Assembly: GCA_963845755.1 (NCBI GenBank)
Contig: CAWJTV010000044.1
Location: 32,001-96,000, forward strand
Length of the DNA stretch: 64,000 nt
Source: an uncultured Planctomycetota bacterium
Lineage (GTDB): Bacteria; Planctomycetota; Planctomycetia; Isosphaerales; Isosphaeraceae
Direction: 5' to 3'
Each line of letters opens with the position of its first letter. Positions within the stretch are counted from its first letter, which is position 1. Positions 1 to 64,000 of the stretch are shown here, in pieces. Below the pieces are notes generated by a model. It made no database searches, had not been told where the DNA came from, and saw only the letters and a list, made by a program, of their open reading frames with translations. Made by a program: the position numbers and the translations under genes.

Positions 1-728
1 CACGGTGCGGGCCAGGTTGCGTTGGTCTGGGGTAATAGCCGGCGACCCATCACGAACTGCGCCGGCTCGTAAGCCCCGCTCGGCCCGATCACGCCGGCCA
101 GTCGGCCCTGGCAGAACGTCGAGCCCTGCGAGTCGTCGAAGGCGTCGGTGAGGAACTTGATCGAGAGACGATCGGGGCTGACGTCGTACAACCGCTTCAA
201 GAGTGGAGAAGCGTCCTGTCCCACCCACTTGAGGTCGGTGAGGACCGACTGCCAGATTCCGCTGGCGGCCCCGTCTCCGCCGCTGCCGAGGGCCCGCTGG
301 AACCAGAGGTCGCGCAGCTCGGCCACCGCCATCGACCCGGTAACCGATCCCTTGCCTCCCGCCAGCGTGAGCGTCACGACGACGCCGACGAGCTGCGTGA
401 TCGACTGCTGGTCGGGGTCCAGGTCGACGATCTTGGCGACCCGCGTTTGCGGCTTCTGGGGCGTCTCCACCGCCGAGCCCAGGACCGGGTCCGTTGACCC
501 CGAGCCCAGCGGGTTCCCGTCGGGACCGACCGCTCCAGTCACCCGGCAGTCGAGGAACCGGAAGAATGCCGAGCCGCCGGGGTTCCAGGACTCGAACCCC
601 GGCGCATTGGGATCCGTATCCTGGAGCACGACGGAGGGGTCGAAGTTCCCCGGATCGTTGTTGATGGTGGATGGGTCGGCGAAGAATTTTCCGGAGAAGG
701 TGATGCGCGGCAAGTCGAGGTAACTCAT
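1..728 (-). CDS. VioB-like (iminophenyl-pyruvate dimer synthase-related) N-terminal domain protein; 3' end runs off the window
   Basis: Not in the ORF track; translated by hand from ATG 728 (GGAGG upstream): MSYLDLPRITFSGKFFADPSTINNDPGNFD...WNPGGSAFFRF...AKIVDLDPDQQ, which resembles the VioB-family N-terminus. Open to position 1. Confidence 0.6.
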   Translation of the reverse strand, partial: MSYLDLPRITFSGKFFADPSTINNDPGNFDPSVVLQDTDPNAPGFESWNPGGSAFFRFLDCRVTGAVGPDGNPLGSGSTDPVLGSAVETPQKPQTRVAKIVDLDPDQQSITQLVGVVVTLTLAGGKGSVTGSMAVAELRDLWFQRALGSGGDGAASGIWQSVLTDLKWVGQDASPLLKRLYDVSPDRLSIKFLTDAFDDSQGSTFCQGRLAGVIGPSGAYEPAQFVMGRRLLPQTNATWPAP

Positions 729-822
729 GGCGACGGCCTCCAGTCGGGGTCTCGATGGGAGAGCAGGTCAGCATCCCTTCGGCTCGGATCGGACACAAGT
801 GTCGGGCCCTGCGCACGGTCCA

Positions 823-1863
823 TCAATAGTCCCCGGGGATCTCGCCCCCGGCGCGGCTACCGAGTGCGCTCCAGACGTTGATCGCGATCGTGTTCTTCAT
901 GAACGCAACCCTGCCGTCGCACAGCAGCGCGTGGACCCCTCCGGGATGGCGGCTGTGGGACGTCACGTTGTGCGAAAGCATGTCCCAGAAGAGGTTCGTA
1001 TCGCTGCTGTGAGGGAGTCCGCCACGGCAATCGACGCCCCGGTCGTTGGGCGTTCGTGCGTGGTTGTACATGCTATGTCCCGGCGCTCCGTAGATCCAGA
1101 TGACGCCCCTCGTCATGTTCAATTTCAGCCCCGGACCGCTGCAATCGGCGGGATAGTTGACCAGTTGTGGCCCGGTGGACTGGTCGTTGCCACCGAGCGC
1201 CAGGACGAACCCGTTCGTGGGACTGACACCATCCCAGTAGCCGGGGATGCCATCGGAGATGACCGTCTCGCTGACACCGACGGTGTTCGACGTGCCGTCG
1301 GTAATCGACTGGACGCCGATCGCGGAGTTCTCGAAGAAGACGCCCGTGACGGGAATGCCGGTGGGGTTACGCGGCGAGACCGGGAAGGTCGTTCCGGTGT
1401 TTAGAGGGTAATTGTGAAGCGCCTTCTGATCCGACCGGGGAACGAAGATGTCGCTCGGGCACAGCAGGGACCCGAGGTTGGTGTAGAGGGCCGTCGTATT
1501 CTCGGGTTGGAGGCCGTTCTCGCCCGCCAGCGCGCTCGACGGCGCATTGTCGGGATTGAGGTTGAAATTCGTGGCATTGTACAGCGGGCCCTGGTCCAGA
1601 TGGGGCAGGAGGTACGCATAGGCGGAGAAACATCGACCGTTGTGATCGACCAGGCTTCGAAGCCGACCCGGGGGGAAGACGTTGAGCGCCGAATGGTAGT
1701 TGTGCATCGCGAGGCCGATCTGCCGCAGGTTGTTGCCGCACTGGGCACGGCGCGCGGCCTCGCGCGCCGCCTGAACCGCGGGCAGCAACAGAGCAATCAG
1801 GATGGCGATGATGGCGATCACCACCAGGAGCTCGATCAGGGTGAATCCTCGTCTCATTCTCAT
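823..1863 (-). CDS. DUF1559 (SBP_bac_10) planctomycete prepilin-type protein
   Basis: [51 protein letters not shown] and C-terminal [17 protein letters not shown] 1863 follows GGAGGAG. Confidence 0.95.
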
Positions 1864-2371
1864 GATCCTCCTCCGTCGAGGCGCGATATCCCAACGAACG
1901 GCGATCACTGCCGCTGCATGAGAGGCCGCGATTCGAATTGCAACGAGTCCTGCTGATCCACTTCCGTCCCTGGGCAACACGTCCTGGGACACCCAAACGA
2001 TCGTGAATACGGCCGCGAGCAACGCGATCCGTTCTTTCCAACGGACGTGCCTGTCCGTTAATCGCTCTCCATCTGACGTGCCAGATCGGGCAAACTTACG
2101 GATTCGTCGCCTGAGTCGACGGGCCATGGACGAATCGGTTGAGCCTCATCCGCGCCCCCTTGATGACGCTAAGGTAGGTATTATTCTGAGATCCCAGAAC
2201 GAGTGTCAACAAAAAACTCAGCATTCTTTAGACAATTCAACGGAAGGTGTGCTAGCCATGGAAAGAAATTCTTGAAACTCTTCATTTTAGCGTTGCGATC
2301 TCGACAGATCGTCCCATAGAATCCATTTCCCTGTCTGGCCGGTCCCGAGTTCTTTGGGTCATTTGGACGCG

Positions 2372-4099
2372 ATGAGGCAGCCAATCAAGTCGGATCCTGA
2401 GGGGTGCCCCGGACCCGGAACGGGCCACCGGTCGAGCGCGGCTCTCGTGGCCTGCGTCGGCGTCCGTCCTGAGGACGCGGCGGTGCAACTGGTCGGCGTG
2501 GGCGATCGGGCGGAATGGCTGCTGTTGCGGGCCGACCGGACCGGGGATTGGTCGTCGGCGTGGGTCCGGTCGATTGGCCCTTGGCGGCTGATCTACGCGC
2601 TGCGGACCCGGGCGCACGCCGGTTGTGCCGACCCAGGCGATCCGCTCCGCGCGGCGCGGCTCCGCGCGGCGGCCGCGTGTCATGACCTGGTGGAGCTGGA
2701 GGCCCCTCACGATCTGACCCTCGAGATCCTCGCGTCGATCCCGCCGCGCCGCCGACTGATCACGTGGCGCGGTCCGGCGGAGAGCGGCCGGGCCTTGACC
2801 GCGCGGCTTGAGTGGTTGACCGGCGTGGATGCCGCGGCCTACCAGCTCGTGGTGAACTGCCGTCGTCCCTGGGACGGGATCGCGCCGCTCGAAATGCTGC
2901 ACGGATCGCGACGGCGCGATGTGGTCGGGTTCGCCGATGGCGAGGCGGGGCTGTGGAGCCGCGTGCTTTCGCCCCTGCTCGGCTCACCGTTGGTCTTCGG
3001 CGGACTCGATGGGGCCTGCGATGCGGGCGAACCTTCCATCACTCGACTCGTCGAGGACTTCGGGCTTCCCGACCCCGGGCCGATTGCGTTGACCTTTGGA
3101 ATCGCCGGAGACCCCGTCGCCCATTCTCTCTCGCCCCGGCTGCACAACGCGTGCTACCGCGCGATGGGGATCCCGGCCGTCTTCCTCCCGTTCGAGGTGG
3201 ATTCGTTCGACGAATTCTGGGGCGAGCTGGCCGCGAGCGGGGTCCTGGAGCGGCTGGGTCTCCCGTTGCTGGGACTGACCGTCTCCTCGCCCAATAAGGA
3301 GATGGCCGCGGCGACGGTCCCGGTCGTCAGCCCGGCGGCGCGACGCGCCGGGGCGGCGAACCTGGTGTATCGACGGGGCGGCCGATGGGTCGCCGACACG
3401 ACCGACCCCGCGGGTGTCCTCGAAACGCTCGCCCGGCGCGGGATTGCGCTCGCGGGTCGTCGGGTCGCCGTGGTGGGCTGTGGCGGCTCCGGTCGTGCGA
3501 TCGCCTCGGCGCTGTCTCGCGCCGGCTTGGAGGTCGTCCTCGCAAACCGCGGCCGGCCGCGCGGCGAACTGGCGTCACGTCAGCTCGGGCTGCCGGTTCT
3601 CGAGCTGGCAGCATTCTCGCCCGCGGATTTCGGCCTCGTCGTCAACGCGACCCCCGTCGGTCGCGCCGGCGGGGACCTGCCGTTCGCCTGCGACCGACTG
3701 GCCGCCGGCGCGGTCGTGGTCAACCTGGTCTATGCCGCGCGGCCCACGCCCCTGGCCGTCGCCGCCGCGTCGCGAGGCGCGGACGTCATCTCGGGTCATG
3801 AGGTCCTGCTGTCCCAGGCGGCACGACAGTTTGAGAAGATGACCGGCAGGCCGATGCCGCTGGAATTGGCGGCCGATTGCCTGAACTCGCGGGCGTCGAA
3901 GGCGAGGGCGCGTGTGCCGGGCGAGGATAGGCAGCCCGGCTCGACGGCCGACCCGAGCCGTTCGGTTGTGGGGGCCGGGAACCCTGGAAGCACGTTCGGT
4001 CCCGGAGGTACACCTCACTTCCTCAGGGCCGAGAATCAGGTCGAAAATGGATGCGGTTGGCCGACGATTTCGACCCCAGCGCGTCGTTCGGGGAAGTGA
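2372..4099 (+). CDS. Shikimate dehydrogenase family protein fused to a degenerate type I dehydroquinase-like domain
   Basis: AroE motifs GDPVAHSLSP, TVSSPNK, GAANL, DTTD, GCGGSG, NATP, QAARQF; N-terminal AroD-like WLLLRAD and HDLVELE. Start uncertain (2354 or 2372). Confidence 0.8.
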   Translation: MRQPIKSDPEGCPGPGTGHRSSAALVACVGVRPEDAAVQLVGVGDRAEWLLLRADRTGDWSSAWVRSIGPWRLIYALRTRAHAGCADPGDPLRAARLRAAAACHDLVELEAPHDLTLEILASIPPRRRLITWRGPAESGRALTARLEWLTGVDAAAYQLVVNCRRPWDGIAPLEMLHGSRRRDVVGFADGEAGLWSRVLSPLLGSPLVFGGLDGACDAGEPSITRLVEDFGLPDPGPIALTFGIAGDPVAHSLSPRLHNACYRAMGIPAVFLPFEVDSFDEFWGELAASGVLERLGLPLLGLTVSSPNKEMAAATVPVVSPAARRAGAANLVYRRGGRWVADTTDPAGVLETLARRGIALAGRRVAVVGCGGSGRAIASALSRAGLEVVLANRGRPRGELASRQLGLPVLELAAFSPADFGLVVNATPVGRAGGDLPFACDRLAAGAVVVNLVYAARPTPLAVAAASRGADVISGHEVLLSQAARQFEKMTGRPMPLELAADCLNSRASKARARVPGEDRQPGSTADPSRSVVGAGNPGSTFGPGGTPHFLRAENQVENGCGWPTISTPARRSGK

Positions 4100-4103
4100 T
4101 GTT

Positions 4104-5428
4104 ATGTTGCACGACTTGAGCCCTGAGCATCGCAATCTTGTGGGTCGGGTGTCCGAGCTGGCGCGCGGTCGGTTCGCCGGCCGGGCCGACCGCTACGACC
4201 GGACCGCCACCTTCCCCGCCGAGGACTTCGCGGACCTGGTCGGCGGCCGTCTTCATGCCCCCGCGGTCCCGAAGGCGTACGGCGGGTGCGGCCTGGGTCC
4301 GGACCAGGGGCTCTTGACTCTCTGGTCGATGACCCGAGAGCTCGCACGCGCCGACATGTCCCTGTCTCGGTGCTGGGAGGGACATGTCAATTCCCAGGTC
4401 CTGCTGGCGGCGATGGCCGGCGAATCTCAGCAGGCTCGCTGGTTCGAGGGGATCGTCGAGCGAGGCGAGATTTGGGCGGCGTGGAGCGGCGAGCCGCAGT
4501 CGCGGGTGCCGGGACAGGTGGCACGGTTCGGCACGACCTGCCGCAAGGTGGATGGGGGCTACGAGATCGAGGGGACCAAGGCGTTCGCCACCAGCGCCGT
4601 GGGCGCACGCTGGGCGATCCTTCTGGTCAACCTGCACGGACCCGGCGGGGCACGCCACGCCGACCCGCGCCGGCCGACGGGCTATTCCTGATGGCCTGCG
4701 ACCTCTCCGACCCGACCGTGAGCTTCGACGCGACGTGGTGGGAGCCGATCGGTATGCGCGCCACGGTCAGCTACCTCGCGCGGTTCGATCGCACGTTCGT
4801 CCCCGCCGAGAACCTGATCGGTCAGCCCGGTCAGTATCTGCGCGACCAGTGGCAGTCGTGCTTCAGCCCCCACTACGGAGCGACCTTCCTCGGCGGGGCG
4901 GAAGCGGCGTACGAATATGCCCGGAATCACGTCGAGGTCCAGGGCAAGCAGGACGATCCCTATGTGCAGCATCACGTCGCCACGATGGGACTGAACATCG
5001 AGTCGTCCCAGCTCTGGCTCCGCAATGTGGCCGGCCTCTGGCAGCAGGGCCGTCGCACCGAGGCCCGATCGTCCGGCAATCGCGCCCGCTACCTGCTGGA
5101 GCAGTGGTCGCTCGACACGGTCAACCGTGCCCTGAAGACCTGCGGGGCCCGGGCGCTGATCCGGCCCAGTCCGCTAGAACGAATCCACCGCGATCTCAGC
5201 TTCTACGTGCGGCACGACAACGCCGATTCCGTCCTGGCGACGATCGGTCGAGAGCTCCTCGGCCGGCCGCACGACGGCTCGTTCTTCCATCCGTCCGATC
5301 GATCGACCCGGCCAGGCCTGGCCCGAGGAGCGCCTTCATCATGCAACCCGCCCGTGGATCTACCGGTCTCCGCATCTGGGGATTGGCGCTCGGCTACTTC
5401 GGATTCTATATCCCCTACAGCGGATTGA
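4104..5428 (+). CDS. Acyl-CoA dehydrogenase family flavoprotein (frameshift near 4670-4690)
   Basis: Joins ORF 3912+ (YDRTATFPAEDF, VPKAYGG, GTKAFATS) with ORF 4286+ (GMRATVS, TCGARAL, LERIHRD). Confidence 0.85.
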
Positions 5429-6831
5429 CGAAAGCCCTCACGCAAGGCGCCCTCCCGGGTTCGGCCGGACCGACGACGGGGTTCATGATCCTGCCGGCCA
5501 CGGTCGTCGCCACGACGACGGTGCTGCTGGTCATGATCACGGCGGCGGGAGGGTGGCGCTGGATGGAGCGGAGGCAAGTCCTGGGACTGCGGATCCCCTC
5601 GGTCCGACTCTGGACCTTCATCTCGGGCCTGGCGACGGCCATGATCATCGCCACGACGACGCTGAACTACACATCCGCGGGGATCTCGATTCTGCTCGCT
5701 TTGCTGCTCATGAGGGGCGGCGTGCTGATCATCGCGCCCTTTATCGACCTCATGACCGGTCGCCTGGTCCGGGTCGGCTCCTGGATCGCGATGGCGCTGA
5801 GCTTGACGGCGGTCGCCCTGGCCCTCTCGAACGTAGGTTCCTACCGGATGACCCTGCTGGCCGCCCTGAACGTGGCCGCTTACCTCGGGGGTTACGTCAT
5901 CCGACTGAACGTCATGTCGCGCCTCGCCAAGGACCCCGATCCCGACGTGAACCGGCGGTACTTCTACGAGGAGACCTATGTCGCGGCAATCGCCCTGGTC
6001 GCCATCCCGGCCCTGATCGCCCTGATTGTCCCGGGGTCGATCGCCGGCCAGCTCCGGGACGGTTTTTCCGGCCTTTTCACGAGCCCGTCTTCGGTCCCCG
6101 CACTGGTGATCGGATTCCTCTATGGCTGTCTTTACCTGTTCGGGACGTGGATCTACCTGGATCCTCAGGAGAACACGTTCTGCATCCCCCTGAACCGATG
6201 CTCCAGCCTGCTTTCGGGTGTCGTGTCCTCCTATGCGCTCGCCGTGTTGCTGGGCACGAATGCCCCCGGGTCGCGCGAGTTGGCGGGTGTCGCGCTCGTC
6301 GCGTCAGCTCTGGTTGTCCTGATGACCGAGACCTTCGCCCGAGGGTGGGTCAACCGGCTCACGCCGAGCCAGCGGATCTTCCTATTCGTCTGCGGGGGCA
6401 ATACGAGCCGGTCGCCGATGGCCCAGGCGATCTGCAATGCCGAGATCGCGCGACGTCTCGGCCTGGACATCGACAATCTGTCCGGGGGTCCGGTGCTGGC
6501 CCTCAGCGCCGGCCTGACGGCGGTCCCCGGCCGGCCGCTGACGGCGCCGTCGATCGCGGCCCTGTCTCGCGCCGGCGTCGCACCCCACGACCATAGGTCG
6601 CGCGAGGTCACCGCCGACCTCGTCGAGCGGGCCGAGGTGGTCTTCTGCATGACCGACGCTCTGCGCCAGTCCCTGGTCGAGCGGTTCCCCCAGGTCGCGG
6701 CGAAGGTCCGGCGCCTTGACTCCGAGCGGGACATCGACGACCCCAGCGGCCTCGGAGACGACGCCTATCATGCCCTGGCGGAACACCTGCGGCGACTGGT
6801 CGTCGCGCACCTGCCGGCGATGGGCGTCTGA
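5341..6831 (+). CDS. Multi-pass membrane (DMT/EamA-like) domain fused to a low-molecular-weight protein-tyrosine-phosphatase/ArsC-like domain
   Basis: About 10 hydrophobic segments followed in frame by LFVCGGNTSRSPMA (CX5R P-loop), SAGL and DIDDPSG. Confidence 0.8.
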   Translation: MQPARGSTGLRIWGLALGYFGFYIPYSGLTKALTQGALPGSAGPTTGFMILPATVVATTTVLLVMITAAGGWRWMERRQVLGLRIPSVRLWTFISGLATAMIIATTTLNYTSAGISILLALLLMRGGVLIIAPFIDLMTGRLVRVGSWIAMALSLTAVALALSNVGSYRMTLLAALNVAAYLGGYVIRLNVMSRLAKDPDPDVNRRYFYEETYVAAIALVAIPALIALIVPGSIAGQLRDGFSGLFTSPSSVPALVIGFLYGCLYLFGTWIYLDPQENTFCIPLNRCSSLLSGVVSSYALAVLLGTNAPGSRELAGVALVASALVVLMTETFARGWVNRLTPSQRIFLFVCGGNTSRSPMAQAICNAEIARRLGLDIDNLSGGPVLALSAGLTAVPGRPLTAPSIAALSRAGVAPHDHRSREVTADLVERAEVVFCMTDALRQSLVERFPQVAAKVRRLDSERDIDDPSGLGDDAYHALAEHLRRLVVAHLPAMGV

Positions 6832-6944
6832 GTCAGAGTAGTCGGGTGCTCCGTGAACACCAGGATGGCTGTGTCTCGGTGCTCATCGAGCACCCTCCCA
6901 TCCACCTGCCGCGCTTCTCGTACCCTTCTCGAGCGGAGACCCCC

Positions 6945-7531
6945 TCAGGTATCCGACAATCTCGATCCCGCCAGAGCCCGGGTGTACCAGGCCAGCTCAT
7001 CGAGGAACGCCTGAAGGCGGCCCGCCAGGCGCGGCTCGAGGGGGTTTCCCGCCTCGTCCAGCGCCGAGTCGACCGACGCGACGGGAAAGGGCACGGGGAT
7101 CGGAACCCCCCCCATCGCGAGGCAGACCAGCCGGAGCTGCGCCAGGCAGACGATACCGCCGAACGCGCCCGAGGAGACGGTGACGATGCCGATGGGTTTG
7201 CGACGGAAGATGCCGGCCTCGAGATGGTCGAGGGCGTTCTTGAGGATTCCCGGATAGCCTCCCTTGTATTCGGGGGAGACGATGACCAGCCCATCGGCTC
7301 GGGCGATCTTGTCGCGGAACGACGGGAAGCTCGGGGGAGGCGTATCGGTCTCGTCGGGCCGCTCCCGCAGGATCGGCAGGTCAACCACCGCCAGGTCGAT
7401 CAGCTCGGTCTCGAGCCCCTCGCGCCCGACAGGCCGTTCAGGAGGAACCGGGCCACACGCTCGCTACGTCGCCCGGACCGGCGCGTGCCGAGTAAGACGG
7501 GGATGTTCCGGACGGGCTCGGCACTCTTCAT
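6945..7531 (-). CDS. NADPH-dependent FMN reductase (frameshift near 7420)
   Basis: LLGTRRSGRRSERVA N-terminus (ATG 7531, GGAG), then ADGLVIVSPEYKGGYPGILKNALD and VSSGAFGG. Confidence 0.85.
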
Positions 7532-7540
7532 CGGATCTCC

Positions 7541-8305
7541 TCAACGGTCCACCAGGTCCAGGAGGCACCGTTCATCCATCGCAGACAAGGGTGTGAAATC
7601 GGTCCGGCAGCGGAAGTCGCCGCGCGGGTGCGTGATGGCCGTATTCTCGACGGAATTATAGATCAGGTAGCAGATGCAACGCGGCCAGGGTGTGATGTTG
7701 CGCGTCGAGCCGTGGACCGCGTTCGCGTGGAGGAACACGACCGAGCCCGGCGGGCCGATCATCGCATCGATCCCCCCTTCGCGGACCAGCTCCCCAATGA
7801 TGTCGTCGTCGATCTCCATCCGGTCGGGAACGTAGATGTGACCGCGCCGTTGCGATCCCGGGATGATCATCAGCGGCGCATTGCACGCGTTAATCTCGTC
7901 GAGGAACACGCCGATCAGCAGCGCGTTGAATCCTTGCAGGCCGTCCTGCCGGAACCACTGGTTGTAGTCCTGGTGCCAGCCCCAACCACCGCCGGCGAAT
8001 CCGGAATTGAAATTGAGACGGGCCTGATAGATATACGCCCGGGTGCCGAGAAGTTGCTCGGCCGGGACGAGCACGGACGGATGACGAGAGAGCCGGTAGT
8101 AGGCCTCGTCGTGGATGTCCACGCCGAAGAGGACCTTCGGCAGGTCTTCCCTGTCCGGCTCGAGGACGACCTCCGGGCCGCGCCGGGAACTCATCTTTTC
8201 GAGCCCTGTCCGTAGCGTCCCAATTTCGCTCGCGGAGAACAACCCCGGGAAGAAGAGATATCCGTCCCTGGCGAACTGATGGATGTGTTGGTCGGTGAGC
8301 TTCAT
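7541..8305 (-). CDS. Fe(II)/2-oxoglutarate dioxygenase, PhyH family (EctD/proline-hydroxylase-like)
   Basis: FARDGYLFFPGLFS, WGWHQDYNQWFRQDG (HxD), IPGSQ, HGSTRN and PWPR. Confidence 0.88.
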   Translation of the reverse strand: MKLTDQHIHQFARDGYLFFPGLFSASEIGTLRTGLEKMSSRRGPEVVLEPDREDLPKVLFGVDIHDEAYYRLSRHPSVLVPAEQLLGTRAYIYQARLNFNSGFAGGGWGWHQDYNQWFRQDGLQGFNALLIGVFLDEINACNAPLMIIPGSQRRGHIYVPDRMEIDDDIIGELVREGGIDAMIGPPGSVVFLHANAVHGSTRNITPWPRCICYLIYNSVENTAITHPRGDFRCRTDFTPLSAMDERCLLDLVDR

Positions 8306-8522
8306 CGCGCCGGCTCCTCGCCCGGGCCGGAAGGCCGATCGGTCGCAACTTGTGTGAGCGGTGCGAGTGTGTACAATACACGCTCGCCTCTCCGAAGGGA
8401 TATGATAACGACTCCCGACCCGTGTGCGGACCCGCTTGCTCATTTTTCTGGCCCGAGGGTCCTTCCGGGTCGGTCCTCGGGGTTCGACAGGCGATGAACT
8501 CAACATTTCGCGGGACGAATCG

Positions 8523-9863
8523 ATGCCGAGCCCGACGCGCGATACTCATCTGGCCGTCAACGGCGGAAAACCGGTCCGCTCACGCCCCTTCGCGCCGTCG
8601 TGTTTCCTCGGCGGCAGCGAGCGGGAACTCCTCCTGGAGTGTCTCGAAAGCCAGCAGTGGTCGAGCTTCCGGGCCGGTACGCCGGGCCAGGACATTCATC
8701 ATCTGACGGGATTGTCCTCGGAAGAGCTCGCCGCTTACGGACCGATCGAGGCGCGGTTCGTCGGCGGCAAGTATGTCAGGCGCCTCGAGTGCCAGTTCGC
8801 ACGCTACACGAGAACACGCTTCGCCGTGTCGGCCAACTCTGCGACCTCGGGTTTGGTCATGGCCCTGGGTGCGATCGACCTGAACCCCGGCGACGAAGTG
8901 CTCGTGCCCTGCATGTCGTTCCACTCCACCGCCACCAGCGTGTTGTTCTTTCATGCCGTACCCGTCTTCGTCGAGGTCAAGCCCGACACCTACTGTATCG
9001 ACCCGGCCGATGCGGAGGCAAAGATCACGGACAATACCAGGGCGATCCTCGTCGTCCACCTCGGCGGGAACACCGCCGACATGGACGCGATCCTGGCGAT
9101 CGCCCACAAACACTCACTCCGGGTGATCGAGGATTGTGCCCAGGCCCCGGGCGTGACCTACCGCGGGCGACCCGTCGGCTCGATCGGGGATGCCGGCGTC
9201 TTCTCGCTGACCGAGACGAAGAACATCACCTGCGGAGAAGGCGGGCTCGTGGTCACGGACGATCCCCGGATCGCCCGCAAGGCGCGGCTCATCCGCAATC
9301 ACGGTGAGGGGGTGGTCCAGGATTCCTGGCCGGACGACGAGCTGGTCAACGTAATCGGGATGAACCTCCGCCTGACCGAGCTGCAGGCGGCCGTGGCCAT
9401 CGGACAGCTCGATCATCTGGACGAACGGAACGCCATCCGCCGCGAAAATTACGAGTACCTACTCGAACTCACGCGACGCTTCCCACAACTGGTGCCGCCC
9501 AAGGCGGAAGCCGGCGCCGATATGGTGTGCTACATTTTGAAATGGCGCTACCGGCCTCGGGCCAGCGACCCCGACCGGGCCACGCTCGTGAGGGCAATGC
9601 AAGCCGAGGGAATCCCGCTCGTCGAAGGCTACTCACGCCTACTCCACGAGCTGCCGATCTTCGCCCGCCGGATCGCCTACGGCGCGCACGGCGCCCCCTT
9701 CGTCCCACCTTACCACGAGGGTCCTTTACGCTACGGCACGGGATCGTGCCCGCGTTCGGAAGCGATCAACGCGCAGTTCCTCTGGTTTACGTTCGTGCAC
9801 CCGCCCAACAGCCGGAGCGATATGGATGACGTCGTCAAGGCATTCGGAAAGGTCTTGTGTTGA
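8523..9863 (+). CDS. DegT/DnrJ/EryC1/StrS PLP-dependent sugar aminotransferase
   Basis: ANSATSGL, VHLGG, IEDCAQAPG, FSLTETKNITCGEGG (PLP lysine) and NLRLTELQAA. Confidence 0.92.
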   Translation: MPSPTRDTHLAVNGGKPVRSRPFAPSCFLGGSERELLLECLESQQWSSFRAGTPGQDIHHLTGLSSEELAAYGPIEARFVGGKYVRRLECQFARYTRTRFAVSANSATSGLVMALGAIDLNPGDEVLVPCMSFHSTATSVLFFHAVPVFVEVKPDTYCIDPADAEAKITDNTRAILVVHLGGNTADMDAILAIAHKHSLRVIEDCAQAPGVTYRGRPVGSIGDAGVFSLTETKNITCGEGGLVVTDDPRIARKARLIRNHGEGVVQDSWPDDELVNVIGMNLRLTELQAAVAIGQLDHLDERNAIRRENYEYLLELTRRFPQLVPPKAEAGADMVCYILKWRYRPRASDPDRATLVRAMQAEGIPLVEGYSRLLHELPIFARRIAYGAHGAPFVPPYHEGPLRYGTGSCPRSEAINAQFLWFTFVHPPNSRSDMDDVVKAFGKVLC

Positions 9864-10798
9864 TGAGCCCGGGAAGCCGAGCTGAAACCCCAGCGCCGAA
9901 TGCACATAAAGCGGGAAAAACCTCGTGGAAGGACGCGGCTCGCCAATGGGTGGGCCGGCTGTGCGTGCCCTGGTTGCCGCACTCGTACATGACGAATCTG
10001 ATCGACGATTATTATATCGATCAGGAGCCCAAGAGCTTCTTCAAGCAAGCCGTCCGCGACGAGGTGACGCGAAGGCATTACAATCGCACGGACGCGGGGA
10101 TCCGGGCCGACAACCGGAGTTTATTCTGGGGGGCCACCGCGGGGGTTCGATGGCACGAGGAGCGGCGACAGCGGTATCAGGACCGTCGGTCCTACGAGGC
10201 GTATCTCAGGGCATGCGGCCGCATGCTGGAACAAATCCATTGGTTGCTGGACCACTTCCCGTTCATCAACAACCTGTGTGAAATCGGCACCGGGCATGGC
10301 TTGATGCTCGACTATCTCTCGGGCCAACTGACCCAGATCGAGCGCTTCCATGGGATCGACCTGAGCGCGGAGCAGATTTCGCGTAACCAGGCGATCTATG
10401 CCGGCTCGAAAGTCGAATTCCTCCCCGTCGAGGCGGCCGACTACGTCGTCCAGCACTGTCGCCCGGGGACGCTCTTCGTGGCGTGCGGGGCGTTCGAGTG
10501 CTTCACGCAAGCCGAGCTGGAGGAGTTTCTCGCGTTGACGCTCAAGACGGTCGACCGGGTCGCCGTCGCGAGCTGCGACGCCGTTGACATCGACTACGAC
10601 CCGGAGGTCGAGCTCCATTCCCGGCCCAGGGGAAACTTGCTCTACAATCACAATTACCGCCACTTGCTGGAGAAACATGGTTACGAGATCTGTTTCGAAC
10701 ATGTCGAGCGCGCAAAGCCATTTTACGATCGTTTCTCCATCCTGGGAGTCGGTTTCCCCTGCGGCGCCATCAAACCTCATACGCGAACATCTCATTGA
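9863..10798 (+). CDS. Class I SAM-dependent methyltransferase
   Basis: LCEIGTGHG motif I and GIDLS; start overlaps the upstream stop codon. Confidence 0.75.
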   Translation: MSPGSRAETPAPNAHKAGKTSWKDAARQWVGRLCVPWLPHSYMTNLIDDYYIDQEPKSFFKQAVRDEVTRRHYNRTDAGIRADNRSLFWGATAGVRWHEERRQRYQDRRSYEAYLRACGRMLEQIHWLLDHFPFINNLCEIGTGHGLMLDYLSGQLTQIERFHGIDLSAEQISRNQAIYAGSKVEFLPVEAADYVVQHCRPGTLFVACGAFECFTQAELEEFLALTLKTVDRVAVASCDAVDIDYDPEVELHSRPRGNLLYNHNYRHLLEKHGYEICFEHVERAKPFYDRFSILGVGFPCGAIKPHTRTSH

Positions 10799-11468
10799 AT
10801 GACGCACAAGAGGACACCACGTCGCGGGCGAATCGCTCCGCCTCGAGCCCCTGGGGCAAACGCCGGTACGCGACCGAGTTGGCCGTGATCGAGCCGTTGT
10901 GACGGTCGGCCTCGTGAGGCCGCTCGAGCCAGGTGGACAGTCCACGTCCGACGTCGCCGTCCAGCGTGGGCCAGTTCGCCCTTTGCCGAACGACTTCGCG
11001 ATACTCGGGGTTCGCGACGAATTCCTCGTAGCGGCAGATCGTGAGCCGGTCGGAAGGGTGCGTCCGGCGCAATTCCATCACGGCCTCGGCCGAGGCGAGG
11101 AGCCGTTGCCGACGATAATCGAGGTCCCACGGAATCCGCTGGTTCGTCTCGTAGGTCGACAGGGCCACATGCCGGAGGTCGCGCACCAGCAGGACCACGT
11201 GCTCGGGCCCCCATTCGACCGCCTTGCGTATAGAGTCGGCGAAAACCTCTTTGACCCCCCATTTCTCGTGCTTGCGGGCCCAGCCGAGGATATTCCGGCC
11301 CTGGAAGCCCAGGCTGGCGGCCTGCGCACGGAGTCGCTCCATCCGGAACCGACCGCGGATCGGTTCATAGAGCACAACAGCGCGCCCGGGGACGGTCATT
11401 GCGTTGCACAGCATCGAAGTCCCGGATTTGGGGACCCCCGCTATCACAACGTCCATGCGGCGTCTCAT
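10770..11468 (-). CDS. Sulfotransferase-like P-loop protein
   Basis: IAGVPKSGTSML (PAPS-binding 5'-PSB loop), YEP, WGVKE, LVRDLRHVALS and RYEEF. Confidence 0.75.
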   Translation of the reverse strand: MRRRMDVVIAGVPKSGTSMLCNAMTVPGRAVVLYEPIRGRFRMERLRAQAASLGFQGRNILGWARKHEKWGVKEVFADSIRKAVEWGPEHVVLLVRDLRHVALSTYETNQRIPWDLDYRRQRLLASAEAVMELRRTHPSDRLTICRYEEFVANPEYREVVRQRANWPTLDGDVGRGLSTWLERPHEADRHNGSITANSVAYRRLPQGLEAERFARDVVSSCASFNEMFAYEV

Positions 11469-12229
11469 GTCCGCCTCGATCTTCGCGCGCGAGTGCAAGG
11501 TTCGAGAGACTTCCCAACCTCGGGAACATTGGCCTCGCCACTCCAGAGGCCGGCCACCCAGGCCACTTCGTGAACCATCGGCTTGCCGTGGAAGACGATC
11601 ACCTTGGCATCCTCCGAAAGCCGGTGCGGCCGATCTTGCAGCTCGCCCCGAAAGTCGGGAAACCAGGAGCGAGGGAGCGGTTCCATGAGGCAGTGATTCG
11701 GCGTGACCTCCGGCCAGAGGTCACGCACGGTCCGGGTGTATACGTGCTCCCTCGTGACCGTGCAGCACGCATTGATCCAGTTCTGATCCCCGTAGATTTC
11801 GTTCATGACGTCCTGGGCCCGGCGCTCGAAAAGTTCCCAGACCCTCCGGTAACGTCCGATCTCGAACCGCATGAGAGCCGTGGCGAATTCGCCCTCCCTC
11901 CGGAACGTCGGCACGGCGACGAAGTCCCCGGGGTGACTCACCACGTCATCGATGTTTCGAATGATGACCATGTCCAGGTCGAGGTACAAGAGCGTGCCCT
12001 GGAGGTCGTGAATCCGGGATTGGAACAGGGCGATCTTGTTCCACCAGCCGGGCAGGTCCTCGACGAACGGCTTGGTCTCGACAGAACGGTCGATTCCACG
12101 AGGGTTGTCCGTCAGGCACAGAAACCGGTGGGGGACCCTCAGGTGGCTGCGCACGGCCCGTGCCAGGTGATTCACGTACTCCGCGGGATACTTCGTACCC
12201 CATTTGATGCAGACAACGTTCACGGTCAT
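11465..12229 (-). CDS. GT-A fold glycosyltransferase-like protein
   Basis: VVCIKWGTKYPAEYVNHL, GWWNK, LYLDLD (DxD), GDQNWI and VFHGKP. Confidence 0.8.
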   Translation of the reverse strand: MTVNVVCIKWGTKYPAEYVNHLARAVRSHLRVPHRFLCLTDNPRGIDRSVETKPFVEDLPGWWNKIALFQSRIHDLQGTLLYLDLDMVIIRNIDDVVSHPGDFVAVPTFRREGEFATALMRFEIGRYRRVWELFERRAQDVMNEIYGDQNWINACCTVTREHVYTRTVRDLWPEVTPNHCLMEPLPRSWFPDFRGELQDRPHRLSEDAKVIVFHGKPMVHEVAWVAGLWSGEANVPEVGKSLEPCTRARRSRRT

Positions 12230-12969
12230 GACGGGCGCTCCCGCAGCCTCGGATAGGGGGGCCGAGAGCGAATGATCCGATCGTTGCGCTGCTGCTCCCG
12301 ATATCTCCCGTCGTCGGTTCGCGATGAGTACTGACGGTTCAGGTGGTAGATGGGTTCGGAGATATGCCGTGCGCGACGTGTCCCGCAGAGCTCGAGCAAG
12401 GGGATCATGACCGCCAGGTCAACAGCCACCCGGAAATACCGGCCCTCGTCATCCCGGAGGTCATCATCTTTGACGAGGTCCCAAAGCCATCTCTTCCACG
12501 TCCGCAGATGGGTCGCCCGCCAGGGGGCGACACGGAAATCCTCGGTGCCGTCCGGGTAAGCGGGCCACATGCCGGAAGGACGCCCCGGGATGTCCGAGAC
12601 CCAACTGCCATACGTCATCCAGCAGGCGTGTCGATCATAGAACTCGACCAGGGTTGAGAGGGCGTGATCGACGTTGAGCCGGTCGTCTCCATCCAGGATC
12701 ACAATGACGTCCTCGGGATCGAGCGGGACCTGTCGGAGGGCGTAGACCAGGTTGGCCAGGGCATAACGGCGCTCTGAATTCCGACGGATGCCGATTCGCT
12801 CGTCTCGTTGCGCGGCTCGGATCGCCTCGTCATGGGTTTCATCACCGCAAGGATCGACGGTCACCACGGCCCGCCAGTTCTCGCACGTCTGCGCCAGGAG
12901 ACTATCCAGGCATCGACCGATGTACGGGGCACAGCGACCGCAGTTGATGACGACGAAGAGTCTTGCCAT
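12226..12969 (-). CDS. Glycosyltransferase family 2
   Basis: YIGRCLDSLLAQT, ILDGDD and WMTYGSW. Confidence 0.85.
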   Translation of the reverse strand: MARLFVVINCGRCAPYIGRCLDSLLAQTCENWRAVVTVDPCGDETHDEAIRAAQRDERIGIRRNSERRYALANLVYALRQVPLDPEDVIVILDGDDRLNVDHALSTLVEFYDRHACWMTYGSWVSDIPGRPSGMWPAYPDGTEDFRVAPWRATHLRTWKRWLWDLVKDDDLRDDEGRYFRVAVDLAVMIPLLELCGTRRARHISEPIYHLNRQYSSRTDDGRYREQQRNDRIIRSRPPYPRLRERPS

Positions 12970-13092
12970 GCGTGATCCACCGCGTCGCGGAACCATTTCG
13001 GAGCACTGGTCGCTTTGCAATGCCGTGGTCGAATCGAGATCCGTTCCGTGTCCCCGGAGGTTCTGGTGTTAGCCGCACCAGTCAATCTCATC

Positions 13093-13997
13093 TCAGTTTT
13101 TTCTCAGGATACAGCAATGCTGCCACTCGGGGTTGACCGGGGGGCACACCTTCGCGTCGGGAAAGAGCGACCTCATGAAGTCTACGGTAAAGTACGAACA
13201 GTAGGACTCGTTAGGCCGGCCCGACCGCGTCTGATGGCACATCTCGACGCCAGGCTCTACATAGAGTTCGTCGTCAATGACGATACACCACCTCGACCGG
13301 CTCGCCCGCTCGACCATGGCATCGATCGCATCGTCGTCGAGCTCGGGGAATTCGGGCTTCTGCCGTTCGAGCATGAATCGCACGTCGGTGCCCGAGGGAA
13401 GGCTGGGCGCCGACAAGGACTTGTCATAGGTCGGGTCGCAGAAGGTGAACGCCAGGACGCCCTCCGGTGCCAGCATGGCTCGTAGTTGCCCGACGAGCTC
13501 TACCATCTCGGTCCAGTCCGTGTGAGTGAACACGGAGAAGGCCAGGATTATGTCGAACTCCGAACCGCAATCCGGGACGGGAAGGCCGCGGATCCCCGCC
13601 GGGTTGTATTGAGAGCTGTAGCGGTCGTAGTGCACGAAACGGACCGATGGGTAGGCGAGGCGGCCCTGTTCGATCACGGTCCGGTTCAGATCGAGGCACA
13701 CGTACTTTCCATGGTCCACATTGTCTCCTGCGCCACCAGAAACGTGCCGATGTTCCCCCCGAAATCCAGCACCCTGCTGCCCTTCCATGCCGGGTGTTCG
13801 AGCAGACGGTCGAAGTAATCGAACTGGGTCACTCGGGTTGTGATCAGGTTCCACATGGAGGGTTAGCTCCTTACCCGAGAGGTCCCCGGGCCATGCGATG
13901 GTTCCGCGTGAATTGGAGAAACCAGGGTTGGGAGACCTGGTGGCCTCGACAAGGGTACGGACCAGCTCGATCTCCATTCCCGGCTGAAGCACAACAT
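13093..13997 (-). CDS. Class I SAM-dependent methyltransferase (frameshifted)
   Basis: FDIILAFSVFTH and LAPEGVLAFTF; the motif I region (LDFGGNIG) lies in a shifted frame around 13740-13790. Confidence 0.65.
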
Positions 13998-14010
13998 TGA
14001 TGGTAGTTTC

Positions 14011-15749
14011 TCACGGCGAGTCCATCGGTAGTTCGATGAAGCCGCCGACCGGGACGAGGTTCGTCTGTGTGGGGTCGAATCCCAGGATGTAAGCGCCGCG
14101 GGTACCAAATCGCCGGTTCGGGTCGAAGGTGATCGGTCGAGTCAGGCCAGTGGGCTTCTGGTAGAAGTGCTCCAGTTGTTCGATCAGCTTTTCGCGACTC
14201 GCGTTCCGCCCGACCGAGGTCATCGCGTCGACGAAGATCTTGGCAGCCGCCAGAGCCGCGATCTGGGACGATCGCTGCTCCTCCGGTAATCCGTGGGCCG
14301 CCGCCAACCGCTCATATTCCGCCAGACCTTCGCGCGTGATGTCCGTGGGGAGTGTGGGGAAGGACAAGAAGAGGCGGTCCCACGCGCGGGAGCGCGACTT
14401 CAGAAACTCTTTGCCTGCAAGCCCCCCGGGCAACAGCACCAGGGGATGCCAGTCTCGCGACGAGGCATCGAACAGGTCATAGATCTCCCGGCTCTGCTGC
14501 GAGAGGATGAGTACCACCTCAACGTTCTCGGTTCTCAGGTGATCCCCCGTCTCGCGGGCGGCCGCACCGCGCGAGACCGGATGCAGCTCGACCGCCCCCC
14601 AACCAAGGCGCCGAAATTCCGTGCGCATCTCCTCAGCCAATTCGCGAGAGGACTCTTCGGATTCCGAGAACAAAATGGCGGCGGTTGGTCTCCGTTCAAC
14701 GAGCCGCTCGGCGGCAAATACGGCAAGAGCCCTTGCTTGGTCCTCGAGCCCCGAGTGGAGATGGAACACATAGCGATTGAGTGGTGAGCCCGACCTCGCG
14801 TATAGGCTGAAGGGGCCCAGGATCGGTACTCTCTCGTCCCGTGCCGCGTCCGTGATCTGATCCTCGGAGCCGGCAATGAATGGTGCGACCAGTGCAAACA
14901 TCGGCTGGTCCTTGAGGAACCGGCGCATGGCGGTTGCCCTGCCATCTGCGGATTCCGGCATCTCGAGGCAACGGAGCTCGATGAGACGGCCGTAGATGCC
15001 TCCCTGGTCGTTCACCACTCGAAAGTACGCAGAGAGCACGGACCCGACGGCACGATTCATGTCGCCCATCGAGGTCGAACGGGGCCAGGATCGTCCCCAC
15101 GACGATCCGACGATCCGTGATTCCCGGGTCGGCGTCGCGACCCAGCTCTTTCAGGAACCTGACGAGGTCATCGAGATCCTCTCGAGTTCAGCGCATATCT
15201 CGGCATCGAGGCATCGATCGCTCGGCCCGCGGAATCTCGGCCCATGGTGATCGCGTTCCTCACCGATCGCTCGTCGTAAGCGGGCCGCCGCCGGCCGCTC
15301 GGGTGAGAGGGGCCATATTCCTTGGTCAGCTCATCCCAGGTGATCGTTGCCGGGTTGATGCCGCCTTCCGCCTTACCAATGCCGTCGCGCCCGTGGCAGT
15401 TGGCACACGTCAAGACCGCGGCGGGAACGTCGGCGCCACTCCCTGCGAGCTGGGCCCGGATGGGCCGACCGGATGGGCTGATTCCCGTGAGATAGATCGC
15501 CTTGCCTCGACTCCCGGGGCTCGCGGGGGGGATGGGATCGATGCGGCCCGCGGGGCTCGCATTCCCCGAGAGAACCCCGAGTGATTCCGGCCCCTTCGAC
15601 ACCCGGGAAGAGGTCGAGGCGGTCGAAGAAGCCAGGGGGGCCGACGACGAGCTCGGTGAGCACCCCGCAGTCAACATCAGGAGCGCGCCGGCCGCCAACA
15701 GCCGGGATCCGGCGACATCACGAGCGCACACACGAAGGCCCTTCCTCAT
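14011..15749 (-). CDS. Cytochrome c / periplasmic binding protein (LivJ-like) fusion lipoprotein, frameshifted near 15070-15190
   Basis: ORF 15168-: lipobox-like LTAGC, CANCH haem motif, MPRY. ORF 14011-: NDQGGIYGRLIEL and TGLTRPITFDPNRRFG, a type I SBP fold. Confidence 0.8.
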
Positions 15750-17000
15750 GACGGCTTATCGTTCAGTACGGATTCGACGATCCGGATGATCTCCTCGGGC
15801 GGTCCCAGGCCCATCGCCTTCTTCCATAATCCGGTCGCCTCATTGCCGATGATGAAGATGTTGTTATGATCCTCCCTGGCCTGGATGCGCTGGCCGAGCT
15901 TGGTGAGTGCCGTGCTCACGTTTTCCTTCTCGCCGGTCAGGAAGTACCAGCCCGGGCGCGCGTGCAACTGCTCGGCGTAGGCCTTGAGCTTTTCGGGGTT
16001 GTCCGTATCGGGGTCGACACTCAGGCTGACGAGATACAAGTCCTTCCCGAGGCGGTCTTCGAAATGCACCTGCAACTTGGAGAAAGTGTCGATCAACTTG
16101 GGACAAGAGGCCCGGCATGTCGTGAAGAAGGCGGTGATGACGACGACTTTACCCTTGAGGATGTCGCTATAGAGGCGCACCGGTCTGCCATCCTGGTCGA
16201 TCAGGGGTACGTCGGCAAAGTACCGCTGGGCCGGCGACTCGGTGCTCGCCTGCGGTTCGATCATGCCTTGGACGGCCTTTGCCAGCGTGTCGGCCGGTGT
16301 CAAGCCGTGAATGCGTCGCCAGCGCCCCTCGGAGGCGCGTCCCATCAGCACGAATGGAGAATGCTCCGACTTGTTCGCCGTGAACACGCCCAGCGCCTTG
16401 AGCATGCGGTCCACGTCTTGTTTCGGACCGGTCAGCAACGTCCAGCCCCGGGAAGCGCCGAATTGCTGGCCCCAGGCCTTCAGCCGTGCCGGCGTGTCGG
16501 TTACCGGATCGACGCTGATGGAAACCAGGTTGACCTCCCGTCCGAGCCGGGCTTCGAGCCGACGCTGAAGCTGTCCGAAGTTGACCCCCATCGGAGGACA
16601 GACTCCCTTGCAGGTCGTGAAGATGAAGTTCATGACGAGGAGCTTACCCGGGGCCAGGTCGCGCGCAAGGTTGACCGGCCGACCGTCCTGATCGATCAAG
16701 GTCATGTCTGGGATGGTCAGTGTACCGGCGACGTCGTTGAACCCTCGGCGTTTGCGAGCCCGATGCAGCGATGGTCGGAGTTTCCGTCTTGCAGCACTCC
16801 GCATCGGACGGATCCGACTTCGGAATGGTCTCGGCTGCAGCGAGCGCCGGCCGCGAGGCTGCCGGTTCGCTGGGCTCCGCCACGGCCGGGGGAGACGGCG
16901 GCTCGGCGGTTCGAGACGGCTGGCAACCCGACAACCAAGCGAATGAGCACGAGACGATGACGTTAACCCACCGCCGGTCAATCCTTCTGAACTCGCACAT
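15746..17000 (-). CDS. Tandem SCO1/SenC copper chaperone lipoprotein (frameshift near 16740)
   Basis: Two SCO domains (FIFTTCKGVCP...HS and FFTTCRASCP...HN), each with SxSVDP; signal and lipobox (WLSGC) in ORF 16644-. Confidence 0.88.
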
Positions 17001-19113
17001 CGTCTTCGATCGCCTCCAGGACCAGGTACTGGTCGTTGTTAAAACCTAACCCTCGTGACAGGCACTGAAGGTAGATGTAATAGAGTCCGGGCCGGGGCGG
17101 GGCGAAGTCAAGGACGTAGACCCCGTCGTCCTTTGGCGATGCCACATGCCGCTTGTGCCAGACGCCCGGCATGAGATTGGTGAGGACCTCCACATCGGTC
17201 AATCCCGAGACCGGGGCATTCGTCTGCTGGTCGGTCAATCGGAATCGCAGTCCCGCGTCCTTGCCGACGCCGATCTGCCGTCGCGAAACGAGGTGTTCGA
17301 CGTGAAGGTGGCCCACCCGTCGTTTCGCCTCCAACACCGGGTTCGGTTTGACGGCGGCGGTGAAGCAATGCACCAGGCGCGGAGAATCCAGGAGGAACAC
17401 CACGTCATAATCGCCCGGCTTTCGCAGTCGCACGGCCGTCTCATAGACTCCGGGCGACCCGCGTTCTTTCAAGCTGCGATCGACGACCAGCACCGCCCGG
17501 GTCTCGCGGCCGTAGTTGCTGAAGTTCCCCATGGGTGCGGCCATCCCCTCCTTGTAGTAGTACACCGCCTTGTCCATCGGATTGGCCACGAGCACGGCAT
17601 TCTCACCGGGTGCCGCGACGATTGCGTCTGCGGGAGACAATCGCGAGGCCTTGGCTGGAGGGAGCTGACCGCCCGGGAATGAGAAGACCTGCACGGGCTT
17701 CTTCTCGACTCCCACCGCCTTGAGCGGCACCATCAGCACCTCGGCGCTGCCGCGATGCCGCACGTAGGCCAGTTGGTCGGAGAAGGCCACCTGGTAGGGT
17801 TGATCTTCCACGTCCGCGGTCTGAACGATCCGATTCGTGGCGGCGTCGAGGATGTGAACGACATCCTTTGATGGATTCACGACGAAGCCCAACCGACCTT
17901 CCGGGGCGAACTTGATCTGGCCCAAACCCGGTTCGGCCTGGATTCGTGCAACGATCTCTCGTCGTGAACCGTCGATGACGGTGATCGCGCCGTCACCACT
18001 CGTGATATAAGCCATCTTGGCCAGCGGCGAGAACGCCACGGACGCGGGCCTGGCGCCCGTCCGGAGGCTGGCCTCGGGCTTCAACGACCGGGTGTTGATG
18101 ATGGTCGCCGTACCGTCCTCCCCGTTCGTGACGAATGCCAGGCGACCATCGTCGCTAAAGGCGATCTCATGTGGACCACGACCGGTGTTGATGTGCGCGA
18201 CACGCTCCCATCGGGTCGTGTCGATCGCCGTGATCCCCGACGCCGCGGCACCATCCGCGTTCTCCGAGTCGTCGGCCACCCAGAGCAAGCCCTCGTCGGG
18301 CTGGAGGGCGATCCGGCCGGGCCGGTTCTCGAGCGGTACGTTCCTCAAGACCTCCCAGCCGGCGGTGTCGATCACGGCGACCTTCTTGCTCTCGGGCAGG
18401 GAAACGTAGATGCGCGTCTCGCCCGAGGTCATCACCCAGTCCTCGCCGGGGCTCTCCAGGACGACCATGGCGAGCAGCTTGGTCCCGCCGAAGCTGAACA
18501 GGGGATCGACGACGGAGATGCTGGCCTCACCATTGAGCGTCAGGACGTGGAAGACATTCAGGTCCAGCTCGGCCTTGCCGAAGACGCTGCCGCCGAGGAA
18601 TGCTCGAACCTTCTGTTCACACGTCTTGGCGCCACGGATGTCGTTCTTGGCGATCAGGTCGAGCCACGCAGCCGGGTTGAGGTTGCGGACGGATTTACCG
18701 CCGGTGGTGTCGGTGATCCGGAAGCGGATCCGGACGTCGTCACCTTCCTGTAACTCCTCGGCCTGGAACTTCGCCGGATCGACGTGCTGCATCGAGAACT
18801 CGACGACGATGCCCTCGTGGGTCACTCGCTGCTGGAAGAGGGCAGGGGACCGAGGCTGCGGAGGCGACGTATCTGCCGTGGTCGCGTCCCGACTGCCCGT
18901 CTCGGTGACTCGATCCGCCACGATCGACGATCCCGACGCCTCTCGCCTCGACGACCGGCCGCGTACCACGACCGCTGCCAGCGCGGCGAGCGCGAGAGCC
19001 CCGACCACCGCGACCAAGACCAGTGCGCGGGACCGCGCGAGCGAACGAGTGTCCGGACGATGGCTCGGCCTGTCCACAAGGGTCATCGACGGTCTCGCGA
19101 GAGTGCGGAACAC
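16978..19113 (-). CDS. YVTN/cytochrome d1-like beta-propeller protein with N-terminal anchor and C-terminal Ig/YtkA-like domain
   Basis: Repeated blades (VAVIDT, GPHEIAFSDDG, PASVAFSP, VHILDA) and YYYKEGMAAPMG; start uncertain. Confidence 0.8.
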   Translation of the reverse strand: MFRTLARPSMTLVDRPSHRPDTRSLARSRALVLVAVVGALALAALAAVVVRGRSSRREASGSSIVADRVTETGSRDATTADTSPPQPRSPALFQQRVTHEGIVVEFSMQHVDPAKFQAEELQEGDDVRIRFRITDTTGGKSVRNLNPAAWLDLIAKNDIRGAKTCEQKVRAFLGGSVFGKAELDLNVFHVLTLNGEASISVVDPLFSFGGTKLLAMVVLESPGEDWVMTSGETRIYVSLPESKKVAVIDTAGWEVLRNVPLENRPGRIALQPDEGLLWVADDSENADGAAASGITAIDTTRWERVAHINTGRGPHEIAFSDDGRLAFVTNGEDGTATIINTRSLKPEASLRTGARPASVAFSPLAKMAYITSGDGAITVIDGSRREIVARIQAEPGLGQIKFAPEGRLGFVVNPSKDVVHILDAATNRIVQTADVEDQPYQVAFSDQLAYVRHRGSAEVLMVPLKAVGVEKKPVQVFSFPGGQLPPAKASRLSPADAIVAAPGENAVLVANPMDKAVYYYKEGMAAPMGNFSNYGRETRAVLVVDRSLKERGSPGVYETAVRLRKPGDYDVVFLLDSPRLVHCFTAAVKPNPVLEAKRRVGHLHVEHLVSRRQIGVGKDAGLRFRLTDQQTNAPVSGLTDVEVLTNLMPGVWHKRHVASPKDDGVYVLDFAPPRPGLYYIYLQCLSRGLGFNNDQYLVLEAIEDDVRVQKD

Positions 19114-19195
19114 CAGGAGCGAGAAGGGCGCGCAAAACCCTTTCCCCTCATACTCGTCTCATTTCAGCCGGCGTGATCGCCACCTGTCAATCGCC

Positions 19196-22100
19196 TCATG
19201 GAGTGACCCGGAACAGGCCCCAGATGGCTTGCGTGTCGCCGTTACCGCTGGTCTGGCCAATGAACGTCCCGTAGAAATAGTCGCCCGGGACCTTGAACGA
19301 GCCGCCCGCGCTGTCGAACAGCATGTCTATGGTCTGTCCGGGGAGGATGAAGCGGCCGCCCATCCATTCCGACAGGGGGTTGAATCCCAGCTCCCTCGAG
19401 TCGTTCACATACGGCTCTTCCTGGAAGACGTGGCCGTGGACCACGGGGACCTGGCTGCTCCCGCCGGCATCGCCGCCTGCCCCGACCGGGTAGATCCAGC
19501 GGAACCGCACGGGCGTCCCGGCCTTGACCGTGAAGACCGGCGTCTGCGGGTCGGCATAAGCCAGCGGTTGGTTCGGTAGCTGCGGGCTGACAAGTCCGTT
19601 GGACAGCCGAGAAGCGGTACTCGCCGGTGCGGCGGGTGGATAGCCGCTGGTGGGGTAACGGTACTGGATCGGCTCGTTGCGATAATTGAGGGCCGGGTAG
19701 TTCGTACCCTTGTTTTTGTTATTGACATACGTGAAGGCATCGGTCTGCATCACGAGGGCGAGTTCACGGAACTCCTTGCCGTCGGCCTTCGTAACGGTCG
19801 CCGTGGCGCGGGTCCTCATCAGGTGGTTTTCGATCTTCGTGACCGTTCCTTTGGTATCATAGACATACTGATACTCGGGAACGAGATCCAGTTCGTGATG
19901 TCGCTTCGGCCATTTCGAGCCGAGCGGCTCGACGACCAGCGCACCGATGAGACCCTTGCGGTGCTGGATCAGGGGATCGGCGGGAGCCAGGTTGACCGAG
20001 CCGAGTTCGACGGGTGTCTGTATCAGCGTGTCATCCTGGTCGAAGGAGAGAGAACCTGCGTACCAGTACATGGTCCGGACGCCGGCCGGGTCGGCGGTCG
20101 CCTTCGGGTTGTAACCCACGTTCATCCCGTCGCCAGAGGTGATGTCGTACTCGACCAGTTGGGGATGCAAGCCGACGGATTTCGACGTGTTCAATGTCAG
20201 GGGTGTCGTATTGCTGGATAGCGCCAGGCGGGCGAATGGGTTCCCGGCAGCGAACTGACCGATGCCGGCAGCCGTTCCAAACGTCTGGTCACCCGGGTTG
20301 AACTGATTGATCAGGTTGATCTTGATCCAGTCACCGGCATTGGCCCGCAGGATTAGGGGTTCGACATGCATGTCTCCCCTGAGCTTGCCGTCGGGACCGA
20401 GGTCGTCGCCGTTCACGTAGATCAAGGCGTATGGGTTTTCGAGTTTCGTGGTTGACGCACTTGCAGACTGGAAGGGGAAATTGTGGCTCGCCTGTCCGCG
20501 TGAGTTGTAGTACAGCGTTCCGGCGGGCAGTACCTGCGCGACCGTCGATGCCACGATCGTGTATTCCTGCTTCTGGTCGGCGGGCGCAGCCGCGTAGAGT
20601 TTTTCGAAGTCGAGCGTATGGGGTGCCTTGCCCGCCTCATTGTTGGGAAGCGGCTTCAAGTAGGTGCGCGAGCGGGGATCCGAAGGCCCTCGCTTCGGCC
20701 GGTACCTGTGACCGAGATTGTACGCGGCCCCATCGTAGGCACGCAGGATTCCCCAGGCGCCGCTGGTCTGACCCTGGGCGTTCCCCGACGGCTCGTAGAG
20801 GTAATCGGCGAAATAGCGATGCTGAGTCTCCGTCTTGGCCGGGATGGTGAAATCCATCTCGAAGTGTTCCGAGAGCGAGATCGCCTGCGTGTTCTGGAAG
20901 CCGGAGTTGGTGTAGGACGGCTCGAAGTAATACTTCACACCGTGGATCGTGAAGCTATGCTCGTCCATGTGGGCACCCGCGAGCGCCCGCACCTGCACGC
21001 GGTCGTTGGCGTAGGCTCGCAGCATGGGCGTGTAAGGATCCCGTCCGGTCACGCCCCCCTCGTTCGGATCGGCCGAGAGCGGGACCAGCGGCGCCGAGAA
21101 GGATCGCGGGCTGCCAATGATACCTGTAAAGACGTAAAGGTCACTCGGGATCGGGGCGCCGAATTCTTTGATCACGTAGATCGTCAAGACCTTGCCCGGC
21201 ACCTCGATGGTCCACTCGTGCAAGACCGGGTTGAACGCGAGCTTGGCCGAATTCGGCAGCAGTACGCCCGCGTCCTCGAACGCTTTGACGATCTCCGGTG
21301 GGACGTTGCCACCCGGAGGGACCAGGTACTTCTTGAGCGCCGGATCCATCGCAAAAAAGGCCGGCTGAAGGTCGAGGTCGCCGTCACCCCGCTCGATCGA
21401 TGCATAGGCGTAGGCCAGGTCGGTTGATTCGGGCTTCCCGGGGACAGGAATCGCCACGCGCAACGGCAACGGCTCGTTGCGATAGCCCACCGAGTAGGTT
21501 CCGATCGTCCCGAAGCTGATCAACTGCGGCGTCAGCGGTGTCGGCGTGTTCGGGCCGACGCCGGGCGCGTTGACCGTGTTGGGCGGGTCCGCCCAGCCCG
21601 GTGCCATGTCTGGGGTGTAAAGTCCGAAATTGACATCGAGCGGGTAGCGCTCGGTGATGATCGGGTTTCCGGCAGCATCTTTCGCCCTGACATCATTGAT
21701 CTGGAACAGAAATGGCGACGTACCCGCCACGAGCGTGGCACCCGTTTCGGAAAGGTCGATACCGAAGGCCAGGAATTGAGAGCGAACGGGATCGGTCGGG
21801 CTATTCGGGATCACGTCGCCTGGCTTCAGTGTCGTGGTAATCTCGTTCTTGGCCGATGCGTTCAACGTGAAGAGCGGCCCGGCGGTCACGATTGTCGAGA
21901 CAAGGAATACGGGATCGATCGAATAAGCAACGACCGACGCCGGCCCTCCCGGGTCATTGATTCGGAACCCGATACCCGTGGGCGGGGTGACCAGGACGGC
22001 TTCGTTAGAGAGCGTGATGCTGTTCGTCTTGAAGTCGGCGCGGATGGGATCGCTCGCTGCGGGTGGTATCTTGTCTCCGACATTGAGGGCCTTGAGTTCG

Positions 22101-25100
22101 GCTTGAGCCGCCGAGTTGAGCGTGAACGACTTCGTGGCGGTGAACTGGAGTTGAGAAGGCGTTCGCAAGACCGACGTGCTGACACCAAGATAAGCAAGCT
22201 GCATGTCCTGGAATTCGATCGCGAACTCGCGGTAGCTCTGGGCGCGGTCGGCCGTGATAATGTTCGCCTGCCAGCTCGTCGGGCCACCGTCATGCCGCTG
22301 TCCGCCTTGCTCGTATACCACGGTCGGCTTGTTCAAGGCGTTGGGCGTGACGACGGGGATCTCCCACTTCGAGTCGTCGGGTTCGACCAGGAGCGCCGCA
22401 TAGTAGCCCGCTTGCTGGTGCGTCGAGGGGCTAAAGTGATCGTGCGTGAACACCGAGCGAACCGTTCGGTCCAGCCCGTCGTTGTTCAGCGTCGGGTCGG
22501 TGTCGAAGCGCTGGATGGTCGTCTGGGCGCCGTCCCAATTCTGGAAGGCTGGGGGCTGGCCGAAGAGACTCCCCTTCGAGGGCGTCTTGGGATCGAGGGG
22601 GTAACTTTCGTTGACGGGGATGACCTTCAGTTGCCGCTGCGTCGTCCCCTTGTACTGGGTGGTCTCGTCGAATTTGTAGATCCCGCCCTTGGCGTTGACG
22701 GCCGCGATGCGCTCGCGGACCTCTTGCGGGCTGAACGTGCCATCTTCGTAATTGAAGCCGTTACCGGCGCCGTCGGACGAGGTGACATCGAACTTCACGA
22801 GATGGATGTGCTGGCCCAGAACATCGGTCGGTGTGCGCACCTGGAAATCGTCCATCTCGTAGTAATTCGGCACCAGGTTGGTGTGCCAGTATTCGATCGT
22901 GTCGTCGGTATTCGATCGGAAGAAGAAGGGTTGCGGCGCCCTGACGCCCGTCACGGTCGGCGCCACGTCATCCCAGAGGGTGAGGAGCCGCTGCTGGGGG
23001 AAGTGCCACCCTTTCTTGTTGAGCACCACGTCGAGCTGGAGGACGGCCGCCTTGTATCGGCGGACGTTGACATTCGATTCGCCGTCGCCGCGGACACCGG
23101 GAGGGGCATAAGGCGCACCGGGGACGGCGGGCAGGCCGTTCAGGATGAAATTGCCCGGATCGCCGTTGGGTAAGTAGGACCTGCGGGAACGTGTGGAGTG
23201 GGTCCTCATGGCCGCCTTCTCGATAGCCGTCCCATCCTGCGGCAGCTCGAAGGCGACCAGACCGCCGGCTTTCGCCTTGTAGTCGGGAGCGGGGCCGACA
23301 TCCACGAAGTCTTTCGAGAAGTCCCGCGCCGTGAAGAGATTGCGAACGAGATCACCGTCGAGGACCTGGTGTCGCGGGAGTCCACCGTCCAGGTAGACCT
23401 TCTGGCCGGTCGTCGCGTCGTAGATGGGATTGCCGCGTGCATCCTCTTTCCAGGCGTAATCGAGTGGCGGATGCGGTGGGCGATGTCCGGCGACGGCGGG
23501 GATGAAGAACGGGTAGCCCGGATTCTCGAAGTCGGCGCCGGGCTTATCAACCTCGACCCGCCGGCCATCGTCGATCAGACGGACTCGTGCGGGTGTGGAG
23601 GCCATGGCGAGCGAGGGCATCGGCACGATCGCCGGTATGGGAGTGCCCGTCACAATCTCGCCATCTGGCTGGGCACGGTTCCAGGCGGGCTTGACGTCCG
23701 TGTCGCTCACCGATTGGCGTGTACCCCCATTGTCAAAATAGTAATACTGGATCATCCCGCTCTTGTCCTCGCGGTAGACCACATAATCCTTCCCGCCCTG
23801 GCTGGTAATCAGGGTCACGGGACGTCCGTCCTTGTCAAGCCTCGTGCCAGACTCGAATGCGTCGTGCACGCGCCAGAGTGACCACATCCCCTCGGCGAAG
23901 TGAGGGTAGAAATGGCAGTGGAAGATCGAATCGCCCACAGTATAGTTGAGGTTGCCGCTACCGCCGTGGGTGATCTCCATCGTGTAGCCGGAGCCGGCGA
24001 CGACGGTCTGGCTATCCAGGTATTGGCCGTTGTCGCTATTCGGTGTGTGCAACCACTGGTGCGCATGCTGGTGGTGAACGTGGGTTATCCCCTCGCTGGC
24101 GTTGAGCACTCGGAACTTCACATGATCTCGCATGTAGCTGTGATAGACGTTGGATGGGTCGTCGGGGTAATAGGCCTTGGTAGCACCCTCGCCTGGTTTC
24201 TTGGGGGCCACGAGGGTTCCAGGCTTCGGGATCACCGCCACTCCCGGTTTCGTCGGCGGGGTAGGAGGTTCACCGTCGGGGTTTGTAAGCGCCTGATTAT
24301 TCGCATTGGCCGGTACATCGACGACCATGGCCGGATCACCGCAAGACCATGAACTGAGGAAAAACTCCTCGAATTTCAGGTCGACCGCGTCCTTCCTTCC
24401 CATCGGCCCTACGCCCAATCGATTGGAAAGGATCTCGGCGCCGATCCCGGCGCAACCGTAGTTGATTCCGAAGAAGTCACCGCCGGCATTGGCGTAGGTA
24501 TTCAACTGCGGGAATGCCTGGACGGTCGAGAAGTTATAATGGTAGACGATCGTGAATTCGCGATACGGCTGCCTTCGGTCGGGCGACGAGGGATTCTCGT
24601 GGAATAGCGGGCCGTTGATCGAGTAAGGCCAACGGTCATGGTTGGGCCCGGTGATGATCGCCGTTAGATCACTATCGACCAGACTAAAATCCTTCTGATT
24701 GGGAGCGTGATCGGGGTCGGGCGGGTTCTTGAGCATGCTGAGCACAGGGGTACCGTCCGGGATGAGCTGCCCGCTCGGGTATTTGGCACCGGGTGGGTAA
24801 AGTGCCAGGTAGTTGACCAGATGCTGCAATTGGTGAGGGACCGATTCCAGGTTGACGAGGTGCAATCGCCTCCAGGTGGACGGGTCGCCTGCCCGATGGA
24901 TGAGGACCACGGAGGTGGTCTTGAACGTGCGCTTCTGGATCTGATCGGGAGGTGCCGGTACCACAGTCGTCAGGGTGTAGACCTCGTAGGAAACACCGCG
25001 GATCACCACAGTGACCGGGTCGGCTTTAGAGTCGAGCTTGACCTGCAACTGCATATTCGTTCGCTTGCTCGGAGGCGATTCCAGCAGGTAAACCCCCGGC

Positions 25101-26167
25101 TGCTCCGGCAGATAGATCACGTATTCATGGGATTGTTTGATCCTTTCGGCCACGCTGAGCGTCGCGACGGCGCGCCTTTTTTGCTGCAAGCCTCGTTCCT
25201 GACTGTCCTCCACGTAATAGGTCGCCTGGTCCAGGTCCTCGCGGGTCACCTGGCTCCGGTAATACTCGGCCCCTTCGGGCTGGACATTGACCACGCCGAA
25301 GAGCCCTGACTGGAGCTGACTTGTGTCGTTCGGTAGCGGCGCGTCATCCGAAAAGCTGTGGACCAGGTACGTCCCCTCGGCCTTGGCGTAATACCGGTAA
25401 ACCTTCGTTGCTCCTGGGGCACAGACACTCCCGGGCTCACCACCCGGCTCCTTGGATGGGTTACTCGAGCCGTTTTTTTGCGTCTCGGTCGGTTTCGCTG
25501 GCGGGTTCGTGCCGACCCAGGACGAGTCGTTATCGATACCGCCCTCCTTGAGAAGCTCGAGTCCCATCGGATGGAAACCCGCATAGCGAGTCAGGGACGC
25601 CGTGCTGACCGGGAGCTTCGGATTCAGCAAGTTGGTGAAAGTCACCTCCAACTCGTCGCCCTCGTTGACTCGCAAGACCAGGGGGCGCGGACGCTTGTCT
25701 TCCCGCAGCCGAACCTTGCCCGGCTCCAGCGTTGCGAACTCGAAAGCCGTTGGATGCTTCGGGTCGTAATCGGTCGGGACCACATCCCGCGCCAGGGCGT
25801 AGATCATCGCATTGGGCTGCGATGCACCGAGGCGATTCCACATGTAAGGCTGATCCAGCGCGACGACGTGGGCCTTGACGGTCCGCCGGCGTGCGCGTGC
25901 TGCCTTCTGTCGTTGATAGGCTCGGGAGAAACGATACAAACTCGAGCCACCCTGGGAACCCTGGGTTGCACGAGCCGGCGGGGCCGGGGTCTCATCGGCG
26001 GTATCGGCGGTGTCCGACGGCGGAGCGTCTGAGGAGGCCGGGGCCGTGCCACCGGCCACCTGGGCGAGTACGGTCCTCTCGATCGTTGCGGAGGCTCCCC
26101 AGAATAAGAGGGCCAATCCCGCGAATTGGCCGACCACTCGGACGACAAAACGACTTGAGATCGACAT
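19196..26167 (-). CDS. Giant secreted multicopper oxidase, MnxG-like (putative Mn(II) oxidase)
   Basis: About 2320 aa with Cu motifs HVHHQHAHQW, FHCHFYPHFAEGM (type 1 site), GQHIHLVKF, FTHDHFSPSTHQ, HSFTIHG and VHGHVF; repeated PLVLRVNEGD/PLILRANAGD cupredoxin starts; N-terminal signal peptide. Confidence 0.88.
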   Translation of the reverse strand: MSISSRFVVRVVGQFAGLALLFWGASATIERTVLAQVAGGTAPASSDAPPSDTADTADETPAPPARATQGSQGGSSLYRFSRAYQRQKAARARRRTVKAHVVALDQPYMWNRLGASQPNAMIYALARDVVPTDYDPKHPTAFEFATLEPGKVRLREDKRPRPLVLRVNEGDELEVTFTNLLNPKLPVSTASLTRYAGFHPMGLELLKEGGIDNDSSWVGTNPPAKPTETQKNGSSNPSKEPGGEPGSVCAPGATKVYRYYAKAEGTYLVHSFSDDAPLPNDTSQLQSGLFGVVNVQPEGAEYYRSQVTREDLDQATYYVEDSQERGLQQKRRAVATLSVAERIKQSHEYVIYLPEQPGVYLLESPPSKRTNMQLQVKLDSKADPVTVVIRGVSYEVYTLTTVVPAPPDQIQKRTFKTTSVVLIHRAGDPSTWRRLHLVNLESVPHQLQHLVNYLALYPPGAKYPSGQLIPDGTPVLSMLKNPPDPDHAPNQKDFSLVDSDLTAIITGPNHDRWPYSINGPLFHENPSSPDRRQPYREFTIVYHYNFSTVQAFPQLNTYANAGGDFFGINYGCAGIGAEILSNRLGVGPMGRKDAVDLKFEEFFLSSWSCGDPAMVVDVPANANNQALTNPDGEPPTPPTKPGVAVIPKPGTLVAPKKPGEGATKAYYPDDPSNVYHSYMRDHVKFRVLNASEGITHVHHQHAHQWLHTPNSDNGQYLDSQTVVAGSGYTMEITHGGSGNLNYTVGDSIFHCHFYPHFAEGMWSLWRVHDAFESGTRLDKDGRPVTLITSQGGKDYVVYREDKSGMIQYYYFDNGGTRQSVSDTDVKPAWNRAQPDGEIVTGTPIPAIVPMPSLAMASTPARVRLIDDGRRVEVDKPGADFENPGYPFFIPAVAGHRPPHPPLDYAWKEDARGNPIYDATTGQKVYLDGGLPRHQVLDGDLVRNLFTARDFSKDFVDVGPAPDYKAKAGGLVAFELPQDGTAIEKAAMRTHSTRSRRSYLPNGDPGNFILNGLPAVPGAPYAPPGVRGDGESNVNVRRYKAAVLQLDVVLNKKGWHFPQQRLLTLWDDVAPTVTGVRAPQPFFFRSNTDDTIEYWHTNLVPNYYEMDDFQVRTPTDVLGQHIHLVKFDVTSSDGAGNGFNYEDGTFSPQEVRERIAAVNAKGGIYKFDETTQYKGTTQRQLKVIPVNESYPLDPKTPSKGSLFGQPPAFQNWDGAQTTIQRFDTDPTLNNDGLDRTVRSVFTHDHFSPSTHQQAGYYAALLVEPDDSKWEIPVVTPNALNKPTVVYEQGGQRHDGGPTSWQANIITADRAQSYREFAIEFQDMQLAYLGVSTSVLRTPSQLQFTATKSFTLNSAAQAELKALNVGDKIPPAASDPIRADFKTNSITLSNEAVLVTPPTGIGFRINDPGGPASVVAYSIDPVFLVSTIVTAGPLFTLNASAKNEITTTLKPGDVIPNSPTDPVRSQFLAFGIDLSETGATLVAGTSPFLFQINDVRAKDAAGNPIITERYPLDVNFGLYTPDMAPGWADPPNTVNAPGVGPNTPTPLTPQLISFGTIGTYSVGYRNEPLPLRVAIPVPGKPESTDLAYAYASIERGDGDLDLQPAFFAMDPALKKYLVPPGGNVPPEIVKAFEDAGVLLPNSAKLAFNPVLHEWTIEVPGKVLTIYVIKEFGAPIPSDLYVFTGIIGSPRSFSAPLVPLSADPNEGGVTGRDPYTPMLRAYANDRVQVRALAGAHMDEHSFTIHGVKYYFEPSYTNSGFQNTQAISLSEHFEMDFTIPAKTETQHRYFADYLYEPSGNAQGQTSGAWGILRAYDGAAYNLGHRYRPKRGPSDPRSRTYLKPLPNNEAGKAPHTLDFEKLYAAAPADQKQEYTIVASTVAQVLPAGTLYYNSRGQASHNFPFQSASASTTKLENPYALIYVNGDDLGPDGKLRGDMHVEPLILRANAGDWIKINLINQFNPGDQTFGTAAGIGQFAAGNPFARLALSSNTTPLTLNTSKSVGLHPQLVEYDITSGDGMNVGYNPKATADPAGVRTMYWYAGSLSFDQDDTLIQTPVELGSVNLAPADPLIQHRKGLIGALVVEPLGSKWPKRHHELDLVPEYQYVYDTKGTVTKIENHLMRTRATATVTKADGKEFRELALVMQTDAFTYVNNKNKGTNYPALNYRNEPIQYRYPTSGYPPAAPASTASRLSNGLVSPQLPNQPLAYADPQTPVFTVKAGTPVRFRWIYPVGAGGDAGGSSQVPVVHGHVFQEEPYVNDSRELGFNPLSEWMGGRFILPGQTIDMLFDSAGGSFKVPGDYFYGTFIGQTSGNGDTQAIWGLFRVTP

Positions 26168-26888
26168 CGGTCTTGCTCCATTGACCAGCCGATGAATCGA
26201 AAACGACACGCAGCCCAGAGTGTTACCGTCAACGCCGATTCATCTGCGCAGACTCATCTACTTCGACGGGAGCGCCACGACTCCCGAACACCATTTTCAC
26301 GCCTCAAGGAGACGCGACGCCTCTCCCCTCGAAGTCGTCGCCCACCCTGTGATCAGTTCGATGAAACCGAAGTACGCGGTTCGCGCAACCCCACTTGATT
26401 CCGAGTGGCGCGTCTGATCGATTTGTTTGATGGTCCACACATGAACCGATTGACCTCGAGATGAGGGTTCGAAACGTGGATTCCATCGACACCTTAGATA
26501 GTCGTACCGGGTCCCGTCTACGTTGTCTAGAAAAAAATCAGATTTGGCCAAGAAAAAGATTTCGGCAGACTGGCGACTGGATTATAGTCGTTTATCAAAT
26601 CCTCGCTGCCTGCGCCCGAAACATTGTGTGAAGGTTTCGGGTGCCGGCAGGCTGCGGCCGTTGGTTGCAGTTCTCAACAGCCCGTCATGACGGCTCGGGG
26701 GATAGGTCACCACGAAGACCGGTCGCCTCTCACATCGTCGTGGGGAGCGGCCTCCATCTCCCGGCTTCGCACGGCACCATGGATCTCCCGACGCGACCCG
26801 ATGAAGTGCCCGGATCGAGTCATCAGGCTTGAGCCGATCGAGGGGAACCGGCCAGGGGACTTTCGTTCGTAGGAAGGAATCGACTGCG

Positions 26889-27674
26889 ATGAGGAAGGGG
26901 CTTTCGGCAGACCAAGTCGGGTCATATGAGCGTCTGGGGGCGCTCTGCCCGATCCCCGTCCTCAACGGCGCCGAAGTCGCCTGCTATCGGGCAGCCCTCG
27001 AGGAAATCGAGCTCCAAAGCGGAGGCCAACTAAAGAGACTTGATAACGCGCACCTGTTCTTCCGTTGGGCTTACCGGCTGGCCACCCACGACGCCGTAGT
27101 GGACGCCGTCGAGTCGATCCTCGGCGACGATTTCCTGATCGACGGTACATTGATTCTCTGCAAGTACCCACAAGATCCGAGTTATGTGTCCTGGCACCAG
27201 GACAGCGTCTATTCCAACTGGCATCTGTCTCCGAGCACCTCGGCGTGGATCGCGCTGAGCTCGAGCACCGCCCGCAATGGCTGCATGCGCGTGATAATGG
27301 GATCTCACGCACGCGGCCAGGTCGACCACGAAGAGATCCAGGATCGCAATAACCTCTTGCGGCGCGGAGAGCGGATCGGAGTGGCGGTCGACGAAAGTGA
27401 GGCGGTCGAACTCGAACTGCGTCCGGGCGAGATGTCATTGCACCATTGCAATATCATCCATGGCTCGAATGCGAACCACACCGATGACAAACGAATCGGG
27501 TTCATCGTAAGGTTCGTCACGAGCCGGATCCACCGCGATGGCAAGCCGCTCGTACGGGTCCGCGGCTCGTCGGATTGCCGGCATCTCGAACTGGTCGGAG
27601 AGCCGGCCGACATCGACCCGGCCCAGGCGTTCGCGAACTGGTGTGCATTTACGCGGCGGAGGCAGCCGTCCTGA
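26889..27674 (+). CDS. PhyH-family Fe(II)/2OG dioxygenase
   Basis: VSWHQDSVY, NGCMRVIMGSH, HGSNAN and RIGF. Confidence 0.9.
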   Translation: MRKGLSADQVGSYERLGALCPIPVLNGAEVACYRAALEEIELQSGGQLKRLDNAHLFFRWAYRLATHDAVVDAVESILGDDFLIDGTLILCKYPQDPSYVSWHQDSVYSNWHLSPSTSAWIALSSSTARNGCMRVIMGSHARGQVDHEEIQDRNNLLRRGERIGVAVDESEAVELELRPGEMSLHHCNIIHGSNANHTDDKRIGFIVRFVTSRIHRDGKPLVRVRGSSDCRHLELVGEPADIDPAQAFANWCAFTRRRQPS

Positions 27675-27729
27675 TCGCGTAACAGTCGAGGCATCGGAAA
27701 CTTGACTCGAAGGGCAACGGGGTGGCGCG

Positions 27730-28569
27730 ATGACCGACAAGGAACGATTCCTCTTCGATCTGAACGGCTATTTGACCCTGGATTGCGTCCTGACCGATGA
27801 GGAGGTCGCGGCGGCCAACCAGGCGATCGATCGCCATGCCCACCTGCTCGAGAACCGACGGCCCGGCCTGGCTCATACCTCGCAGGTCCTCAAGGGGTCG
27901 AGCGGAAAGGCCGGGTTCACGCGGAACCCGCTCGGCTTCGCGAGGCCATGGTGCGAGCCATTCCGTCGCATGCTCACGCACGCCCGGGTCGCCGAAGTAT
28001 TTAATGAGATTCTGGGCCCCGGGTTCCGCCTCGATCATGGCCCGATGTTGATCCAGATGGTGAGGGAGACTGAAGGCCACTGGCTGCACGGAGGGCTGAC
28101 TTTCGACCCGTCCCGTTATCACCGCTTCGAACATGGAAGGATCCGGTGCGGGCTGTGCGTGGCCGCCTTTCAATTAACGGACGTCCGGCCGGGAGATGGC
28201 GGTTTTGTGTGCGTGCCGGGATCGCACAAGTCGAATTATCGGCCGCCGGAGGAGATGCTGTCGATGGCAGATGATCTGGGCTTCGTCCGGCAGGTCTCTG
28301 CGCCGGCGGGCTCGGTGGTCATCTTCAACGAAGCCCTTGTCCACGGGACGTTCCCCTGGCAGCCGGAGGAGCGCATCCGCCGGTCCGTTCTGTTCAAGTA
28401 TTCGCCGGGTTTCCTGGCCTGGGATAAGACGCCGCCATGCCCGATCGACGACCCCACGCCGGACGAACTGGGGCTGTTCGAGCCGACGTACCGGACGGGG
28501 AGACCCATACTGGGCGGCGCGGAAGAGGAATATGATGTCATCTATGCTCACAAACGGCCAATAAGCTGA
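27730..28569 (+). CDS. PhyH-like dioxygenase with non-canonical metal motif
   Basis: FLFDLNGYL, FRLDH, WLHGG, DGGFVCVPGSHK, HGTFPW and RRSVLFKY. Confidence 0.8.
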   Translation: MTDKERFLFDLNGYLTLDCVLTDEEVAAANQAIDRHAHLLENRRPGLAHTSQVLKGSSGKAGFTRNPLGFARPWCEPFRRMLTHARVAEVFNEILGPGFRLDHGPMLIQMVRETEGHWLHGGLTFDPSRYHRFEHGRIRCGLCVAAFQLTDVRPGDGGFVCVPGSHKSNYRPPEEMLSMADDLGFVRQVSAPAGSVVIFNEALVHGTFPWQPEERIRRSVLFKYSPGFLAWDKTPPCPIDDPTPDELGLFEPTYRTGRPILGGAEEEYDVIYAHKRPIS

Positions 28570-28685
28570 GCGGCCGACGGTAGGCCGGCATGATCGATCC
28601 GACACGGCGCGATCGCGAGACGGCGAGCGGAGTCCGTATCGAGACGGTTGGTCGGCATCCGGCAATCCTCGTGCAGAGAACTTCC

Positions 28686-29612
28686 ATGAACGGTAACCTC
28701 GCCTTCATCGCCTGCGTGGAGCGCGGGAGGCTCGAAGACCAGACGATCCTCCTCTGCCGGTCGATCCGCAGGTTCGGCGGTGTGTATCGCGACGCCCCGA
28801 TCTACCTATTTCAGCCGCGCCCCGGGATGGACGTTAGCGAGCGGACGTTGGCGGTGCTGTGCGAGCTCGGGGCCGTCCACATCTCCGAACCGCTCAACCT
28901 CGACTTCTCCGACGAGGGGACGCTGAACAAGATCTTCGTCTGTGCCTATGCGGAGCGGGTCCTTGACGAGTCGACGCTCGTCTTCCTCGACAGCGACACC
29001 GTCGTCATCGGAGAGCCCGCAGACCTGGCCCTTCCGCCGGGAATCGACATCGCCATTCGTCCCGCACACTCGACCAGGCTAAATAGCCGTGGCCCCACCG
29101 ACCCGATCGATGCCTACTGGCAGCGGGTGTTCCAGGATCGCGCGCTCCGCGATGTGCCATTTGTCGAAACGGAGCTGGGGCGGCGCGTAAGGGCCTACTT
29201 CAGTGCGGGCCTGATCGCGGTCCGCCGCGAGGCAGGTGTCTTCCGCGAGTGGGAGGACGATTTCCGGAGCCTGGTGAGCGGCGGGATTATTCCCGACGGC
29301 GCTCTCCCTCGGATGGATGAGATCGCGCTGGTTGCCACAGTCGTGCGCCGTTACGCGCGAGCACGGCTCCTGGACAAACGGTACAACTACCTGATCTACC
29401 GGCGGCCGATCATGATCCCGCCCATACGCCTCCTCTCCTTGAACCAGATCATACACATCCACTACCGACACGCGTTCTACAAGCCGGGTTTCTTGCGGTG
29501 CGTCCAGCCCCCCTTCGATGTGACCTGCCCGATCCTCCGGTGGCTGGATCAGTTCCTGCCGATGGAGCCGACGTTCGAGGGGGCCGTAGACGTGACCGAA
29601 GTCCTCGGATAA
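28686..29612 (+). CDS. GT-A fold (GT8-like) glycosyltransferase-like protein
   Basis: LCRSIRRFGG, NKIF, VFLDSD (DxD), YFSAGLI, DEIAL, YNY and HIHY. Confidence 0.65.
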   Translation: MNGNLAFIACVERGRLEDQTILLCRSIRRFGGVYRDAPIYLFQPRPGMDVSERTLAVLCELGAVHISEPLNLDFSDEGTLNKIFVCAYAERVLDESTLVFLDSDTVVIGEPADLALPPGIDIAIRPAHSTRLNSRGPTDPIDAYWQRVFQDRALRDVPFVETELGRRVRAYFSAGLIAVRREAGVFREWEDDFRSLVSGGIIPDGALPRMDEIALVATVVRRYARARLLDKRYNYLIYRRPIMIPPIRLLSLNQIIHIHYRHAFYKPGFLRCVQPPFDVTCPILRWLDQFLPMEPTFEGAVDVTEVLG

Positions 29613-29629
29613 TTCGGAGCCATCGATCG

Positions 29630-30337
29630 ATGCTCATCGACAACCAGACAGCCGTCCTGGTCTGCGCCGGTCCCTCCATAGACCGACTCTCGCCGGTCGC
29701 CTGGAGGGCGATCGAACAGGCGGGCGTGACCGTCTCAGTCAACGGATCGCTCGTCGCGCGGGCCTGCCTCCGTCACCGCCTCCGCTTCACTTACGCGGCG
29801 GCGATGGACGTTGCGACCGGGTTGGCCGAACATGTACCGGGGTTCGCCGAGGTCTGGAAACAGACTCCGGCATGGCGTCTCAGCGCCCACGGAACGGCGG
29901 CCGAGGCCGAATCGTATGTCAAGGAGGTAGAGTGGTGGGGTGACTGCCCGGACGAAGGATACATCGGCGGCAGCACGGCAATGGTCGCCGGCAACTGGCT
30001 CTGCAATCCCTGGCCGGAGGACGCCGACTCCCGGAACGCGTTAGAGGCTACGTCGCGCAGGTCCGGCAAGCCGATCCCCCGCCGCGGCTTCAAGCGACTG
30101 GCCTATGTGGGCCTGGATATGATACCCGGGCAAGGTGGACACGCCGAGGGCGCCGGGATGCATAGCAGCGGCTTCTCAGAGAGCCTCAGTCGGTACTACA
30201 TTGTCTGCAACAACTGGAGGCTATTCTTCCTCGAGGCCCGCGAGCGCGGGATCGAGGTTGTCAACCTGACTCCCGGGTCGGCATTGGAGCGACTCCCCCG
30301 ACTCGACATCCCGGATGACTGGTTGGTGCCCGGATGA
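29630..30337 (+). CDS. Hypothetical protein, DUF115/Maf/sialyltransferase-like Rossmann signature
   Basis: VCAGPSI, VSVN, GGST, GFKRLAYVGLDM and VVNLTPGSAL. Confidence 0.55.
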   Translation: MLIDNQTAVLVCAGPSIDRLSPVAWRAIEQAGVTVSVNGSLVARACLRHRLRFTYAAAMDVATGLAEHVPGFAEVWKQTPAWRLSAHGTAAEAESYVKEVEWWGDCPDEGYIGGSTAMVAGNWLCNPWPEDADSRNALEATSRRSGKPIPRRGFKRLAYVGLDMIPGQGGHAEGAGMHSSGFSESLSRYYIVCNNWRLFFLEARERGIEVVNLTPGSALERLPRLDIPDDWLVPG

Positions 30338-30578
30338 TGGCTCTCCGCGGGCGTCGGTTCCGGCCAGACCACACCGCCTGGCCGGACTCGCCGCCGAGAC
30401 AACCTGGGCACAGAATCCTGATCTGATTCGAGTATTCGGAGTATCGAAGGCATTCTTATAATGAATCGACTTTGCCGGGAGAGATGGTCCCCGAGCGTAT
30501 CCACTTCGGGGATGGCGAGCGTTCTGGCTGGCAACAGCAAATCTCTCGCAGGGCCCCTTGACCAGGAGAAATAGCCGA

Positions 30579-31446
30579 ATGTCGATCGATAGACCACCGG
30601 GCTCTGAGGCCAGGGCGACACGCCCGGATGACGTCGACCCCGGTCCGCTGATCGGGACCTGGCGGAATACCAACGCCGACACCGGCCAGATCGCGGGCCT
30701 GCACGTCCAGGTTGTCGAAGGCCTGCGCGATGCTGAACGTGTGGGGGTCGTCGCGGCCATCCCACCGAGACTGGGGCAGGGTCCCCATCGGCATGCTCTA
30801 CAAAGGGAGCCCGGGGGCCGCGCAGGCGTCGGCCTTCGAGGCCCAATTCGAGTTCGGCCCGATGACGGCCCTCCTGGAGGCGAACCTTAGCAAGGGCCTG
30901 CTGATCATCGCCTGTTTGAAGACTTTTCGCGATGACAGCGGGCGGTCGAACTACTTTGTTCGGGAGTTTTTCCGGAGGACCGACGAAGGTCAGCCGCCCG
31001 CGCTCGCCCCCGTCAACCGTGGAGGGCGGCCCATCACGTGTGCCGACGATGAGCCCCCACAGGCCCAAGAGCTGTCGGGCTCGCGGAGTCTCGACCCGAA
31101 GTTATTCGCCGGTCATTGGAAAAACACCGACAATGGGACGCACGGCCTTCGAGAGGTCCGGCTGGCCGACCGGGACGGCGGGTTTCTCTTCGAGGCTGAC
31201 TTCGCCGAGGATCGAACGGACGATCGACGGCGCGAGGCAATCGCCCAGCCGTTCGCCGAGAACGCGGCCGGTACGGTCGCGACGCAGTTTCACACAGCGA
31301 TCGAGCGGGCCGGTCAACGAATGGTGATGCACGGTTGGGTCAAGCTGGGGGTGATGGTTATCGCCGTGTTCCGTCGTCCGATGGACTCGTCGGCGATCGC
31401 CCCCTGGTTCGACCGCGAATTCTTCTATCGAGCGGATCGCCATTGA
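30579..31446 (+). CDS. Hypothetical protein with two tandem beta-rich domains (frameshift near 30720)
   Basis: LIGTWRNTN...SNYFVREFFRR and FAGHWKNTD...WFDREFFYR; ATG 30579 follows AGGAG. Confidence 0.65.
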
Positions 31447-31523
31447 AACTCCGAGGGCTTGGGCGCCGACGGCCCGGATGGGCCACGATCTTGCCCGCTC
31501 CGATGACCCGGGGAGAAGCCACG

Positions 31524-32620
31524 ATGATGCGACGTCTCCGCTTCCACTGGAGCCTCTCCGCGGCGGGCGACCCTCTGCGTGCCTCGCAAGCACGCGCCGA
31601 GCAATCGGGGGTTCCGGATATCCCGGCTCACGTCGAATTCTGCCGGTACGCGGAGCGTTGCGGCATCGAATCGCTGTTGACCGCCTATGGGTTCCACCGG
31701 CCCGACCCGATCGTCCTGGCCGCCGCCCTGGGATGCCGGACGGAGTCCATCGCCTTCATGATCGCAGTCCGATCGGGAGTCTTCGCCCCGACCGCTTACG
31801 TCCAGCAGATCAACACGTTGTCCGTACTGACCGGCGGCCGGGTGTGCTTGAACGTCGTCATGGGTCACACGCCGGAGGAGCAACACTACTACGGTGATTT
31901 CCTCTCTCACGACGAGCGATTCGAGCGGACGGACGAGTTCCTGACCATCTGCCGTGTCGCTCTGGGACAACCAGGCACCGGTCACGTTCCAGGGCAAGTA
32001 TTATCGGGTTGAGGGGTCGCGGCTGAACACTCCGTTCAGCGCCGCCGGACGGATCGGACCAGAGATCTACGTCGGCGGTTCCTCGCCTGCGGCGCTCCAC
32101 CTTGCGGTCAAACACGCCGACTGCCTGCTCACATTGCCCGACGCCCCGGCGGCAACGGCCGAACGAGCCCGTCCCGTGCTCGAGGCCGGCAAGGCCGTCG
32201 GACTGCTCGTGTCCCTGGTGGCGCGGGCTTCGCGCGACGAGGCCCTCTCCGCGATCAAGGATCTGCTGGCCCGCGTCGCCGATCGCGCGGAAGACCCACC
32301 GCGAGTTCTCGGCTCGCTCGGACTCGGTCACGTTCACCTCGATGATCGGGAAGGCCGAGTCGCAGGATGCCTGGGTCACACCCACGCTCTGGACTGGCGC
32401 CGTCCCGTATCTCGGGGCACCTTCGATCGCCCTCGTGGGCGATTACGACGAAGTCGCGGACGCCATCTGGGAATACCGGAAGGTCGGGGTGAGTCAATTC
32501 CTCTTCCTGGGCTGGCCCGACATCGAGGAGATGACCCGATTCTCGCAACACGTCCTGCCGCGCGTTCGGCATCGCGAGAACACCGAAGCGACAGGCGACC
32601 GTTCGACAACCGAGGGATGA
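31524..32620 (+). CDS. Luciferase-like (LLM, SsuD-type) flavin-dependent monooxygenase 1 (frameshifts near 31955 and 32285)
   Basis: LRFHWSL, AERCGIESLL, MIAVRSG, GDFLSHDERFERTDEF, IYVGGSS, ALVGDYDEVA and FLFLGWP. Confidence 0.85.
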
Positions 32621-32626
32621 GCTGCC

Positions 32627-33695
32627 ATGAGCCTTCGTTTCCACTGGCGGATGATCCACGGCGGTGAGACCGGGGGCGTGCCGCGCGGCACCCAGAACCA
32701 GTCGGTCGAGATGAGCCAGCCCGATCTGGTAGCCCAGGCCGAGTTCTGCCGCCTGCGCGCTGGCGAGCGGAGTCGAGTCGCTCCTCCTGGACTTCGGCTT
32801 CGCCAAGCCGGATCCGATCCTCCTCGCCGCTGCCCTCGGCATGCTCGTCGATGACATCAAGTTTATCGTCGCGTACCGTTCCGGCCTGATGTCGCCGGTG
32901 ACTTTCGTGCAGCAGCTCAACTCGCTTTCGTCCCTGATCCGTGGCCGTTTCTCCTTGAATATCGTCGCCGGCCACTCTCCTGACGAGCAGCGCTCATACG
33001 GCGACTTCCTCGATCACGACCGGCGCTACGAGCGAACGGACGAGTTCCTCGCGGTCTGTCACGCGTTCTGGCGAGGCGAGAAGGACATCGACTTCGAGGG
33101 ACGGCATTACCGGATCCAGAAGGGAAACCTGAATGCGCCATTCATCTCCGACGACCGGCGCCATCCGGAGATCTATATCGCGGGCAATTCCGAGCAGGCC
33201 GAGCGATTGTCAATGTCGCGGGGGGACTGCTGGATGCGAATTGCCGATACGGCCGAGAATGTCGGCAAGGCGGCCGCCCCTGTGCTGGAGCAGGGGATCG
33301 ACGTGGGGTTGCGGATGTCGGTCGTGGTCCGCCCCACGCACGAGGAGGCCGTTGCCGCGGCGTACGACCTCGTCGGGGGCATGCAAACGGGTGACCCGGT
33401 GCGCCGGGTCGAGCAACACTTCATTCAGCGTAGCGACTCCGTCTCGATGCATGACCTCTACCGCCGCGCCGAGCAGGACTGGCTCGGACCGGCATTGTGG
33501 GCCGGCGCCGTGCGCACCCACGGTACACCGGCGATCGCGCTGGTCGGCTCGCCCGAGGAGGTCGCTACGGCGATCATCGAGTACAAGGCCGCAGGGGTTT
33601 CCCAGTTCATCTTATCGGGATGGCCGAAGCTCGACAGCATGGAATTCTTTGGCATGCATGTCCTGCCGCTCGTTCGAAGCATGGAGCGAGCCTAG
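32627..33695 (+). CDS. Luciferase-like (LLM, SsuD-type) flavin-dependent monooxygenase 2 (frameshift near 32760)
   Basis: LRFHWRM, IVAYRSG, GDFLDHDRRYERTDEF, IYIAGNS, ALVGSPEEVA and FILSGWP; paralogue of the upstream gene. Confidence 0.88.
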
Positions 33696-33870
33696 GGCTT
33701 CCGCCTCGTGTCTCTCGCTCGAGGCTCGTTAACCGCCTTCTGCATCCTCGGTAGCCTCGTCCTGTTCGGAATTGTCAACCCCGACGAGGATTGGCCAGGA
33801 ATGCGACCTGTCGCGTCCATAGACTGGCCTCGGCCAGACGCAACCTGGCCGACGGCGAGGAATAAGAGAA

Positions 33871-33913
33871 AAGCCACCTCTCGGACTCGAACCGAGGACC
33901 CCAGCTTTACGAA
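33871..33913. repeat. att site: 43-bp direct repeat of the 3' part of tRNA-Thr(CGT)
   Basis: aagccacctctcggactcgaaccgaggaccccagctttacgaa is identical to 46129-46171. Confidence 0.95.
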
Positions 33914-34099
33914 CGAAGCTCTTGCAACCGCTTCTATCGCCTTAACTTGATGTCGCTTCACAATTTACCGCCAACTCTCCCCGGTTTGCAAGTCCTGACG
34001 AACCGAAATGTGCAAGTGCCTGTGGTCACGGTAATTGCGAAAAAACCTCTTACGAACGTAGTCGGATTGGCCGGTAGTTTTCGGTAGTCGCCGCGCACG

Positions 34100-34132
34100 A
34101 AAAAACCCCGCGCCAGCGTACCGGGCGGGGTT
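34100..34132 (-). terminator. Rho-independent terminator closing the element's transcription unit
   Basis: Minus strand AACCCCGCCC-GGTACGCTG-GCGCGGGGTT followed by TTTT, downstream of the last element gene. Confidence 0.6.
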
Positions 34133-34178
34133 AGCAGAACACTCAGATTCGCGGCCTTGCGTCGGGATCGGGGAAGAC

Positions 34179-34592
34179 TCAAGCCATGGCCGGAGAACGC
34201 AAGGGCGCGGCGCCACGTCGCTCTATCAATAGGGATTTCATCCGCTCGGATCGGGCACTCCGCTCCACATCGGTGAGGACTGGACGGCGACGCTTCCGGG
34301 GTCTCAGGATTGCGGCGACGTCGCCGAGAAGGAACGGCGCGAACAGGACCCGGGCCTCGGTGTCACCCCGTTGGTGCACGTGGACGCCGGGGACTGAGAT
34401 CAGCTTGCCGACCATCTTCGGATTCCCGGTCCAGGCGGCCAGTGTGGTCGGTCCATGGACGGAGATGAACCCGTAACGGCATGGAATGCGATAGAGCCAG
34501 GGCCGAGACGACCGAGCCTGGTCGATCGTCGCGGTCTCATCGACGGTGATGCGGTATCCTCGCTCGGCAGCGAGGCGGTGAAGGTCGATCAT
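34179..34592 (-). CDS. Hypothetical element protein
   Basis: MIDLHRLAAERGYRI...IPCRYGFISVHG...HQRGDTEARVLF...RPRKRRR; GAGG before the ATG. Confidence 0.65.
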   Translation of the reverse strand: MIDLHRLAAERGYRITVDETATIDQARSSRPWLYRIPCRYGFISVHGPTTLAAWTGNPKMVGKLISVPGVHVHQRGDTEARVLFAPFLLGDVAAILRPRKRRRPVLTDVERSARSERMKSLLIERRGAAPLRSPAMA

Positions 34593-34648
34593 TCGGTCCT
34601 CTCGTAAATGTGGGGCTCCAGGCCCCGTGGAACGTAGCAAGGTCCCCT

Positions 34649-34897
34649 CTATCCAGCCGATGGCCAAGCGGGGCTCCCAGGGTCACCAGGGGCGTTGTAC
34701 AGGCATCCCCGCGGGCGCGGGCGCGGTGGCTTGGGTCCCTTCAGGATCTCGAGGAACCGAACCAGCTCGGTTTTTGGAACGTGAAGGGTTCCGCGCTGGT
34801 TCGGATGCAGGTGCAACCCCAACGGCCGGGTTACGCGCTTGAGATCCTCTTGGGACCATCCGGCATCCCGCATGGCAGTTTCGATCTCGGCATACAT
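34649..34897 (-). CDS. Small hypothetical element protein
   Basis: MYAEIETAMRDAGWSQEDL... with GGAG upstream; co-oriented with neighbours. Confidence 0.5.
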   Translation of the reverse strand: MYAEIETAMRDAGWSQEDLKRVTRPLGLHLHPNQRGTLHVPKTELVRFLEILKGPKPPRPRPRGCLYNAPGDPGSPAWPSAG

Positions 34898-34911
34898 GTG
34901 AATGTCTCCGT

Positions 34912-35181
34912 TCAGGGTCGAAGCAAGCGGGCATTTTGTTTGAGCCACCGCCGGGCCTGTGCCTTCTCGGTTTTCAGCCGCTTGGGAAGCTCGGCGTAAG
35001 TTCTCAGGAGTCGGAGGGCTGTCAGCGAATCAAGCCAAGGGCCTCCCTCGACGCGTGCAACCAGTTCAAGCTTCTCGAGCGGATCGCATGCCGGTCGCCT
35101 GCGATTCGCCGTGGCCAAACGATCGTAAAACCGGGCCGTGCGTGGCTGCTGTGCCATACGGTCTCCGTCTGTGGAGTCCAA
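34912..35181 (-). CDS. Small hypothetical element protein
   Basis: 89-aa ORF that fits the minus-strand gene packing. Confidence 0.4.
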   Translation of the reverse strand: MDSTDGDRMAQQPRTARFYDRLATANRRRPACDPLEKLELVARVEGGPWLDSLTALRLLRTYAELPKRLKTEKAQARRWLKQNARLLRP

Positions 35182-35302
35182 TGAACCATCGTTTCAGTGG
35201 AGTTGGCGTTGGCGTCGGCGAGTTGGCGCCGAAGACGCCGTTCGGGACCACGGTGTTCGGGACGAATTCGTTGAAGACGGCAGAAGCAGAGATCGCCATG
35301 GT

Positions 35303-35698
35303 TCATCTCCGATCCGGCTTGAAGCCGACTGTCTTGAGCAACCTCGCAACCATCTCGGCATCGGGTTCGGTCTCTGGGTCGCGTTCGATGCCGGCTCGGA
35401 GGTCGCGCGCGAAGTTGCGCATGGCCAGCGCGCTCGCTGGCGTGGCGTATGTCCATTTCTCGGGATGCCCCCTGTGGCGAGTCAGCTCGCCAGTCGTATT
35501 GCCGAATAGCTCGGCAACCACCAGCCAATAATGGGCCAGCGTGGCGCCGTGCTCGCCCCCTGGGTTGCCGAGTTGCCCCTCGATGTAGCGATCCAACTCG
35601 TCTTTCGGACCGTCGCGATCCGCTGGCTTCCACCCGCGGGGGATGAGCAGCCTCTCGGCAGTTTTAATCCTCGAACGAATCGACCTCTCCAGCCCCAT
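35303..35698 (-). CDS. Hypothetical element protein
   Basis: MGLERSIRSRIKTAERLL...; overlaps the end of the upstream TerS-like gene. Confidence 0.5.
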   Translation of the reverse strand: MGLERSIRSRIKTAERLLIPRGWKPADRDGPKDELDRYIEGQLGNPGGEHGATLAHYWLVVAELFGNTTGELTRHRGHPEKWTYATPASALAMRNFARDLRAGIERDPETEPDAEMVARLLKTVGFKPDRR

Positions 35699-36518
35699 GC
35701 TTCCCGCCTTTCTTCTGCGACTCGATGTAGGACTCAATCAGCGCCGTGCGGCGTTCCAACTCGGACCACGCCGAGACGGCCACCAGTTGGCTGAGGATCT
35801 CGCGAAGGGCACCAAGCTTGACCTGGTCGCTGGTCGATGACTTCGCCAGGTTGGCGAGCCCCGCGATGGCCCAATTTCCAAGTCGCCGTCAGTCGGCCGA
35901 TCATGGCGTCGGTCAACTCGCGGCGGTGTCTGGCAACCTGCGCCTTGAACTCAGGGGTTGACGCCCATTGGTACGCAGTCCGCTCTGATACTTGATCCTT
36001 GTGCTTGGCCGCCCACTCGCGGATGCCCTGGCCGCCGGCGACCGCCAACGCCAGCTCGTCTAGCCTGGATTCCCATGGAGGCAAAAACGGGGTAGGCTAC
36101 GACGCAATCAATAAACGAAACGAAATTCGTCGAAGTGGGGTTTCCCCTGGATTTCAAGGGGTTCTGGCCTGAAACGGCTCATCGAAACGCCACCCTCGAT
36201 GTTAGGCGATCCGTAAACTGAAAAAAGAGCATCCACGGCGTCAACCCAATGTATCCACTGTGGCGAATTCGACAGATTTATCCCAAAAACCCCTTATTTT
36301 CCAGGAGGAAGTGAGATTCGCTCGATGAACATATTATCCACGATGATCAAGTTAACTTAGTGGGAGACCCACCTTTAACTCTTGGAAGAGCATAACCAGT
36401 TCCGAGGCGAAAAGCTGGGAATCGCGGGCTTTTTTCCAACTATGCGGCAACAAATGTTAGCCCAATCTGCCTCCATGGGAATCCAGGCTAGGAGTGCGGG
36501 ATTCTTCTTCTTACGCAT
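35664..36518 (-). pseudogene. Terminase-small-subunit-like HTH gene interrupted by a MITE (plus frameshift near 35880)
   Basis: Removing the insertion gives GGAG-ATG MRKKKNPALLDELALAVAGGQGIREWAAKHKDQVSERTAYQWASTPEFKAQV..., an HTH followed by helical oligomerisation-like segments. The TerS call is inference. Confidence 0.65.
36062..36489. mobile_element. MITE (about 425 bp, non-autonomous, IS630-like target preference)
   Basis: 24-bp perfect inverted repeat ctagcctggattcccatggaggca (36060-36083 and 36468-36491) including a duplicated CTAG/TA target; AT-rich interior with no transposase ORF. Confidence 0.85.
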
Positions 36519-36533
36519 CGGAATGCTCCGTTC

Positions 36534-38079
36534 TTACCATGGCACCGTTGGCTTCGGCGCGCTGGGCATCGGGGGTGGAACTCCGCTGCCCTTCTGTTTC
36601 TTGATCACTTCGGTTTGGTGCTCAATCCGTTGGATCAACTCGCGGAGCAACTCGTCTGTAATTCCGCGACTCTGGCTCTTTGCGTTGTCAAAGGGCGTCG
36701 GACTCTCGCCCAATTCGGCGCGAGCGCGAGCGATCGCCTGGCGGTTGATCTGTTGGGTCTTCAGGTCATCCGAGAACGGCAAGATTCCCTTCGCGCGATC
36801 GAGCCAGGACGGGTGCTCGAAGGCGCCGCCTTTTATCAGTTCGATCTCTGCAATCTGGCGACGTCGAGCCACCGAGTCATTTCGTGCGCCCATCCGGGCC
36901 TCTTCCGCGGCCTGAGCCGCATCGAGCTTGGCCTGGCGAGCCGTCTCGGTTCCACGGTTCTCTTCGATGGTTGTCTTGAGAACGTCAGGGGTCGTCTCAT
37001 CGACGAGCTTCTTCCACTTCTCTAGCCCCCTGTCCCCCTGATCGACGAGCCCGCGCAGGGTGTTCTGGCCGATGGATTCCGGCGCAATCTCTTTCAGGAC
37101 CTTATCGAGATCCTCACCGTTCGCCTTCCGGCCTTCGAGGTTCTTCACGAGTCCGCGGAGCCGTTGGTATGGCGTGGCGTTGTGCTCGACGCCGTATTCC
37201 TTGCCCTTGCCCTCGATATCGAGTTCACGAGCTACCTGGATCGCGCGGAGAAGGTGGGTCCCTTCTTCCTCTGGCGCAATCTCCGGCATTCCGGCGAGGA
37301 GCGGGGCGGCTTCTTCGGCCGAAAACCCCTGAGCCTGGATTCGAGTCATCATCGGCAGAAGGTGCCCAACTTCGGCCGATGACGCTTCGAGGGTGGCAAA
37401 GACCTTGCCGGCCCTTGTCTTCATCTCGGTGGCGTTAGTCGGCCCTTTCTGCTGGGCCAGCAAGCCACCAGCGAAACCGGCCATTTCCTGCTGGGAAACG
37501 CCCTTCTGCTTGGCGTATTCCATAAGTGCCGAAGTGAACTCATTAGAGTCTTTCTGAGATAGTTTCGCGTTGGGTCCATCGCCGACGTACAACGATGCCT
37601 TGGAGAGATAGGCTTCGCTGAACTGCTTGGCTTCCTCTGGGGTGACGTTAGCTTTCTCGGCCCGATCGATCTCAGCCAGCGCAAAGGCGGTCGTGTTCTT
37701 CTTGCCGCTCAGGCTGGCGACGGCGTTCATGTCGGCGCGGAGCTTCTGGAAATGGTTCGCCATCTGTTCGACGCGAATGGAGGCTTCATTGAACTGTTCC
37801 ACGATGGCGCCGGCGGTTGCCTTGACCGCCGCAAGCCCGATCTGTGGCGCGTATCAGGTTCGCGACTTCGTTACTGACGCCCCTGGCGGCGGAGGCAACG
37901 CCATCCATGCCGCGCTTGGCCGTGTCTGTCCCTCCCTTGCTCGCGCTGCCGAAGTCCTGCATGCCCTTCGCGCCCTTGTGCGTCGCCTGATCCAAGGCTC
38001 GGCCGAAGGCATCGACGTTCCTGAGCGCCGACTTGTTTTCGAGCACGAGGCTAATCTTGAGTTGCTTACTTCCGTCCAT
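36534..38079 (-). CDS. Tape-measure-like protein (about 515 aa; frameshift near 37845)
   Basis: N-terminus MDGSKQLKISLVLENKSALRNVDAFGRALD, long Ala/Glu/Lys-rich helical body, located directly after a G/GT-type chaperone gene. Confidence 0.65.
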
Positions 38080-38087
38080 TTATTGCC

Positions 38088-38675
38088 TCAAAATATGCCT
38101 TCGCAGGCATCATTTTCGATAGCCATCCGGATGCTGTCCACCCAGTTGGTTCGCGGTGGGGTTCTGTCGTTGGCTTCCAGGATATCGACGACATCCACTA
38201 GGTCTTCGAGGAGCATGAGCGCTGGCAGCGACCCGTTCGCCATGGCGGTAATCTTCCGCCAGCGCATCAGCGTTTTGGGCCGGTTTTCCCCCGGACCAAA
38301 TTGGTTATCGACTCGACCATCTCTATTGACTGCTGGCTCTCATCGGGACTGCCGAACTCGAAAATGAACAGACTCTTCAAGTTCCTCGTCGCTTAGATCG
38401 TACTGACGTTCGAGCAGCATCGCCCCGAGGGTCAGGATACCGATGATAATGTCGTGGTTCGATGATGTATCGTTGGCGATCACATCGACCGCCTCATCGA
38501 ACTCCGGCCCGAACGTCGTGTTTTATGTGAGACCGACCGGGCGCCCATCGATGAACGTCGGATGGATCACGCCGACTGGCTTGGGGAAGTGCCATTCATT
38601 CCCGTCATGCAGTCGGATCGGATACGAGTGCTCGCTGAACGTAGGCAGTCTTCGGCTTTTCTCGTCGATTTGCAT
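38088..38675 (-). CDS. Tail assembly chaperone-like gene (gpG/gpGT type) with -1 slippery site; in-frame TAA at 38523 and indel near 38372
   Basis: MQIDEKSRR...GNEWHFPKP...FGPEFDE...LLERQYDLSDEEL...RGKTGPKR* (stop 38267). C CCA AAA at 38279-38273 opens a 63-aa -1 frame that ends 8 nt before the TMP ATG. Confidence 0.65.
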
Positions 38676-38859
38676 TGGGGTTCTCGAAGAGGAATCGGTG
38701 TGCGTCCTGGACAGCCGGCCGGGTCCGCTCTGCGAATCGGCACAGCTCGCTTGGACGGCTTCCGGATCTGCCTCGGTCGGTTGCTTGGGGTCCATGGGAG
38801 CCTTTCGGGGGGAGATGGGAGCGTCCGTGCTCCCGGGGCAAGCGTCACGTGCCCAGTTC

Positions 38860-39536
38860 TCAGGTGTAATGCTTGTAGAAATGATCGCGATTCGTGTGTA
38901 TCAGGACCTTCGTCGGCTGGCCGGGGGCGAGCAACGCCCACAGGGTGACCGTGTCGTCCTTGTTGCGCCGGCGATTGAGTCCCAGGGAGAAGCGATAGCG
39001 CTCGTCGGCCACCTGGGTATCAACGCTCGCCTGTGCATCCGCCACGCGGAACGCGTTGAACCTCGCCTTCAGCAGTCCAGACTTCTGCGCAGGGTTGCGG
39101 CATTCCGGGCGGCCTGGTCGGTATCCTGGCTGAACTCGCCGAAGTCGCCGCTGGTCATCCTCGTGACCCAGGTGCGAACTTCGTCGGGGGCCATCATCAA
39201 GATCCGGTTCCCGCCCTCTTTCGAGAATGTGACGTCGCTCTCGGCAACCGTGAACAGGCTCTTGGCATCGCCGATCACCGCGGTTGCGTTGAAGGGCTTC
39301 ACCGGGGCCGGGGCGCCATCGGGGGTCGCCATCACAGCCGCGGCGTAATCGCCCTCGAGTTGCTTTACCAGTCGGTCGGCTGCCAGGTTGTATCCGGCAT
39401 TCCGCAGGCTCGCGATTTCCATGTCGGCCGCAGTCGGGACCGAGGGAAGTGCGCCGATCTGCGAGGTCTCATGGAACGCGTCGGCGAACATTTGGGCCGG
39501 CGACTTGGGCTTGGAGAGTTGGGTTCCACTTGGCAA
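38860..39536 (-). CDS. Hypothetical element protein (frameshift near 39080)
   Basis: ORFs 39069- and 38860- join across a single-base shift (...RNAATLR / LLKARFNAFRVADAQ...). Confidence 0.5.
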
Positions 39537-39582
39537 TTTAAGGCTCGCTTTCTAATGTTGAGATGTCAATCTTTGGGGGTTC

Positions 39583-40323
39583 AGCGGATGACGATCACCT
39601 GCCGCTTGGCCGCTCCGCCGAGCCCGACGCTCTGGCCGAAGATGAACCCGGCTTCCTTGGACTGGCTTTGGATCGCCTGAAGGCGCTGGGCCATCTGATC
39701 CCAGGTCTCGGGCTTGACCTCGCGGGATGCGGCAGACCAGCTCCCGGCTGTGGCTGCGATCCCAGGCCGCTCGAGCGGACCTGGGTGAGATGCTGGCCGC
39801 CGAGACCGATGGCACCTTGCTGGCCAACCCGTCGCTCATATTCGGCCGCGATGGCCTCCAAGCTCCCGGGCCGCGGCTGTGCCGGCGGCATGACGAACTG
39901 ATCCCGGTTCACGGCCGTTTCGAGGCGAGCCCGAATGACTTGCGGCAAGAGAACCGGATCAACCTGTTGTAGGTCGCTCCAAGCGGTCGCCAGCGTCTGC
40001 GCGGCGCCCGGTCGGAGGTTCGTGCCGGCCGCTTCGATCGCGGCTCTCAGGTTGATCTCCGACGTCTTCATCGGGGCCGGCTTGGGCGCCGAGGCTGGAT
40101 CTTTCCAAAAGCCCGCGTAGTGCCCGCTTGACAGGTTGTTGACGACGAACTTGGAGACTTCTTCGGGCGTCTTGCCAGCGATCTGGCCAGCCCAGACGTG
40201 AGTCAAGGCCGGCGTAGCTCCATCAACCAGCGCGACCTGATAGGCGCCAGCGCCGTTGTGATGGCCTCGGCGGGAGTCGGAGGAGTCGGGGCCGGGGTTT
40301 CAGGTGCGGTCTCGGTGCTCAAG
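39583..40323 (-). CDS. Hypothetical element protein (probable frameshifts near 40245 and 39720)
   Basis: TTG start MSTETAPETPAPTPP..., core ORF 39595-, and a tail VKPETWDQMAQRL...QVIVIR* in a shifted frame. Confidence 0.45.
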
Positions 40324-40497
40324 GATGGTCTTCCTTTCGGGAAGCGGTTGTGGTTCGAACTCGGATGGGTTGTGCAACAGGATCGACTCGACGGGGCAGT
40401 CCGTGGTCAAGCACTCGTAGCGCGCCGCAGAACCGCGGCGAGTCCGGAAGCGGGCCGCTTGGCCGCATCCGGGGCATTCGATCGATGGGGCGGTCAT
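40300..40497 (-). CDS. Small zinc-ribbon-like protein
   Basis: CPGC...CLTTDC; ATGA overlap with the upstream gene. Confidence 0.5.
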   Translation of the reverse strand: MTAPSIECPGCGQAARFRTRRGSAARYECLTTDCPVESILLHNPSEFEPQPLPERKTILEHRDRT

Positions 40498-41072
40498 GCT
40501 TCCGTCTTGATCAGCCCCGCAACTTCGAGTTCGTTGAGTGCGGCGCGGACTTCAGAGACCTCCATCCCGCAGGCGCTGGCGATCCTGTCGGGGGGCGTCC
40601 AGGATTCGCCGCTGTAACGGTGGCAGTACCAACGGAGCTGAGAGACGACGATCTTCGCCGCGGCGCTGATCGAACTGTCCCGAAGGGTCTCGGCATACAG
40701 ACGAACGTGGCGAGTGTCGGAAGGCTCGGGGGCTTGGATCTTCAAGGCGTTCTCCGTCAGGGTGAAAACGGGAGCGAACGCGGCAGGTCTCTCAAACCTG
40801 CGCGCTCCCCGCGTGGGGCTCTCACCCCACCATTTCGGATTCTGCGATGAGTAATTCGAGGGATATGGGGCCGGAATCGACCCCAGAATGGCGAAAACGG
40901 GGCCAAACTGTGAATAGAACCATATCATTCTACGCACATGCCGCCATCTGCAAAACTCGAAGAGCTGGCGGACGATGCCGAGCCTGATTTCAAGGCATTC
41001 GGTGAATGCTAGGGTGCCCGGAAATATGCTAGTGGACGCTGATGGTCGCGGATCTCCGTGATTCGGAGGCAT
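40494..41072 (-). CDS. Winged helix-turn-helix protein
   Basis: C-terminal ISAAAKIVVSQLRWYC...SWTPPDRIASACGMEVSEVRAALNELEVAGLI; start uncertain. Confidence 0.55.
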   Translation of the reverse strand: MPPNHGDPRPSASTSIFPGTLAFTECLEIRLGIVRQLFEFCRWRHVRRMIWFYSQFGPVFAILGSIPAPYPSNYSSQNPKWWGESPTRGARRFERPAAFAPVFTLTENALKIQAPEPSDTRHVRLYAETLRDSSISAAAKIVVSQLRWYCHRYSGESWTPPDRIASACGMEVSEVRAALNELEVAGLIKTEA

Positions 41073-41139
41073 TTCCCGGCCCTCTGGCGCGTGGCGCGGC
41101 CGGTCAGGTCAAATCATACTGGCGATGGTCCGCGGAGGC

Positions 41140-42216
41140 TCAGACGGCCACGCTGGCGTGCGCTGATCGAAGGGAATCCGCAATAGGCTTGCACCATCGA
41201 TTCAGTTCTTCTCGCACGACGGCAGGGAACCTAGTCCAGCGATCTGGCCACATCGCTTCTCTGGAATGCTGGATAGCCGCATCGACGTCGCCGTGGGTCG
41301 CGTAATGATCACCCAGGATCTTCTTGAGCCTAGCTTTCTCAGTCGTCTCGTCTAACCCAAACAGCTTGAGTTGGATCTTGATCTCTTGCTGGACGTACGG
41401 GCTGTCTGGGGGTGCGACATGGGGCCTTGGCCGGTTATAGTTGAATGCGTCCGGACCACTGGCTTGAACACGCTCCCATGGAGCAAGCTGAACCATACCT
41501 TCCCGCTTCCAGCGTTCCAGAATGCGGAACACATATGATTGGTCGATCTTGCCGCAACCGACCGCTTCAGAGAAAGCCGCTCCGATGTTCGACGCTGGGA
41601 ATCCAGAGTGTCCCATTCGGCGCACCCACTTATCCCAGGAGTCATCTCCCAAGACGCGCCGGATGTGCTCGGCAGCCCTTTCGTATTCCGGTCCAAGAAC
41701 GTCTGTGGGAGGAGGTGGTCCCTCCTCCTCTCTTTTTCGTTCATCTGAGTTAAGACTTCTACTTTGGGTGACATGGGTGACACCCCCGGGGAGACACGGA
41801 TGACACCCCCCGGGTGACTCTGGTGTCACCCTCCCATCAGATGAGGGTGACTCTGGTGTCACCCTCTTTTGCCTCCCGGGAAACCGGAAGTGGTAACGAT
41901 AGCCGGTCCGGTTTCGGGGGTCGTCTGGATCAGGCTTGGCGACCTCAGCCCTGACTATCAGCCCATGACACCCTTCGCCGAGTTTCTTGAGGGCGCGCTG
42001 AATCGTCCGCTCGTTCAGGCGAGTCCGTTCTTCGATCTTCTTGATAGTCGTCCACGCAGAGGTTGCGCCGCGGGGGCAGTATCGCAGGAACGCTGCCAAG
42101 ACGACGTATTCAGTAGGGGTGAGTTTTCCCTCGCTCACAAGGTCGAGAGCGATTTCCGGAATGGGGTCGAATTTGTAAGCGAGCTTGTTTTGCTCGGCAT
42201 GCTCTTGATCTTTCAT
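41140..42216 (-). CDS. Phage-type replication initiator (N-terminal wHTH, iteron-bearing linker, DnaD-like C-terminal domain)
   Basis: LTPTEYVVL...AWTTIKKIEERTRLNERTIQRALKKL; linker repeats RVTPESP; AFSEAV...YVFRILERWKREG. Confidence 0.75.
   Translation of the reverse strand: MKDQEHAEQNKLAYKFDPIPEIALDLVSEGKLTPTEYVVLAAFLRYCPRGATSAWTTIKKIEERTRLNERTIQRALKKLGEGCHGLIVRAEVAKPDPDDPRNRTGYRYHFRFPGRQKRVTPESPSSDGRVTPESPGGCHPCLPGGVTHVTQSRSLNSDERKREEEGPPPPTDVLGPEYERAAEHIRRVLGDDSWDKWVRRMGHSGFPASNIGAAFSEAVGCGKIDQSYVFRILERWKREGMVQLAPWERVQASGPDAFNYNRPRPHVAPPDSPYVQQEIKIQLKLFGLDETTEKARLKKILGDHYATHGDVDAAIQHSREAMWPDRWTRFPAVVREELNRWCKPIADSLRSAHASVAV
41766..41866. repeat. Four 22-bp partly palindromic iterons (putative ori)
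   Basis: gggtgacatgggtgacaccccc (41766), gggagacacggatgacaccccc (41789), and gggtgactctggtgtcaccctc twice, identical (41812 and 41845). Confidence 0.75.
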
Positions 42217-42364
42217 GGCACTCGCGTATGATGTGAGAGAATGGCACTCGCGTTTGGCCCGGGATCGTCTGGCAACGATCGCCGGGCCTTTTGTCTTAAG
42301 GGGCTGGCCGTAGCCAGCGACCAGCCCCACCGGTCGGAGCGCCGGGACCGGGTGGTTCAGTGTT

Positions 42365-42571
42365 TCAACGGCCGGTGCCCTGAGTCGCGAAGTAGAATCT
42401 CTCGACCTCGCTCCGCGTGGCCATCCAGATCCCCCCGCGACGAAATGCCTTGATCTTGTCCCCGCAGACGCCGATGGTCCGCCATCGGTATCGCGTCGTC
42501 GAAGGGATGTCCGGCAGGAGCTCCGAAAGTCGCTCGAACCGCTCCGCGTCGCAATTCGCAGTGTTCGCCAT
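42365..42571 (-). CDS. DUF1580-like small DNA-binding (excisionase/AlpA-like) protein
   Basis: PSTTRYRWRTIGVCGDKIKAFRRGGIWMATRSEVERF. Confidence 0.65.
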   Translation of the reverse strand: MANTANCDAERFERLSELLPDIPSTTRYRWRTIGVCGDKIKAFRRGGIWMATRSEVERFYFATQGTGR

Positions 42572-42683
42572 GTCTGTTGCGCCCTGTTGGTTCGGCCGAT
42601 TCGAGTTGACCGGCGATGGGAAAAAAAACCGAATGATCCCTCCATTGCTATATAGCAGAAGGCTCCTCATGTCGGCTCATGGC

Positions 42684-43658
42684 TTATGTGATCTCAAGCC
42701 GGCGCTTCAGGACGGCGATACATCGGGCCAAGGTCCGCTTGACGGTCGCTTCCGAGACGCCGAATTCCCAGGCGACCTTGACGTGGATCTTGCCGCCTGC
42801 GCCATCGAATCCGAAGCGAGCCCCGAGGATCTCCCAGTCCTCCTCGGTCATGTCGCCGTCCTGGATCGCCTCACGGATCGCTCGACCGATCTCGGGCGGA
42901 ACGACATCGCTCAGCGAGGTTCGCGCGATAAGAGTGGGGCGACCACCAACCCGCTGTGCGGCGTTCAGGTGCTCGTCGGCGAGCAGGGCGGCCTTTGCGG
43001 CATTGATCGGTCGCCTGTTGTTCTTCTTCTCCCGGAACATCGCCAGGATCGCGTTGACGATATACTTTCGGGCCAGGTGCTCGAATGGGCCGACCGCAGG
43101 GTCGAAGACCGATGCAGCCCGGCAGAGGGCGTCGTAAGCTTCGGCTATCATGTCCTCGTCATCCAGTCCCCTTTCGCGGAATCGGCGACCCAGGGCGATG
43201 TTGTGGGCGAGCTCCAGGTGGGCGCCCACGAGGGCCTGTTGATCCCCGGTAAGCCTATGGAAACCACCCTCGAAACCCTCCTCGGTGGTCGTCTCGTCGC
43301 CCCACTGATCGTCGCCGGCCGGCTTCCAATCGGTCTGCTCTCTCCGCCACCGCCTCATGAGATCGGGCGATGCCAGCTCCTCATCCTTGTCGCGAGGCCA
43401 CGTGGGATCGAATCGGTATCGCCGGGCCAAGGAAATGAAGAGCATGCCGTCCGTGTCATCCTCTTCCGTCGCGCCGACGAGATGACGGACGAGCCAGTGT
43501 TCGCAGTCCCCGGGTCGGAATACGGTCCCCCCTTCGTCCAGCTCCCGTTGCAGTACGACGTGGTCTCGTTCCTCGGGCGGAAGAACGGGCGGTATCCGCT
43601 CGTATGCCTTGCCGGCGGTCGCCTCGCTGGGATACCTCGCTCCGACGCACTTGCACAT
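42684..43658 (-). CDS. Sigma-70 family sigma factor with N-terminal extension
   Basis: Region 2 EDMIAEAYDALCRAASVFDPAVGPFEHLARKYIVNAI and region 4 EILGARFG...VAWEFGVSEATVKRTLARCIAVLK. Confidence 0.75.
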   Translation of the reverse strand: MCKCVGARYPSEATAGKAYERIPPVLPPEERDHVVLQRELDEGGTVFRPGDCEHWLVRHLVGATEEDDTDGMLFISLARRYRFDPTWPRDKDEELASPDLMRRWRREQTDWKPAGDDQWGDETTTEEGFEGGFHRLTGDQQALVGAHLELAHNIALGRRFRERGLDDEDMIAEAYDALCRAASVFDPAVGPFEHLARKYIVNAILAMFREKKNNRRPINAAKAALLADEHLNAAQRVGGRPTLIARTSLSDVVPPEIGRAIREAIQDGDMTEEDWEILGARFGFDGAGGKIHVKVAWEFGVSEATVKRTLARCIAVLKRRLEIT

Positions 43659-43762
43659 GTTAGCCTCTAGGAGATGACCGCCGCGCGCAGCCCGATCGAG
43701 CCTGCGCGGCGGGGTAGAAGGAAAGGGCGTTGCATCACCATGAAGGGTCGTTGATGGTGACG

Positions 43763-44131
43763 CTACAGTCGAAGCGCGGAAATCTCGGCATCGACCCGCG
43801 CCAACTCGGCGCGCCGGGTCTTCGTCATGGGAGCCGGCTCGATTTCGGCCTCATCCTCGCCCAATGCGGCGGCCGTGAGGCGTCTCAGGAATCGCTCGAT
43901 GGCTTCCTCGGTCGTTTTCCAGCCGCCGGGAAACCGGATCGCTTCGAGCCGGATGAACTGATTGGGGCCAACGCGGACTCCGTGGACAATCCAGCGCGTC
44001 AGTGTCGCGGGATGCACTGGCCTATCGCCCCGAGATGGGCTGAAGAGCGCGGCCGCCTGAGAGAGATTGAGTTGTGCGCGCAAGTTTGACGTCTCCGTGC
44101 GTTGCGGTTTTTGACTCCTTCGCGTGATCAT
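43763..44131 (-). CDS. DUF1580 domain excisionase-like protein
   Basis: LSQAAALFSPSRGDRPVHPATLTRWIVHGV...RLEAIRFPGGWKTTEEAIERF. Confidence 0.8.
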   Translation of the reverse strand: MITRRSQKPQRTETSNLRAQLNLSQAAALFSPSRGDRPVHPATLTRWIVHGVRVGPNQFIRLEAIRFPGGWKTTEEAIERFLRRLTAAALGEDEAEIEPAPMTKTRRAELARVDAEISALRL

Positions 44132-44295
44132 TAGCCACACTTCGCGGGTACTGTTCCTCTGTCCCCACGGGGAGTCTAACACCTTTAAAACGCAATGGAA
44201 TAGTTGCATTCGCAGACCCGGTGTGTTCTCGAAAGATTCCGTGTTTCCACTGACAAGAAACGAGTAAGGTTTGCGAGGATGTGATTGAAAAATGA

Positions 44296-44318
44296 GAAAA
44301 CCCGGCCGGAGCCGGGTT
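44296..44318 (-). terminator. Rho-independent terminator
   Basis: Minus strand AACCCGGC-TCCG-GCCGGGTT followed by TTCTCATTTTT, just after the 44349 gene. Confidence 0.65.
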
Positions 44319-44348
44319 GGGTAGGAGGCGGGATCAAGATGTAGAATC

Positions 44349-44651
44349 CTACCTCTTGGCGGCCTTCTTGGAGCGGGGGGCCTTGGGCGCCGGAGCCTCG
44401 ACGGGCCGCGGATTCTCTCGCTTGAAGACATCGGCGGAGGGCTCGATCTTGATCGCAAAATTAAGATCTACATGTGGGTCCATTCCAGGGAACTCGTTCA
44501 GGCTGAACTCGATTTGTCCCGAGTCGGTCCTGACACATGCGACCATCCCGACGGCGCGGAACGTGTCCGTGAGTACCAGTTCAAGGGCATGCGTCATATC
44601 GGCGATGTTCGCGATCGAACCCGTGGCGAAAGGCGGAATCAGGGCCTTCAT
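44349..44651 (-). CDS. Hypothetical protein
   Basis: GGAGG RBS, 100-aa ORF, followed by a terminator. Confidence 0.6.
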   Translation of the reverse strand: MKALIPPFATGSIANIADMTHALELVLTDTFRAVGMVACVRTDSGQIEFSLNEFPGMDPHVDLNFAIKIEPSADVFKRENPRPVEAPAPKAPRSKKAAKR

Positions 44652-44850
44652 AGTGCTACCTCCCTCGGTGTGAGACTCGGCGTCAGGTCGAACATCGACC
44701 CGACAAAAGTAGTCTAGACCACGCGCCATATCTCTGTCAAGGGTGTAAATTTAAAAATTTTTTGATCACTTGATCGAATAATCGGTTGGCAAACTGATCA
44801 GTTTTTTTCCGTCTCCGGTTGGTTCTTCGGCTCGACGTGCCTCCGGCAAA

Positions 44851-46009
44851 TCAGCCGATCTTTTGGGCAATCTCGACGGCGAGATTCAGGTTTCTCTCGG
44901 CGTAAACCTGGGTGACGTCGGCTTTCGAGTGACCAAGTAGGACTTGAGCCGCTTCAAGTCCGTGCTCCCGGCGAACGCGGGTGGCGTAGGCATGCCTGAT
45001 TTGGTTCGGCCTGAAGACGGGGATTCCAGCCTTTCGGCATCCCGCTTCGATGGCGTGGGCGTAGGACTGACGCTCGTAGAAGAGACCGGGCTTCCGCTTC
45101 GGATTCCGACGTCGGCGGTTTCGCTGGGAAGGCTGGACTGGCGTCTTCCGGCGGGAGCGGATCTCGTCTCGAAATGCCGCCATGGACTCGGCTGGTGAAA
45201 AGATGGGGGCGTCGGGATCGGCCTTCAGGAGACCTTCCAGGAGTGCCCGTGCTCGCGGGCCAAGGGGGATGACACGATCCTTGTCGCGATGGAGATTCTT
45301 GTGCTGTCGCGGCGAGTAAATCCACGGATCAACGGTCCGGTCAATCTGACCAGTCGTGATCAGGCGAGCTTCTTGCGGTCGCATGCCCGTCAACCGTTGC
45401 AGCTCGATCATTCCTCGGATCGTCGGCGGGACATGCGGTAGGACAGCCTCGATATCGGCCTCGGGCACCGGCTTGACCTTTCTCGAGGGTTTCACGGCGT
45501 CACGGCCGACGCGGAGCCCGGCAACCGCCTCGATCCGTTGGAGCGAATCAGCCGGGAGCATCTCGTTCTCGACGCCCCAGGCCACCATACGGCGAATGAC
45601 GCCCATCCTGTCACGGATCGTCGTGATGGATAGGCCGCTCTCGATCATCTTGAGCCGGATCGCCTTGAACGCCACGCTGCCGAACTTGGCCGCTGGCGTG
45701 TTGCCGTAGAGTTCCCTGGCTGCCTTCAGGGCCAGCCGATATTTGTCATCGACCTTCACTATGGTCGAATGCAAATGTGAGTGGTAGCCAATAACCAGCT
45801 CTTTGACCAGGAGTTCGTCGGAGCGCCTTCTCGCGATCCGGCATGCGCCGCCCACGGGCCATCCACTCGGCGATGAGTCGATCGTATTCGGCCCGAGACT
45901 GGGGAGTGTTCCACTTTCCCAGGTAGAAATCTACGCCGTTCAGAGTGACCACGGCTTGGCCGCTGGCGCGGTGGCGTCGGTAGGACGGGATGAATGCTTG
46001 TTGCGACAT
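44851..46009 (-). CDS. Tyrosine recombinase/integrase (frameshift near 45830)
   Basis: N-terminal PSYRRHRASGQAVVTLNGVDFYLG; catalytic motifs TGMRPQE, HK, NQIRH, LLGHS and TQVY. Confidence 0.93.
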
Positions 46010-46129
46010 TGCATGCCTCATTGCTTGAGATCCTTCGGTAGTTCTACCGTTTGGAGCATCAAGATAAGGCTATTGTAGCAGGTCAAGGTGCATGTCGCAA
46101 ATCGCCAAGACGCTTCGAGTTGCGTCTTA

Positions 46130-46202
46130 AGCCACCTCTCGGACTCGAACCGAGGACCCCAGCTTTACGAAAGCTGTGCTCTACCGACTGAGCTAAGGTG
46201 GC
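46130..46202 (-). tRNA. tRNA-Thr(CGT), integration target
   Basis: GCCACCTTAGCTCAGTCGGTAGAGCACAGCTTTCGTAAAGCTGGGGTCCTCGGTTCGAGTCCGAGAGGTGGCT folds as a cloverleaf with anticodon CGT. Confidence 0.96.
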
Positions 46203-46300
46203 GGCTGAGTGAGGGGAACGGCCCAACCCCTCAAATCGACACTGTTCACAGTAAAGGCGGGGCGATAGGGTGTCAAGGTCGAGCCGAAGGTGACTCGCCA

Positions 46301-49157
46301 TCAGCGCCCTGGAGCTTCCGGTGCTCGGACCGCACCTGTGTCGCGAAGACGCCAAAGACCCACGATGGCCAAGACCTGGGCCAGAATCAACGGCAGGAAT
46401 TGAACGAATCGCCAGCGCGGAGCCAGTCGATCGAACCAGCTCGATGCGCAGGGAGACCAGATTACGACTGAATTGCTCGCCGTAACGCCAACTAGGAGCC
46501 GGGTCCCGACCCGTCCAGAGCGGCCAGACCTGCTGGGCAAGCGGCTCGGCCAGGGGCCGTTGTTGACCGCGATCGTCGATCCCCTCATGAGGAATGCGCC
46601 CGCCGGCTCCCTGGAACAAGAGCATCTCGACTCCACCGATTAGCGCGAGACTGATCCCGACCATGGTCGCCGCTCTCGCCCAGCGCGACGAGCCCGCCAG
46701 GAGGCCGGCGACCGGGATCATCGCGAACGGGATCAGAGGCACAAGCAGCCGCGGGCCCGTCGCCCATCCGCCCGTCCATTCCGGATAGCTCAGGTTCACC
46801 AGGAAGATCGCCACGACCACGAGCATCGAGATCATCGCCAGGCTCCGCCGACGATTCACCATCAAGACGACCCAGCCCGGCGCCGCCAGGATCAAGATCG
46901 GCGCATAGAACAACAGTCCGCGGTAACGACCCCAGAGCAGGGGACCCAGCTTCCGCCAGTCCGGCCCCATCAAGCCCAGCGGGTTGTTGCGGTTGTGGAC
47001 CCTGGCAAATTCCTCGGTCGCATGATGGAAGTATCCCATGTCCCAGGGAGAATGGAACGCGATCTGATTGTAACCCAGGAGCAGGAGGGTCGGTATCAGG
47101 GCTCCCAGGGCGAAGAGGGAGAGGCGGTCGAAACGGCGATGGCCGCCTATCCACTGCACCATCAGATAAAGTCCTAGAATGACCGAGACCGGCGCGAGCT
47201 GAAGCTCGATGACCGAAGCATAAGCCGCCAGGAACCCCGCGAGGACCACTCTCAACCCTTCGACCTCTGGTCCCTTCGTCCAGAGGAGGAGAAACGCGCT
47301 CAGAAGCATGAACGCCGAGGCCTGGTGACCATAGGCAAGCGTCGCATAGACATAGGCCGGGGTCGAAAGACCATAAGCCAGGCCGACCAGGACGGCCGCA
47401 CGGGGCGTACATCCCAGGTCACGTGCCAGCATCACCAATAACGACGCGGCGCCGGCGGTGAGAAGACCTGATGTCCCCAGCGTGATCCAGTAGTCCGGCC
47501 ACCAATGGGCGATCGGGCCGGAGTCGAGCGGGTGACTCGGTAGATCGAAGGCCCATTTGGCGTATGAATAGGGCAGGGACGCCAGGAGCGAGTAGCCCGG
47601 GAGCTTATCCGAATAGAACCGTCCCTCGAATTCGGCCTTGTCGCCAGTCTGCTGATCCAGACCGGTGATCGAAACCGTGGCACGGTCAACCATCGCGTAA
47701 GTGAGCATGAGCCGGCTCGCGGTATTCCAATCGCGCGAATGCCAGAAGAATGCGTAGCTGCTCCACAGGATGACGAAGACCCAGACTGCCGGGGCATAGA
47801 GCTTGCTCCAGGCCGCCTGAAGGGGATCCCGGAGCCGATCCCAGATCGCCGAAACTCCGACCGCGGCCAGCAGCGCGTTCGGGGCCTGGATCGGCAGGAG
47901 ATAACGGTCCCAGGCCATCGGCAGATACGCCGCCACGACGCACCAGGCCACCACGGCCCAGATCAGCAAAGCAAAGGCCGTCGGTGGCAGACCTTCCCGG
48001 ACTTGATTCCGACCGAGTCGGATGGTGTTCACCAAGCCGAAGAGGACCAGGGGCCACCAGAGGACCGCCCCCCAATCTTGGCGCCCCTCGAAGCGCACCT
48101 TGGAATTCGATTCGCTCGGTCCGAACGGACCAAATCGTCCGAATCCCTGCGTGACGAAGACCTTAGCCCTGTCGGGCATTGTCTTGAGCGCATCGTCGGG
48201 GAAGCTTTTTTGCTGGCCCGCCGAGCTCTCGAGGCGATAGTCGATCATGCGACGGGACCGCTGCCAGAGGTTCTCATGCGGTTTAGCGATGCACCAGGGG
48301 TTGAGACGCCCCTGGGGTTTGGCCGTCATCGCGGGATTTAGAGCGATGAAGACCGCGAGGGCAATGGCCGCAATCCCCGCGGCCGCGCCGAACACGGCCA
48401 TTTGTCGCAACGGCGCCAAACGTGGAGCGATCAGCGCCACGGTTCCCCAGCAACCGATGACGATCAGCCCGAGCACGCCGTTGAACTTGCAAAGGATCGA
48501 CAGGCCGGCGGCGATCCCCGCTAATGCGAGAAGCAGGAGACTCCCTGGCCGGAAACGGCGGGACCAGATCCGCTGGATCGCGCATAGGGCCAGTCCCAGA
48601 GCCGCGATGAGAAACGCTTCGTAGGGGACTTCGGACATCGCGCGGTGTGCGTGGAGAGCATAAAGCGGATTGAGCATCAGCAGGACTGCGGCGATCGTAC
48701 CGACGCGCCGATCCTTGACCAAAACGCCGCAACCGAAGAGGGCGACGCAGCCCAGGGCTCCCAGGAAGGGGATCGGAATGCGCGCAGCAGTCAGGGTGTC
48801 GCGGTCGCCGAACTGATAGTGGGTGTTCGGATACCACTTCGCCGCATCCGACGGTCCGGGCATGCGAAGGTGGGCCGCCCGCAAACTGGCCCCGATCAGG
48901 TATTTCGGCACCGGCTGGAGGTCAAAGGCGAAGAGGTCCAGCCAGTCGGGATGGTTGAACTGTCCGCCGAAGAACCAGTCGGCATAGTAGCTCTGCGTGA
49001 TATAAGCGTATTCATCCACGAACGAGTCTGCAAAGAGGCTCGTCGCGTAAAGCGCCAGCGCCAGTAACCCGAGGACCGCGGCCCGTCGCGGCAGGTACGT
49101 TGCGGACTGCGGGGAGTTTGTCGAGCGTGCACGGTGCTCGGGTGGCGTAAACCCCAT
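46301..49157 (-). CDS. ArnT/PMT (GT39-like) membrane glycosyltransferase with two GT-C-type halves (frameshift near 46440)
   Basis: FVDEYAYI, PVPKYLIG, HRAMSE, CKFNG and DRYLLP; second half SRLMLT, SDKLPG and GPRLLVP. The true C-terminus is in ORF 46301-. Confidence 0.8.
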
Positions 49158-49593
49158 GTGCAAGAGAAGCCTTGAGAGATTTAGCGGCTACGCAGCAAAG
49201 ACTTAAAGTCCCATTCTAGATTTAGGTCGGTTTCTTTGGCAACGGTGCGATCATCGGCTAAGTTTCATCGACGGCCCTTTGCGATGGGGTCGTCCTTGAG
49301 GTTCCATACCCCTGCGTCGATTGGGCGAACTGGTCGATCGTGCGAGCCGGCCGCGGGTCTCCGGGAAATCGGTGACGAGGTGAGAGAACGGCGGGCTCAG
49401 CCATCGGATCACCCTCTCGCCGCTCCTGGGAACGATCACCGAACGTTGAGCCGGCACCCCGAGCGTCCCGAAGTGCATCATCCCCTACGGTCGCTCTCAT
49501 GGCTTGGAGACTCGACTGGGCGGGGCTCGACTCGCGTCGTGAGCGACGACCGTCGATGATGCGCGCGGCGGTGTCCAAGAACAGGAGAATCGA

Positions 49594-51284
49594 ATGACCT
49601 TTCATCTGGACTGGTTGAAGATCGGTAGGGCGACTCGCGGCACGCCACGACGGTTCCGGACCGGTCGAGGCCGTATCTTCGCGATCGCGCTGATGGGCAG
49701 CATGGCGGTGCTTCAGTCGGGCTGCCAGTCAGGCTCGTTGAGCAATTGCAGAATGTTCAGCCCGTGCGGCTTCCTGGCTCGCACGACGAACCGGATCCTC
49801 CACCGAGATAAGGGCTGTTGCGGTTCCACGGCCGTTTCCGACGGCGTGGTCGATTACGGGCGCCGGCGGGCGTCCTGTCACCTGCCCCGGGCTCCATCCC
49901 ATCCTACTCATCGGGTGGACCGATCGGAACAACACCCTCGACTGTGTCGCCGCCGGCGATCGATAATCCTTCGAACCTCGAGGAAGTACCGAAGGCCAAA
50001 TCGGTCCCACTGCCCAGCGGTGGCGGGGCGACTTCGAGCACGGGCTCGGGGGCCAAGAACACCAGTTATTTTGCCCGCCGCAACAGCACGCCCTTGGCGA
50101 TGCGAGCCGGTCGCAACCCGAGGGGCATGGCGGCCTCGACGCCTGATCCGGCCACGCGGCCGGTTCCGGCGTCCGCCCGTCCCTCAACGGCCGAGCCGGC
50201 CGGCGCCGATAACGACTTACTCGATCATCTGCCGCCGCTGGACTTGCCGGGCGAGGTGACGAAGTCGGCGACCTCGCCACCGAGCCCGCCCGCCGCGCCG
50301 GCCGAGGCGAAAGCCTCGGGCGCGGCGCCGGACGATCGTACGACGCAGCGCGATCCCGACGAGGCGGCAGCCGATGTCCGTCTGACGGTCGCGCCCGAGC
50401 CCGTGCCGGACTCCGCGTCGGCGGCCGGCATCGGGATCGCACGGTTTGCGTCCGTCAACCTCAAACTGGCCGGCGGAGGCCTCCCCTCGGCGGCCGGGTT
50501 GACCTGGCTCGTCGAGAAGGGTTACCGGACGCTGGTGGACCTCCGGGAATCACCCGAGGTCTCTCCCTCGTTCATCACCAGCGTCGCGAACCGGGGACTT
50601 CGGTACGTGGCGCTCCCCATCAATCTCAAGACCATTGACACCAAAGACGTTGCACGATTCAACTTCGAGGTCGGCGCCGACGACGCGCGGCCCTTATTCT
50701 TCTTCGACTCCGACGGATCCCGACCCGGGGCCCTCTGGTACATCCGCCGCCTGACCGTTGACCAGGTCGACCCCCAACTCGCACGCCGCGAAGCCGAGGA
50801 GCTCGGCCTGCTGGACAAGACGGCCTGGCTCGCCACAACTCAATACGTGGAAAAACGCAACGCCGATCTGGCTCATCCCGAGTCTGCCCGGTCCGGCGCG
50901 ACCAACACGTCCTCCCAGACAGAATCCAAAGATCATGCGGCCTCTGCCGACCGAGATCGAGGTGACGAAATCCCAGCGATCATGGCGGCGACCGCCGACA
51001 ACGCGCCCACGCCGACAGCCGGACAATCCAGGTCAACGGATGCCAATCGGCGCACCTCCGATCCGATCGGCGACGAGGGGAAACCCGTGGACAAGACAGA
51101 CTCGCTCCCGATGCGAGATACGCTCGTGTGGCGGCCGCTGGCGGCCGTGCTGCTCACGGGATTGAGCGTCCCCCTGGTTTACTGGACGCGGACCGCCGTG
51201 CCAGCCGTGATTTCCAGGGCTCGGGCCAGTCTGCCTGCACCGGGGCTTCGACCACGATCGCTTCCCCTCGAATCGGGTGATTGA
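49594..51284 (+). CDS. Planctomycete lipoprotein-like protein with phosphatase-like (DUF442/DSP-fold) domain (frameshift near 49860)
   Basis: LQSGC lipobox, Pro/Ser-rich linker, LAGGGLPSAAGLTWLVEKGYRTLVDLRE, RPLFFFDSDGSRPGALW (no catalytic Cys) and a C-terminal TM helix. Confidence 0.65.
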
Positions 51285-51888
51285 ACGTCAATTCTCGGGC
51301 GTGCAACGCAATCCTTGCCCGACCGTCCCGCGCCATGATCCGTGTCGTCGCTCCATATTTCGCGTCGCCCACGATCGGCAAACCGCGCCGCGCCAACTGC
51401 ACCCTGAGCTGATGACTTCGGCCTGTCCTCGGCCGCAACTCGACCTTCGTCGCATCAGCCCACCGTTCCACCACTCGAAATGTGACGCAAGCGTCCTTCC
51501 CCTCCGAGTCCCCCTCCTCAGCAATCCAAGATCGGTTGATCCGCCGGTCCTTCTGGACTCGATCGATCCATTCCCCCTCGTTCTCCCCAGGCCCACCCTC
51601 GACAATCGCCCAGTAGACCTTTGCGATCGTCCCCGCGCGAAACTGCGCGGAAAGCCGCCCGGCCGCCTTGCTGGTCTTCGCAATCAGCACCACCCCGGAC
51701 GTCGGCTGGTCGAGCCGATGGAGCAGCCCGACATAGACGTTCCCCGGCTTCTCGTACCGTTCCTTGAGATAACGGCTCACGACGTCAACCAGGCTTTCCG
51801 AGCCCGTATCATCCCGTTGCGAGGGCAAGCCGGCCGGCTTGTTGATCGCCAGACAATGATTATCTTCGAACAGCATGTCGAGGTTCAT
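51154..51888 (-). CDS. RluA family pseudouridine synthase
   Basis: NKPAGL, LHRLDQPTSG, TGRSHQLRVQLA, PIVGDAKYG and LHA; ATGA coupling to truD. Confidence 0.93.
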   Translation of the reverse strand: MNLDMLFEDNHCLAINKPAGLPSQRDDTGSESLVDVVSRYLKERYEKPGNVYVGLLHRLDQPTSGVVLIAKTSKAAGRLSAQFRAGTIAKVYWAIVEGGPGENEGEWIDRVQKDRRINRSWIAEEGDSEGKDACVTFRVVERWADATKVELRPRTGRSHQLRVQLARRGLPIVGDAKYGATTRIMARDGRARIALHARELTFNHPIRGEAIVVEAPVQADWPEPWKSRLARRSASSKPGGRSIP

Positions 51889-53063
51889 CGGGCAGGTTCC
51901 GCGGCATCCGTCAGTCGTTTCACCAGGATGGTCGCATACGATCCTTTCGATAAGGCAAAGGACAGTCTCAACCCGCGGCGGTCGGGATGAAGTTCGTCCG
52001 CGACCGCCGAGAATTCCAGTTCTTCGGCGAAGAAGAGGCAAGGCCGCGCACCCTTCGAAAAAAAGATGTCCTTCTGGTGCTTGATCCGGAGGTCCGACCA
52101 GGCCAGCCCGAATCGTTGGAGCACGTCGTCAACGATCGCGCCGAGCCGGCCCTCGGGAAGCGGCGTTCGCGCGGAGGGAAGCGGCAGCATCGTCCGGCTC
52201 AATTCTCGCACTTGCTCCGGTTCCATCCGTCGAGGAAACGGGAAGGTCCCGAGCTTGAGGGCGACCGGAACGAGGGAATCGGCGCCGGCGCATGATTCGA
52301 GCCAGCGTGCTAGCACCAGGTTCCACAGGTGGCTCTGGAATGCCGAGAAATAAAGCGTTCGCAACTCGCGGCGCAGGCGGACAAAGGCACCACGGTAGTC
52401 CGTCGGATGGTCGACCAGGTAGGTCACGATGCTGCGGGTTGACGAGCGCGGAAGTAACGCCTTCGCCTCCGCCCAGTGCCCCCAGTGAGCGCGGAGTATG
52501 GCCTTCTGCGACTTGATCGCCGAGCGGTCGAATGGGTTCGGTTCGGCCAGGGCGAGCCGCAACGCTCTTTCGTGTCCGGCCAGCAGCCAGGCCTGGGCTA
52601 CGAAGTCACCGGATTGGCCCACAGACCCGAACCGTTGATCGTCGAAGTAGTTTGGAAGCCCCACCTTCGGGATCGTCTCGATCTCCGCGACGGCCAGGTC
52701 CAGCTCGCCGTCGGTCAATCCTCTGAGGATCAGTTCGAACCGATTGCCACGCAGGTCCCTCGACGAGTATGCATGATCGAGGCGACCCACCGGTTCGAGG
52801 TCGAATTTCGTCGTGTTGATGGAGCGACTGGGCCCATCCGCGATGGTGAGATACTGGACGGTCCGCGCGTGCCGATCCTTCAAGCCCGCGTAGCTGACCC
52901 GTCGGCCGGAGAGGTTCCATCGCCGGCAAATGGCCTCGACCGCCTCGAGCGTGCCCAGGTCTCGCTTGGTGAGCCGATAATAGGTGTACCGTCCTCCTCC
53001 GCCCGGCCGGACCAGCGACAACTCCTCCACGCGAAAGTCTTCTGGCAAGCACTTCAGCTTCAT
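51885..53063 (-). CDS. truD: tRNA pseudouridine(13) synthase
   Basis: PEDFRVEE, YAGLKDRHARTVQ, GNRF, PNYFDDQRFG, SAFQSHLWN and F.LSKGSYAT. Confidence 0.95.
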   Translation of the reverse strand: MKLKCLPEDFRVEELSLVRPGGGGRYTYYRLTKRDLGTLEAVEAICRRWNLSGRRVSYAGLKDRHARTVQYLTIADGPSRSINTTKFDLEPVGRLDHAYSSRDLRGNRFELILRGLTDGELDLAVAEIETIPKVGLPNYFDDQRFGSVGQSGDFVAQAWLLAGHERALRLALAEPNPFDRSAIKSQKAILRAHWGHWAEAKALLPRSSTRSIVTYLVDHPTDYRGAFVRLRRELRTLYFSAFQSHLWNLVLARWLESCAGADSLVPVALKLGTFPFPRRMEPEQVRELSRTMLPLPSARTPLPEGRLGAIVDDVLQRFGLAWSDLRIKHQKDIFFSKGARPCLFFAEELEFSAVADELHPDRRGLRLSFALSKGSYATILVKRLTDAAEPAR

Positions 53064-53816
53064 GATCAGGACCGAGCCGGAAGGCCGATGGGCAGCCGTA
53101 TTCCACCGCGAATCCGGGCCGCCTGCCCGAGAGGGACCGCGGCCTCCTCATCAATGGTAACACGGTTGCGACATGGCCGGCCAGGCTCGGCACACACGGG
53201 AGACGATCCCGACTCCCCTCGCACTGGAGAACGCGACAAGTCAACTGCAGGAATTCAACGACTCCCGAGGCACATACCTCGGAGACCGTGCGGACTCGTT
53301 ACAGAAGCATGGCCCGAACATCCGATATCACAACCAATTACGACAAAGTCTCGATCCAGGCAGTCGATCCCTGCCGTCTGGATTCCAACGCCCCGCGAGA
53401 AAGAGTTCGCATTTTTTCCCGAATAACGTGGAAATGGGAGCCCAGGCTGTATACAAGTTACTGGCCTGTCGCGGGCTGCGCCCGATCGACCGAACCCGGA
53501 AGCCGATCGATCCCTGAATCGACTCCGCCAAAAAAAAGCCGCCCCTGAGCGATCCACGTCGATCGGAATGTCCAATGACCCGTGATGTTTGTGTACCGAT
53601 GTCTGAGCTCAACTGCTGCCTGAACCAGCCCCCTGGTCTTTCGGGCTCCTGCGATTCTTCAAACAACTGATCAGTCCGATGCGGCGGCAACGTGAGACGA
53701 ACACGCCAGCCTGAATGGACCCGTAGCGTTCGATCGACCCGGACCTCCCGATTGAGTCGACGAATCGACGCACGGCGAATTCCCGCCTCGATAGTATCTC
53801 AATCACAAGGTTGATC

Positions 53817-54698
53817 ATGGCGACAACGACGACTGCGCCGGCAGCGCCTTACAGACTGGCCTGGGGCCCGCTCATCTGGATCGGGGGCCTGCACCTTGGT
53901 GCAGCCCTGGGATTCTATTGGGGGTTTTTCTCCTGGTCCGGTCTGGCGCTCTGTCTCTTCTTGCATTGGCTGACGGGCGGTATCGGGATCTGCCTGTGCT
54001 ATCACCGCCTCTTGACCCATCGAAGCTTCGCGTTACGGCCGGCCTGGCTCGAATACGTATTGACCGTCGTGGGGACCTGTGCGTCGGAAGGAGGCCCGAT
54101 TGGCTGGGTGGCCGACCACCGGCGTCACCATGCCCACTCCGATGACGAAGACGATACGCACACCCCGAACGAGGGCTTCGCCTGGGCGCATATGGGCTGG
54201 TGGATGAAGGTCGAGGAGTCCTCGGAGCATTCTCCGGAGTATTACGAGAAATGGGCACCTGATCTCTATCGGGATCCGGTCCATCGTTGGCTAGAGCGTT
54301 ACCATCTCCTATTCCCGATAATGCTCTTCGCGGCCCTGTACGCCGCGGGTGGGATGAAGTGGCTGGTCTGGGGGGGGTTCGTGCGGTCGGTCCTCGTGCT
54401 GCATTCGACGTGGCTGGTGAACTCGGCGAGCCACATCTGGGGATATCGCTCGCATGTGACTCGGGACAACTCGACGAACCTCTGGTGGGTCGCGCTGCTG
54501 ACCTACGGCGAAGGCTGGCACAACAATCACCACGCCTATCAGACGTCCGCGCGACATGGCCTGAGATGGTGGGAAGTTGACGCAACTTATATCACGATCT
54601 GGATGATGAAAGTGTGCCGCATCGCGTACAACATCCGGCTGCCCAGGATCCGCACTGCGGATGTGCCCAACATGGCCTCGGCCGGTTCGGCGAGCTGA
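53817..54698 (+). CDS. Membrane acyl-CoA/acyl-lipid (delta-9 type) desaturase
   Basis: His boxes HRLLTH, HRRHH and GEGWHNNHH. Confidence 0.93.
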   Translation: MATTTTAPAAPYRLAWGPLIWIGGLHLGAALGFYWGFFSWSGLALCLFLHWLTGGIGICLCYHRLLTHRSFALRPAWLEYVLTVVGTCASEGGPIGWVADHRRHHAHSDDEDDTHTPNEGFAWAHMGWWMKVEESSEHSPEYYEKWAPDLYRDPVHRWLERYHLLFPIMLFAALYAAGGMKWLVWGGFVRSVLVLHSTWLVNSASHIWGYRSHVTRDNSTNLWWVALLTYGEGWHNNHHAYQTSARHGLRWWEVDATYITIWMMKVCRIAYNIRLPRIRTADVPNMASAGSAS

Positions 54699-54768
54699 TT
54701 GCCGGAGCCCGGTTACCGTCTCTTGCCTTCGCAGCGGTGAACGGCGAAGATGGGGGAGCCTCGACACA

Positions 54769-55197
54769 GCGGCCCTAGCTCAACGGCAGAGCAGGGGACT
54801 CATCACGACAAAAGGTGGCAGCGGAGGGTAACCTTCGATTGCGAACCGGGTGAATTGCGGGAAACCTAAACTTCGATCGATTCCGATGGGCCCGGGTCTG
54901 TCATTCCGAATTCGGATGGGCCTGAGCGATCGGTGAACGAACTGGGGCAGGGCAATCCGCAGCCAAGCCTGGCCGGGCATCGGTGGCCAGGACGGTTCAG
55001 AGACTAGCGGGGTGAGTCCCAACAATAATCCCCGCCGACGAGCGCCCGGCCTCCTCGCGAATCGCCAACGGCCTCGGAGCGTCAGCGACGCCTCGAAGTC
55101 AGCCGCGATCGCCGAGGAGGATGAGATAGTCCAAGCCTCGTGGAAACACGAGGGCACTTGAATCCCTTGGTTGCAGGTTCGAATCCTGCGGGCCGCA
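54769..55197 (+). tRNA. tRNA-Ile2(CAT), split by an intron (exons 54769-54803 and 55161-55197)
   Basis: Spliced sequence GCGGCCCTAGCTCAACGGCAGAGCAGGGGACTCAT|AATCCCTTGGTTGCAGGTTCGAATCCTGCGGGCCGCA. Paired 1-72 and a GGGGA/TCCCT anticodon stem fit Ile2 or elongator Met rather than fMet. Confidence 0.9.
54804..55160 (+). ncRNA. Group I self-splicing intron (357 nt, no ORF)
   Basis: Follows exon U and ends in G. Core elements: P GAATTGCGGGAAAC, Q GGCAATCCGCAGC, R GTTCAGAGACTA, S GATGAGATAGTCC; GGTG near the 5' end can pair with CAUC as the IGS. Confidence 0.92.
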
Positions 55198-55262
55198 TGG
55201 ATCGGATTGTTGTTCTCGTTCCTGAGCCCCTCTGCCGATCGTGACCTTTCAGGGCCTTCGCG

Positions 55263-57554
55263 ATGGCCCCTGCCGAGCACGACACGTCACAGCCGACAGA
55301 CACCGCGGTGGAAATACCTACCACGCAGCCTCGACGATCCTTCCGGATCTACCGCATCGGGAAGGCGGTGGGACCGACCCTGATCGTCACGCTCTGTCTG
55401 CTCCACAGTCTGGCGATCTGGACGGGTCTGGGTGGAATTACTGGTCTGACCAATGGTTGGCCGCTGTGGCGTGACGACCATCCGCTTTACTTCCACAGTG
55501 CCCTGGTCACTCGTGACTTCTTGAGGGACTCGTACACCACGGCCGGCTACGACGCCAGCTTCATGTCGGGTTATGCCAAGAGCGTCGTGTTCCCCGCCTC
55601 CTCCACCGTTCCCGAGCTAGTCGTCGCGCTCTTCGGTGGCACTCATCCCGAGTTCGCATACAAGGTGTATGTGCTGATCTCGGCCGCGGCAGTGCCCTGG
55701 CTGATCGCGCTGGCCTGCGTCCTCTGGCACGTCCGGCATGCATCGACAGTGACCGCCGTCTCGTTGGTCCTTATGTATCTCTGGACGGATTTCCCCATAA
55801 GTTATGTTACCTTCGGAATGCTCCCTTACTTCCTGGGAATCCCCGTTGGATTGGTCGCAATCGGGAGCTTCACGCGTTACTTGAGGCTTGGGGGATGGGG
55901 CAACTGGTTGCTGGCCGCCAGCCTCATGAGCCTGGCTGTCCTCGTCCACCTGACGACCGCGATGGTCATCGCGCCTGCGGCCCTGCTTGCCTATCTCGTC
56001 GGATGCATGAGACCGGGATCGATTGCGCCCGAGGGCCTGCTGGAGTCTGGACCCGCGGGGACCGTCTCGGAGCCGGGTTTCCCAGGGCGCTGGAGCTGGA
56101 CGCGCCATCTGGGAGTCTGGCTGATTCCGGCTTGCGTGCTGGCCCTCAACGCATTCTGGTGGGTACCCGGCATCTGGTTGTCGTCCACGAAGGGACCCAG
56201 CGATTTTGCCTTCCACCATCCGGAAGGCGTGCTCGGCCGCCTGGCTCAGATCATCGTCGGGCCCGAGGCACCCATCCAGAGCATCCTGCTGGCCCTGGGC
56301 CTGCCGGGGCTGGCCTGGATGGTTCGCCGGCAACGAATCGAGGGTGTCGCGTTGCTGGGGTTCTGCGCCGCGGGCCTGTTCTGGGGTTACCTGGCCGGCT
56401 TCCTCCGCCGTCTCGACTTCTTGCAGCCAGGGCGACATACCTACGCGCTCTACACCGGGCTGGCCATCGCAGGTGCCCTGGGACTCGAGGAACTGGCGCG
56501 GCGACTTCGCATGACGGCTCGGAGCCGCGACCAATTCCATCGCTGGGTGATGCTAGGAGTGGTCGTGATCGCCGTGCGAATGGTCGGCACTCCCATGTTC
56601 GACGCGATCCGATCCCTCAGATCCGCCGGAGAGCCCTTCCTGTCGAGTCGGCCGTCTCCGCGGTTGCTGTGGGTCCTCAAGCACGTTCGCCGCCATGTCC
56701 AGCCCGGCGAGCGCCTGCTCTACGAGGAAGGGGGTAAGGATCTACCCGGCATTCCCGATCCCTTCCATCACGGACGATTCAGCGGCCTCCTCCCCCAGCG
56801 CACCAGCATCGAACTTCTCGGCGGTCCCTATTTGCACGCCTCACTGACGACGAACTTCACCCAGTTTGGCGAGGGCAAACTTTTCGGGCGACCAGGCTGG
56901 TACCAAGTCTTATGCGAAGACCTGTCGAAGATCGACCTGGCCCTGGCGGAGAAAGTGTTTGGATGGGAGGACCGCTCCCGACTGGAACAGCTCCGCGACA
57001 AACGCACCGCGATGGCGCCTACCATGCTCGCCCGATGGGAGGGGCTGGACGGGTTCCTGGACAAGTTGCGGAGGCTCGACCCCACAGTGGCGGCGAAGAT
57101 CTTCGGCCGGAGCGGGTGGGACCGCGATTTCTTCGTGCGATATGCCAGGATCTATCGCCCGTCGGCGATCTTGTGCTGGAGTCCGGACGCACGCTGGTTC
57201 TGCCGGAATAACCCCGATCTGATCCGGATTCTCGAAGATGACGGAACGCTCCTGCTCGGCCAGGTGATCGGCTTCGGCGGCGACACGATCCGGGGCCAGG
57301 CAAAGGTCGAGGCAGGATCGGGTCGGATTCGGGTCCGGGACCTTTCTCCCGGACTTGACGGATCCGTCGTGCTGCGGTATCACTTCGTGCCGTGTCTGAC
57401 GACCAGACCGCCGGTCGCATGCGAGCCGGAGTACCTCGAGGAGGATCCGGTCCCTTTCATCCGCCTGCGACCGCCACCCGGAATACGCGACGTCGAGCTC
57501 GAGCTGGCTCTCCCCGGCCGGGATAAGTCCGCCGGGACTCCGCTCGACCGATGA
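55263..57554 (+). CDS. Large multi-pass membrane protein (GT-C-like)
   Basis: DDHPLY, GYDASFMSGY, about 12 TM helices and a soluble C-terminal domain. Confidence 0.7.
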   Translation: MAPAEHDTSQPTDTAVEIPTTQPRRSFRIYRIGKAVGPTLIVTLCLLHSLAIWTGLGGITGLTNGWPLWRDDHPLYFHSALVTRDFLRDSYTTAGYDASFMSGYAKSVVFPASSTVPELVVALFGGTHPEFAYKVYVLISAAAVPWLIALACVLWHVRHASTVTAVSLVLMYLWTDFPISYVTFGMLPYFLGIPVGLVAIGSFTRYLRLGGWGNWLLAASLMSLAVLVHLTTAMVIAPAALLAYLVGCMRPGSIAPEGLLESGPAGTVSEPGFPGRWSWTRHLGVWLIPACVLALNAFWWVPGIWLSSTKGPSDFAFHHPEGVLGRLAQIIVGPEAPIQSILLALGLPGLAWMVRRQRIEGVALLGFCAAGLFWGYLAGFLRRLDFLQPGRHTYALYTGLAIAGALGLEELARRLRMTARSRDQFHRWVMLGVVVIAVRMVGTPMFDAIRSLRSAGEPFLSSRPSPRLLWVLKHVRRHVQPGERLLYEEGGKDLPGIPDPFHHGRFSGLLPQRTSIELLGGPYLHASLTTNFTQFGEGKLFGRPGWYQVLCEDLSKIDLALAEKVFGWEDRSRLEQLRDKRTAMAPTMLARWEGLDGFLDKLRRLDPTVAAKIFGRSGWDRDFFVRYARIYRPSAILCWSPDARWFCRNNPDLIRILEDDGTLLLGQVIGFGGDTIRGQAKVEAGSGRIRVRDLSPGLDGSVVLRYHFVPCLTTRPPVACEPEYLEEDPVPFIRLRPPPGIRDVELELALPGRDKSAGTPLDR

Positions 57555-57621
57555 TCGGGACGCGCACTTCGCACGCCGACGAATTGTGTAAGCGTGGCCG
57601 TCTCCAGGGAAGGGGTATGCC

Positions 57622-59022
57622 GTGCCAGCGATGGATGCCGGACTGACCGAGCAAGTTCGCCGCGACCAACTCTCGCGCTGGGTCTTCTGGTCGCTCTGGG
57701 CGACGATCATCTTGATCGCCGCGGCGTTCTATTACGAGAAAGCCGCGGACCACAAGAGTGCCTTCGTGCGCTGGAGGCCCCAGGTCCTGCAGTTCTGGCA
57801 CGGGGTGAACATCTACGACAAGATGCTCTTCCCCAACCCGCCCATGATGCCGATCTCGCTCTATCCGCTGATGACGCTCCCGACCGTCGCGGGTGCGATG
57901 TGCTGGTTCGCGATCAAGGTCGCCATGACGACCCTCGCGCTGATCATGTGTTTTCGGATCGCGCAGCCGACCGAACGCACGCTGCCCCCCATGTTCCGAT
58001 CTCTCGTCTTACTCCTGAGCCTTCGCCCGATCCTTGGCGACCTCCACCACGGCAATAATAACCTGCTCATCCTGTTCCTGATCGTCTCGATGCTCTACGC
58101 CTGGCGGAGCGGCTATGACATCGTGGCCGGCCTCCTCCTGGCCCTGGCGACCACCTACAAGGTGACGCCGGCCCTGTTCTTCGTCTACTTCGCCTACAAG
58201 CGCTCCTGGCGGACCGTCTTCTGGGGATTGCTGGGGATGGGCTGCTTCCTCATCATTATCCCCAGCCTAATCGTCGGTACCGAGTTCAATGGCGAGTGCC
58301 TGGGCATGTGGTGGCACAGGATGGTCGCTCCCTATGTCGTCAAGGGCGCCGCAAGCCCCGTTTTCATCAACCAATCCCTCGTCGGCGTGATCTACCGCCT
58401 GTTCACGGATCGAATGCCCGGATCGGGGCACTACGTGATGGATAGGGATATAAACATAGTATCACTAAGTCCATGGATCGTCAAGCAACTGATCAAGGCG
58501 ATCATCCTGCTGCTCCTCGGCCTGCTCGCGTTCCTTTGCCGGACGAAGACGACGGATCGGCGGGATCCGCGCCTGCTCGGCGAGTTCGCGCTGGTTGTTC
58601 TGACGATGCTTTTCGTGTCGGAACGAAGCTGGAAACATCATTATGTGACGGTCCTCCTGCCGATCACTTACCTGGTTGCGGAATTCTTCTCGCCGCGACT
58701 GGGGCGGAGAGGCCGAACGGCGATCATCCTGGCCTGGGCGGTTTCCTTCGGCCTGATGGCGTCCACCTCGCCCGAGATCGGGGGCATTTTCGCCGATGGC
58801 GAGGGTCACGAGATCGCCCAGGGATATGGACTGTTCATGTGGGCCGGGGTGGTCCTCTATGCGACCGTCGGCTGGCGGGTCTGGGCCCGCCGTCGCGAAC
58901 CGTCGCCGGATCTCCGATCTTGCGACCACCGCGGCGATCGGCTCCCACCCACACGGTGGGACCCTCCGGAGCGACTCGCGACGGGCCGGCCGTCGGCCCG
59001 GAGGATTTTCCTTGGTCGTTGA
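57622..59022 (+). CDS. Glycosyltransferase family 87 (DUF2029) membrane protein
   Basis: FPNPP, DLHHGNNN, KVTPALF, NQSL and SWKHHYV. Confidence 0.85.
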   Translation: MPAMDAGLTEQVRRDQLSRWVFWSLWATIILIAAAFYYEKAADHKSAFVRWRPQVLQFWHGVNIYDKMLFPNPPMMPISLYPLMTLPTVAGAMCWFAIKVAMTTLALIMCFRIAQPTERTLPPMFRSLVLLLSLRPILGDLHHGNNNLLILFLIVSMLYAWRSGYDIVAGLLLALATTYKVTPALFFVYFAYKRSWRTVFWGLLGMGCFLIIIPSLIVGTEFNGECLGMWWHRMVAPYVVKGAASPVFINQSLVGVIYRLFTDRMPGSGHYVMDRDINIVSLSPWIVKQLIKAIILLLLGLLAFLCRTKTTDRRDPRLLGEFALVVLTMLFVSERSWKHHYVTVLLPITYLVAEFFSPRLGRRGRTAIILAWAVSFGLMASTSPEIGGIFADGEGHEIAQGYGLFMWAGVVLYATVGWRVWARRREPSPDLRSCDHRGDRLPPTRWDPPERLATGRPSARRIFLGR

Positions 59023-59313
59023 ATGACTCTAGTCAGGGGGAGACCGGCTCCAAGCCTTCGGGATACCTGTCTCCCCTGGGAAACAGCCCCTGATCGGCGG
59101 CGAGGTCGGGTTTCGGCGTGCCGCCGTCCTCGTCATCCCGCTCGGCAAATCCATCAGACTCTGTCGCATCACGTCGCGGTTTTTCGATCAATCTCCCATA
59201 CAACCGGAGTCCCGGAGACCAGGAAGGTTGCCGGGCGGGACCGTCGTGGTCCGGCTGGTTTCACCTCGGCTGATTCCTCACTTCCCAGTCTGGTCGAAGG
59301 CCAAGGAGGGCCT

Positions 59314-60333
59314 ATGTTCACGTCAAAGGACTTACCTCGTGTGCGCCGTGGCAGGTGCCTTGCGCCTGATGTGCTGGAACCGCGTATGGTCTTGAGCTCC
59401 GGCCAGGGGAGCACTTTTGCCATCATGCCGGGCTCTATCGACTCCGCCGGCCAGGTCTCCTCGGTCCCGTTCACCATCGACCCTTCCTTGTTTACCCCGG
59501 CCTCCGGCATGCACGGCAAGATGATGATCGGAATCGATGTCACGCCCGCCACGGCGTCGACCACGACTTCGGGCACGGCCGCGCCGATCACGCTGCGGCC
59601 CGACGTCGTTTCGGTCACGAGCTCCACTGGCCAGGTGATCAAGGTCGATCACACGCATTATTATCCGAAGATCGCGAAGGCCAATCATCTCGGGCATACG
59701 CCCACATCGGCGGTCCTCCTGACGATGAAGGTGCCGGCCACGGGCGATGCCCCGGTGGGCTACTCGGTCCAGATCAAGGGGATGGATCATACGACCGGGA
59801 AATACCTGCTCGGCTTCTACCTCCCCGGCGACGCCAACGGAGACGGCACGGTCAACAGCACGGACATCACCACGATCAAGTCGCTCAAGGGCGACGCCGC
59901 GACAAGCTCCAACTACAATTTCGACGCAGATGTCAACCGCGACGGTATCATCAACAAGAAAGACGTCAATCTGGCCGAAGAGAACCTCGGTGCCTCGACG
60001 AAGGTCAGCCCGGTGGTCTCGGTGAATCTCGACCCGGCTTCGGACCCGAGCCTGGATCGGACGACGCCCTACAGTACGGTCCACTTCGCGGGCGAGATGA
60101 CGCCCGGCGCCACGATTACGTACGCGAACAACCAGAATAACGGGGCGGCGACCACGGCCACGGCCGACTCGACCGGTGCCTATAGCATCATGGTGCCGCT
60201 CGTCTCGGGCTCGAACACGTTCAGCGTCACAACAAACGACGGATTCGGCCAATCGATCTCCGGACAAATCTCGCCGGTGGTCTATGACCCGAACTCGACC
60301 ACGACGAGCCCTAGCAGCACATCCTCGTCGTAG
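59314..60333 (+). CDS. Planctomycete extracellular protein with dockerin type I domain
   Basis: LEPRMVLS motif; GDANGDGTVNSTD and ADVNRDGIINKKD; GGAGG RBS. Confidence 0.85.
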   Translation: MFTSKDLPRVRRGRCLAPDVLEPRMVLSSGQGSTFAIMPGSIDSAGQVSSVPFTIDPSLFTPASGMHGKMMIGIDVTPATASTTTSGTAAPITLRPDVVSVTSSTGQVIKVDHTHYYPKIAKANHLGHTPTSAVLLTMKVPATGDAPVGYSVQIKGMDHTTGKYLLGFYLPGDANGDGTVNSTDITTIKSLKGDAATSSNYNFDADVNRDGIINKKDVNLAEENLGASTKVSPVVSVNLDPASDPSLDRTTPYSTVHFAGEMTPGATITYANNQNNGAATTATADSTGAYSIMVPLVSGSNTFSVTTNDGFGQSISGQISPVVYDPNSTTTSPSSTSSS

Positions 60334-60446
60334 ACGAATTCGAGCTTGAGAACGACGGATCGACCGCGGCCGGATCCTCGTCGTTCCGGGCCGGCCGCGA
60401 TCAGGAATCCTGCGGTCGGAGAGAGCGGGCTGACGAGACGAATTCA

Positions 60447-61610
60447 TCAGCCCGCCCTCTCTTGACTCCCAGGGGCCTCTCCTTCTGCGTAAGCGTTACG
60501 GACCGAATCGCGGACGATCGGGTCCGCGTCGTTTCGGTGTCGATCGAGGGCCGCCAAGGCCTCGTCCCCCGCGATCCGGGCCAGGGCCCAGGCCGCCGAG
60601 GCCCGGACGATCGGATCTTCGCCCGGGTCGTCGAGCCTGGCGACCAGTGGCGCGACCGCCTCGGGTCGGCGCCGGGTTCCCAGAACCAGAGCCGCATTGC
60701 GCAACAATCCCACGCGCTTCGTCCGCGATAGGGCCGTCCCTTTGAGCTTCGCTCGCAATTCCGCAGGCTCTCGGCCCAGCCACTCGATGAGATCCGGATC
60801 GACCCACTCCGACCGGGCCTCGAACTCGCTTGACCGCCCCGAAGGAGCCTTCCGATTCCAGGGACACACGTCCTGGCAGACGTCGCAACCGAAGACCCAG
60901 CCGTCGAGCCGCTCGGCATCGGCGTCGGCGAGCATCCCGCGATGCTCGATGGTCCAGTAGCTGATGCATCGCCGCGCATCAAGTTGATACGGGCCAGCGA
61001 ACGCATCGGTCGGGCAAGCGTCGAGGCATCGGGTACAAGTTCCGCAATGGTTCGCCTCGTGGGTCACATCGTACGCCAGCTCGACGTCGGTGAGCAGGGC
61101 GCCCAGGAATGTGAAGCTCCCGAGTCGCCGGCTGATCAGCATGGTGTTCTTACCGATCCAGCCGAGCCCGGCCAGCCGGGCGTAGTCCCGTTCGAGAAGC
61201 GGGGCCGTATCGGACACGGCGCGTCCCCCCGCGTCGGGCCGTTCTGATCGCAGCCAGTCGAGGAGCGACCCCAGCTTCTCCCACAGGACCTGGTGGTAAT
61301 CGGCCCCCCGCGCATAACGCGCCACTTTCCCCTGCGTGGGGCGCGGAGCCTCCTTATCCTGACCCCGGAAGGCCTCCTTCGACCCATAGACCAGGCTAAC
61401 CATGACGATCGACCGGACCCCTTCCAGCAACGAATCCGGATGCGACCGATTCGGCTCCTGGCGTCTCAGGTACGCCATCCCGGCGTCATGGCCTGCATCC
61501 AGCCAGCGGAGAAAGTCCGGGTACCCGGGCGCCACGACGGCCGGGGCGATACCGACATCGTCGAATCCCAGGGCGCAGGGCTTCGGCCTTGAGGCGAGCG
61601 CTCAGGTCCT
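60447..61610 (-). CDS. queG: Epoxyqueuosine reductase (frameshift near 61575; start approximate)
   Basis: GKVARYARGADYH, DTAPLLER, GWIGKN, CGTCTRCLDACPT, CISYWTIE and GCDVCQDVCPWN. Confidence 0.93.
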
Positions 61611-62017
61611 GACAGGTCGGGGATATAGGAGAAGGGGAGTCTGGCACGAGGATGGCCTGGACGAAAGTCCGTTGGCGGCATGAGGACCGATGGAGAGGAT
61701 CGCGCTGCGTGTCGGAAAAACGCGGCCTCCATTGGGGTCAAACATCCGACCCCAGACGATGTCCCCAGATTGCATGGGCCTCACTCGCAGGCTTTCGCAC
61801 GTTCATCCCGACCGTTGGCGGTTCAGAAGCCCTCGAAGTCCTCGTCCCACCACTTCTGTGGCGGAGGAAATCATCTGGCCAGTTCAATGAGGGTCTCGGC
61901 TGAAAGCCCGATTCGCTCGAATTCGCGGATGTCTCTCATCTCCGCGACCCGGTCAATGGGCGGCACGACCTCCTGGAGTTCGGAACAACCTTCAGGATGG
62001 TCGGTAGCCTCACCCAT
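61602..62017 (-). pseudogene. Possible decayed toxin-antitoxin pair (small acidic protein plus PemK/MazF-like fragment)
   Basis: 62017-61823 reads MGEATD...LIELAR*FPPPQKWWDEDFEGF (GGAG RBS, internal TGA); from 61775, MQSGDIVWGRMFDPNGG resembles a PemK/MazF N-terminus and then degenerates. Confidence 0.35.
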
Positions 62018-62197
62018 CTCCTAGTCCTGCCAAAAAGTCCTCGTGGATTTGAGCAGACAGCGTGAATCCCGGTATAGTACCCCGAAGGAAGTTGTGCAGT
62101 CCACGCGCGCGAAAATCGCCTCTGACACCAACCTTATCTATTGACGCAACATTATCGCACACTTGGTGGGCGTCTCGCGCTTCAGGTTTGATCGGGT

Positions 62198-62704
62198 ATG
62201 CTCATGGGATCACCGATTTCTCGAACTCGCTGCCGGATCGTACTTTCACCGTTGCCCTGTCTAGCGACGATGCTTGTCGGCGCCGCGTTCACCCAGGCGA
62301 ACCTGGGCGGCTCGAACCTCTCGACTCCCTACTACGACTTCGGCTTCCCGCTCACTTATCGGAGGCACTTCTTCCGATCCGTCGGGGTGGACGAGTTCCA
62401 TCCCGCTTCCCTGGCCTTCGACATCGCCCTTGCCGCCGTCGTCTCCGTGTCAACGTTCGTGGCTACGCGGCGGTGGTCCTGTCTGATCGAGCGATACCAG
62501 AGATTCACAGTACAAGGGCTCATGGCAACGGTCGCCATCTTCGCGATCACGTTCGCCCTGTTGATCGCTGCCCCGCTACTCTACTTCGGTGTGCTCCTCG
62601 GTTCCTTGTTCTACGGACTCGTCTGTATCGTGCATGTGTCCGTCCTGTGCACGTTCCATCTCCGGACTCGGCCGCGCAGCCTCAAGATGAGCCGTCACCG
62701 ATAA
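62198..62704 (+). CDS. Hypothetical membrane protein
   Basis: Four hydrophobic segments; YDFGFPLTY and RFTVQGLM motifs. Confidence 0.55.
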   Translation: MLMGSPISRTRCRIVLSPLPCLATMLVGAAFTQANLGGSNLSTPYYDFGFPLTYRRHFFRSVGVDEFHPASLAFDIALAAVVSVSTFVATRRWSCLIERYQRFTVQGLMATVAIFAITFALLIAAPLLYFGVLLGSLFYGLVCIVHVSVLCTFHLRTRPRSLKMSRHR

Positions 62705-62715
62705 AGCGGCACCTG

Positions 62716-63390
62716 CTAAATCAGCGGCCGATTCTCCAGCCCGCCGGAATCCTTCACACCGAGGTTCTCGTAGATCTGGCGCGTCGCGTCGGAGCGATTG
62801 AGGGTGTAGAAGTGGAGCCCGCGGACCTGGTGGTCGAGCAGGTCCCGGCACTGTTCGGTGGCCCAGTGGATGCCGACCTTGCTGACGGCCTCGGGCGAGT
62901 CGGCACAACGGCCGAGCGCGCGGAGCAATCGGGCCGGGAACCGGGCGCCGAGCGCCAGCTCGGCCATCCGGGCGAGGTTCTCCCGCGAGGTGATCGGCAT
63001 GATTCCCGCAAGGATCGGCACTCGGATGCCGGCCAGGTCGCACCGTTCGCGGAAGTCGTAGAAGTCCGCGTTACTGAAGAAGAGTTGCGTGCAGATGTAA
63101 TCGGCGCCGGCGTCCACTTTCCGCTTGAGATAGTCCAGCTCCTTGAGCCGATTCGGAGTCGTCGGATGTCCCTCGGGAAAGCCGGCGACCCCGATCTCGA
63201 ACCCGCGCGCGTCGGGGACCCGCTCGTCGCGCGAACGGATAAACCGGACCAGTTCCTCGGCGTACTGAAATGCGTCCTGGGATCGATCGTGGTTCGCCAT
63301 CGTCCGGGGCGGATCGCCGCCCAAGGGCAGGATGTTCTCGATCTGCGATTCCGCGTAACGGTCGAGGATCGTCGCGAGTTCTTCGTGGCC
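62716..63390 (-). pseudogene. metF: 5'-truncated methylenetetrahydrofolate reductase
   Basis: IENILPLGGDPP, VAGFPEGHP, LKRKVDAGADYICTQLFF, GIMPIT and GLHFYTLN are present. The frame hits a stop near 63410 and the N-terminal SFEFFPP/SVTYG/HLTC region is absent. Confidence 0.8.
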
Positions 63391-63599
63391 AGCGATCTGC
63401 GGACGCGCTCATCGGTCTCACCGGTCTGGCGGTTGAGCCAATGTTCCCTCGAAAAAAAATCGATGGAGCATTGATCCGCGATTTGTCGCTTGATAGACTC
63501 TGAGGCGTAATCAGACATGTCGCGCACCGTCTGCCCCGAGGGTTCCGGCGATGGTCGAGCGTGATTTCACATCATCTACACTACCGACGGCTAAGGTGC

Positions 63600-63675
63600 G
63601 CAGCCCGCAGCCCGCAGCCCGCAGCCCGCAGCCCGCAGCCCGCAGCCCGCAGCCCGCAGCCCGCAGCCCGCAGCC
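63600..63675. repeat. Tandem repeat (GCAGCCC) x about 11
   Basis: Ten perfect 7-bp units plus GCAGCC. Confidence 0.95.
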
Positions 63676-63936
63676 ACTTCTCTACCCCATTTCGACGCCT
63701 CGTCCAGATTGAAGCGGACGGCGAGCACGAGAGCAAGGTGGACCCGGGACGGATCGAGGAATTCAACTTCTTCCCGTATCGGCTTCGAACGAGCCTGCGG
63801 CATCCGCCTCATTGTGTTGACCCTATACTGTGCGGACGAACACGTCAAACGGCAACGTCGTCCCAACAATCCGTCGGTGTTCAAGCATAATCCCCGTATT
63901 CCAATGCGACCCGGAGATGGGAGTCCAATCTTAAAA

Positions 63937-63999
63937 GCTGTTTCAAAAGGGGGGACAGGCACCTCGAAGACTCGGAGCCAGTCCCCGTTTTGAAACAGC
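63937..63999. repeat. REP-like palindromic element
   Basis: gctgtttcaaaa / ttttgaaacagc outer inverted repeat enclosing ggggacaggcacc...gagccagtcccc. Confidence 0.7.
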
Positions 64000-64000
64000 C

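Follow-up and report, generated by a model that had tools for sequence, protein, structure and literature searches.

An island of about 12.3 kb, inserted in tRNA-Thr(CGT) of a planctomycete genome and bounded by att sites at 33871..46171 of the 64,000-nt stretch of DNA analysed here (the window), has the architecture of a phage satellite. It carries an integrase, a sigma factor, an iteron-bearing replication initiator (Rep), a G/GT tail assembly chaperone (TAC), a tape measure protein (TMP) and a TerS-like gene. A damaged phage parasite is the most likely reading, since genes for integration and replication are joined to an operon of chaperone, TMP and TerS-like gene and there are no head genes. 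We tentatively prefer to see in it a helper-dependent satellite similar to PLEs and PICIs that is now damaged. In the order of the genes, the features are:

46129..46202, minus strand: tRNA-Thr(CGT) gene (ARAGORN 46130-46202); the 43 nt at its 3' end (46129-46171) form the proximal att copy
44851..46021, minus strand: tyrosine integrase in two frames, 46021-45746 and 45855-44851 (PF00589, 8e-13; phrog_1, 2e-26)
44349-44729, minus strand: orphan ORF, no family hit
43763-44458, minus strand: DUF1580-like HTH protein (21.6 bits, under the cut-off of 24.4)
42684-43658, minus strand: sigma-70/ECF factor (phrog_351, 1e-9; TIGR02937, 46.2 bits, passing the cut-off of 42.9)
42365-42670, minus strand: small ORF, no hit
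41140..42216, minus strand: Rep, DnaD/HTH_36 type (phrog_270, 1.2e-6; PF13730), with iterons inside the gene
40494-41072, minus strand: HTH_36/DprA winged-helix protein (PF17782, 2.2e-6; PF13730, 8.2e-6)
40300-40497, minus strand: small Zn-ribbon ORF (PF13408, weak, E = 0.012)
38860-39045 (61 aa), 39069-39536 (155 aa) and 39595-40206 (about 205 aa, probably frameshifted), minus strand: orphan ORFs, no family hits
38088..38675, minus strand: TAC G/GT, with slippery CCCAAAA at 38273-38279, G-frame stop at 38267-38269 and T extension to 38088
36534..38079, minus strand: TMP gene, a 422-aa ORF (36534-37802) and a 97-aa N-terminal ORF (37786-38079) in a different frame
35664..36518, minus strand: TerS-like HTH gene, ATG at 36518, MITE after codon 10, one frameshift near 35870
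36063..36488, no strand: MITE insertion of 426 bp, 21-nt TIR GCCTGGATTCCCATGGAGGCA, TA duplication at 36061-36062 and 36489-36490
34179-34667, 34649-34948, 34912-35181 and/or 35066-35299, and 35303-35737, minus strand: four or five small orphan ORFs, no family hit
34098..34132, minus strand: GC-rich hairpin with a U6 tract after it, resembling a terminator and closing the gene row (12-bp stem; the 66-nt piece folds at -24.9 kcal/mol)
33871..33913, no strand: distal att copy, an exact 43-nt repeat of the tRNA-Thr 3' part

The att copies 33871-33913 and 46129-46171 are exact direct repeats in the repeat search, with 43/43 positions identical. The integrase gene adjoins the tRNA, and every credible ORF is read from the minus strand. 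An att-bounded unit in tRNA-Thr with genes in one direction and in this order had been described in the earlier note, and is borne out by the repeat and the ARAGORN call. The integrase, sigma factor, rep/ori and HTH assignments made there stand as well, supported by Pfam, PHROG and NCBIfam matches and by four 23-nt iterons found by repeat search at 41766-41867 within the Rep gene. The proposed Zn gene has its weak PF13408 match, and of two genes called 'xis-like' one is the DUF1580-like HTH protein below its cut-off and the second, 42365-42670, gave no hit. The claimed terminator is present as hairpin and U-tract, although its folding z-score of -0.9 is not significant and it does not appear in the list of a consensus terminator scan.

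Rep is an orphan. Among 5.8 billion clustered proteins it has no close relative (best outside match E 2e-11, covering 28% of it), and our comparison set, 120 further genomes from the host's bacterial family (121 with the host), gives weak partial matches alone (E 1e-4 to 1e-3). The sigma factor has remote matches alone in these 120 genomes, the best at E 1.9e-7. Such isolation of integrase, sigma factor and Rep from relatives linked to phage genes would also fit a self-replicating, self-integrating genomic island in which TAC, TMP and TerS are captured passengers with no role in its spread, and paralogous integrases in the same genome lie beside tRNA-Arg (C7), tRNA-Ala (C17) and tRNA-Ile (C40) with unrelated cargo. 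We consider this quite unlikely: conjugation, mobilisation and defence genes were not found in the island with Pfam, PHROGs and PADLOC, the three captured genes are packed closely into one operon whose functions are exactly those that a satellite requires, and a sigma factor lies beside TAC-TMP in a second element (G029, below) too.

For the TAC, the arrangement of slip site, G stop and T extension is that of its homologues; CCCAAAA is found in 5/7 of those scanned, and the homologue on contig C11 of the same genome has the same layout of G, -1 shift and T, so that the earlier assignment as G/GT chaperone is upheld. The TMP-like identity of 36534-38079 is likewise borne out, by homologues and by a confident fold model (AF2, pLDDT 92.8, pTM 0.84). 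This model has 105 matches in BFVD at E ≤ 0.001; the best 50 of these include 29 rows with a description, 27 of which name a tape measure or minor tail protein, and 19/30 hits in the ESM Atlas are PF10145 clusters. The island protein itself has no Pfam or PHROG hit, and its 97-aa N-terminal ORF aligns weakly with the N-terminus of the TMP of G033 (E = 0.002). With about 500 aa versus 456-542 aa in relatives, the TMP is not short, contrary to the earlier note.

The TerS-like gene starts 15 nt past the TMP stop as it was before the MITE landed, which makes this an operon junction and not the joint of a random deletion. What the earlier note left as a gap after the TMP (36084-36534) is the 426-bp MITE that splits this gene. 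The flanks of the MITE share one reading frame, and the two halves are 46% and 44% identical to the G033 homologue P0067, a protein with a match to phrog_2538 (terminase small subunit, 6.5e-6) whose gene stands just upstream of one for a TerL-like protein. Through P0067 the claimed TerS-like gene now has tool-backed support; the island ORF by itself reaches phrog_2538 at E = 0.03 only. Homologues immediately precede TerL-like genes in G033:C5, in G031:C302 and on C11 of the same genome at about 111 kb. The role as a terminase subunit is nevertheless not secure, because members of the family are also found as an orphan gene in many copies, as many as 26 matches in a single genome, and the copies examined have no TerL nearby.

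The frameshift rate of the island matches the error rate of the assembly itself and does not exceed that of essential genes. Four frameshifts are documented by homology in 12.3 kb (int, G, TMP and TerS), with perhaps one or two more, and seven occur in about 19 kb of housekeeping genes of the same assembly (rpoB, rpoC, secA, gyrA, uvrA, valS); rpoB, rpoC, gyrA and secA are also split. A paralogue on C7 matches both integrase pieces in one frame. Long ORFs are open (Rep 358 aa, sigma factor 324 aa, TMP 422 aa), and the ORFs that can be judged by homology, about 5.8 kb, contain one stop. Three-frame reading and DNA place a frameshift near 38350 and an in-frame TAA at 38523-38525 in the G gene, the latter aligned with a conserved Tyr of 7 homologues. 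The TAA is probably real, since no in-frame stop occurs in the six housekeeping genes checked. The genome contains 20 copies of the MITE that reach 400 nt or more. The copy in TerS is 93% identical to the rest and 18 others average 99.0-99.4%, which places it outside the recent burst of copies that are 99-100% identical. As TerS is broken at codon 10 by the MITE and the chaperone has a conserved Tyr replaced by the TAA, the present copy of the island is probably impaired. The anatomy given in the earlier note is real; both lesions were missed there.

No ORF of the island has a Pfam or PHROG match to capsid, portal or TerL. That such genes might hide among the hypothetical ORFs is countered by their size, as the largest unassigned ORF has about 205 aa. 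The small ORFs within 34179..35737 have no match in Pfam, PHROGs, PADLOC or NCBIfam, and the 144-aa ORF among them shows no similarity to TerL. For the 155-aa ORF, a search of 1.84 billion representatives gave 2 weak partial matches and the Atlas none; its single-sequence structure model is unusable (pLDDT 44.8).

Relatives of TAC-TMP occur in a family-wide virion cluster, with one copy in the same genome, and in other tRNA-borne elements. As to whether homologous loci always sit in full prophages, a point the earlier note had raised, most lie in full virion modules and three in compact or mosaic elements. The closest, in G029:C18 (50-66% identity) and G033:C5 (54-57%), belong to tRNA-borne elements with TerL, a primase-helicase and, in G029, a portal. 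That these elements are larger and carry TerL means that the island could derive from a phage. It would then be the rearranged, decaying and no longer mobile remnant of a small temperate phage of their kind, having lost head, tube and tail-tip genes, which we regard as possible yet rather unlikely. The G029 element shares the island's 43-nt att core, likewise in tRNA-Thr(CGT), and has a sigma factor beside TAC-TMP; that of G033 shares integrase (38-47%) and TerS (42-46%) with the island, and its second att copy was not found within about 41 kb. In the sister species G046, only half of a 74%-identical integrase lies at tRNA-Thr(CGT), so elements at this site do decay, and the MITE in TerS, from outside the recent burst, and the TAA in G would be damage too. 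A search for elements of the same order, proposed in the earlier note, gave no second island of this build in the 120 family genomes; this single instance favours a remnant and counts against the satellite reading. What speaks against a remnant is gene order. TerS lies downstream of TMP in the island, whereas it is upstream of TerL and the tail genes in G033 and G031, and deletions alone cannot produce this order. Moreover, a search of the module borders for truncated structural genes gave no fragment of a baseplate, tube, capsid, portal or TerL gene, the two att sites do not differ, frameshifts are no denser than in essential genes, and there is just the one stop.

The resident candidate helper is the C11 virion cluster, which has a portal, a scaffold, an SU10-type capsid and a full tail module downstream of TAC-TMP, and no recognisable intact TerL. 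Its TAC-TMP is the sole other member of this family in the genome, with 47% identity to the island in the T part and 28% in the TMP. Its 730-aa tail protein occurs in 68/121 family genomes with identity that tracks genera. The island could accordingly be a parasite or accessory of an inherited GTA-like virion cluster and not of an infectious phage, giving C11 particles packaging specificity and a tail core. This is very improbable in our view, as the TMP identity is so low, TerL is missing from the island too, same-genus G046 has no match to the 730-aa protein, and C11 particles are putative.

The island integrates at the 3' end of tRNA-Thr(CGT) through its own tyrosine integrase, has an iteron-type replicon and a sigma factor of its own, and contributes one late operon, TAC(G/GT)-TMP-TerS, and no other virion parts. 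As a satellite, it would excise and replicate upon induction or upon infection by a helper with a related long tail. The TerS-like protein may divert the helper's large terminase onto island DNA, and chaperone and TMP may enter otherwise helper-made tails, as with the Vibrio cholerae PLEs and ICP1. Of the tail-step satellite proposed in the earlier note, the satellite-like build and the TAC, TMP and TerS identities hold; the short TMP does not.

TMP-carrying satellites are already in print, among PLEs and EPIPs. Like PICIs and SaPIs as modelled for SatelliteFinder in PMC10085698, the island is near 10-15 kb and att-bounded, with a terminal integrase, a regulator, a replication module with origin and, towards the far end, terS with accessory genes after it; capsid and lysis genes are absent. 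TerS after the tail genes reverses the phage order yet resembles this PICI position, which favours the satellite reading. The island differs in its tail genes, a 'forbidden' component of that model, in an initiator in place of a primase-replicase, in a regulator consisting of the sub-cut-off DUF1580-like HTH protein and the sigma factor, and in that no capsid-morphogenesis gene was found. The word 'Planctomycet' is absent from the main text of that paper. Putative tmp genes are listed for cf-PICIs and PLE-like elements (PMC12987554, Extended Data Fig. 10); cf-PICIs resemble the island as satellite-class islands with a predicted tmp, but encode a full capsid and packaging set that it lacks. EPIPs of Mycolicibacterium aichiense (bioRxiv 2025, PMC12822802) are described as carrying, like the island, TerS and a tape measure protein without other tail proteins; their serine integrase, scaffold, major capsid, adaptor and stopper have no counterpart in it. 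The PLEs, satellites of phage ICP1, have a gene for a baseplate hub as well as TAC and TMP, and the tails they give rise to are chimeric, with PLE TAC and TMP in place of those of the phage (Nature 2026, PMC12987554). BhuB, Rta and other PLE genes were not recognised among the family matches of the island. It also differs from PLEs in its tRNA-sited tyrosine integrase, DnaD-type Rep, sigma factor and TerS-like gene, and in having a planctomycete host. Both are capsid-less integrated islands with their own TAC and TMP, distant from those of the (candidate) helper: PLE11 shares roughly 20% identity with ICP1, according to PMC12987554, and the 28-47% between island and C11 lies above this, in favour of the satellite reading. 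For satellite-encoded TAC and TMP, the PLEs of that report are a direct experimental precedent.

The island spans 12,301 bp and is bounded by an exact 43-nt direct repeat (33871-33913 and 46129-46171), the right copy of which forms the 3' portion of an intact tRNA-Thr(CGT) gene on the minus strand (46130-46202). By third-position G+C and ORF reading, every credible island gene lies on the minus strand. With 0.55-0.64 per kb, the G+C content is equal to or slightly lower than that of the flanks (0.62-0.66). The tRNA is adjoined by a tyrosine integrase (PF00589, E = 8.4e-13; phrog_1, E = 2.2e-26), which lies in two frames, in keeping with the error rate of the assembly. The island further encodes a DUF1580-like HTH protein (21.6 bits, under the cut-off of 24.4), a sigma-70/ECF factor (phrog_351, E = 1.1e-9; TIGR02937, 46.2 against a cut-off of 42.9), an HTH_36/DprA-WH protein, a weakly matching Zn ribbon and a DnaD/HTH_36-type replication initiator, Rep (phrog_270, E = 1.2e-6; the DnaD/DnaB_2 match is weak). 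Four 23-nt iterons are located inside the Rep gene (41766-41867). Rep has a single partial match of 38% within the family, in the same genome, and the best outside match from the protein collection (E = 2e-11) covers 28% of Rep. For the sigma factor, the family genomes gave none but remote ECF matches. That the island is an autonomous element in which the phage genes are passengers appears improbable.

Family scans of the island ORFs gave no match at E <= 0.1 to AlpA, HTH_17 or MerR, and none to capsid, portal, large terminase, tube, baseplate, lysis or defence families. Neither a primase or helicase domain nor a capsid-morphogenesis gene was found among these ORFs with Pfam and PHROGs, and PADLOC detected no defence gene in the island, a single 14.6-bit HTH match being disregarded. 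The largest ORF without assignment encodes ~205 aa. For a 155-aa ORF, the Atlas held no match and 1.84 billion representatives yielded two weak partial ones; its single-sequence AF2 model has a pLDDT of 44.8.

Four island genes continue in a second frame: integrase, chaperone, tape measure and the TerS-like gene. The assembly of the source genome, G000, is 87.9% complete in 49 contigs, and its essential genes behave in the same manner. rpoB (C34:79366-83015), secA (C25:256019-259175) and uvrA (C33) are each found in two frames, rpoC (C34:567489-571586) and gyrA (C11:955025-957483) in three frame segments, and valS is unbroken. This gives 7 shifts in ~19 kb of control genes, or ~1 per 2.7 kb, compared to 4 homology-documented shifts, and perhaps 1-2 more, in the 12.3 kb of the island. 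With essential genes broken about as often, the island frameshifts are no evidence of decay and were rejected as such a sign. Essential genes in so many frames indicate that the assembly has many indel errors, and claims based on frameshifts in this genome need a control. In-frame stops are absent from all six control genes.

G000 contains one other relative of the tail assembly chaperone (TAC) and tape measure protein (TMP) pair, on contig C11. There, the 136-aa chaperone ORF ends with GGC CCA AAA and a stop follows eight codons on, while the -1 frame is open for ~60 codons up to the start of the next gene. Read from sequence, the arrangement is that of a classical G/GT gene pair with C CCA AAA as its heptamer. 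The same arrangement is found in the island, with two overlapping ORFs and a heptamer for a predicted -1 shift upstream of the TMP gene. The slippery CCCAAAA of the island lies at 38273-38279, the G-frame stop follows two codons later, and the T extension is 47% identical to that of C11. The heptamer is present in five of seven aligned homologues and missing from the copies in locus L025 and genome G033. At 38523-38525, an in-frame TAA aligns with a tyrosine kept in all homologues but the G033 copy (6/7). As the control genes showed no in-frame stops, this TAA is probably real, and it would inactivate both G and GT.

The TMP gene starts 8 nt past the GT stop. Its 422-aa ORF (36534-37802) has no Pfam or PHROG match at E <= 0.1. 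The family comprises 56 proteins in a collection of 5.8 billion clusters; none of the 56 carries a Pfam domain, and their source names, where given, are the uninformative 'hypothetical protein'. Two of six family members match PF20155 weakly (E = 0.04), and a piece of the relative in G033 matches phrog_4211 (2.4e-4). In the Atlas, PF10145 clusters account for 19 of the 30 feature matches, with a top score of 0.94. An AF2 model from 38 sequences is all-helical, with a pLDDT of 92.8 and a pTM of 0.84. Foldseek returned 105 BFVD matches for this model at E <= 0.001, with TMq up to 0.68. Among the best 50 of these 105, 29 are described, 27 as tape measure or minor tail proteins and 2 as uncharacterised. 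In the PDB, the model found nothing at E <= 0.001, and a profile of six homologues gave a chance-level match alone (E = 0.26) to PDB sequences. The BFVD fold matches, the PF10145 clusters and the position after GT bear out the similarity to a tape measure that had been noted for 36534-38079, and we assign the product of the 422-aa ORF, as read from sequence and model, as the tape measure protein. Upstream, the product of a 97-aa ORF (37786-38079) has a weak alignment to the N-terminus of the G033 TMP (E = 0.002) and none to the TMPs of locus L015 or genome G029. The full island TMP would have ~500 aa compared to 456-542 aa in intact relatives, and is not the short tape measure proposed in the earlier note.

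Next to the TMP gene, a low-G+C 'gap' (36054-36499) matches ~20 places in G000. It contains the following element:

36063-36488, 426 bp: MITE with 21-nt terminal inverted repeats and a TA duplication

With the flanks of the MITE translated separately, the TerS-like gene begins at ATG 36518, 15 nt beyond the TMP stop. It runs for ten codons (MRKKKNPALL), is interrupted by the MITE and continues in the same frame with DELALAV. Since both flanks share a frame, the TerS-like gene is the next cistron after TMP, hit by the MITE at its tenth codon. The two gene halves, which lie in two frames, match an intact 133-aa G033 protein, P0067, with 46% and 44% identity. P0067 matches phrog_2538 (terminase small subunit) with 6.5e-6, and a 457-aa TerL-like gene starts within its coding sequence; the island ORF itself matches this family weakly (E = 0.03). 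The pairing of TerS-like and TerL-like genes is also found in G031:C302 and in the source genome on C11 at ~109-111.7 kb. The TerS-like family has matches in 38 of the 121 genomes, and a single genome can have as many as 26. The copies in G037 (contigs C36, C25 and C30; loci L037-L039) lie in ~1.4-kb repeats that are 87-95% alike and lack TerL, and the family is possibly a proliferating TerS-derived unit. In G044 (contig C13), a 43-aa C-terminal TerL remnant follows one TerS-like copy. From these sequence relationships, the identity of the island gene as TerS is probable, not certain.

Compared to the other 19 copies in G000, the MITE of the island shows 93% identity; 18 of the 19 average 99.0-99.4% identity to the rest and one 96.7%. 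The eighteen near-identical sequences (99-100%) point to a recent burst, and the lower identity of the island copy places its insertion outside this burst. Copies elsewhere in the genome include C4:48751-49176, C41:15276 and C11:979787-980212. The MITE family is absent from the other 120 family genomes, save for matches of 68-69% in G006. Import from another host is unsupported, the family being confined to G000 among the 121 genomes.

TMP relatives are found in 13 of 121 family genomes, the majority within a conserved virion cluster. The 730-aa tail protein of this cluster is present in 68 of 121 genomes, and its identity tracks genera. The cluster on C11 of the source genome (~142-167 kb) encodes portal, scaffold, SU10-type capsid and a full tail module; a second copy in G091 runs from TerL, portal, scaffold and capsid through G/GT and TMP to tail genes. 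The TMP ORF of the C11 cluster (L002:3407-4633 = G000:C11:161407-162633) stops after 314 aa, and its alignment to a 431-aa relative continues in the same frame past the stop, which points to an in-frame stop or else to an error of the assembly. A weak trace at 142240-142563 is all that is seen of the cluster's own TerL. Some 31 kb upstream of the cluster lies a TerS-like and TerL pair (G000:C11:108988-111663; L043), whose TerL is 60-77% identical to those of G031 and G033. It is very improbable that the island is a parasite of this inherited virion cluster.

The closest relatives of the island TAC and TMP are located outside the virion cluster, in G029:C18 (50-66% identity) and G033:C5 (54-57%). 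In G029, 31.4 kb (C18:384464-415965; L031/L020/L032) lie between tRNA-Thr(CGT) and a copy of the 43-nt att with two mismatches. The att core is that of the island, and the two mismatches are compensatory T-stem changes. This stretch carries TerL, portal, four small ORFs, a sigma factor, TAC and TMP in this order, together with a primase-helicase, a serine recombinase and a partial tyrosine integrase; no capsid gene was recognised in it, and it is probably composite. The G033 locus (C5:466700-485000; L029/L019) adjoins tRNA-Ala, which is followed by an integrase 38-47% identical to that of the island, a D5-type primase, HTH_17, TerS, TerL, three ORFs, TAC, TMP, LamG and a GDSL lipase. We read this gene content as a compact phage-like element; neither a portal nor a capsid was recognised in it, and a search for a second att copy (attR) within ~41 kb gave none. 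Neither locus resembles the island in its build.

The earlier note had called for other att-bounded islands with the same gene order. None was found in the 120 other family genomes, nor was the reduced gene set seen to recur there as a family. A metagenome scan with a single-protein TMP query matched 99 pattern stretches, none of which was confirmed as a relative. In G046, a sister species of the same genus, tRNA-Thr(CGT) is followed only by residues 15-179 of a 74%-identical integrase. Comparison of this site as an empty site is affected by broken synteny, with right flank and tRNA on separate contigs, and the left flank of the island gave no match. Paralogous integrases with 35-42% identity lie in G000 beside tRNA-Arg (C7:12354-13556), tRNA-Ala (C17:54525-55664) and tRNA-Ile (C40:42555-43333) and, by their sequence and location, mark a family of tRNA-targeting islands with other cargo. 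C40 was rejected as a sister island: there, tRNA-Ile separates the int/DUF1580 matches from the Rep-like ones, and the two groups are on different strands.

We tentatively favour a helper-dependent satellite, now impaired, at slightly less than an even chance. Of the satellite gene set claimed earlier, integration, regulation, replication and the tight TAC-TMP-TerS operon with no other virion part stand, while TerS and G are damaged. A rearranged prophage remnant is the less probable reading. Decay or lost function would agree with the MITE insertion into TerS, the TAA in G, the failure to find a sister island and the phage-like character of the closest TAC-TMP relatives. However, TerS comes after the tail genes, with an operon-like junction of 15 nt, whereas G033 and G031 have the opposite order; none of the borders shows a truncated structural gene, and nothing but frameshifts at the error rate breaks the long ORFs. 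All three observations count against a plain deletion remnant. We conclude that the island is real and well-bounded and a reasonable candidate for a satellite of a recently described functional kind.

As a satellite, the island would contribute its chaperone and tape measure to particles made by another element. It may even be the first PLE-style 'chimeric tail' satellite outside Proteobacteria, with the vertically inherited GTA-like virion cluster of the family rather than an infectious phage as provider, but this is a long shot. With such a provider, the island would be a parasite of a domesticated particle system. More generally, a satellite here would imply that the tail-substitution strategy of Vibrio PLEs is also present in the distant phylum Planctomycetota, the host phylum indicated by the DUF1580 match, and that TAC-TMP-TerS operons recur as a minimal 'hijacking kit'. 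In annotation, tail genes would be no ground for excluding satellites. The value of the finding is limited by a single, visibly damaged copy of a candidate satellite in an error-rich assembly. Among the papers listed by literature searches, none describes a satellite in Planctomycetota in its title or abstract opening, and the main text of the SatelliteFinder paper does not mention the phylum (PMC10085698).

The PICI definition in that paper lists an integrase, a regulator homologous to AlpA, MerR or Stl, a primase-replicase, a capsid-morphogenesis gene and terS, and forbids tail and holin genes (PMC10085698). The PF00589/phrog_1 integrase of the island corresponds to the first of these. Its candidate regulator is the sub-threshold DUF1580-like HTH protein (21.6 against 24.4 bits), and in place of a primase or helicase domain it has the replication initiator with iterons. 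The capsid-morphogenesis gene is missing, as it is in SaPI-type PICIs. The small-terminase candidate is weak (E = 0.03) and split by the MITE; its homologue P0067 reaches 6.5e-6, and three homologues precede TerL-like genes. The TAC and TMP genes run against the rule on tail genes, and the island therefore falls outside the PICI definition. TerS together with TMP has been reported for Mycolicibacterium EPIPs (PMC12822802), and the legend to Extended Data Fig. 10 of a 2026 study on PLEs gives putative tmp genes for PLE-like elements and cf-PICIs (PMC12987554). According to this study, PLEs encode TAC, TMP and a baseplate hub and build chimeric tails (PMC12987554). The island likewise encodes its own TAC and TMP; a match to the baseplate hub (BhuB) is missing from it, its unassigned ORFs being <= ~205 aa. 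By analogy, the island would be more like PLEs than PICIs in its working.
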